A DNA stretch of 36,129 bases from a virus (IMGVR_UViG_3300016722_000007:1-36129); one strand, 5' to 3'. Shown: positions 1 through 36,129, counted from the stretch's first letter. The notes: generated by a model from the sequence alone, not told the origin. Program-made: numbers and translations.

Positions 1-405
1 TACCGCTCTGCTCTTCCGAACATCCGGAAAGAATACTTTAAGGCCCTTTGGCTGGGTTTACTCCTTCTCGTGGTCGGCTTTGCCTCCGGAGCGGCGGTGG
101 GTTGTCTATGGACTGAGATGGCCGACCGTATCATTGCCTCGGGTGTCATTGGCTCGTTCCTCTTCATTATCTTCTACCTGCCGTATTTCCTCATCGTCAT
201 GGAGATGCTAGCCTCCCATTACGATGGCGTCTTTGCCAAATACTCGGTTGCCTTTGCGGAGAAGACACTCCATCAGCTCGAGGAAACAAAGCGGCTGAGT
301 GAAGAGGAAGCCAAAGAGATCCAAAAGATGATCGATGATGCCAAAAACCGGAAACCTTCGGATGATGATGCCGACGGCGACGATGACGATGACGATTACG
401 AATAA
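1..405 (+). CDS. Host membrane protein, 3' part (5'-truncated by the window), with acidic C-terminal tail
   Basis: Frame is open from base 1 to TAA at 403-405; hydrophobic segments followed by a poly-Asp tail; lies outside the left att repeat. Confidence 0.75.
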   Translation, partial: YRSALPNIRKEYFKALWLGLLLLVVGFASGAAVGCLWTEMADRIIASGVIGSFLFIIFYLPYFLIVMEMLASHYDGVFAKYSVAFAEKTLHQLEETKRLSEEEAKEIQKMIDDAKNRKPSDDDADGDDDDDDYE

Positions 406-411
406 ACTATG

Positions 412-441
412 AAAAAAGCCTCGGATTCCGAGGCTCTATTT
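412..441. terminator. Probable bidirectional intrinsic terminator (original terminator downstream of tRNA-Gly)
   Basis: AAAAA-AGCCTCGG-att-CCGAGGCT-CTATTT: 8-bp stem with an A-tract on the left and T-rich sequence on the right, just beyond the displaced tRNA 3' end. Confidence 0.75.
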
Positions 442-446
442 CGTTA

Positions 447-466
447 CTGGAGCAAGTGACGGGAAT
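447..466. repeat. Left att core (displaced 3' end of tRNA-Gly)
   Basis: CTGGAGCAAGTGACGGGAAT is identical to 35678-35697. Confidence 0.95.
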
Positions 467-643
467 TATCGATACCTTTCCCCTGCCTTCCGCTCCTTTC
501 CGTATAAATCGAAAACATCAGATTATATGGTTTATTTTGTTAAACAATTGGTTGAACAATTCCGCCATTTTCCGTTTGGTTCCACTAAAAATGGTGTTTT
601 TTTATGCTGGGAAAAGAGGAAAATCAAATGAAGGGAAACATTT

Positions 644-1105
644 ATGAGGAAAATATTGTTCATGTTCTTGGCCGCATTAATTCTTTCTTCTTGCGGAACA
701 GCTTCGCTTTCTTCAATGGCCGACAAAAGCGATTTGCTTGCTGATTCATCATCCCCGAAAACTGCCAAACTGACCGTTGTTGATTCATCGGGGACATTCG
801 AATCTGTTTTTTCTGAGAAACTTCAGACAAACGGCATGGAGACTTTGAAAGACATCTCAGTTTTCGTTGACTTCTTTTCTTCAGACGGCGTTATTGGATG
901 CTCTTTTTCAACCATCGACTGCCTGAGTCCGTACGACGATTGGTGCTTTATGGTCTCGTTCTCAAGTCCAAAAGAAGTCATCAAAGCCAGGATATCTAGG
1001 AAAAAATTCACTCTGTCCGGAGTTGAGTATGACTATGTTGTGAATTACGGTTCGAGCAATTGTGGGGTATCGACATGCGACGACGGCGAGGCTAGGCCTT
1101 CTTAG
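644..1105 (+). CDS. Lipoprotein with FxLYD-like domain (possible superinfection-exclusion or lysogenic-conversion protein)
   Basis: Signal peptide with lipobox LSSC; segment DISVFVDFFSSDGVIG...LSPYDDWCF resembles FxLYD domains; convergent with the integrase. Confidence 0.65.
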   Translation: MRKILFMFLAALILSSCGTASLSSMADKSDLLADSSSPKTAKLTVVDSSGTFESVFSEKLQTNGMETLKDISVFVDFFSSDGVIGCSFSTIDCLSPYDDWCFMVSFSSPKEVIKARISRKKFTLSGVEYDYVVNYGSSNCGVSTCDDGEARPS

Positions 1106-2246
1106 AAGCCGAAGTAGCCATAGAGAATTGATCCTCGACCCTCTTGATCAGAAGGTCCTGATCTTCCGCCTTTACGTGGTTGGCATACGTCTCAAGGAAA
1201 ACGCTAACGGTGTTTCCTTGCATTTTTGCTGCTGCGGCCACGTCGGTAATGGTGTAGCACTTTGACCCTAGCCAAGTAGCCATGGTGTGCTTTAATCCAT
1301 GTGGTGTGTTTCTTTTTATTCCGGCGATTTGGCAATACTTTGTCATCATTCTTCTAATGGCGTTTTTCGAAATCGGTTTTAAGCTCCATGAGGGCGTGAA
1401 AAGGTATCGATTGGGTTCTCCTCCGATTTCCTTGATATAAGCCTCCAAAACCTCGTAAACGGGTTTTGGCAGTGGTTTTGCCCTGTAGCTTGTCGCCGTT
1501 TTCAAATAATCGCTGTCCAGGTGTTCCCCCAAACCGGTTCTTTCGATGATTTGGTGGCTGAAAACTATCTGATGGTGCACCTCGTCATAGTCTCTTACCC
1601 TCAGGGCAATGAATTCACCGATGCGACAACCAAGGTAGCAATAAAGGGTGAACAAGACAAAGTTTCTTGAATTGCGCTGGATCGCATTGAGAAAGGCTTG
1701 CTCCTCCTCCATCGTCCAGGCGGTCTTTTCCTTGGAAGGTTTCCTATCTGCTTTAATATGGCGAACCAAAGACAAAACCGTTTGGTGAGACGCCGAGTCT
1801 ATGAGTTTGTTGACAAAGGCGAAATTGGCGAGATCGTCAAATCTTCCGATGACCTTATTGGCCATGTTCGGAGAATTGGTTTCCAACAGTCTCTGATACC
1901 AATACTTAACAGCTTTCTCATTAAAGACGTCCTTGAGCAGCTTTCCTTTGAATTCCTTCATGTGGAAAAAATCGTTTTGATCGCAATTGATTCTTGTTTG
2001 GATCGAAATTCCGATTCTTTCCCTGTCCTTTTCGTAATCTTTCAAAAGGTCGTCGAAAAACTCGATGGCGAAGTCGCCGGAGTGGTCTCTCTTCCATTGC
2101 TCGATGGCCCGTTCCCAATCGTCATTGGCTTGCCTTTTGGTTTTATAACCGTGGATTGTGCAGCCTTTCCAAATTCCGCGAATCTTGACGCGAGTCTTGA
2201 TGAAAACACCGTTCTTGTCCTGGTATATGCCATTTCTCACGATCAA
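1092..2246 (-). CDS. int: Phage tyrosine integrase
   Basis: 384 aa; LGCRIGE box I, LKT, TPHGLKHT box II, C-terminal Tyr (ETYANH); next to att; TTG start overlaps the repressor stop. Confidence 0.92.
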   Translation of the reverse strand: MIVRNGIYQDKNGVFIKTRVKIRGIWKGCTIHGYKTKRQANDDWERAIEQWKRDHSGDFAIEFFDDLLKDYEKDRERIGISIQTRINCDQNDFFHMKEFKGKLLKDVFNEKAVKYWYQRLLETNSPNMANKVIGRFDDLANFAFVNKLIDSASHQTVLSLVRHIKADRKPSKEKTAWTMEEEQAFLNAIQRNSRNFVLFTLYCYLGCRIGEFIALRVRDYDEVHHQIVFSHQIIERTGLGEHLDSDYLKTATSYRAKPLPKPVYEVLEAYIKEIGGEPNRYLFTPSWSLKPISKNAIRRMMTKYCQIAGIKRNTPHGLKHTMATWLGSKCYTITDVAAAAKMQGNTVSVFLETYANHVKAEDQDLLIKRVEDQFSMATSASKKA

Positions 2247-2635
2247 TCGCCTTCTTTCGTTATCATGCGTTCGGTGATGCTTTTAATTGCTTTGAGGTCA
2301 TCCAGCGACATTCTGTTGAGGTCTCCAATGATTCCGTCGATCGCTGCGCTCATTTCAATGGCGTCGTTTGTTCGTTCGACCTTTAGGTCGTTTTCCTTAG
2401 AGACGTTTGGGCCGTCATCGTCTGTGAAGCCCATAAGCCAAGTAGGACTGACCATAAGAAATTTGGCCATTGCGAATATAGTTTGGGTCTTTGGAACAGA
2501 ACGGCCCCCGGCGTAATAGCAAATCCTTTGCTTGCTAATCCCAGCCTCCTTTGAAAGCCTTGCTTGATTGACGCCGCGAAGGTCCATTGCTTGCCTCAAT
2601 CTTTCGGCTATCAACTGACCATTTGATTTTTCCAT
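2243..2635 (-). CDS. CI-like repressor, XRE helix-turn-helix
   Basis: ERLRQAMDLRGVNQARLSKEAGISKQRICYY...P...AKFLMVSPTWLMG is a typical HTH_XRE; ATG at 2635 preceded by AGGAGG; divergent from the Cro-like gene. Confidence 0.88.
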   Translation of the reverse strand: MEKSNGQLIAERLRQAMDLRGVNQARLSKEAGISKQRICYYAGGRSVPKTQTIFAMAKFLMVSPTWLMGFTDDDGPNVSKENDLKVERTNDAIEMSAAIDGIIGDLNRMSLDDLKAIKSITERMITKEGD

Positions 2636-2667
2636 GATGCGCCTCCTGTAACCTAATAATATGACAA

Positions 2668-2685
2668 AGTTAACAAAAAATGAAT
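2668..2685. promoter_or_regulatory. Putative operator O1
   Basis: AGTTAACAAAAAATGAAT, one of three copies of AGTNAAC-AAAA-RRTGAAT around the cro-like gene. Confidence 0.6.
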
Positions 2686-2702
2686 AGGGGGTTAAAAATT
2701 CT

Positions 2703-2731
2703 TTGACAAGTAAACAAAAGGTGAATATTAT
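2703..2731 (+). promoter_or_regulatory. Lytic (PR-like) sigma70/sigmaA promoter overlapped by operator O2 (2709-2726)
   Basis: TTGACA (2703-2708), 17 bp, TATTAT (2726-2731); the spacer contains AGTAAACAAAAGGTGAAT. Confidence 0.8.
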
Positions 2732-2759
2732 GTAATCGCTGAGCCATGGGGGGTAACAC

Positions 2760-2978
2760 ATGGAAGAAAACGTTGCATTGGTAGGGAAGGCCGCTTTAGG
2801 CGCTCTTGTCGTTCAAAAGTTCGGAACCCATCGGGAATTCGCAAAACGCTTGGGCAAATCTAGGCAAAGTTGGTCTCGCGAGTTTCGTAATTTCAACTTC
2901 CGTGCGGATGAGGTTGTCAAGATAGCCGAGCTGTTGGCTATCCCGCGTTCGCAATACGGATCCTATTTTTATAAATAA
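2760..2978 (+). CDS. Cro-like HTH regulator
   Basis: 72 aa; THREFAKRLGKSRQSWS...F..DEV.KIAELLAI...YF pattern; first gene of the rightward operon. Confidence 0.8.
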   Translation: MEENVALVGKAALGALVVQKFGTHREFAKRLGKSRQSWSREFRNFNFRADEVVKIAELLAIPRSQYGSYFYK

Positions 2979-2996
2979 AGTCAACAAAAGATGAAT
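2979..2996. promoter_or_regulatory. Putative operator O3
   Basis: AGTCAACAAAAGATGAAT directly after the cro-like stop codon. Confidence 0.55.
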
Positions 2997-3009
2997 TGGA
3001 GTGTGGAGC

Positions 3010-3279
3010 ATGACCAAATCAGAATTTGAAACCTTGCCTTTCGTTGGCTATCGCGACGTTATGGCCTTCCTTGGAGTTGGCCACACCAAAGCCTGCGAGA
3101 TAGTAAACGCCGCCCGAACGCAGTTCGGCGGCTCTTTGACGTTCTTCTCCGGAAAATGCTCAACCGAATCGGCCATAAAAGCCATTGAGTTCGGCGGAAA
3201 GATTTCTGCGAAGAAACGAGCATTGAAAGCCCCTTCTTCGCCTGTCTCGACATACGAAAAGGAAGGGGGTGGCGCCTGA
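3010..3279 (+). CDS. Small DNA-binding protein, excisionase-like
   Basis: VGYRDVMAFLGVGHTKACEIV HTH-like pattern; GGAG RBS; position after cro. Confidence 0.55.
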   Translation: MTKSEFETLPFVGYRDVMAFLGVGHTKACEIVNAARTQFGGSLTFFSGKCSTESAIKAIEFGGKISAKKRALKAPSSPVSTYEKEGGGA

Positions 3280-4208
3280 TGGAAAAGACCGAGATCGATT
3301 GGCTTAAGCTTTTCGTCAATTTCCTCGACGGCGACTCTTTCAAGCATATGCGAAGGGCCAAGGTCGAAGGAGTTATGGACCCCAGAGACAAACTCGAAGC
3401 CGTCTGGTGGGAGTTGCTGGCGCTCGCCGGAAAATGCAACCACGGCGGAGCCATTTGGAACGATGATGGCGTTTCCTACAAAACCGACGAGGATATCGCC
3501 ATCGCCGTGGACAGAGCGGAAAGCGAGATTCAGTTCTGCATGGCCTTTTATGTCAAACAGGGAATGATCACCCGAACCGACAAAGGCCCGATTATCAATA
3601 ACTTCGACAAATACCAGTCCATCGACAAGCTTACTCAAATTCGGGAGGCGGCCCGCCTTCGTCAGGAAAAACACCGCGTGGCTTTGAAACGTCTGTCAAT
3701 GTCACGTGACGGTGACGTGACGTCACAGAATCCTTCTCAAGAGACGAAAGACGTAGCCGAAGACGTTAAGACGTCAGAAGTTTTACCAAGTTTTACCAGG
3801 TTAGACCCGAATCGGGGATTCGGGCCATACGTCGCTTACCTATACGAACACTCCTACTTGAACGATTTCGACTTAAGCGACGAGGAAGTGGCCAACCAAT
3901 ATAAGGAATTCCTTGGCTCGATGGACGCCAAATACGGGAACAGAAATCTTCATTTGACTCTGAAATACTTCGTGGGGGAATACTGCAAACCCATCTATCG
4001 CGGAGGAAGGATCGTCGGATGGTCAATGAGCGAGGATCCCCAATCGAAAATTGGCTTGCTCAAAAAGTCGGTTTCCGAAAATTGCGAGAGATTCAGCGGC
4101 AAATCCGAGGACGAGCTTCCCTTTGGACAAATCGGCGATGAAACGGACGACAACGAATGGAAAGAGCTTATGGCTTCCTTTTGTTTGAAGCCGGAAGGGG
4201 GCGACTGA
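3279..4208 (+). CDS. Phage replisome organizer / replication initiator
   Basis: N-terminal IDWLKLFVNFLD...WWELLALAGKCN...IINNFDKYQ...REAARLRQEKHR pattern typical of Phage_rep_org_N; internal repeats. Confidence 0.85.
   Translation: MEKTEIDWLKLFVNFLDGDSFKHMRRAKVEGVMDPRDKLEAVWWELLALAGKCNHGGAIWNDDGVSYKTDEDIAIAVDRAESEIQFCMAFYVKQGMITRTDKGPIINNFDKYQSIDKLTQIREAARLRQEKHRVALKRLSMSRDGDVTSQNPSQETKDVAEDVKTSEVLPSFTRLDPNRGFGPYVAYLYEHSYLNDFDLSDEEVANQYKEFLGSMDAKYGNRNLHLTLKYFVGEYCKPIYRGGRIVGWSMSEDPQSKIGLLKKSVSENCERFSGKSEDELPFGQIGDETDDNEWKELMASFCLKPEGGD
3700..3776. repeat. Iteron/palindrome cluster, probable phage replication origin
   Basis: TGTCACGTGACGGTGACGTGACGTCACA (nested GTCAC/GTGAC) followed by three AAGACGT repeats within the initiator gene. 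Confidence 0.65.
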
Positions 4209-4209
4209 A

Positions 4210-4773
4210 ATGGAGGCTGAGCAATTGGATCTGTTCGAATCGTCGGGAGGCGAGGAAACCCGCCAGCCTTCCGATCTCAACCCGAGGCAGTGGGCGACAT
4301 ACCGTCTAATCCGCAGTCGTTCCCTAATTGGAGGGTTCTGCACCCAACGAGAAATCGCGGACAACTACCCTAGATTCGCCAGAGACGAAAAGGGAAACCT
4401 CCGAATGGTTAATGAGGACGGCTATTGCTGGGTGGAGGATTCCTCCCATGGCGACCATTGCCGAACGATCCTATCCGACGTCTATGCGATCAACGAGAGC
4501 TATGAGATCACGAAGATCCTCGTGGCCATCGATTACCAATACCGACTCGGAACTGAAGAGGAATGCGCCGACTACTACTGGAAGATGAAAATCTCCGGGA
4601 ACATGAAGGAGCATCGCGCCGCCCTTATAAAGGCCAAGATGCGCCAGGACGGCCAAGGCCAGCTTCTCTCCAGACGGCTTAAGGCCGTTTACGACGGCTC
4701 TGACAAGAAGACGAAGAAATTCATCGAGTCGTTCATCACGGAGGATCCCGAATATGCAGCAGCAATCAAATAG
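4210..4773 (+). CDS. Hypothetical phage protein (possible winged helix; N-terminal QLDLF)
   Basis: ORF tightly coupled to its neighbours in the early operon. Confidence 0.7.
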   Translation: MEAEQLDLFESSGGEETRQPSDLNPRQWATYRLIRSRSLIGGFCTQREIADNYPRFARDEKGNLRMVNEDGYCWVEDSSHGDHCRTILSDVYAINESYEITKILVAIDYQYRLGTEEECADYYWKMKISGNMKEHRAALIKAKMRQDGQGQLLSRRLKAVYDGSDKKTKKFIESFITEDPEYAAAIK

Positions 4774-5116
4774 CCAATTGAACCGGATGACCGTTGAGTA
4801 CGAGGAAATCGGAATGGAAAACGTCTCTCTCGATGTGGAAATAACGAGCGAGGACATCGCCGATTTCATCCTCAAGAGGCAGTTCAAGCACGGAACCGAA
4901 GACATGAAGGGATCGCGGGACTTCGCTACACGGCTCATCGGGTCGTCGTTCGGGGACTGCATCAAGGAATTCGAAGCGTTCTTCGGCATAAAGGACTGTG
5001 TCGGGTGGTATGAGATCGTCGAGGAATCCCATGAGTTCTATGAGTACATGAAATGCAAACACAGGAAAGAGGCGTTAGCGAAAACATCCTCGATCCATGA
5101 GAGGAGAAAGCAATGA
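4754..5116 (+). CDS. Hypothetical phage protein
   Basis: GGAGG RBS upstream; stop overlaps the next start (ATGA). Confidence 0.65.
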   Translation: MQQQSNSQLNRMTVEYEEIGMENVSLDVEITSEDIADFILKRQFKHGTEDMKGSRDFATRLIGSSFGDCIKEFEAFFGIKDCVGWYEIVEESHEFYEYMKCKHRKEALAKTSSIHERRKQ

Positions 5117-5493
5117 AAGACGCCGTTTGGAAAGACATAGATGGGCTTCCGGGCTACCAAGTTTCCGATGGCGGTCACGTCCGCAACGCAAAGACCAGGA
5201 AACGCCTCGCGGAAAACGTCAACGGGTCCTCGAGCCGCTACCTGCGCGTGACAATCGACCGCAAACACTACATAGTCCATCGCTTGGTCGCCATGGCCTT
5301 CCTTCCGAACCCGGATGGGCTTCCGGAGGTCGACCACATATCGCGGGACAAGACCGACAACAGCGTCTCCAACCTCCGATGGGTCGACCATAGCCTGAAC
5401 ATCACCTTCATGTGGATCTCGATCCACTTAGGGGAAAAAGTCGTCACTCCGAGACGCAGACACATCAAAAAGCAAAAGGAGAATGTTGCATGA
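5113..5493 (+). CDS. NUMOD4-HNH endonuclease-like protein
   Basis: WKDIDGLPGYQVSDGGHVR (NUMOD4) and VHRLVAMAFLPNP...VDHI..DKTDN..SNLRW (HNH). Confidence 0.9.
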   Translation: MKDAVWKDIDGLPGYQVSDGGHVRNAKTRKRLAENVNGSSSRYLRVTIDRKHYIVHRLVAMAFLPNPDGLPEVDHISRDKTDNSVSNLRWVDHSLNITFMWISIHLGEKVVTPRRRHIKKQKENVA

Positions 5494-5960
5494 ACGGAAC
5501 AGAAATGTTGATAGCTGAGATGGAGAAGCTCGACAAATCCAAAAAACAGATCGCCGAGGCTTTGCTGGAGGAGTTCAAAGATCATTCTAACGGGTTGGAA
5601 AAAGCCTGGGAGACTCGCGGGCTAACGATTGCCAAACTAATGCAAATGCTTACGCCTTACGCCAAGAACGAGCTTGGGGGAAAGAGCGGGGCTGTGGATG
5701 GCGATACCGTTATGGGTTGGGTTAATCATCTAATCGTTGACGGGGATGTTCCAGAAACAAAGAAAGAGGCTCGTGAAAATCTCAACAAAGAAGACGAAGA
5801 CGAGCCTGAATCTGAAAAAACCGAAAAGGCTGCTAAGCCAACTGCAGCTAAAAAAACCGAGACAAAAAAGACCAAAGCATCAAAGAAACAAAAGCAGGAT
5901 CTGCCATGCCAGCAGTTGAGTTTATTCGATTTTGTGGGGGGAGCCAGCAATGGAAATTAA
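5490..5960 (+). CDS. PcfK-like protein
   Basis: YAKNELGGKSGAVDGDTVMGWVNH core, Lys/Glu-rich linker and terminal QLSLFDF; directly upstream of a PcfJ-like gene. Confidence 0.7.
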   Translation: MNGTEMLIAEMEKLDKSKKQIAEALLEEFKDHSNGLEKAWETRGLTIAKLMQMLTPYAKNELGGKSGAVDGDTVMGWVNHLIVDGDVPETKKEARENLNKEDEDEPESEKTEKAAKPTAAKKTETKKTKASKKQKQDLPCQQLSLFDFVGGASNGN

Positions 5961-7260
5961 AGCCAGGACCATCAACGAACTCCCTGTCGAATGGTTAAAA
6001 AAACTCGGGCCGATAGCAAAGAGCAACATCCAATTCGCCAAATTCCTTGAGAAGACAAACGGTGTGTGGCACTTGTCCACAATCGCCTTCAAGAAGCCGA
6101 AAGGGAAGATCCTGATGGCCCAAGAAGCGGAGCGACATTACTTTTTCGGAAAGAGAATGGCCAATCCGAATCTCTACTTCACGAACATGGCCGGATACAA
6201 CCTTCTTTGGTCGGAATCCGACTTCAAGAAACGATGCAAAGCCTACAGCTACTGGTCCTTCACCGACGATTATTACCTCAAAGATCTGAAAATGGTCGAG
6301 GAAAGGGATGAAGTCCACATGTCGGTTATTCCGATGTACAGCGGATACGAGATTGAAGAAGTCTTGAAAGAATTCCTCCCTTATTTCTCGATCGAAGGCC
6401 AAGTTGACAACTCGACAATGTGCTATCCGGAAGACTTCATCAAGATCTATAAAAACAACCTTCCCGCCAGCGAGCTTCTGTGCAAAGCGGGTTTCAGCGA
6501 TCTAGCTTGGTCGGCTAGCGTCTGCCATGCGAAAGGAGAATCGAGAAAGAAGATCCTGAACTTCATCAAGGCGAACAAGGAAAGGATTAAGCGGCATGAC
6601 ATAACGTGCGGCCAAATCGTCTATTGCGCCCGTCACGATTTGACTTTTGACCGGATTGAAGAAGTGCGCGAGATCAAGGAACTTGCCGCCACGATCAATT
6701 CGGCGCTCGGCCCAATATCCGCCAAGGCTGGAATCACGAAGGAAATGCTTTCTGAAATGAGAACCTACCTAAATGGTTATCACACCTATCCGATCCAGTC
6801 TTATGCGAATTACCTTCTTGAAAAATACAAAGAAGGGTTCGACATCACAAAACGAAACATCATGTTCCCACGCGATTTGGCGGAGGCAATCGGTGAAGAG
6901 GCTTTCCGTAAGAACAAGGATCTATCGGAGAAAATTAAGGCTATTGCTGAAAAGCTGGGGATGATCCAAGAAGGCGACATCAAGGTCATGCCGATGGAAT
7001 CGGTTAAAGACTTCATAAAGACCGGCATCGATCTTGACATGTGCGTTGGCACCTACGGTTATGACAAGAAGATGGCGAAGGGGGAAACATTCTGCTGCGT
7101 TGTCTATCTCAAAGACAAACCCATGGAGTGTTGCGAAATCAGCATGAAGACGCGCGAGATCATCCAACTATATGGCCATGGCGACAAACCGTCTCCGATT
7201 CATCAACAAGCCTATCAACTCTGCCAAAGATACGCCCAAAGCGTTCAGCTAGGAGCCTAA
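5950..7260 (+). CDS. PcfJ-like protein
   Basis: C-terminal FPRDL...SVKDFIKTG..LDMCVGTY...EI...IIQLYGHGD matches the PcfJ pattern. Confidence 0.75.
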   Translation: MEIKARTINELPVEWLKKLGPIAKSNIQFAKFLEKTNGVWHLSTIAFKKPKGKILMAQEAERHYFFGKRMANPNLYFTNMAGYNLLWSESDFKKRCKAYSYWSFTDDYYLKDLKMVEERDEVHMSVIPMYSGYEIEEVLKEFLPYFSIEGQVDNSTMCYPEDFIKIYKNNLPASELLCKAGFSDLAWSASVCHAKGESRKKILNFIKANKERIKRHDITCGQIVYCARHDLTFDRIEEVREIKELAATINSALGPISAKAGITKEMLSEMRTYLNGYHTYPIQSYANYLLEKYKEGFDITKRNIMFPRDLAEAIGEEAFRKNKDLSEKIKAIAEKLGMIQEGDIKVMPMESVKDFIKTGIDLDMCVGTYGYDKKMAKGETFCCVVYLKDKPMECCEISMKTREIIQLYGHGDKPSPIHQQAYQLCQRYAQSVQLGA

Positions 7261-7441
7261 GCCAGCCTGTTATGCCCTCTACAAAGGGGACTGTTTCATT
7301 GATTTAGGAAGCGTCCGTCACCTCGCTCAACTGATAGGGGTTAAGGAAAGCACGATCCATTACTACATGACACCTTCGTATCACAAAAGATACGGTGGTG
7401 ACAAAGGAAATCGCTACGTTGTGATAAGGGTAGAGGACTGA
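7253..7441 (+). pseudogene. Start-less small phage HTH protein reading frame
   Basis: Frame reads ...CYALYKGDCFIDLGSVRHLAQLIGVKESTIHYYMTPSYHKR...VIRVED*, resembling a common small phage protein; in-frame TAG at 7250-7252 and no ATG/GTG/TTG before the conserved part. Confidence 0.5.
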
Positions 7442-7471
7442 AGTCGGCAGAAAGCCAAAAGGAGAAACGAT

Positions 7472-8065
7472 ATGGGAAAAAAGAAGAGCGAAACGGTGGA
7501 AGCCGAGAAAACTTCTAACAACGCCAACATGAATGCTTTCAACCTCGAAAGGGTCAAACCGGAAGAGGTAAGAGATGAAGCTCGAAAACTTCTTGCGTTG
7601 TTCGAGGGCAGCTTTATCAACAACCATTTGGAGTTCATCGCGTGCTCTGACTTTTGGCCACAACGATGGTCAGGCGTCGATAAACTTCCCGCTACCAGCG
7701 AGAAAAAGAAGATTTGCATCAATGCCTTCTTCAGCCTAGAAGATTGCAAAAACGAGGGGGACGTGGCCAAAAAGATCCTGTATTGGCTTTCCAAGGCGGC
7801 TTCAGGCGACATAAGTTGGAGTTGGGACCGACAAACCAACGCGCTTATCGCCCAATGGCTTCGGGATCGCTGCAACAGGTACCTCGGCACCCGTCTTACA
7901 GCCGGCGATTGGACGTGGGTTTATTGCTACATCGGCAATGGTATCAACGAACCGTTGGCCGAAAAGTTTATCGGGTCAGGGTACGATCTAGCCGTTCTTC
8001 AGAATGAAAGGAAGCCTGTCTACTATCTGGACGATAAAGGAAACATAAGAAGAAAAAAGCAATAG
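7472..8065 (+). CDS. Conserved hypothetical phage protein
   Basis: AAGGAG RBS; 197-aa ORF with NRYLGT...YCYIGNGIN...KFIGSGYD pattern seen in Bacillota phages. Confidence 0.75.
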   Translation: MGKKKSETVEAEKTSNNANMNAFNLERVKPEEVRDEARKLLALFEGSFINNHLEFIACSDFWPQRWSGVDKLPATSEKKKICINAFFSLEDCKNEGDVAKKILYWLSKAASGDISWSWDRQTNALIAQWLRDRCNRYLGTRLTAGDWTWVYCYIGNGINEPLAEKFIGSGYDLAVLQNERKPVYYLDDKGNIRRKKQ

Positions 8066-8121
8066 AGAAACTATTGAACTTGGAACAACAAAAACGCCAA
8101 AAAGGCAAAAGGAAAAAAGAT

Positions 8122-8781
8122 ATGAAATTCAGAATATTCTCTCCGGTCTTGCTTAACGTCCTGCGTGCTTGCGATTCGACTGCATTGAAAGCGGCGACGC
8201 GACCCATGCTTATGGCAACCGTGATGAGCGTTCGCGCGTCCGAGGACGGAAAATCGGGAATCTGCCGATTCCTTAGCTGCGATTCTTCCATCGCCTTCAC
8301 CGAGACGGTCGAATGGCGGAAGTACGATTCGGACAAAGGCGATTTCGTCGCGGTATCCGGGAAGTGCCAATTCGAAGGGAAGAGAGTAATCGCGCTTCTC
8401 AAGGCCCATCAGTTCATCAACAAGATCCCGCAGGAAATTACCATCATGGACACGGAAGATAAAGTCTCGTTCTGGCTTGGCGACGATTTCTTCGCCGTTC
8501 CAAAGATCGCCGGCGAGTATCCGCTAGATACGGACGACCCCTACAAAATGGCCGAAAAAAGGGAATTGTGCATTCCCGTGGCCTTCAGCATCAGAATCCT
8601 CCGTCAGACAATCGATGCCGCCGCAATGTGCGGGAATGATGGCGTCATTACTTTGTACATCCCAAAGGAAAACGACCAGAACCACCTTCATGCCAACCAG
8701 GCTTCAATCGCGGTTGATCAACGCGGAGGGAAGGAAGCTGCGATCATCATGACGCAAATGCGTTTTCGGAAAGACTATTAG
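8122..8781 (+). CDS. DNA polymerase III beta-clamp-like protein (about two clamp domains)
   Basis: 219 aa; TRPML, FLSCD, KIAGEYP, VAFSIRILRQTI and terminal IIMTQMR parallel DnaN motifs RPxL, vATD, l.G.yP, .aFN..Yl.d.l and imP.R. Confidence 0.55.
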   Translation: MKFRIFSPVLLNVLRACDSTALKAATRPMLMATVMSVRASEDGKSGICRFLSCDSSIAFTETVEWRKYDSDKGDFVAVSGKCQFEGKRVIALLKAHQFINKIPQEITIMDTEDKVSFWLGDDFFAVPKIAGEYPLDTDDPYKMAEKRELCIPVAFSIRILRQTIDAAAMCGNDGVITLYIPKENDQNHLHANQASIAVDQRGGKEAAIIMTQMRFRKDY

Positions 8782-8800
8782 CAAAAGGGAGGCTAGAACA

Positions 8801-9079
8801 ATGGTTTTGCATCAATTAAAGATCCGAGACGAATTCTATCAACAGGTTAAGCGCGGAGCTAAGACTTTCGAGGTTCGCAAAAATGACCGTGACTATAAGA
8901 CGGGAGACCTCGTGACGTTCAGCGTTTTGACCAAGGCGATGAACGCCATTGGCGACATCAACACATACACCGATGGCGAGGTCTATCAGATAACGTGCGT
9001 TCTCACGCATGACCAATTCCCCGATGGAATTGCCGAAGGGTACTGCGTTTTCGGAATAAAGAGAATGGCGAGGATGTGA
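8801..9079 (+). CDS. DUF3850 / ASCH-PUA domain protein
   Basis: HQLKI...Y..V..G.KTFEVRKNDRDYKTGD signature. Confidence 0.85.
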   Translation: MVLHQLKIRDEFYQQVKRGAKTFEVRKNDRDYKTGDLVTFSVLTKAMNAIGDINTYTDGEVYQITCVLTHDQFPDGIAEGYCVFGIKRMARM

Positions 9080-9081
9080 CC

Positions 9082-9252
9082 ATGACAAAGGAAGAGGGCG
9101 AAAAAGCACTGAAGGAATTCACAACCCCTTTGGCCACGTTCATTCGCCATCCCGAAGGAACCTTCCTTCGTTTGAACAAAGAGGAAGGGGCGAAACTCTA
9201 CTTCCTTTTGAAAGATTTTGGAGGAATGCCCGATGATTGGCACCGGGCCTGA
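9082..9252 (+). CDS. Small hypothetical protein (56 aa, not in the ORF track)
   Basis: MTKEEGEKALKEF...DDWHRA* fills the gap between neighbours; GAGG upstream. Confidence 0.55.
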   Translation: MTKEEGEKALKEFTTPLATFIRHPEGTFLRLNKEEGAKLYFLLKDFGGMPDDWHRA

Positions 9253-9257
9253 AACTT

Positions 9258-10025
9258 ATGAATGATCAAAAAGACGGTATCGAATGGTGCAACGCAACCC
9301 TGAACCCCGTTGTTGGCTGCAAAAACGGCTGTCCATATTGCTACGCGAAGGCCTTAAGCGAAGAAAGAAAACTCATTAAGGATTTCAGAGACCCCAAGTT
9401 CTTTCCGGAGAGAATCCAGGAATTGGACAAGACCTGGGACAAAGCCATTTTCCTTGACTCGATGTCCGACATCCAATGGTGGCCGGAAGAGGTTTTCGAG
9501 ATAATCCAAGGCCATCTTCATCGGGGAAACCACTACATCATGCTCACGAAGATGTCCTTCGCCGAATTGATGGAGAAGCTTCCTTCCAGATTCAGGGACT
9601 TTTGGAAAAACCAAAGGGGGAAGTGCCAGTTCGTTTGGATCGGATGCACGGCGGAGGACTCTGATAAATGCTATCAGCGCAATGGCATCGCATTCGACTT
9701 CCTCTCCGTCGAGCCATTGTTTGGCCCGTTCCATCTGTCGCTGATCGCAAAATACGCCAAGGAAGTGGGAATCAAAGCCGTCATTTGCGGGGCGGAGACG
9801 GGGAACTACAGCGGGAAAAGGAAACTGCCCGATCGGGACGACGGCCTGAGACTTATAGAGGATTGCGCCGAATTGAGAATTCCGCTTTTCTTCAAGAATT
9901 CGATGCGGCAAACGATGGGAAATGAGTTCAAGCAAGAAAAACTGCCATGGTCCACGGACCATCAGAAAAAAGACCAGAAGCCCGAGTTCATCCAAATGTC
10001 ATTGTTCGGCGGGGGGTGGTTTTAA
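9258..10025 (+). CDS. DUF5131 (phage Gp37/Gp68) radical-SAM-like protein
   Basis: IEW...TLNPVVGCKNGCPYCYA (CxxxCxxC), SMSD, LTK, SVEPL, ICGAETG, PLFFK. Confidence 0.88.
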   Translation: MNDQKDGIEWCNATLNPVVGCKNGCPYCYAKALSEERKLIKDFRDPKFFPERIQELDKTWDKAIFLDSMSDIQWWPEEVFEIIQGHLHRGNHYIMLTKMSFAELMEKLPSRFRDFWKNQRGKCQFVWIGCTAEDSDKCYQRNGIAFDFLSVEPLFGPFHLSLIAKYAKEVGIKAVICGAETGNYSGKRKLPDRDDGLRLIEDCAELRIPLFFKNSMRQTMGNEFKQEKLPWSTDHQKKDQKPEFIQMSLFGGGWF

Positions 10026-10684
10026 TGGGACGAAACAACAGGCCGATCCTCACCCTCGAGCAGGACGCTTACCTCCGGTCTGTGATACCCGGGACGACCG
10101 GCGCCCAGCAATCGGAGGCGATGCTCAAGAGGTTCGGCGTCCGGATGACTGTGACCCAGCTGGACTCGTGGAGGGGCAACCACCACGTATCTAGTGGTCG
10201 AACTGGTTGGTTTAGGAAAGGTGTGGCTCCGGCTAACAAAGGCAAGCCGATGCCAGCGGAGGTATATGCCAAGGCTAAAGCCACGATGTTCAAGAAAGGC
10301 AACAAGCCTTGGAACGACCGATTTAAGGTGGGCGACCGGAGGATCGTCCGGGACAGCAATCGCATAAGGAGCACTTGGTTTGAGAAGGTATCAGACCGGG
10401 GCGGGCACTGGGATAGGTGGCGCCCCGTGTCCCATCTGACCCTTGAAAGGGCCGGAAGGCCGGTGCCAAAGGACTGCGTGGTCGTCCACCTTGACGGGAA
10501 CAGCCTAAACGACGCCATCGAGAACCTTGCCATCGTCGAGAAGAGCATCTACCCCCTGATGAACCGAAAGAAGCTGATCTCCGCAGAACCGGAGGCGATG
10601 GCTGCCGGCAAGGCGCTAGCCAGAATGAGCTCGAGAGCCTCCCGCCTGCAGACGAAGGCCAGAAAGAAAAGAAAGAAGGACTGA
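10025..10684 (+). CDS. HNH endonuclease-like protein
   Basis: FRKG..PANKG and FKKGNKPWN repeats; PVPKDCVVVHLDGNSLNDAIENL; ATG at 10025 overlaps the previous stop. Confidence 0.8.
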   Translation: MGRNNRPILTLEQDAYLRSVIPGTTGAQQSEAMLKRFGVRMTVTQLDSWRGNHHVSSGRTGWFRKGVAPANKGKPMPAEVYAKAKATMFKKGNKPWNDRFKVGDRRIVRDSNRIRSTWFEKVSDRGGHWDRWRPVSHLTLERAGRPVPKDCVVVHLDGNSLNDAIENLAIVEKSIYPLMNRKKLISAEPEAMAAGKALARMSSRASRLQTKARKKRKKD

Positions 10685-10687
10685 AAT

Positions 10688-11152
10688 ATGCCGCAGAACA
10701 AAATGATTGACCTCCAAAACCACCTCTTTGAGGAGATGGAGAGGCTGAACGACGAGGAGGCCATGAAGGATCCCGAATACGCCAAGCGCGAGATCTCAAG
10801 GGCCCGGGCCATGGCCGGCATTGGAACCGTCATGGTCAACAACACCAACAACGCGATTAAGGCCCAGAAACTCGTCGCCGAGAATCCGGGGATAGTGCTG
10901 GATTCCGTGCCTTTGCTGAACCCAGGGGAAGAGCCGAAGGCTCCAGCCGGGGCAATTGAAGCCCCCAAATCTGAGAAACCCGCCGGGATCAAGGCCGTCC
11001 CATCGCCGGAGAAGCCGACCGAGGTCCAGGGAAACAAATTCGCCGCGGCCTGCCGGAGGGGCAGAGGCATCGCATTCTGCCAGGAATGCGTCCGGCATGG
11101 AAGTTGCGCGACGGAAAGATTTGCCCCCGCATCGGGACAGGAGGGCAAATAA
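10688..11152 (+). CDS. Conserved hypothetical phage protein
   Basis: NKMIDLQNHLFEEMERLND...EISRARAM pattern; AAGGA RBS. Confidence 0.75.
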   Translation: MPQNKMIDLQNHLFEEMERLNDEEAMKDPEYAKREISRARAMAGIGTVMVNNTNNAIKAQKLVAENPGIVLDSVPLLNPGEEPKAPAGAIEAPKSEKPAGIKAVPSPEKPTEVQGNKFAAACRRGRGIAFCQECVRHGSCATERFAPASGQEGK

Positions 11153-11153
11153 G

Positions 11154-11498
11154 ATGCCTAACACAAAATGCCGAATCTGCGGATGCGACGACAACCACGC
11201 ATGCGTCACAAAGGAGGGGCCTTGCCATTGGGTCAAGAAAGACCTATGCAGCGCGTGCTCCGATTTGCTGAAACGCTACCCGCAGCTAACGGAGCAGGAT
11301 CTTAATAAAATCATCGCCGAGGCGAAAAGGTTTGGCATAAACCCGATCTTGGCCATCAGGCGTTCATTGTCCCAAAAGATTATGGACGTTTCGGAATACT
11401 CATCCATCCGCGCAGCCATCGACCAGATTGAATGGAAGTTCGCGAAAAAAAAAGATCGCCGCGATGTATCTCAAAAGGAGACTTCGCGACCTTTATGA
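11154..11498 (+). CDS. Hypothetical protein with N-terminal Cys-rich (Zn-binding) domain
   Basis: CRICGC....AC.....CHWV..DLCSAC; GGAGG RBS before ATG 11154. Confidence 0.7.
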   Translation: MPNTKCRICGCDDNHACVTKEGPCHWVKKDLCSACSDLLKRYPQLTEQDLNKIIAEAKRFGINPILAIRRSLSQKIMDVSEYSSIRAAIDQIEWKFAKKKDRRDVSQKETSRPL

Positions 11499-11528
11499 AT
11501 CTCCGGCCAACAAGAAGGAGGCCAAACA

Positions 11529-12545
11529 ATGAAGAAAGCAAACAAGGAGCTGAGGAAAGCCGTCAAATCGCTTTCTTATTACCTCGACAAAGACCAGATT
11601 AGGAAAGGCATCATCGATTTCTTCGGATCGTTCAGCCCTTACCTAGTCCAGCTCGGCGTCGGCATACCCTACGATTTCGTGGATCAGAAATTCCGAAGGT
11701 CGTTCGGCGAAGAGGCCATCGGATGGGATTTCTTCTTCAAGGGATTCCCGATCAAGGACGTTTATAACGAGCTTGCCAACGCCTATTACCATGCGGAGTC
11801 CTACTTTTCCGGTCTTCTTCTCAAGAACGAGATCCGGACACTCGGCAAGAGTTGGACCTTCGTCTACGAGCTCACCATATCCGGCCACACAATCGCCGAT
11901 TTCGCCGCCTTCCCGAAAGAGAAGGGGAGGGGTTCGATCGGCATAGAGATCAAGACCGACCTCGACTCTCTGAATCGGCTTGACCATCAGCTAACCGATT
12001 ATTACCGGCTGTTTGATACCGTTTGGGTTCTCACCACCGAATCGAAAGCGAAAAAGGTTTTGGAGATAATCGAAAAAAACGCGGTCGATCACCCAACCTG
12101 CAACCATCAGAAGGCTGGGGTTCTCATCCTCAAAGGCAAGAAGGTGGATATGTTCGAATCCGGAAGCTGCGAAATCGGGGAAGAATGGCTAGAAAAGGAC
12201 AAAGAGGAGTACTGGAAGGCTCTATTCGGACTCCTTACCAAGAAAGACCTTTTAAAGATGGTCCCTAAGGAGGTTGATGGTCGCAAATGGTCTTTCAGGA
12301 CACTTTGCTACGACTGGATCACGAGCCATCTCACCATTGGCGGTTTTCGAGCATCCGTCTATTCAGCTATTTCCGCTAAGTATGAGCATCAGTCAGATCT
12401 TGCAGTGTTAGAGGCGAAGAAAGGCTATTACATCTTCTGCCAGCCTGCCTTCAAGTCAGGTTGGGGCAGGTACGACGAGAAGTACAAAAGACTCACCTCG
12501 AGCGAAATGGCCAACAAGGAGGATTCCGGAAATGGACGTCTTTGA
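11529..12545 (+). CDS. sce7726-like PD-(D/E)xK nuclease-fold protein
   Basis: EL.I...IAD...GIEIKTDLDSLNRLDHQL.DY..LFD.VWV; AGGAGG RBS. Confidence 0.7.
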   Translation: MKKANKELRKAVKSLSYYLDKDQIRKGIIDFFGSFSPYLVQLGVGIPYDFVDQKFRRSFGEEAIGWDFFFKGFPIKDVYNELANAYYHAESYFSGLLLKNEIRTLGKSWTFVYELTISGHTIADFAAFPKEKGRGSIGIEIKTDLDSLNRLDHQLTDYYRLFDTVWVLTTESKAKKVLEIIEKNAVDHPTCNHQKAGVLILKGKKVDMFESGSCEIGEEWLEKDKEEYWKALFGLLTKKDLLKMVPKEVDGRKWSFRTLCYDWITSHLTIGGFRASVYSAISAKYEHQSDLAVLEAKKGYYIFCQPAFKSGWGRYDEKYKRLTSSEMANKEDSGNGRL

Positions 12546-12663
12546 AAAGATGTTGCTGATTCTCGGTTGCGCAGGTTTGTTGGCAATCGTCGCCTACGTG
12601 GCAACGGCGATGTTCCTCGTCAGAAAAAGAAAGAAGAGCAAGAAACATGGCAAAAAGAAGTAA
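12532..12663 (+). CDS. Small single-pass membrane protein (43 aa, not in the ORF track)
   Basis: MDVFEKMLLILGCAGLLAIVAYVATAMFLVRKRKKSKKHGKKK*; AGGAGG upstream. Confidence 0.55.
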   Translation: MDVFEKMLLILGCAGLLAIVAYVATAMFLVRKRKKSKKHGKKK

Positions 12664-13372
12664 GTCCCTCAAGACGAACTCCGCTGGTCGGACGATAAAG
12701 TCCTTCAGGGGTTCAAAAAGGACTTTGCCGATAAAAGACCCGATTCAGCGTGGAAAGTTCCTCGGCTGGTTCGACAGGCGCTTCAAGGCGGCAAAAAGCC
12801 CCAAGAAGAAGGAATTGGCCGACCGCGACAGGATGATCATCTACACGGCGATCAACACCGCCTTCAGGTCGGAGGATGTCTTGCAGCTCCGGGTTTCGGA
12901 CGTCATCGATGGCCACATGTCGATCAAGGAGAACAAAACCGGGAAGTTCCAGTCGTTCGACCTGAACGATTCGATCTTCCGGATGCTCAAGGATTACGTC
13001 AGAAGGTATGGGCTGGCTAACAACGATTACCTATTCCAGCCTCAGCAGACGATGTCGCGGAAACGCGGCGTCGGCAAATCCGAGTTCTACCCTTATCCGG
13101 TCACGAGGAACAGGGTCAATCAGGTCATCAACGAAGCTACAGACGCCGTTGGCATCAACTACTCGGTCGGGATGCATGGGCTTCGGAAGACCTTCGGATA
13201 CGTCTACATCAAGGAATTCGGAGGGAACCCGTTCACGTTGCAGAAAATGTACAACCATTCGAATTTGGCCACGACTGAGCGATACGTCATGTGGGCGACC
13301 GAGGATGCCGAGGAAGCCAGAATGAAGATGTCGATAGGATTCGTCACGCCCCATAAAGGTAAAAGGAGATAG
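12647..13372 (+). CDS. Second tyrosine recombinase (catalytic domain only)
   Basis: NTAFRSED, KENKTGK, HGLRKTFG, YNHS and TERY give a complete R-K-H-R-H-Y set in 241 aa. Confidence 0.9.
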   Translation: MAKRSKSLKTNSAGRTIKSFRGSKRTLPIKDPIQRGKFLGWFDRRFKAAKSPKKKELADRDRMIIYTAINTAFRSEDVLQLRVSDVIDGHMSIKENKTGKFQSFDLNDSIFRMLKDYVRRYGLANNDYLFQPQQTMSRKRGVGKSEFYPYPVTRNRVNQVINEATDAVGINYSVGMHGLRKTFGYVYIKEFGGNPFTLQKMYNHSNLATTERYVMWATEDAEEARMKMSIGFVTPHKGKRR

Positions 13373-13374
13373 AC

Positions 13375-13689
13375 ATGAAAGGCGAACTCTTCGTCGCTGT
13401 CGAAAACCTGATCTGCGTCAAGTACGAAGACGACGATTCCGGTCAGTGGATAAAGGAAGGCGCTCCAGTCATCGATGACATCGTGCAGGGGCTCCCGAAG
13501 GTCATCGACGAAATAAAGAAGGGCGACGTATTCACCGTCTATCGCCTAGGCGAGGAGGGATACGACGATTATGGCTGGTGGGATTGCGACGCCATGCTGG
13601 TCGACGGCAGCGGCACGCCAAGGGTCTCTTTATACGAAAAGGACTGGAACGGGGACGATATGTTCCAGCCGAAGGCGGGGAGGAAATAG
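13375..13689 (+). CDS. Hypothetical phage protein
   Basis: AAGGAG RBS; operon-coupled. Confidence 0.7.
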   Translation: MKGELFVAVENLICVKYEDDDSGQWIKEGAPVIDDIVQGLPKVIDEIKKGDVFTVYRLGEEGYDDYGWWDCDAMLVDGSGTPRVSLYEKDWNGDDMFQPKAGRK

Positions 13690-13691
13690 GA

Positions 13692-14039
13692 ATGATCGGC
13701 GAACTGATGGTGTGCGTTTCGGACATTTGGGTCGACAACCTGAAGCTCTTCGGGCAAAAGGTCAGGGCGGTCAAGAAAGGCGACTTGGTCATGATCCTGA
13801 GAAAGACGGATCTGGGCTTTCGGGAATTCTCGCCAAAGGGCGAATTCGACTGCCTCCTCATAAACTCCTATTCGAGGGTGGTGGCCAACATCCAAGACCC
13901 AAACGGGAACTGCCCGATCTGGAAGCACTTCAAAAGAATAAGAAACATCGATGATTTCTCCGAAAGCGAACATTTGCCAAACATTTCGGAGAAACCACAA
14001 AGCGTTATTGAGGTGAAAAACGAGATGAAGCCTCAATGA
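13692..14039 (+). CDS. Hypothetical phage protein
   Basis: GGAGG RBS before ATG 13692; N-terminus (MIGELMVCVSDI) resembles that of the previous ORF (MKGELFVAVENL). Confidence 0.6.
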   Translation: MIGELMVCVSDIWVDNLKLFGQKVRAVKKGDLVMILRKTDLGFREFSPKGEFDCLLINSYSRVVANIQDPNGNCPIWKHFKRIRNIDDFSESEHLPNISEKPQSVIEVKNEMKPQ

Positions 14040-14185
14040 ACAAAAACGTTTGAATGGGTTTTGAAAGTTTACTAGTTTACTAGGCTTTGTGAAGCAAATA
14101 AGAAGAATAAAAAGACGTTAAAGAATAGACGAGTCCTTGCAAATATCCTTCTTGAAACAAAGAACGGAAGAAAAGAGGTACCTGA

Positions 14186-14509
14186 ATGGAAGGCAAAAAC
14201 AAATCAAAAAGAGGGCTTAAACCCATCGGGGATCCGGAGAAGATCCTCCAACTTCGTTGTTCGGCCAAAACCGTGCTTCGGTATTTCGAATCAGTGCCGA
14301 GGAAAAGGCGGTATTCGGCCAAGATGGTCCGCGAGATCATCTCCGCCTGGCTTGAGAGGGATTCCGCTAAAGCTGTGCATCGCCATGATTGCCAGGAGGA
14401 ATCCAGAAGAAGGCACCCGACCTTCATTGCCAGTCCGGAGGACAACACTCTTCCGGCTGGCGTCGACTCCATCACGATCAAAGTTCGGAGAAAGAAGGAC
14501 AAACAATGA
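14186..14509 (+). CDS. Hypothetical basic protein
   Basis: GAGG RBS; stop overlaps the next ATG. Confidence 0.6.
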   Translation: MEGKNKSKRGLKPIGDPEKILQLRCSAKTVLRYFESVPRKRRYSAKMVREIISAWLERDSAKAVHRHDCQEESRRRHPTFIASPEDNTLPAGVDSITIKVRRKKDKQ

Positions 14510-14754
14510 AGAAGACGGCAAAGCACATTGAGCTCTACTACGCCGACATGTACGACATCGTCTTCAACGAAATGAGGCGTGCCGAAGTCCATAAGATCCT
14601 GGCTCCGGGCACCATCGTCACCTTTGGTGCAATCGCCAGTTATGGTCGCTGGGATGACTGCGATAGCCGCTATCTGATTAAGAGAGAGTTCAGATCTAAT
14701 CACAAACTGTTCATCGAATTCAAAAAAATAGGAGGAAAGCCAAATGCCCACTGA
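14506..14754 (+). CDS. Hypothetical phage protein
   Basis: AAGGA RBS; ATGA overlap at 14506-14509. Confidence 0.6.
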   Translation: MKKTAKHIELYYADMYDIVFNEMRRAEVHKILAPGTIVTFGAIASYGRWDDCDSRYLIKREFRSNHKLFIEFKKIGGKPNAH

Positions 14755-15016
14755 ACGAGAGATGCTCCTGATCCAGTACGTCAAGCTGGAAAAATCGCTG
14801 GCGACATCAAACAACACCAACGAAATTATGCTTGAAATGGATGGTTTGAGAGCGCGTTTGAATAACATATTCAAAGACACTTCAGACAAGCGATGGAAAC
14901 TTGCCTATTCCCATTTCGTTTGTGGACTGTCGCTGACCAAATGCGCTGAAAAATTCTACTACTCTCGCGGAGGAGTAGGCAAAATCATCAATCACTATCG
15001 ACATAAAACAAGATAA
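14744..15016 (+). CDS. Putative late-transcription activator (ArpU/RinA-like, sigma4-type HTH)
   Basis: C-terminal GLSLTKCAEKFYYSRGGV HTH-like motif; last early gene before the packaging module; AGGAGG RBS. Confidence 0.55.
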   Translation: MPTEREMLLIQYVKLEKSLATSNNTNEIMLEMDGLRARLNNIFKDTSDKRWKLAYSHFVCGLSLTKCAEKFYYSRGGVGKIINHYRHKTR

Positions 15017-15026
15017 ACGGGAGCGG

Positions 15027-15059
15027 GGCGGGAACGATTAGTGCCCGCCTTTTTCTTTT
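15027..15059 (+). terminator. Intrinsic terminator ending the early operon
   Basis: GGCGGG-aacgattagtg-CCCGCC followed by TTTTTCTTTT. Confidence 0.7.
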
Positions 15060-15161
15060 GCAAAGAGATATTTTCAAAAAAGGAACGACGTCCTCGATCC
15101 TAGAGGCTCCACCTCCGCTCGATGGAAGCGTTCCTTCTAAAAGAAACCAAAGGAGATCACA

Positions 15162-15488
15162 TTGCCATCTGCACAAGGGTCGAAAGTTAACTCCTTCTAT
15201 CATTCGAAGGCTTGGGCCAAGTGCAGGGAGACTGTTGTTCGAATGAGACATGGTGTATGTGAGGTTTGTGGGAAAGCTGGGAGAGAGGTGCATCACAAGG
15301 TTCCGCTGACTGAAAGCAACGTTTCCAATCCGAACGTTAGCATCAATCCAGACAACCTTATGGTCCTATGCAAAGCTTGCCATGACTCCATAAGAAGCGA
15401 AGGGCTGTGTTTAAATCGTTGTTTATTTGCTTCTGATGGAACTGTTTTGGGAGTCAAGGATACCCCCCCGGGGGTCGGTCGAAAATAG
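15162..15488 (+). CDS. Packaging-associated HNH endonuclease (HK97 gp74-like)
   Basis: FYHSKAW..CR...CEVCG....EVHH.......NL..LCKACH, directly upstream of terS; AAGGAG RBS, TTG start. Confidence 0.88.
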   Translation: MPSAQGSKVNSFYHSKAWAKCRETVVRMRHGVCEVCGKAGREVHHKVPLTESNVSNPNVSINPDNLMVLCKACHDSIRSEGLCLNRCLFASDGTVLGVKDTPPGVGRK

Positions 15489-15586
15489 AGCCTAATGGCT
15501 CACCGGGTGGGGAGTGGCGAAATAAAAATTCCCGAAAAATACGAATTCCGAGATGTTAATTCCCGAGAATTCCCAATATTGGGGAA
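15461..15586. other. Probable cos / packaging-initiation region
   Basis: TACCCCCCCGGGGGT, GC-rich CACCGGGTGGGGAG and four AATTCC(C)-core repeats between the HNH gene end and terS. Confidence 0.5.
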
Positions 15587-15622
15587 GACCGGCGTTGAGT
15601 CGCCAAGAAAGGAGGAAATTCG

Positions 15623-16207
15623 ATGGGGCATAGAGGAAGACCGTTGAACGTCACTGGCGTCTACTCGGCAAAACATCATTACACGAAAGCCGAGAAAGTA
15701 AGAATCGCCCAACGAACCGAATCTCTTCAATGCCTGGCGAAGGGCTCTTCTTTGTTGCCTCCTGATTGGATAACGAAGACCTCGTTGGCGATTTTCGATA
15801 ATGTCATCAGCAATTACAAAAAGCTCGATGCCGAGATCCTTTGCGATCTTGACATGAATGCCTTGACGATGTATTGCGATGCTCTTGCCGAATATCTCTA
15901 TTACAAGGATGCCATCCCCAAACTTCGCAAATCCCTTGACGAAGTGCTGGCCGAAGAGGGGTGGAAAGACGATCCGTCCGAGCATTTGAAGAACATTCGC
16001 TTTGCTACGACGGCCCTTCAGACGGCGGAAAGCAATCAAATAAAGCAGCAAAAGCTGTTCATGGATCTTTCGATTGCACTCGGATTGACCCCCGAGGCCC
16101 GATCCCGCTTGGCCGCCATAAAAAGGTCAAAGCAAACAGAAGCAGAAGACCCAGGACTTGCGTTTCTTAAAAAAATAGGTATCTCGCAACCTAACAAGGA
16201 CGCCTAA
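15623..16207 (+). CDS. terS: Terminase small subunit (P27-type)
   Basis: GRP N-terminus, PPDWI, D..AL..YC, LGLTPEARSRL. Confidence 0.88.
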   Translation: MGHRGRPLNVTGVYSAKHHYTKAEKVRIAQRTESLQCLAKGSSLLPPDWITKTSLAIFDNVISNYKKLDAEILCDLDMNALTMYCDALAEYLYYKDAIPKLRKSLDEVLAEEGWKDDPSEHLKNIRFATTALQTAESNQIKQQKLFMDLSIALGLTPEARSRLAAIKRSKQTEAEDPGLAFLKKIGISQPNKDA

Positions 16208-17985
16208 TGATGGAAACGACCGCAGTGGAAAAATACATCAGATCGATTGAGACCGGATCAATAACGGTAGGTTTTTGGGTTAAAACGTGGTATTTGAACC
16301 ATATTAAGCCTATTATTGACGGCAAAAGCGACCGTTATTATTTTGATCCGGAGGCCGCGACCGATTACTATCAATTCATTTCCGACTTTTGCCTTAATAC
16401 CATCAATCCGAAATTCTATGGGAAGCCACTCCAGCTCCTTGATTTTCAGAAAGCGATGTTCGATTGCGTTTTCGGAATCAAATCTCGCGAAACCGACCTC
16501 CGCCGCTTCAGACGAATTGTCGATGAAGAAGGCCGGAAGAACGGGAAAACAGGAAAGATATATCCATTCCCACTTTACATGATGCTCATGGGTGGGGGAA
16601 TAAACTGTGCCTGCCTTGCCTCAAAACTTGACCAGGCGAAAATAGTTTGGTCCATGTGCGCTAAGGCCATCCGGATGAAGCCGACTCTTGAGAATAATTT
16701 TTATGACATTCAAAACTTCAATCCTTCAATTATCTCGACAAAGGCGTCTTTAAAACTCAATTCATCATTCAAACCTCTTGCGAAAGACCAGTCGAAAGAT
16801 GGAGGAGGCAACGATGGTTATGAGTTCTTTGTTGGCATTATTGACGAAATCCACAAAGCCACCCAGGAACAGCAGGATTCCATCATGCAATCACAAAGCG
16901 CGATGGATGAGCCAATCCTGTGGGAAATGGGAACGTGCGGAAAAAAACGGCTCGCTCTTTGGGACGACCTCCGCTTGATGTGCAAGAAAATCATCCTTGG
17001 AATTCTCCAGGACGATTCGCTTTTCCCGGTTTTGTACGAATGCGATTCAGACGACCTTGATTTGATTTCAGAAAAAGACCGTCCAGCAAAGGACGATCCT
17101 TATGATGAGAAATGTTGGCCCAAGGCCAATCCATCGCTTGGTTCCATTAAGACGATGGTTGCCATGAACGACATGGCCGTTCAGGCAAAAAACAACCCAA
17201 ATCAAAAGATCGATTTCCTCGTGAAGGATTTGAACATAGTTGGTCAAGAGACCGTTGGATGGCTTTCCGGAGACCTCATTGTCAACCATTTTGTCTATAC
17301 GGAAGAGGAGATGAAGGAATTCGACAACAGCGACGTTATCGGAGGTTTTGACCTATCGAAGATAATGGATTTAACCGCCTTCGGGACGTTAATCTTCGAT
17401 AAGAAGAGAAACCAGATGCTGCTGATTCTCCAATGCTGGTGCACGGAGGATTTCCTCGAATCAACATACGCAAAGCAAGCGGGCGTTCCTTGGGATTCGT
17501 GGATCGATCGCGGATTCTTGAAAATTTCTGGAAAGTCTCGGATCGACTACCACGACGTTAGCGACCACCTTCTCTCTCAATTCAAACGCCACGGATACCA
17601 CTATGTGAACATTAATTACGATCCGTATTCCGCCGACTACCTAGTGGAGGAAATCGATTCTTTGGGTTGGAGCAAAAAATCGCCGGTTCCCTGCTTACAA
17701 GAGGTCCACCAAGGATATAAATCCCTTTCAATCCCGATGCAGGAGGCCTACACGCTTCTGAAAGAGAAGAGATTGGCATCGAACGACAACCCTCTTTTCA
17801 TGTGGATGCTCTCCAACGTCCAGTTGGTTGAAGACAGAAACGGAAATATGATGCCAACCAAGGAAGACGATAGAAAATGCAACAAAATCGACGGATTCTC
17901 CGTTCTATTAAACTGCCTATACACATATTGCCAAAACAAATCATATTTCCTTCCGGAAGGAGCATCCAATGGGAGCAATCAATAA
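16207..17985 (+). CDS. terL: Terminase large subunit
   Basis: Walker A GRKNGKT, Walker B IIDEIH, W.KANPSLG, nuclease motifs GGFDLS, YDPY and KIDG. Confidence 0.96.
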   Translation: MMETTAVEKYIRSIETGSITVGFWVKTWYLNHIKPIIDGKSDRYYFDPEAATDYYQFISDFCLNTINPKFYGKPLQLLDFQKAMFDCVFGIKSRETDLRRFRRIVDEEGRKNGKTGKIYPFPLYMMLMGGGINCACLASKLDQAKIVWSMCAKAIRMKPTLENNFYDIQNFNPSIISTKASLKLNSSFKPLAKDQSKDGGGNDGYEFFVGIIDEIHKATQEQQDSIMQSQSAMDEPILWEMGTCGKKRLALWDDLRLMCKKIILGILQDDSLFPVLYECDSDDLDLISEKDRPAKDDPYDEKCWPKANPSLGSIKTMVAMNDMAVQAKNNPNQKIDFLVKDLNIVGQETVGWLSGDLIVNHFVYTEEEMKEFDNSDVIGGFDLSKIMDLTAFGTLIFDKKRNQMLLILQCWCTEDFLESTYAKQAGVPWDSWIDRGFLKISGKSRIDYHDVSDHLLSQFKRHGYHYVNINYDPYSADYLVEEIDSLGWSKKSPVPCLQEVHQGYKSLSIPMQEAYTLLKEKRLASNDNPLFMWMLSNVQLVEDRNGNMMPTKEDDRKCNKIDGFSVLLNCLYTYCQNKSYFLPEGASNGSNQ

Positions 17986-19171
17986 TTTCTTAAGCAAGCT
18001 GTTCGCGGGCCGGAAAGAAAAATCATTCTCAAGCAGTTCCGTTGTCAATTGGATGGGTCTTTGGATGTCAGCCGATGCCAAAGCCGAAATGGACGCCACG
18101 TTCAACTCCTGTGTGGACACGAACGCTGAATTCCTTTGCTCAATTCAGCCAAAGTGCGTTATTTCAGGGCATGATGCTGACCAGAAGAAATGGCTCACGG
18201 ATATCTTGAGCCTTAAGCCAAATCGAAGCTATGACGCCCCAACGTTTTACGAATCAATGGCCCATAGCTACTTCTCTGACAACATCGCCATAGCATGGAT
18301 CATTAGGGATCTCTCGAGCCCAAGCTTCGATCCTGTTGAGATTTGGCAGCTTGACATCAACGATTCCCAATTTGAGATTGGGATCAGCAAAACTGATGGG
18401 AAGATCTATGCCTCATTCAGTCTGAACGGTTCCGTCCATTATGCCTCAACCGACGATCTCATCATCGTTCAAAGGAACAAATCGGTGTCTGACCTCTTGT
18501 CCCATCGATCGAAATGCCTGGATCAATCTCTGAAGGTTATCGCGGCCACCTCAAGCGGGGCCGAAAGAGCCGTTACTGAAAGCCAGTACATCCGATTCCT
18601 TGCCCAAACAAACAGCCAATTTTCAGATAAGAACCAAGACGAAATGTCCGCCAAGCTTCAGGACGTGCTTTCAAAAGCGAAGAATGGCGTTGGCGTTGTC
18701 CCCGCAGGCTCAACATTGACCCCGATAAACATAACCGGTAAATGGCTTCCCGATGCAGATGCCAGCGGGTTCAAGAAAGACATCTACAACTATTTGGGAA
18801 CGAACGAAAAGATGACCAGTCGCACATTCAATGAGGACGAATACCAATCGTTCTTCAACGGAACCGAGATGCCGTTCATTCACAAACTTGAGGCGCAGCT
18901 GACATTAAAGATCCTTACGGAAGGGGAACGCATAAAGGGAAATCGCATCATTATTCCGAAATCCCCACATCAATGCGTTTCGATGAAAACAAGGATCGAA
19001 ATGGTATCCGCAATGTCGAGTTTGCCGACCATACGACCGAATGACGCCCTCCGGTTGCTCGATCTTCCTATATACGAGGACGGTGAAACGCCTCAAGCCT
19101 CGCTGAACTTCGTGAAAACCAAAGATCAATCAAAATACCAAACGGGAGAAAACCCAAAGGAGGGCAAATAA
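17969..19171 (+). CDS. Portal protein (HK97-type)
   Basis: 400 aa after terL; LSLKPN, P....LEAQL..K.L, PNDALRLLDLP. Confidence 0.88.
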   Translation: MGAINNFLSKLFAGRKEKSFSSSSVVNWMGLWMSADAKAEMDATFNSCVDTNAEFLCSIQPKCVISGHDADQKKWLTDILSLKPNRSYDAPTFYESMAHSYFSDNIAIAWIIRDLSSPSFDPVEIWQLDINDSQFEIGISKTDGKIYASFSLNGSVHYASTDDLIIVQRNKSVSDLLSHRSKCLDQSLKVIAATSSGAERAVTESQYIRFLAQTNSQFSDKNQDEMSAKLQDVLSKAKNGVGVVPAGSTLTPINITGKWLPDADASGFKKDIYNYLGTNEKMTSRTFNEDEYQSFFNGTEMPFIHKLEAQLTLKILTEGERIKGNRIIIPKSPHQCVSMKTRIEMVSAMSSLPTIRPNDALRLLDLPIYEDGETPQASLNFVKTKDQSKYQTGENPKEGK

Positions 19172-19876
19172 ATGCCTAAGTCAATCGAAGAAATCCAAAA
19201 AGAGATGGCCAAGACTAAGCATCCCGAAGACTACCATCACCCATTCGAGGTGCGGGCGGCTCAATTGGGCGACGGGCAGGAAAGCAAAGATCTCCTTGTT
19301 GAAGGCACCCCAGTCGTTTTCGGGCAAAAAACCCATTTATTCGACCTTTACGACGGAACGAAGGTTTACGAAGTTATCGATAAAAGGGCCTTCGATGAAT
19401 GCGATTCAAGCGACGCTTTTTTCCGCTACAACCACTCAGAGGAGCAATTTCCCCTGGCGAGAACGAGGATCAAGGATATCGGGAAGGAAGGATCCCTCCA
19501 AATATCCATCGGAGACGATGGCCTTCATATGCGTGCGAATTTGATGAAAACCACAGCGGGGGAGGATTGCTTCCGTTGCATCAAGGCCGGAACGTTGAGC
19601 GAAATGTCCTTTGCCTTCTCCACGGAAGGCGGAGAAACGGTCTACGACAACTCCGTCGAAGGCGAGGTAACAATCACCCGCCGAAAGATCTCAAGGCTTT
19701 ACGACGTAGCCGCAGTGATGCGACCCGCCTATGGCAATACCGAAATCCATGCGCGAGCGATGGGGGACGTGGAGGCGTTCCTATCTGAGCTGGAGAGTGA
19801 AAAACGCGCAAAGGGATTGAGGATGGCAAAGATCAGGGCCGGGGTTTCAATCCCAAAAACTGACGAATCTAAGTAA
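19172..19876 (+). CDS. HK97-family prohead protease
   Basis: VEG..VVF, EVI...AF, YNH, LART, MSFAF, LYDV..V..PAY..T. Confidence 0.92.
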   Translation: MPKSIEEIQKEMAKTKHPEDYHHPFEVRAAQLGDGQESKDLLVEGTPVVFGQKTHLFDLYDGTKVYEVIDKRAFDECDSSDAFFRYNHSEEQFPLARTRIKDIGKEGSLQISIGDDGLHMRANLMKTTAGEDCFRCIKAGTLSEMSFAFSTEGGETVYDNSVEGEVTITRRKISRLYDVAAVMRPAYGNTEIHARAMGDVEAFLSELESEKRAKGLRMAKIRAGVSIPKTDESK

Positions 19877-19892
19877 TTGGAGGAATAAAAAC

Positions 19893-21071
19893 ATGAACTT
19901 AGAACAGTTGAAAGCGCTGCTCGCCGGCAAGAACGCCCGCGCAGCCGAATTGGAGAAGACTATCAAAGAGTCCCAAAAGGAAGACGAAATTCTCGCCACC
20001 CGAAAGGAACTTGACACCAACATCCACGAGCGTGGCGTGCTTGAAGGCCAAATCGCGGAACTCACTCGCATGGCCGCCATTTCCGCCATCGAGACGAGCA
20101 AGAAGGAACTCGAAGGAAAAGGTGGAAGCGTCGAGCTTAAAATGAGCTCCCGCAGCGCCATCAACCTCTCTTTCGGTCTAGCCTACCGCAAGAAGAGCCC
20201 AACCGACGAGCAAAAACGCGCCATCGACAAAGCACTCTTCACGACCGACAAGACCTACGTCGCTCCCGCCGCAGACAAGGACGGAGTCAACAACGGAGGC
20301 GTTCTCATCCCGACCTTGGCCTTCATGGATCTTCTGAAGGAAGACAAAGCCCTCACTCCGATCCTCGACGACACGGTCTTCTACAACATCCCTGGCATGC
20401 TTTCATTCCCGATCCGGACGACCCGTGGAACCGCTCAAGTCAAAACCGAAGGGAAATCCACCGCCGACCAGACGGTCGAACTCGGCAGCCTTGACCTCGT
20501 CAAGGGTTGTCTCCAGGTCGACGTTCCTGTTACCGATGAGCTCGAAGCTATGACCGACATCGACGTCGGAGCTTGGATCGTCCAATCCATCGAGCAGGAC
20601 CTCACCGACGATTGGGGATCCGCTCTCATCTACGGCACCGGCGTGACGAATCAGATCTCCGGCATCGTCAAAGACCTCACCGCAGCCACCATCACCGCTG
20701 GGAAGGAGCAGGAAGGGGCCATCAAAGCCCTTCACGCCATCAAAGGGAAGTACCGCCGTGGAGCAAAACTCTACGTCTCGCAAACCTACATGGACAGGGT
20801 CACCTCCCTCGTTGACACCACCGGTCGCCTTATCTATCCGAACGGATGGACGGTGTGCGACGGCCACCCTATCGTTGTCGATGACAACCTCAAAGACGAC
20901 GAAATTCTCGCCGGCAATGTCAGCCGCTTCTTCAAGGCCAATCTCTTGAGCGGAATGACGATCAAGCAGGATTACAACGCCCCCAGCGGAATCACCGATT
21001 ACGTGGCAAAGGTGTTCTGCGCCACCAAGGCTCTCGCCTCGGCCTTCTCCTACGCCAAAATTGGCGCCTAG
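19893..21071 (+). CDS. Major capsid protein (HK97 fold, N-terminal delta domain)
   Basis: Coiled-coil N-terminus, GGVLIP, VTDEL, GTG..QISGI, D..GR.I. Confidence 0.92.
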   Translation: MNLEQLKALLAGKNARAAELEKTIKESQKEDEILATRKELDTNIHERGVLEGQIAELTRMAAISAIETSKKELEGKGGSVELKMSSRSAINLSFGLAYRKKSPTDEQKRAIDKALFTTDKTYVAPAADKDGVNNGGVLIPTLAFMDLLKEDKALTPILDDTVFYNIPGMLSFPIRTTRGTAQVKTEGKSTADQTVELGSLDLVKGCLQVDVPVTDELEAMTDIDVGAWIVQSIEQDLTDDWGSALIYGTGVTNQISGIVKDLTAATITAGKEQEGAIKALHAIKGKYRRGAKLYVSQTYMDRVTSLVDTTGRLIYPNGWTVCDGHPIVVDDNLKDDEILAGNVSRFFKANLLSGMTIKQDYNAPSGITDYVAKVFCATKALASAFSYAKIGA

Positions 21072-21099
21072 AGCCCAATCCTAACTGGAGGTAGCGGAA

Positions 21100-21387
21100 A
21101 TGCCTGAAACAAAGAACATCCTAACAAATCAACAAGTTCGGGAATTTACCCGTGTTGACCCGGATTATCCGGAAACGCTTGTTTCTTTCGCGAGCGCATC
21201 CGCTACCTCCTACATCGACAAAAAAACCGACCATCAATGGGAGAAGGACGAGCCGATTGACCAAGAAGCCCAGGAATGTGCGCGTCTGGTCGTAGAGCAA
21301 AGCTTCTTCCATGACGAATCGCACAACTTCAACCAAGCCATCTTCGACTACATCGAGGAATTGAAACTAAGGGCAAAAGAAGAATGA
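21100..21387 (+). CDS. Head-tail connector (gp6-like)
   Basis: LT...VREFTRVD...A.SYI...T pattern; position after the capsid gene. Confidence 0.75.
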   Translation: MPETKNILTNQQVREFTRVDPDYPETLVSFASASATSYIDKKTDHQWEKDEPIDQEAQECARLVVEQSFFHDESHNFNQAIFDYIEELKLRAKEE

Positions 21388-21773
21388 GCACCATCCCAAG
21401 CAAGGACAAGCGAATCAAACTTTTCCGCCTGAAAGAGGTCTCCTGGAGAAATGAGAGCCAAAGCGGAGTCTACAAGGAGAAGATGTACCTTCATCCAAGA
21501 AAAGACTTTCTATGGGCTTCGTTCCTTCAGATCGTTTCCGACACATCCGAAGGGAAGGATTCCGTTGACGATGTTTTGAGGTTCACCGTTCGAATCAACG
21601 ACCGCAAAGACGTTTTAAGCGGAGACTACATCGAGTGTGGTGACAAAACCCTCAAGATAATCGCGCCACCCGACCGGTACGATTGCTCTGGTGGCGATCT
21701 CAAGCTTACGGCCCAGGTCATCAACCAGCCAGACTGCTATAAGAGAGTTAGCGAGAAAGCGTGGCCAAAATGA
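21384..21773 (+). CDS. Head closure / head-tail adaptor
   Basis: DKRIKL...WA...F.VR pattern; synteny. Confidence 0.7.
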   Translation: MSTIPSKDKRIKLFRLKEVSWRNESQSGVYKEKMYLHPRKDFLWASFLQIVSDTSEGKDSVDDVLRFTVRINDRKDVLSGDYIECGDKTLKIIAPPDRYDCSGGDLKLTAQVINQPDCYKRVSEKAWPK

Positions 21774-22201
21774 ACTCAAGTTATGAGGCTTGGATCCAAA
21801 TGGTTGAAAACATCAGGTCAGTCCTCAAAACGGTCAAATGTTTGCGGGACGGAGACTCCATGTCTCAATCGGAGGTCGACTCGTTAACCAAATCTGACAT
21901 TATCTATTTTCTTAGGAAGAACAAACAGAAAGTCGGATCCAACACATTTGTCGTTTGGTCCTACGATCAGCCCTCTCCCGAAGGAATGGCCGATGGCAGA
22001 AGGCTTCGTTATCTGTGCTCGGCGTTTATCGACGTCGTCACTCAATCCCAACCTGAAGGCGCCGAAATCAAAAGCCTGGTAAAAGCTCTAGAAAAAGCGT
22101 TTGAGGATGACGGGTGGGAATTCGATTTCATTCAAAGGGTTTCCGACGATCGGTTCACCGACCGTTTGACGCTGTGTTTCCAGATTAAGAAAAGAGTATA
22201 A
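21761..22201 (+). CDS. Putative tail completion / terminator protein
   Basis: Size and position just before the major tail protein; start could be GTG 21761 or ATG 21770. Confidence 0.55.
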   Translation: MAKMNSSYEAWIQMVENIRSVLKTVKCLRDGDSMSQSEVDSLTKSDIIYFLRKNKQKVGSNTFVVWSYDQPSPEGMADGRRLRYLCSAFIDVVTQSQPEGAEIKSLVKALEKAFEDDGWEFDFIQRVSDDRFTDRLTLCFQIKKRV

Positions 22202-22213
22202 GGAGGTAAAACC

Positions 22214-22795
22214 ATGGAACAATACTCTTGCCTACGTGTGTTTGCCATCACTGGTTATGCCAGCGGCAAGCCAACCATCACCACCCCTGCGCCGTTTCTG
22301 GCCAAAGGAACTTCCGAAAAAGAGATCAACAACATCTCCTGCGAGATGACTCCCGATGTCTCAAAGCGCGAATACGATGCCGATAACCTCACCGAAAAAG
22401 ACGAGGTCAAAAAAGGATATAACGGGACCGTCAAATTCTACGGAATCGACGCGACCGCCATCGATCTGATATCGGTCAACAAGAAAGACACCAAGGGCGG
22501 AATCATCTTGGGCGCCGATTCAGACGGGGCTCCGAAATGCGTCCTATTCCTTCAGGGCAAAGGGGAAAAAGGAAAAGCTTGCAACCTTTGGTTGTACAAC
22601 GTCGAGTTCGATGACGTCCCCATTTCCTATGGCCAGCCATCGGACACCGCAAAAGAGACCTCTCTTGGCTTCTATGCCTCCGGAATCCTGTACAGCGGCA
22701 AAACCATTTTCGGGATGGTGATTTCCGCCGACGACACTCGATACGTCGCTCCGGGAACCGAGCCGACAGCCGACAAAATGCCCATGCCGGAGTGA
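22214..22795 (+). CDS. Major tail (tube) protein
   Basis: 193 aa; YDADN, GYNGT, WLYNVEF; strong AGGAGG RBS. Confidence 0.82.
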   Translation: MEQYSCLRVFAITGYASGKPTITTPAPFLAKGTSEKEINNISCEMTPDVSKREYDADNLTEKDEVKKGYNGTVKFYGIDATAIDLISVNKKDTKGGIILGADSDGAPKCVLFLQGKGEKGKACNLWLYNVEFDDVPISYGQPSDTAKETSLGFYASGILYSGKTIFGMVISADDTRYVAPGTEPTADKMPMPE

Positions 22796-23106
22796 ATATG
22801 ATCACCGCAACTTTTAAAGACGGGAGGAAGGTATCAAACGCCGCCGTTTCTCTTGGCGTTTACTTTCCCCTCGTAAGCGGTGGCCAAGACTACGTAGAGG
22901 AGGTTAAAAAGCATCCGAACTCCATTTCCCTAGACCTCAAACTCTACGTGGCGTATCGCATGGCGGGAGATCCCGAGGCCCGCAAAAAAGAACCCGAGGA
23001 CGTCATGAACGAGGTCAATATCTCCAATGTTGACGACATGATCGAATACCGAAAAATCATGGCACAACTCGGCAATGAGGTAAGCGGCGCAAAAAAATCA
23101 GAGTGA
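22792..23106 (+). CDS. Tail assembly chaperone (G-like)
   Basis: Follows the major tail gene; ends in slippery GCA AAA AAA. Confidence 0.7.
   Translation: MNMITATFKDGRKVSNAAVSLGVYFPLVSGGQDYVEEVKKHPNSISLDLKLYVAYRMAGDPEARKKEPEDVMNEVNISNVDDMIEYRKIMAQLGNEVSGAKKSE
23091..23097 (+). other. -1 programmed ribosomal frameshift site (A AAA AAA)
   Basis: The -1 frame is open from the heptamer into ORF 23103-23324. Confidence 0.7.
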
Positions 23107-23324
23107 AGGGGAAAACGGGCAACCCTTCACCGAGAGGAGAGGCCCGGTTGGAACTGATATACGGATTCACTGCGTCCGGGCTTCCCCTCGATGCCTGGGA
23201 ATACATGTCGGTGTGCGACCTCAACAAATTCATCGATATGAAGATGGTGAAAGAGGGACTTGCCGAATATGTTGAGACTTTGGATCCTTCTAGTCTGGCT
23301 GACGGAAAGGGGGAGATCCGATGA
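23103..23324 (+). CDS. Tail assembly chaperone T-segment (probably expressed as a G-T fusion)
   Basis: In the -1 frame relative to the upstream chaperone gene. Confidence 0.62.
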   Translation: MKGKTGNPSPRGEARLELIYGFTASGLPLDAWEYMSVCDLNKFIDMKMVKEGLAEYVETLDPSSLADGKGEIR

Positions 23325-23722
23325 GCGACTGGTCCGATGAGTTTTACAAAATGAACGACACGCTAAAATCCTGCGCCATAGACTCGGTGAAGACGGTGTT
23401 AGCCAAGAAATCGACCGAGGTTAAAAACTATCTCCAAACCGCAACGCCACGAAAAACCGGTGGCCTGGTTGAGTCCCTGAAAAGAAATCCGATCGAATCA
23501 TCGGGAGGCAAAGTTGGCTACAAAATCATATTCGACGGATATAACCAAAAAGGTGCCGCCCATCAGATGATCGCGAACGCCTTGAACGCCGGCTTCTTCG
23601 TAAATCAGTTTACCTATATACCAGGGAGCCACTTTATGGACAAAGCAGTAGCGCTTCTTAAGGGAATGGACGAAGAAATCGACAAAGAATTCGAGAAAAA
23701 GGTTGCTGAAAGGACAAGATAA
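23321..23722 (+). CDS. HK97 gp10-like neck/tail component
   Basis: ATPRKTGGL..SL and G......PG.HFM.KA motifs. Confidence 0.62.
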   Translation: MSDWSDEFYKMNDTLKSCAIDSVKTVLAKKSTEVKNYLQTATPRKTGGLVESLKRNPIESSGGKVGYKIIFDGYNQKGAAHQMIANALNAGFFVNQFTYIPGSHFMDKAVALLKGMDEEIDKEFEKKVAERTR

Positions 23723-25200
23723 TGGCCATCGAGATCGCGAGAAACTTAAAAGAGATTAACGACGAGCTAAAAACTACCGACGCCCAGATGAAGGCGGCGG
23801 CACGTGATGCGTCGTCTCTTCAGCAATCGATGAAACTTGACCCTTCGTCAACCAAGCTTACCGCCGCCCATTATGAGACTCTTGCAAGCCAAGTTGACCT
23901 CTGCTCAAAGAAGATCCAGCTTCTTAAAGAAAAACAGTCCGAGATGGTCGCCGCAAACGGCCCGGATGCCAAACTCACGCCCCAATATGAGAGGCTTGAT
24001 ACGCAAATAGCGCAAACGGAAGCTCAGCAAAAATCGTTGAATACTCAGATGGAGAAAACAACCAAAGTTGACTTTTCATACGTGAAAAGCGGTTTGGCTT
24101 CAATCGGAAAGACCTTGGTTGGCATCGCCGGATCAATCGTCGCAATCGGAGTGGCTTACGCAAATACCGCCTCCGATATAGCCGACAATGTCAAAAAATT
24201 CGGAGGAACCGCTGAGGAATGGCAATATCAGTCAAATGCTTGGGAACGTCTCACGGGAGACGCCGGTGCCTATTCTTCGGTCCTTTCTGCGGTTATTAGC
24301 ACTCAGGCAAACGTTCAAAAAGAAAGCTCAAAAACTGGCAACGTCCTTTCTCAATTAGGCCTTTCCTTCGATGATTTGAAGGGGAAGACGTCAGCAGAAG
24401 CCTTACAAATTTACATGAACGCCCTTTCCGGAATAGGGGATTCCGCGACACGACAATCGATAGCGGTGGCTCTTTTCGGCGAAACGGCAGGTATTTATAT
24501 TGCCAATATGTGTTCAACTGGGGCAGATAAAATCTCCGAGTGGAACGACGAACTTACAAACGCGGGAATACTTTCAAATGAGCAGGTGAAGGCCGGCGAT
24601 GAACTGGCAGATAAGTTCTCGTACGTCAAAAAAGCCGTCATGTCTCTCGTTGCTACGTATGGCCAATCATTGATCCCGACGATCGAGAGTTTCCTTAGGG
24701 TTGGAGAAGGGGTTATGCCGCTGGCAAAATCAATTGCTGACGCTATGAATGCAATCGGTCCGGCTGGAGTCGTGGCTTTGGGCGTTTTCGCGGCAATGTG
24801 CGCGGCGATACCGTCTCTCGTCATGATGTTGGCGGCGTTGAATGTCGCCGCAGACAACATTCCTGTCGCCATAGCCGCCTACGCCGCCCTTGCAGCCGCC
24901 ACCGGATTGGCCATTGGTGGAGTCGTGGCTGCCAATTCTTCTGGGTATTATTCCGGGTCTTCGTCCTCAGCTACCACAACGTCGAGCGGAGCCGGTTTGA
25001 GCACCGAAACGGCATCGTTGGCAGACAAGACGTCGGTTTCCTCTTCATCGCCTTCGGAAAGAACCCTAAAGGCGAGCCAAACTACGAACATCACCGATTC
25101 ATCGGTCAACAACTATTACATATCGAAAGACGTTGATGCGGACGAGGTCATAGAGAAAATAACCGACAAGAAACGTTCGCTTTTAGGGGGGAAGGTATGA
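23722..25200 (+). CDS. Tape measure protein (short, 492 aa)
   Basis: N-terminal coiled coil, Ala/Gly-rich helical body (A.ALFG), hydrophobic stretches; precedes Dit. Confidence 0.85.
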   Translation: MAIEIARNLKEINDELKTTDAQMKAAARDASSLQQSMKLDPSSTKLTAAHYETLASQVDLCSKKIQLLKEKQSEMVAANGPDAKLTPQYERLDTQIAQTEAQQKSLNTQMEKTTKVDFSYVKSGLASIGKTLVGIAGSIVAIGVAYANTASDIADNVKKFGGTAEEWQYQSNAWERLTGDAGAYSSVLSAVISTQANVQKESSKTGNVLSQLGLSFDDLKGKTSAEALQIYMNALSGIGDSATRQSIAVALFGETAGIYIANMCSTGADKISEWNDELTNAGILSNEQVKAGDELADKFSYVKKAVMSLVATYGQSLIPTIESFLRVGEGVMPLAKSIADAMNAIGPAGVVALGVFAAMCAAIPSLVMMLAALNVAADNIPVAIAAYAALAAATGLAIGGVVAANSSGYYSGSSSSATTTSSGAGLSTETASLADKTSVSSSSPSERTLKASQTTNITDSSVNNYYISKDVDADEVIEKITDKKRSLLGGKV

Positions 25201-26135
25201 ACACGGCAGTTATTCAAAACTCCGACAGTCTGGTTTCCAGCATCCAAATCGACGTCGTGAATACCTCCAACAGCACGCAGGTTAAAGTCAACGGCTCTCC
25301 CACTATGCCATCAACCGATTTTCTAATGATGCCTTCTGGGCTTGGATTCAAACAGTCCCTCGATGTAGTAACAGGGGAGACAATCGACTATGTCGTTAAG
25401 CAAACAATCGACAAACGCGAAATCAAGCTCACGGTTCTGTGGAAAGGCCAGAATGCCTACGCGAAGTACCAGGAGTTCTCAAAATGGGTCGCACGCTATT
25501 TCGATTTGGACAAATACCACATTCGGTTTTCGTACTCAATCAACGGGACTCGGAGATTCGTAGAAGTGGCGGTAACGCTTCTGGATTTGAAAGGGAGAAC
25601 CGGATCAATGGTTTCGGCGGAGCTCACTTTGAGACCGTTGACCCCCTTCTATGAGGAAACAATGGTTTCGTTCATCGTTTCCGATACGAACAGCGGCAGC
25701 GTTTATCCATACATCTATCCTTACGTCTATGGCGGAGGAGCCTACTCCGGAAACAATCAGATCGTCAATAATTACCTCGAAAGTCTTCCGCTTCGCATAG
25801 TCCTCAAAGGCCCGATGGCCTCCCCCTATGTTTCTATCCAAAAAATCGATGAAGATGGTGCGGTGGAAACCGAGCCATATTCCAGGATTCAATTCGCCGA
25901 TGGGGTCTCCATAGCCGCCAACGAGACGATAACCATCGACGCTTTCAATAAAAAAATTTATCTCACTTCCACTAACGAATCGACTGGATCGGTAACCGTC
26001 ACAGACCTGTTTAATTCCGTTTCGAAATCATATGACGCCTTCCTTTTCGCCAAGCCGGGCTCATCCAAGGTTTCGGCATCATTGTCTGATTCGAAATCCG
26101 AGTGCGAAATATTCTTTGTGAGGTATGTTTTATGA
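25197..26135 (+). CDS. Distal tail protein (Dit)
   Basis: PSGLG, TPFY, YPYIYPYVYG, L.I...GP...P, I.ID, F...PG. Confidence 0.82.
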   Translation: MNTAVIQNSDSLVSSIQIDVVNTSNSTQVKVNGSPTMPSTDFLMMPSGLGFKQSLDVVTGETIDYVVKQTIDKREIKLTVLWKGQNAYAKYQEFSKWVARYFDLDKYHIRFSYSINGTRRFVEVAVTLLDLKGRTGSMVSAELTLRPLTPFYEETMVSFIVSDTNSGSVYPYIYPYVYGGGAYSGNNQIVNNYLESLPLRIVLKGPMASPYVSIQKIDEDGAVETEPYSRIQFADGVSIAANETITIDAFNKKIYLTSTNESTGSVTVTDLFNSVSKSYDAFLFAKPGSSKVSASLSDSKSECEIFFVRYVL

Positions 26136-27190
26136 TGGGCACGGGTTTCATTTGTCTTTATGATCATTCCTTCAAAGCACTAGGCACTTGGACTCAGCAC
26201 GTTGCCAAGGAATGGTCTTTGACAAGAAAAGCATTCGAAGCCGACGATTTTACCGCGACATGCTCCGATTGGGGCAATTCAAAGAACGCCTGTTTCGTTG
26301 GCTTGCACACCCCTTCTGGAACCTTGGAATACATTGCCTTTTGCGGGATTCCGGTAACGAAGGGAAAACTAACCACGGTCACCGGTTGCGACTGTCGCCA
26401 TGTCTTCAACCAAGACATCCATGTCTGTCTAAATAAGCAAACGACGAACGGATCCTATTCAATCCTGGATTGCCCTTCGTTGTTCTCTTATTTGCTCAAA
26501 GGCGTTTTCGCGGAAAACGGAATATCGCTTGGCATCGATTACGAGATTGATGTAAGCGATACCGGTTTTTGCGCATGGAATGAGGCCGCGATTGCTAGGG
26601 AGTCGTCAATTTCTAACATTTGGGATTTGATCCAAAAATTCAACGCCGTCTATAACACCGTCATGACCGTTGAATGGTCGGTTGATTCGGGAACCAATGT
26701 TTATTCGCTCAAATTCGTCGTTAGGCGGATCTATCAAAGCAGGGCACTGAAACTCTCTGATTACGACATCGTCATGAAGCTCAACCAGAACACCATCAAC
26801 CGCGTCGTCGCCTCCGATGGGAGCACATCGGTTACCTACTATCTTTACAACGACAATTCGGTAGGGATGACTTTCGATTCGTCAAAATGCCTCTTCCCTC
26901 CGAGAATTTTCACGATAGTCGATGAAGACATTGACAAAGCCAAGGCTAAGGCAATCGAAAAATTAAACGACAACAGATTCCAGGACAGGGTAACCGTTGA
27001 CAGAACGACGAAACTGGGGTCGACCCTGTCCGATTTAAACTTCACATACTTCGGCGATCTGGCTGGTTACAACGCTGCAGATTTGTCCACCTCGAAAAGG
27101 CTTCCAGTCTCTGCCGTTAAAACTGATTCAAAAGGGATGAACAAAATCGAGTTCGGAAGATTGAGCGACTATTGGTTTTTGGAGGAATGA
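26132..27190 (+). CDS. Tal / baseplate hub protein
   Basis: Follows Dit; LYD..F..LG N-terminus and terminal EFG; GAGG RBS before ATG 26132. Confidence 0.65.
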   Translation: MMGTGFICLYDHSFKALGTWTQHVAKEWSLTRKAFEADDFTATCSDWGNSKNACFVGLHTPSGTLEYIAFCGIPVTKGKLTTVTGCDCRHVFNQDIHVCLNKQTTNGSYSILDCPSLFSYLLKGVFAENGISLGIDYEIDVSDTGFCAWNEAAIARESSISNIWDLIQKFNAVYNTVMTVEWSVDSGTNVYSLKFVVRRIYQSRALKLSDYDIVMKLNQNTINRVVASDGSTSVTYYLYNDNSVGMTFDSSKCLFPPRIFTIVDEDIDKAKAKAIEKLNDNRFQDRVTVDRTTKLGSTLSDLNFTYFGDLAGYNAADLSTSKRLPVSAVKTDSKGMNKIEFGRLSDYWFLEE

Positions 27191-28164
27191 CAATGGCACT
27201 TACCTTGTTGCGGAAAAATAACTCAGACCCAATCACGGCTTTCCATGACTCTTTGTTATGGCACTCACTGCTTGGAACGGGAGTTTTGGATTCGGCCTAT
27301 GACGGATTCAAAGGCAATGTCTCATCCTCGTCTTTCAGCATTTCATCGGGCCTTATCGTCTTCGGTGGAAGGCTGATAGAAATCACAAAAGGAACGTTTT
27401 TGACTCTCGACACCAGCGAACTGACTGGTCTTGCTTGTTTCGTATACCTCTCGGTTACGATCTCTTCAGACGACTCGGCCAGCTCGGTTTCAATCTACGC
27501 TTCAGCAGAGAGCAATTTGGCCACACAAAAAACACCAGTCGACGGGGTTGGCACATTCGTTTTGCTTCTTTTCTCTTTCAGCAAGCAAACCGGAACGGTG
27601 TCCGAGCTATTCAAGCGCATTATGCCGGGAATCGCCCTCAACGCCGTTAACCTCTTGGGCGGTGGATACATAAACGGCATCAAATTCTCCGACATCTTTC
27701 TTTCCGATATGTCTGGCGTCAAGTACGCCTTGGAATCTGACGTGGCCGCCGAGGCGGATGGTTTCGTTGGTGGATCAAAGAACATCGTGAAGAGCAATCT
27801 CTATATGCCAAATAGAGGAGTTTACCTTCTTCAGGACGCCATCTTGGTCAATATCGAAGGGGTCACCCTGAACGCAGGAGAAACGCAGAACTTCGCCTTC
27901 ATCAATTCTGAAAGCCTTCAGCAAGGAGAGGATATCGTGGAAGTCGACTATACACTTAACGGCGGAAACACCATTCGAAAAAGCGGCCAATTCGCAGATG
28001 ACCTCTCATCGAGCCATACAGCGACTTCGTTCATGATAAACGGAGGGGTTCATATCTTGATTTTGGCCAGCCAAAAGAAACTTCAACTCATTAACAAAAA
28101 GAGCAATCCCCTAACCATAACAAGCCTGCGGGTTGACGCGCTGTGCTTCGGAGGATCGGTATGA
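27187..28164 (+). CDS. Baseplate / tail-appendage protein 1
   Basis: N-terminal ITA.HD...G.GV...I.SG....GGR.IEI baseplate-attachment-like motif; start is ATG 27187 or 27193. Confidence 0.6.
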   Translation: MTMALTLLRKNNSDPITAFHDSLLWHSLLGTGVLDSAYDGFKGNVSSSSFSISSGLIVFGGRLIEITKGTFLTLDTSELTGLACFVYLSVTISSDDSASSVSIYASAESNLATQKTPVDGVGTFVLLLFSFSKQTGTVSELFKRIMPGIALNAVNLLGGGYINGIKFSDIFLSDMSGVKYALESDVAAEADGFVGGSKNIVKSNLYMPNRGVYLLQDAILVNIEGVTLNAGETQNFAFINSESLQQGEDIVEVDYTLNGGNTIRKSGQFADDLSSSHTATSFMINGGVHILILASQKKLQLINKKSNPLTITSLRVDALCFGGSV

Positions 28165-29519
28165 CCGTTCGGATAGTTAACAAAAACGGAAATGCACGAC
28201 AATCGTTCATGGATTCGGCGATTTTCCATTTCGGGAAAGGGCCTGATAAGAACGAAAACCCTTACGGAATCATAAGATCGGAAGTCTCGGACCCCTTTTC
28301 CATGAGGTTTGACCAAGCGGCTCTTACGGCCTATCTTGAGCCAGGACTTTTCGAGATTTATGGCAGGGATATCGAACTAGATTCCGAGCAATTGGTCTAT
28401 GATTTCCATTCGACATCCGAATCATCGGTTATGTTTTGCACAGTTTACATCTCGATCAACTTGGAGGACTCGACTAGGCAAAACGCGACAATAGGCATCG
28501 ACATCAGCGGCGGGAATTTTAAGAACTTCGCCGCCTCGGGAATTCAGGATAACATCCTTCATTTGACTCACGGTGTGTTCCAGGCGCCGGTTTGCCGCTT
28601 TAAGTACACCCCTTCGTTAAGCTCGCCATTCTCCGACTTCGAAAAGGTTGCTTCCGTTTTGGACGACCAATCCCGTTTCGCCGTAAGAAACCTAAGAAAA
28701 GGGGACACCATAAGTGGGGTGCCGGTCGAGAGCATTTTCAATGGAAACAAGGCTATCAAAGCATCGAATTCGGAATCCTTGGCCATCTACAAAGCCAACG
28801 GAAGCAGCGGTAAGGACCTCAAAGGTTATAGCCACGCCGCTGTTGCCAAGGCGTTTGGGACTGGACTAAACGCCAATCAAATCGATTCGTCTATAACTGG
28901 TCTCTACACGGTTAAGCGCGTGAAGTTGTGTGACATCGATGGAAACTTCATGGGTTCGGATTGCAACATTGTCAAAGACGTGAAAGTCGACTTTGAGCAC
29001 CTGGATAGAGTCATCATGTTTTTCTCGCATGCGAAGCTGAAGGGTCATGGCGAATACTATGAGCGCGGAATAGCCACCTTTGGAATCATGAATTGGGCAA
29101 AAGGCGACGCCGAAGTTCAATTCGACTTGACCGATTATGAAATCAGCGGTTCAAATCTAGTTTCAACTGGTCTTTCGGTTTTCTTAAGGGGTTCTTTCGA
29201 AGCGACTGGGAATCCAATTATGAAAAGCCTTGGTTTCAAATCCAATGAGAATACTCTCAATGACCAGTTCCTTTCAATTTGGATTAGATTGGGCCCTTAT
29301 CAATTTTCTCAACACGATTTCGGCAAAATAAGCATCACGAAACTGGGGGACCACTATGCTAGGTTTTCCGCGAAAGGGAACCCTAATTCTCCGGTTTATA
29401 ACCAATGGTATCAATTCGCCGACTGGCGATGGTGGCAATACATGGCTCTAACCAACATCGAAGGGTCCGGAGAGATATATGCGGATTTCATTTATAAAGG
29501 GGAGGTTGACCTATCATGA
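28161..29519 (+). CDS. Baseplate / tail-appendage protein 2
   Basis: Similar N-terminus (PG.F.IYGR.IEL); GGAGG RBS; ATGA overlap. Confidence 0.6.
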   Translation: MTVRIVNKNGNARQSFMDSAIFHFGKGPDKNENPYGIIRSEVSDPFSMRFDQAALTAYLEPGLFEIYGRDIELDSEQLVYDFHSTSESSVMFCTVYISINLEDSTRQNATIGIDISGGNFKNFAASGIQDNILHLTHGVFQAPVCRFKYTPSLSSPFSDFEKVASVLDDQSRFAVRNLRKGDTISGVPVESIFNGNKAIKASNSESLAIYKANGSSGKDLKGYSHAAVAKAFGTGLNANQIDSSITGLYTVKRVKLCDIDGNFMGSDCNIVKDVKVDFEHLDRVIMFFSHAKLKGHGEYYERGIATFGIMNWAKGDAEVQFDLTDYEISGSNLVSTGLSVFLRGSFEATGNPIMKSLGFKSNENTLNDQFLSIWIRLGPYQFSQHDFGKISITKLGDHYARFSAKGNPNSPVYNQWYQFADWRWWQYMALTNIEGSGEIYADFIYKGEVDLS

Positions 29520-30607
29520 GATTAGTGGAAACGAAGAATTTGGCTCCAGGAATGACGCCCGATATCGGAGCGGCGAGAAATCGGATCGGCTCACGTGGGC
29601 AGAACGGTGCGATTTTCGGATTCTCTTTGAGCAACGTCAATGGCGTTGTCAAGGCGTCAAAAGGACTTTTATCCGTGCAAGGATTCACTTTTGAGGTCTT
29701 GGAAACGGAGGACGTCTTCGACATAGCCTCCTTCTCGGTGTCCTCCACGGAGACCTATATCATCTACTTGGCGGTAAGCTTCAACGCTTCGACGCGGGAC
29801 GTTTCTTCTACTGTCGAATGCTACAAGGCATCGGTTACGAAAAGCAACGTGTCAATCGAACAGGGGCTGACTGGCACCTATTTCTACCCATTGGCCAAAT
29901 TCGTCAAAAACGGACCGACGATCGTTTCTTTTGAGTCATCCGTTAAGGATATCAGCAACTCCGGAACAGGAACCAGCGTGGTCGTCCCTCAACCGACCCT
30001 TGCCATCGTCAATACTCATGCATCTCATAGCGGGGTGAAAAGCGTTGTGAATGGTTGGCTTATGATCGGGAATGTCCTGGAGTATTCGTCGCTAGCCTCC
30101 TCGTATGATGTTCAGTTCGTCTTTTTCCGAAAACTTCAGAAGGCACATACAAGGTCGGCTGAACTCCTTTGGACAACGAGAACGATGTGGTGCGAGAGCT
30201 CTAGATCCGGTAATTCCGGAATCGGGAACTTCTCAAAACTCACGGTTGGATACAACAATTTGACGTCAGTGATAATCAGCGGATCGACATTCCAGACGAA
30301 AAAATCGGTTTGCCCAATCTCCGAAATCATCTCCGCGGCTTTCTATTTGAAGGCCACCGGGGGAACGAAATCCCCTGTCGTTGAAGGATGCAATCCGGCA
30401 TTGATTAGAGCAACCCGAAGCCACAATGCCGGAACCAGTCGAGGAATAAGGCACAACTTCCTGGAATTCGCCTATAAAGTTCGCGTCTTCTCAAACGGAG
30501 TTCTGATCGGCGAGAGCGCGTTGTCGAATTCCGTGATCGTCATACCTAACGTAAAAGCGAAACAAGGAGGTGTGTTAGGAAGATACTTCACAATCAAATG
30601 CATTTGA
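29516..30607 (+). CDS. Baseplate / tail-appendage protein 3 with basic C-terminal domain
   Basis: Similar N-terminus (KG.L.VQG..FEV...YPLA.F), Ser/Gly/Thr linker, then a ~205-aa domain with 22 K/R versus 8 D/E by hand count. Confidence 0.6.
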   Translation: MRLVETKNLAPGMTPDIGAARNRIGSRGQNGAIFGFSLSNVNGVVKASKGLLSVQGFTFEVLETEDVFDIASFSVSSTETYIIYLAVSFNASTRDVSSTVECYKASVTKSNVSIEQGLTGTYFYPLAKFVKNGPTIVSFESSVKDISNSGTGTSVVVPQPTLAIVNTHASHSGVKSVVNGWLMIGNVLEYSSLASSYDVQFVFFRKLQKAHTRSAELLWTTRTMWCESSRSGNSGIGNFSKLTVGYNNLTSVIISGSTFQTKKSVCPISEIISAAFYLKATGGTKSPVVEGCNPALIRATRSHNAGTSRGIRHNFLEFAYKVRVFSNGVLIGESALSNSVIVIPNVKAKQGGVLGRYFTIKCI

Positions 30608-30615
30608 TTGATTCA

Positions 30616-30745
30616 TAGGGCTCTCTTGCGCCCCAATTCGTGGCCTGCAATCGGCGTCTGATGGAAATCTCGCCTGTGCTTGACGCGACTATTGAGCCTG
30701 CTGTCGCGGCGCTATTGACATGAAGTGGGGCACAAGAGAGTCCTA
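30616..30745 (+). ncRNA. Candidate structured ncRNA (~130 nt, multibranched)
   Basis: TAGGGCTCTCTTGCGCCCCA (30616-30635) pairs with TGGGGCACAAGAGAGTCCTA (30726-30745); extended by TTCGTG/CATGAA; inner hairpins GGCG..GAT-GGAA-ATC..CGCC and CGCGAC/GTCGCG. Confidence 0.6.
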
Positions 30746-30820
30746 AAAATAAAAAAAGCAAATTTCAATCGTTTGATTATTACCAACACCAATATTCCAT
30801 TACCTAAAAGGAGGAAAACA

Positions 30821-32953
30821 ATGGAAAAAACCTTAGAATTACTACTTCATGAATCCGGGGAGCTTCTGCCTATCAACGATGGGGCCAGCCTTGGCCTTGA
30901 ACTTGAAAGCGGAGCGACAACCATTCAGGTCGATCTTCCAAAATCTGCTTATGGAAATAAGCACTTTCTTGAGTTCGTCAAACCCGACGGAACCACCCTT
31001 TCGACTTCGGCTCTTAGCGAAAACACATCCGACTCAGGAGTTCACTACGTTTCTCTTGCCGTCTCCTCTCTCATCAACGACCAAACGGGGAGAGTGAGGA
31101 TGCAATATGTCGGAAGAAGCGGAACCGATCTATCTCTTGTCCAGAAATCAAACGTTGTCCCGCTTGACGTCGATTCTAGTATCAACGCAAGCGCCTCCAT
31201 CGAGTTGATCGACCCGGACTTTATTTCCTGGGCAATCAATCAGATATCGCTTCTTACCAAGAAAGTCGGCGGCCTCGACGACGACCCGACCGACGATCCG
31301 GCCACCAAGGAAGAGCTCAAGGCGGAATCGGACAGGGCGAAGGCGGCTGAGTCCGCCAACGCCTCGGCGATCGGGGTGAATTCCAATGCTATCTCAGCCG
31401 AAGCCATTCGCGCCACCGGGGTCGAGGCCGGGCACGCCAGCCGCATCAAGACATTAGAAGATCTCATCGACTCGAACATGTTCTTCTACGGGGCCAAGTT
31501 CTACGACGGCGACACGTCCGGCGAGCGCCTCGGGGCCGCCATCGGCCTTCAGGCCGGCGTCAACGGCGAGCCGAACGACTTCGACCACATGCCCCTTTAC
31601 AAGGACATCACAACCTACACCGATCCCTCCGGAAACAAGATCGTCAAGGTCGGGAAAAGCTTCTACCACAAGAGGTTCCACGGCGGGACACCGGGGCAGT
31701 CCGGCTACTGGTTCGCCGAATGCATCTCGCCGTTCCAGATCGACCCCTCGTGGGGCCTACATGACGCCTTCGTTGACAAAAACGGGGCGGACCGGGGCTT
31801 CTTCACGATCGGTCGCTACATGGCCTCGGCCAACGCCGGCGGGACGAAGCTCGTCACCGTGTCCGGGGCGCTTCCGAAGACGTCGCTGACGCCGACCCAG
31901 GCGAGGGCCTTGGCCGCCGCCGGAGGGGCGAAACTCTGCGAGAACCGAAAATTCGACGCGCTCGGGCTCCTCTTCAGGATCGAGTTCGCGACGAACGACG
32001 GCCAAAGCGTCTTCTCCGGTATCAGCTACTCGCTTTCCATCTACCCGACCGACCAGCCTGCGCGCCAGCTCGGCGATACCGGCAACACCGTCGTCTGCTC
32101 CGCCGCGGACAACTTCTCGGGGGACGAGGCCGAATGGGCCAAGGCCTTCGGGGTCGGGACTCCGATCAACGTCTGGGACGACAACAGCGGCGGGTTCGTC
32201 GGGGAGGTCGGCAGGCACGTGACGGCGATATCCTTCGTCGACGGTGTGAACCCCGACGGCGGAGCCCCGGAAAGAAGGGTGCAGGTCACCATCAGCGGAT
32301 CGCCCATCAACCTTCTCGACACGACCGAGTACTACGCGTGCGTGCAGAACTTCAGCCCCATCACGGGGCAGACCGACTCCTTCGCCGGATCCTCTTCCGA
32401 GGACGCGGCCAGATACAAGGGCATCAGGACTTTCTCCTATCGGGGGGTGGAGAACCTCTGGGGCCTCTTCTGGCAGTTCGCCGACGGCGCCTGCCACGTC
32501 ATCCACAACGCGCCGACCTCCGCCGGATGCTCCACGAAGAGGTTCGAGTGCTTCGATCCGGCCCATTACGACGAGATCGCCAACGCGTTCGTCGGCAACA
32601 CGGAGAGGGCGTCCCTCCTGATGCCTCACTGGGAATGCGTCTACACCTATCAGGGAAACAACGCCGGCCCGAACGGGTACATCCGCGACTTCGCCGACAC
32701 GCCCGTCTCCGGCCACTACGGCATCGATGTGTCGCTGTCCTCCGCGGGAAGCAACGTGAGCTTCGTCCCGGACTACGCAACGATACCCAGCGCGAACACC
32801 AACCCGATTGAGCAGGAGCGCCTTTGCGTCTCCTATCGCGGCGGCGGCGCCAGCGACGGGGCGTACGGCGGTCCTTGCGACCTGTACGGCCTCAGCGACC
32901 CGAGCGACGCTGATCCGTACTGCGGGTTCCGGCTTTCTTACGATCCTTCGTGA
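30821..32953 (+). CDS. DGR target: tail fibre / receptor-binding protein, BppU-like N-terminus and C-type-lectin-like (Mtd-like) C-terminus
   Basis: AGGAGG RBS before ATG 30821; LEFVKPDG anchor region, coiled coil, IGRYMAS, YRGVENLWG..WQF.DG, terminal RGG...GFRL containing the VR. Confidence 0.88.
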   Translation: MEKTLELLLHESGELLPINDGASLGLELESGATTIQVDLPKSAYGNKHFLEFVKPDGTTLSTSALSENTSDSGVHYVSLAVSSLINDQTGRVRMQYVGRSGTDLSLVQKSNVVPLDVDSSINASASIELIDPDFISWAINQISLLTKKVGGLDDDPTDDPATKEELKAESDRAKAAESANASAIGVNSNAISAEAIRATGVEAGHASRIKTLEDLIDSNMFFYGAKFYDGDTSGERLGAAIGLQAGVNGEPNDFDHMPLYKDITTYTDPSGNKIVKVGKSFYHKRFHGGTPGQSGYWFAECISPFQIDPSWGLHDAFVDKNGADRGFFTIGRYMASANAGGTKLVTVSGALPKTSLTPTQARALAAAGGAKLCENRKFDALGLLFRIEFATNDGQSVFSGISYSLSIYPTDQPARQLGDTGNTVVCSAADNFSGDEAEWAKAFGVGTPINVWDDNSGGFVGEVGRHVTAISFVDGVNPDGGAPERRVQVTISGSPINLLDTTEYYACVQNFSPITGQTDSFAGSSSEDAARYKGIRTFSYRGVENLWGLFWQFADGACHVIHNAPTSAGCSTKRFECFDPAHYDEIANAFVGNTERASLLMPHWECVYTYQGNNAGPNGYIRDFADTPVSGHYGIDVSLSSAGSNVSFVPDYATIPSANTNPIEQERLCVSYRGGGASDGAYGGPCDLYGLSDPSDADPYCGFRLSYDPS
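32834..32939 (+). repeat. DGR variable repeat (VR)
   Basis: Ungapped 106-bp alignment to 33032-33137 with 16 mismatches, each opposite a TR adenine. Confidence 0.96.
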
Positions 32954-32961
32954 GAGGTTCC

Positions 32962-32985
32962 GTCAAGGGGACGCCTCCCCTTGAC
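32962..32985. other. DGR target-recognition hairpin/cruciform
   Basis: Perfect 10-bp stem GTCAAGGGGA/TCCCCTTGAC with 4-nt loop CGCC just downstream of the VR; no U-tract. Confidence 0.8.
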
Positions 32986-32997
32986 ATAGGAGAACAG

Positions 32998-33234
32998 GGC
33001 GCGTCGCGTGCATAAGGTTCCCTCCTCTCCGAATCGCGGCGGCAACGCCAACAACGGGGCGAACGACGGTCCTTGCAACCTGAACGGCAACAACGACCCG
33101 AGCAACGCTGATCCGAACTACGGGTTCCGGCTATCTTGATTCGATCACGGCACGCGCCGTCCTCGCCGAGCGCGAAAATAGGCTATTTAAGGGGCCGGCT
33201 GGTAGGCCGAAAGGCTCGAAAACCGGCTTAAGCC
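32998..33234 (+). ncRNA. Predicted DGR template RNA (5' leader + TR + structured spacer)
   Basis: CGCGTGC (33005-33011) can pair with GCACGCG (33150-33156); spacer has GCCGG/CCGGC and GCC-GAAA-GGC hairpins. Ends approximate. Confidence 0.6.
33032..33137 (+). repeat. DGR template repeat (TR)
   Basis: Intergenic copy of the VR with 11 AAY triplets in the VR frame; lies between target and RT. Confidence 0.96.
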
Positions 33235-33250
33235 AAAGAAAGGACGAACG

Positions 33251-34324
33251 ATGAAAAGAAAAGGAAACCTCATGAGGGGGATGCTCGCCGACGCGGCAGT
33301 CCTCTCGGCCATCGAGAGCGCCGCCAAAGGCAAAAGGAACAAACCAACCATTGCCAGACGCCTCTCCCGCCTCGAAGACACGGCCTCCCAAATCAAGTCG
33401 CTCGTCTCCTCCGGGAGTTTCTCCCCTTCGCCGATGCAGACCATGAGGATCGTCGAATGCGGGAAGGAAAGGATCATCAGCAAACCACCTTTCTTCCCTG
33501 ACCAAATAATCCATTGGCTGGTCGTCGACCAGCTGAAGCCCCTCCTCATGAGGGGGATGGAGAAAGGCGTCTGCGGGTCCGTCCCCGGTCGCGGGGCCGA
33601 AGAGGCCAAGAGGCTTGTCAGGGGATGGATCGTCCACGACAGGAAAGGCACCAAATGGTGCCTCAAGATCGACATCCATCACTACTACCAGTCCATCGAC
33701 CGCTCCGTCCTGTTCGGGAAAGTCGGGAGGCTGGTCAAGGACCCGTGGATGCTCAGCCTCGTCGGTAAGCTGATCGGCGGGCCGGGCATCGGGATCCCGA
33801 TCGGGACCTACTGGAGCCAATGGATGGCCAACCTCTACCTCCAGTCCTTCGACCATTTCGTGCACGAGGGCCTGAAGATTGCCCATGAGGTCCGCTACGT
33901 CGACGACGTCGTGGTCTTCTCCCCGAACCGCAGGCAGCTCATGAAAGCCCAAAAGGAGATGGCCGCCTTCCTCGCGAAGGAGGGCCTCGAGATGAAGCCG
34001 AGCTGGTCGGCGTTCCGGACATCCGAAAGGGACGTCGACTTCGTGGGCATACGCTTCCATGGCAACGGCAAGACGTCGATCCGCAAGCGGATCTGGCGAG
34101 AGGCCAGGCGGACCGTCCTTCGGATCGGGCACCACGGCCTCGGGGCCTCCAGGGCCCGCAGGCTGATGAGCTACAACGGGTGGTTCCAAGGGACCAACAA
34201 CTTTGTGATCAAGACCAAATACCTCGCGAAGATCGACATGAGGGCCGCCAGGCGGAAGATCGCCGAGGCGCCCGCAAGAAAGCAAATGCCCAGCGAAAGG
34301 AGGGCAAAAGCATGCAGAAACTGA
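33251..34324 (+). CDS. DGR reverse transcriptase
   Basis: GKERII, DQIIH, LKIDI..YY.SI, GIPIGTYWSQWMANLYL (DGR-type GxxxSQ), RYVDD, DFVG, SYNGW; 357 aa; no maturase/endonuclease extension. Confidence 0.96.
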   Translation: MKRKGNLMRGMLADAAVLSAIESAAKGKRNKPTIARRLSRLEDTASQIKSLVSSGSFSPSPMQTMRIVECGKERIISKPPFFPDQIIHWLVVDQLKPLLMRGMEKGVCGSVPGRGAEEAKRLVRGWIVHDRKGTKWCLKIDIHHYYQSIDRSVLFGKVGRLVKDPWMLSLVGKLIGGPGIGIPIGTYWSQWMANLYLQSFDHFVHEGLKIAHEVRYVDDVVVFSPNRRQLMKAQKEMAAFLAKEGLEMKPSWSAFRTSERDVDFVGIRFHGNGKTSIRKRIWREARRTVLRIGHHGLGASRARRLMSYNGWFQGTNNFVIKTKYLAKIDMRAARRKIAEAPARKQMPSERRAKACRN

Positions 34325-34575
34325 AAGCCGAGTCGTCCGTTTCCCCGAAGCCAAAAGTGGTTGGGAAGACCTTCGTCGACATCAACGCCAACGTCAGGCA
34401 GGTCACGAAGACTCTGGGCAAGGGCCCGACCGCGACCGCGACCGCGTCTACCGTCTACGCCTACGACGTCGAGCGCTATACCATCCAGGAATACATCGCG
34501 AAGATCTCCGACGAGTCGGCGGCCTCGGCCACCGCCGTTGCGGAGCTGTCCGACCTGATCCTGACAAAGGAGTGA
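34312..34575 (+). CDS. Small tail-fibre-associated protein
   Basis: AGGAGG RBS; YAYDVERYTIQEYI...AVAELSDL pattern of small proteins that follow tail-fibre genes. Confidence 0.6.
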   Translation: MQKLKAESSVSPKPKVVGKTFVDINANVRQVTKTLGKGPTATATASTVYAYDVERYTIQEYIAKISDESAASATAVAELSDLILTKE

Positions 34576-34582
34576 AAAACTT

Positions 34583-34750
34583 ATGCAGCAAAGCTACGAA
34601 GGCATAGCCAGAAACTACGCTAACCTCGTCGAGAAGGGCTTAAGGACCCTTGATTCGATCAAGAACACCCTGGTGCGCCAGCGCGTCCAGGAGATGGTCG
34701 AGGAAGACGCGAAGAAGGGGGCGGATCCCCAGCCTATGACTACGAGATGA
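34583..34750 (+). CDS. CD1375/XkdX-like small protein (55 aa, not in the ORF track)
   Basis: ARNYANLVEKGLRTLDSI....RQRVQEMV; AAGGAG RBS. Confidence 0.62.
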   Translation: MQQSYEGIARNYANLVEKGLRTLDSIKNTLVRQRVQEMVEEDAKKGADPQPMTTR

Positions 34751-34833
34751 GACTTTAGACGAAGATGAGCCGTTGAAATTCGTTTCCTATAAAAAGCGGG
34801 GGTGGAGCCATCACTTTATAGGAGGAATCCAAA

Positions 34834-35388
34834 ATGGATCCTAATTCATTCTTCCAAGCCGTAGTATCCTTCATTCAGAAGTACGGTCTGCTTGCCATCG
34901 TCTGTGGCCTTGTCGTCGCTCTAATCACGGAGGCGATCAAAATTCCGATCTATCGGGCCGGAGTCAAGTACCAAGAAAAGACCGGGATCGACAAGAGCGG
35001 AATCACTTGGCTAATCACTCTCGTAAGCCTTGCGATAAGCTTCTTCATCGCTTTTCTCGTCTGCTTCTATTTGGCCAAGTGGAATTACGCAGATCTCGAT
35101 TGGGCGAATGTTGGCTTGAAAAGCGCTGCCATTTACACAACTGCAACAGCCGAATACGAGGTGTTCAAAAAGATTATCAAGGCAGCCCAATCTCTCAGCG
35201 CTGCAAACAAAGCCAAGAAAATCGCATCCGAATCATCTTCGCTCATCCAATCCGATCCCAGCCTCACTGTTCCGGCTGTCGTTCAGGAAAAAGCTTCAAA
35301 AGGGGTTGAGGTAGCCGTCACGCCAAAAGCGGCAAAGAAAGAGGAAGGGCCTAAGCCTGGCGGCCAAGGTACCAAATCCTTGCTCTAA
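34834..35388 (+). CDS. Holin-like membrane protein
   Basis: Two to three hydrophobic segments (LITEAIK pattern) and a charged C-terminal tail; lysis-module position; AGGAGG RBS. Confidence 0.65.
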   Translation: MDPNSFFQAVVSFIQKYGLLAIVCGLVVALITEAIKIPIYRAGVKYQEKTGIDKSGITWLITLVSLAISFFIAFLVCFYLAKWNYADLDWANVGLKSAAIYTTATAEYEVFKKIIKAAQSLSAANKAKKIASESSSLIQSDPSLTVPAVVQEKASKGVEVAVTPKAAKKEEGPKPGGQGTKSLL

Positions 35389-35574
35389 TTGAGGGACAAG
35401 CTGGATAAGACGTGGTCTCTCCACGTCCGGAGAGGTTCCATCTTCTGGCGAATCCGAAGACGGTGGTGGATGTTCGCCTACGGGCTCTGTGGGCTTCTAG
35501 GCATCGACATTGCCAAACTCGACCCCAAATGGCTCAGGGAAGCCAAAAAGAAGGCAAGGAGCCGCTCTTGGTAA
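35389..35574 (+). CDS. Small basic hypothetical protein
   Basis: TTG immediately after the holin-like stop; no clear RBS. Confidence 0.3.
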   Translation: MRDKLDKTWSLHVRRGSIFWRIRRRWWMFAYGLCGLLGIDIAKLDPKWLREAKKKARSRSW

Positions 35575-35605
35575 AGGAGTGGCTTCTTTCTGGTGAACTT
35601 CTCTT

Positions 35606-35636
35606 TTTATGCCAAATTTATGCTATTTTTATGCCA
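35606..35636. repeat. Three tandem TTTATGCYA repeats, putative integrase arm-type sites
   Basis: Copies at 35606, 35617 and 35628 (11-bp period), ~40 bp inside the right att. Confidence 0.55.
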
Positions 35637-35640
35637 GACA

Positions 35641-35673
35641 AAAACAAAACCCCGACATCATCGGGGCTTTTTT
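35641..35673. terminator. Phage-supplied bidirectional terminator downstream of tRNA-Gly
   Basis: A-rich tract, CCCCGA-catca-TCGGGG, CTTTTTT. Confidence 0.65.
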
Positions 35674-35677
35674 CGAT

Positions 35678-35697
35678 CTGGAGCAAGTGACGGGAAT
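35678..35697. repeat. Right att core (overlaps the tRNA-Gly 3' end)
   Basis: Identical to 447-466. Confidence 0.95.
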
Positions 35698-35752
35698 CGG
35701 ACCCGCGTATTTACCTTGGCAAGGTAATGTTCTACCATTGAACTACACCTGC
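35679..35752 (-). tRNA. tRNA-Gly (GCC)
   Basis: Reverse complement GCAGGTG...TTACC-TTGCCAA-GGTAA...GGTCCGATTCCC...CACTTGC-T-CCA folds as a 74-nt cloverleaf with encoded CCA. Confidence 0.96.
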
Positions 35753-35775
35753 ATCACGCTGTAGGCGCGTTGACT

Positions 35776-35804
35776 ATTATAGGGAATGGGAAAACTCTAT
35801 TCAA
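35776..35804 (-). promoter_or_regulatory. tRNA-Gly promoter
   Basis: Minus strand TTGAAT, 17 bp, TATAAT, ending 24 bp upstream of the tRNA. Confidence 0.7.
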
Positions 35805-35863
35805 GTGGAAGAAGCAACTTCGTTGCCTTATAATTCCATCGGTCTCCAAAGGAAAGAAAAAAC

Positions 35864-36129
35864 ATGGCAGATGTTAACGATTTAGCGGAACTGTTGTTCC
35901 CCGATGTGACAAAGACGATCGACGATCTCGAAAAGGAATTTCCGCCTCGGGTTCTCCCAGAAGGCGCCCAAGTAACCCGTTTCGCCCCATCTCCGACCGG
36001 TTTTTTGCATACCGGTTCACTCTTTACCTCTTTGATTGGCCACACCATCGCCAAGCAATCCAAAGGCGTTTTCTTTTTCCGTCTTGAAGACACCGATACC
36101 AAACGCACCATCGAAGGCAGCGGCAAGGA
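35864..36129 (+). CDS. gltX: Glutamate--tRNA ligase, 5' part (runs off the window; not in the ORF track)
   Basis: MADVNDLAELLFP...VTRFAPSPTGFLHTG...FRLEDTD: class I HIGH-like region of GluRS. Confidence 0.95.
   Translation, partial: MADVNDLAELLFPDVTKTIDDLEKEFPPRVLPEGAQVTRFAPSPTGFLHTGSLFTSLIGHTIAKQSKGVFFFRLEDTDTKRTIEGSGK

Follow-up and report, generated by a model that had tools for sequence, protein, structure and literature searches.

We found that in a 36-kb prophage record the gene of a tail appendage protein is followed, directly past its stop codon, by a structured non-coding element, and that this pairing of gene and RNA, which is real, conserved and unannotated, recurs in relatives of the protein. 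The element is known here from sequence alone. We tentatively favour a reading in which the element is an RNA: it would be excised from the late transcript, the basic tip of the tail protein would bind it, and the baseplate would carry it; such a ribonucleoprotein tail is plausible, with transcription, cleavage, binding and virion incorporation all being steps that we infer. Particles of tailed phages are generally regarded as consisting of protein and genome. If true, a tail-borne RNA would represent a novel type of component for host recognition or delivery as well as a naturally occurring scaffold for RNA display, and under the rival readings too this would be an undescribed RNA element in phages of uncultured, partly wall-less Bacilli. 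Within the window, by which we mean the whole stretch of 36,129 nucleotides analysed, the tail gene and the element are laid out as follows.

29516–30607, plus strand: tail appendage gene, 363 aa, with a TGA stop that ends at 30607
Residues ~1–155 of the tail protein: N-terminal shoulder of the p2/1358-RBP type, from the predicted model
29987–30604, plus strand: basic FN3-like C-domain, residues 158–363, from composition and the predicted model
30616–30745, plus strand: structured non-coding element, 130 nt, z −5.58, at the same position in 11 of 11 loci, no Rfam match
30616–30642 and 30719–30745, plus strand: arms of the element's closing stem, from fold prediction
30653–30674, plus strand: predicted inner hairpin 1 with a GGAA (GNRA) tetraloop, from a suboptimal fold
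30684–30708, plus strand: predicted inner hairpin 2 with a 13-nt loop, from a suboptimal fold

Upon examining the element in the window, we find that it starts at 30616, 8 nt past the stop codon, as the first-pass annotation of this DNA had placed it. Its closing stem consists of 13 bp, a C·A mismatch and 6 bp with one G-U pair, again as described, and the TTCGTG/CATGAA extension of the stem is present as well, preceded by an A·G mismatch. The segment 30612–30750 folds at −63.2 kcal/mol on the plus strand (z −5.58, 0 of 200 shuffles as good) and at −56.2 kcal/mol on the minus strand (z −4.66); the plus-strand preference proposed earlier is thus modest in the window, and among the loci compared the plus strand folds lower in 8 of 11 and the minus strand in 3 of 11. 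The interior had been drawn as a CAAT/ATTG helix with two inner hairpins, and these hairpins do occur among the suboptimal folds but not in the minimum-energy fold. The three-way interior scores −60.5 against a minimum of −63.2, i.e. 2.7 kcal/mol higher, and the interior fold of this copy of the element is ambiguous. The intergenic stretch of 213 nt is, as had been noted, the only large gap: between the small terminase gene and the gene at 30821 there are 18 junctions, and no other exceeds 28 nt. An A-tract follows the element and no terminator-like site is seen on either strand, in agreement with the earlier view that it is not an intrinsic terminator, and a scan of the window showed no promoter-like site on it. 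Nor could an RNA family be assigned, as before: no Rfam 15 family reached its gathering score on the element, where the best match was a miRNA model (19.9 bits against 98 for gathering), and the elements of nine other loci gave no Rfam match at E ≤ 1. Contigs covering the element, from two runs whose label as RNA was a guess, were rejected as expression evidence, as they may be DNA and come without ends or levels. A guide-RNA role was also set aside, the longest exact matches between element and locus (10–13 nt in 10 loci) being read as chance level, without a shuffle control.

The first-pass annotation had made its case depend on a covarying structure downstream of homologous genes, and such a structure was found. 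Loci were collected by homologue searches of viral, metagenome and genome collections; L124, which is the window's own record, was left out, as were repeats of the same element (L002, L125, L126 and L131, together with L132, L134, L251 and L239, which equal L127, L130, L219 and L253, respectively). This left 11 distinct loci with a full-length protein, whose C-domains share 29–80% identity, and in all 11 a long-stemmed element of 124–268 nt lies directly past the stop codon. The gap after the tail gene measures 183–299 nt in every case, with fold z-scores of −2.2 to −5.4 (40 shuffles), and each element has 21–33 long-range pairs at p > 0.9. The stem starts 3–10 nt past the stop in 9 of 11 loci; for L129 and L133 the computed distance was 0 owing to a spurious pair between the two ends, and their folds place the stem 7–9 nt past the stop. 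By blastn the elements form six groups, namely the window with L001, then L128, L129, L133, L130 and L219, and L127, L220, L248 and L253 singly.

The alignable subgroup of five (L128, L129, L133, L130 and L219) displays changes on both sides in 15 of 44 pairs, distributed over the closing stem (7 of 21) and the inner helices (4 of 7, 3 of 6, 0 of 2 and 1 of 8). Here 92.9% of cells are paired, none of 500 shuffles was as high in changed pairs and slid controls gave 1–4 pairs, controls that are inflated because these five related sequences also supplied the structure; this covariation is supportive rather than a significance test. Between the window and L001, five changed pairs are kept and two broken, and the paired positions of inner hairpins 1 and 2 are unchanged. 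GNRA tetraloops can be read on the plus strand in the window, L001, L127, L128, L129, L133, L130 and L253. One covariance model (R1) missed the window, L001, L132, L242, L248 and L253, and another (R2) found, among 12 sources, only the two loci from which it was built, so that elements of different clades have no homology detectable by covariance models. What the clades have in common is the location of the element, its long closing helix and its branched interior, not its sequence; no shared sequence motif across the elements marks a protein site. The interior diverges between clades in both sequence and size, as receptor-binding tips do. In the distant clade of L253 the element (3702–3974) is 268 nt long, twice the size of the window's, with about five inner hairpins. 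Direct repeats were also seen inside elements, one of 11 nt that forms both hairpin loops in L220 (2674–2712; seen as L242) and one of 12 nt in L127 (5164–5242). No relative was found among GenBank phages, by a peptide-pattern search of genome contigs, in viral contigs queried with P0034 or P0027, or in a sample of 261 genomes of the order to which G005 belongs.

Next, we consider the tail protein, which matched no Pfam and no PHROG family. In its AlphaFold2 model (mean pLDDT 77.5), residues 12–156 align with the receptor-binding protein of phage 1358 (4l92_A; Z 10.2, rmsd 3.2, 134 aligned, VIA-align), and the N-terminal domain also resembles the shoulder of the phage p2 protein (2wzp; Z 8.8, rmsd 4.1, 130 aligned). 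The predicted model thereby has the shoulder domain by which p2/1358-type RBPs dock on the distal tail, and the baseplate-attachment-like N-terminus suspected at first pass is borne out at the level of predicted fold. The count of 22 K/R against 8 D/E in the C-domain was likewise reproduced over residues 158–363. The core of this domain, about 95 residues, is FN3/Ig-like with insertions, and its best PDB match is weak (Z 5.4, rmsd 3.5, 98 aligned); a search of BFVD with the fold gave no match at E ≤ 0.001, the ESM Atlas matches all stayed under 0.9, and no RNA-binding structural relative was among the fold matches. A long beta-hairpin at residues 198–227 is predicted in both models, and a second basic loop spans residues ~297–315. 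As in the lactococcal phages 1358 and p2, which share the shoulder fold, the tail gene comes after Dit and a Tal-position gene, whereas here, where those proteins have a sugar-binding head, the tip is basic and by weak matches FN3-like, without a clear structural counterpart, and a conserved RNA-like element follows the gene.

A profile search of 1.84 billion representatives returned 29 proteins, comprising 26 full-length members, two fragments and P0027, an otherwise unrelated fibre-like protein of 650 aa that ends in the basic domain. Across 37 aligned relatives the C-domain has a median net charge of +16 (range −1 to +23), with +6 or less in 5 of the 37, and the median of the N-domain in tail-protein relatives is −2. 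The four tail proteins neighbouring the product of 29516–30607 are all net acidic. At 13 columns of the C-domain alignment K or R occurs in 60% or more of the 37 relatives, and these columns cluster on the hairpin (YRxxQxxxYR...K.Y.KKT.W) and on the second loop (IRATRSK...KHNF). R205, R213, R298 and R301 are among the conserved residues. This conserved pattern of basic residues suggests that the C-domain may bind nucleic acid. The family that this domain forms is undescribed, and it occurs in phages whose hosts are uncultured and partly wall-less Bacilli.

Directly downstream of the element lies a DGR, which the first-pass annotation had missed.

30795–30826, plus strand: weak hairpin in which TCCAT pairs with the next gene's start codon, the Shine-Dalgarno lying within its loop or close to it
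30821–32953, plus strand: next gene, 710 aa, acidic (net −37), phrog_5302 tail protein, no Pfam hit
N-terminus of that gene: BppU_N-like, as a lead only (ESM Atlas 0.94 to a cluster with 13% PF10651)
32835–32939, plus strand: DGR variable repeat (VR), 105 nt, 86% to the TR
33033–33137, plus strand: DGR template repeat (TR), forming the repeat pair with the VR
33153–33242, plus strand: RT-18-like RNA between TR and reverse transcriptase (38.5 bits against 41.3 for gathering, E 0.00019)
33251–34324, plus strand: DGR reverse transcriptase (RVT_1, E 4e-15)

All 15 differences between VR and TR fall at TR adenines, and the VR ends the gene at 30821–32953, which is the DGR target. The DGR at 30821–34324 is complete, VR and TR being separated by no accessory gene, and in L253 the RT-18-like RNA scores above gathering. 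Folding predicts the TCCAT hairpin at the start codon for 10 of 11 loci, with energies of −4.2 to −9.3 kcal/mol (L220 reaches −1.7, without TCCAT), and this hairpin is likely to be a translation damper of the adhesin gene. The BppU_N-like domain occurs in the same 2 of 401 genomes as the full-length tail protein, and all eight viral loci found with this domain also carry the tail gene upstream. The tail gene, the element and the BppU-like domain hence travel as one module, in which the element may serve either neighbour. A complex prediction for the basic domain with the acidic BppU-like domain scored 0.00 without folded controls, a value that weighs neither for nor against a pairing of the two proteins. 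GC content climbs from about 0.47 to 0.64 near 31270, and other contigs of run X1, which are deeper, have the DGR cassette in common only from about 31256 onward, together pointing to cassette exchange between phages. In L251 (5485–8437) the element of L219 is kept and the DGR is built differently: the gene after the element is not the target, the VR lies in a later DUF6273 gene, and a 164-aa gene stands between VR and TR, followed by the reverse transcriptase.

Upon sampling 401 genomes of the host family, we observed the full protein in two and a shoulder-only orthologue in one, G253; a sample of the host order added G449 with the full protein. The G253 prophage has orthologous upstream tail genes in the same tail operon, and its 167-aa shoulder-only gene is followed by the next gene after 13–14 nt, with later gaps that hold small genes with ribosome sites. 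Across 72 windows of this tail region there are at most 14 long-range pairs, and the element is absent. The 109-aa gene of G253 has no similarity to the downstream BppU-like domain, and this genome is also without the BppU-like domain family that elsewhere comes after the element. As a single case that lacks both, G253 cannot separate the tail protein from the BppU-like gene as the element's partner. The strict co-occurrence of C-domain and element that the first pass had asked for holds in all 11 full-length loci, and the shoulder-only orthologue goes without the element; the element is equally tied to the N-terminal domain of the next gene. Fifteen weak shoulder relatives from another phage group (L222–L235 and L237) have near-neutral C-halves, and their tail gene overlaps the called next gene, or nearly, two loci being too short; at p > 0.5, L225 shows 33 long-range pairs and L230 shows 22, within coding sequence. 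These loci are too distant to be usable as controls.

On the reading of a virion RNA bound by the C-domain, transcription would read through the element, where neither a promoter nor a terminator is seen, and RNase III would cleave within the closing stem of 21–33 bp and free the RNA. The stem offers the roughly two helix turns of an RNase III substrate, and all 5 of the host-group genomes examined encode an RNase III (PF00636 over cut-off). The predicted beta-hairpin and the IRATRSK...KHNF loop would then bind the RNA, and the shoulder domain would dock the complex on the distal tail. Most speculatively, the clade-divergent interior may be the outward-facing part of the appendage, contacting the host or serving as scaffold. 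The first-pass annotation had put forward this same virion RNA, and none of the sequence-level conditions that it had named as refuting arose: gene and element stay paired, the alignable subgroup covaries, no Rfam family matches and the element is single-copy. A role in cis stands beside it. The virion reading is favoured because the element begins immediately past the stop codon, because its interior exceeds in size and constraint what cleavage would require, and because the basic loops are kept whether or not penicillin-binding transpeptidases are detected (G449 as against G225 and G259). The tail gene–element pair is found in G225 and G259, without a detected transpeptidase, and in G449, with three, all incomplete genomes; since the pair and the basic loops span genomes with and without a detected transpeptidase, a phage-supplied ligand fits better than one host surface polymer. 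That a mature particle would bear an appendage of protein and fast-evolving RNA, recognising the host or being handed over, beside the DGR-diversified adhesin, is a possibility we hold with somewhat more reserve.

The element could instead act only in cis, as a stability site or a processing site for RNase III, setting how much the adhesin and DGR genes produce, with the basic tip binding an anionic host surface such as a phospholipid or lipoglycan. This is the main rival, somewhat less likely than the virion RNA. It accords with the long closing stem as the sole feature common to all 11 loci, with the RNase III genes in all five genomes, with the start-codon hairpin downstream in 10 of 11 loci and the perfect co-occurrence of the element with the downstream BppU_N-like domain, and the RNase III sites of phage T7 are a precedent. 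Four of five genomes have no detected transpeptidase, so that the membrane may be exposed (PMC10868615). A processing site, however, does not call for inner helices that covary too (4 of 7, 3 of 6 and 1 of 8 pairs) or for an interior that reaches about 200 nt in L253, beyond what cleavage needs; the G253 phage makes its DGR adhesin without the element, and the basic loops are retained in a walled host. Autogenous control by RNA-binding proteins is established, and unassembled tail protein might bind the element in the cell and tune translation or processing of the next gene, the RNA staying out of the virion. The adjacency of gene and element, the conserved basic loops and the start-codon hairpin lying downstream would suit such feedback, which we nonetheless judge improbable: in 9 of 11 loci 26–75 nt separate the closed stem from the start codon downstream of it, no alternative pairing of the element with the ribosome site is seen, and a tip domain of 200 residues is a large investment for feedback.

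That the element is a part of the DGR, or a retron-like template for the nearby reverse transcriptase, is very improbable, even though a reverse transcriptase lies downstream at every locus long enough to show one and the long terminal inverted repeats a1/a2 of retrons can be likened to the element's ends. The DGR has its own TR and RT-18-like RNA, 2.3 kb away, the element is 2.1 kb upstream of the VR, and the reverse transcriptase is tied to the VR/TR pair by the adenine-specific differences rather than to an msr-msd. The DGR does not account for the element, as G253 has VR, TR and reverse transcriptase without it and L251 keeps the same element with a differently built DGR, and the cassette shared in run X1 begins only downstream of it. 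An inserted palindrome such as a MITE, for which the terminal inverted repeats of about 27 nt could speak, is scarcely credible: the element is single-copy, with no dispersed copies within the 36-kb record, and has a constant junction with the gene yet unrelated end sequences between clades. A 17-nt stem end used as a pattern matched 0 viral contigs, and a less strict pattern for the inner hairpin hit about 1200 stretches, too many to be specific. The known-MITE outcome that would have counted against the first-pass proposal is thus largely refuted.

Among known systems, the best-known phage RNA in a machine is the pRNA of phi29, which is phage-encoded, 120–170 nt long, has a long 5'/3' helix and a three-way junction and works in a protein machine; it serves the packaging motor and leaves before particle maturation. 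The element differs in matching no Rfam family and in lying within a Dit-type tail module, 12.6 kb from the terminase genes and not linked to a packaging ATPase. The RNase III processing hairpins of phage T7 are simple, each a long intergenic helix in a polycistronic transcript, whereas the stem here closes a branched, covarying interior. GOLLD and ROOL are much larger than the element. They are described (PMC5737381) as orphan structured RNAs, often in prophages and near tRNAs; theirs is no fixed tail-gene partner, and the element has no Rfam match to them or others. The same source (Weinberg et al. 2017) reports RT motifs, including RT-18 (RF03021), as structured RNAs near DGR reverse transcriptases. 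The RNA at 33153–33242 is alike, whereas the element is separate from it, upstream of the DGR target gene and absent from a relative with an intact DGR. The literature, covered mostly through titles and abstracts, showed no phage RNA that is linked to a tail and that a protein of the virion binds. Six supplement files of PMC10690425 contained none of four sequence motifs and neither of two sample identifiers, though the element may be an unnamed entry among that paper's candidates (files 1, 2 and 4).

Finally, the setting of the prophage was characterised. A protein family scan annotated terminase, portal, protease, capsid and Dit genes, both terminase subunits being encoded, and the start of a host gltX is present. 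The closest relatives of this gltX, at up to 89% identity, are uncultured Bacilli of gut, rumen and reactors, including Candidatus Enteromonas and CAG:288, and the host order is presumably RFN20.

35682–35752, minus strand: tRNA, the only Rfam match at gathering score in the window

This tRNA, beside the host gltX, is the probable integration site. No endolysin family was matched among 31 window proteins scanned, which would fit a wall-less host. Past the reverse transcriptase, the region 34312–35388 reads as two small genes and a holin-like membrane gene. Upstream, at 27172–29519, the two genes preceding the tail gene share similar N-terminal sequence starts, and the first of them scores weakly against the tail-protein family profile in G225 and G253, suggesting that the tail gene and these two may be three paralogous appendages.
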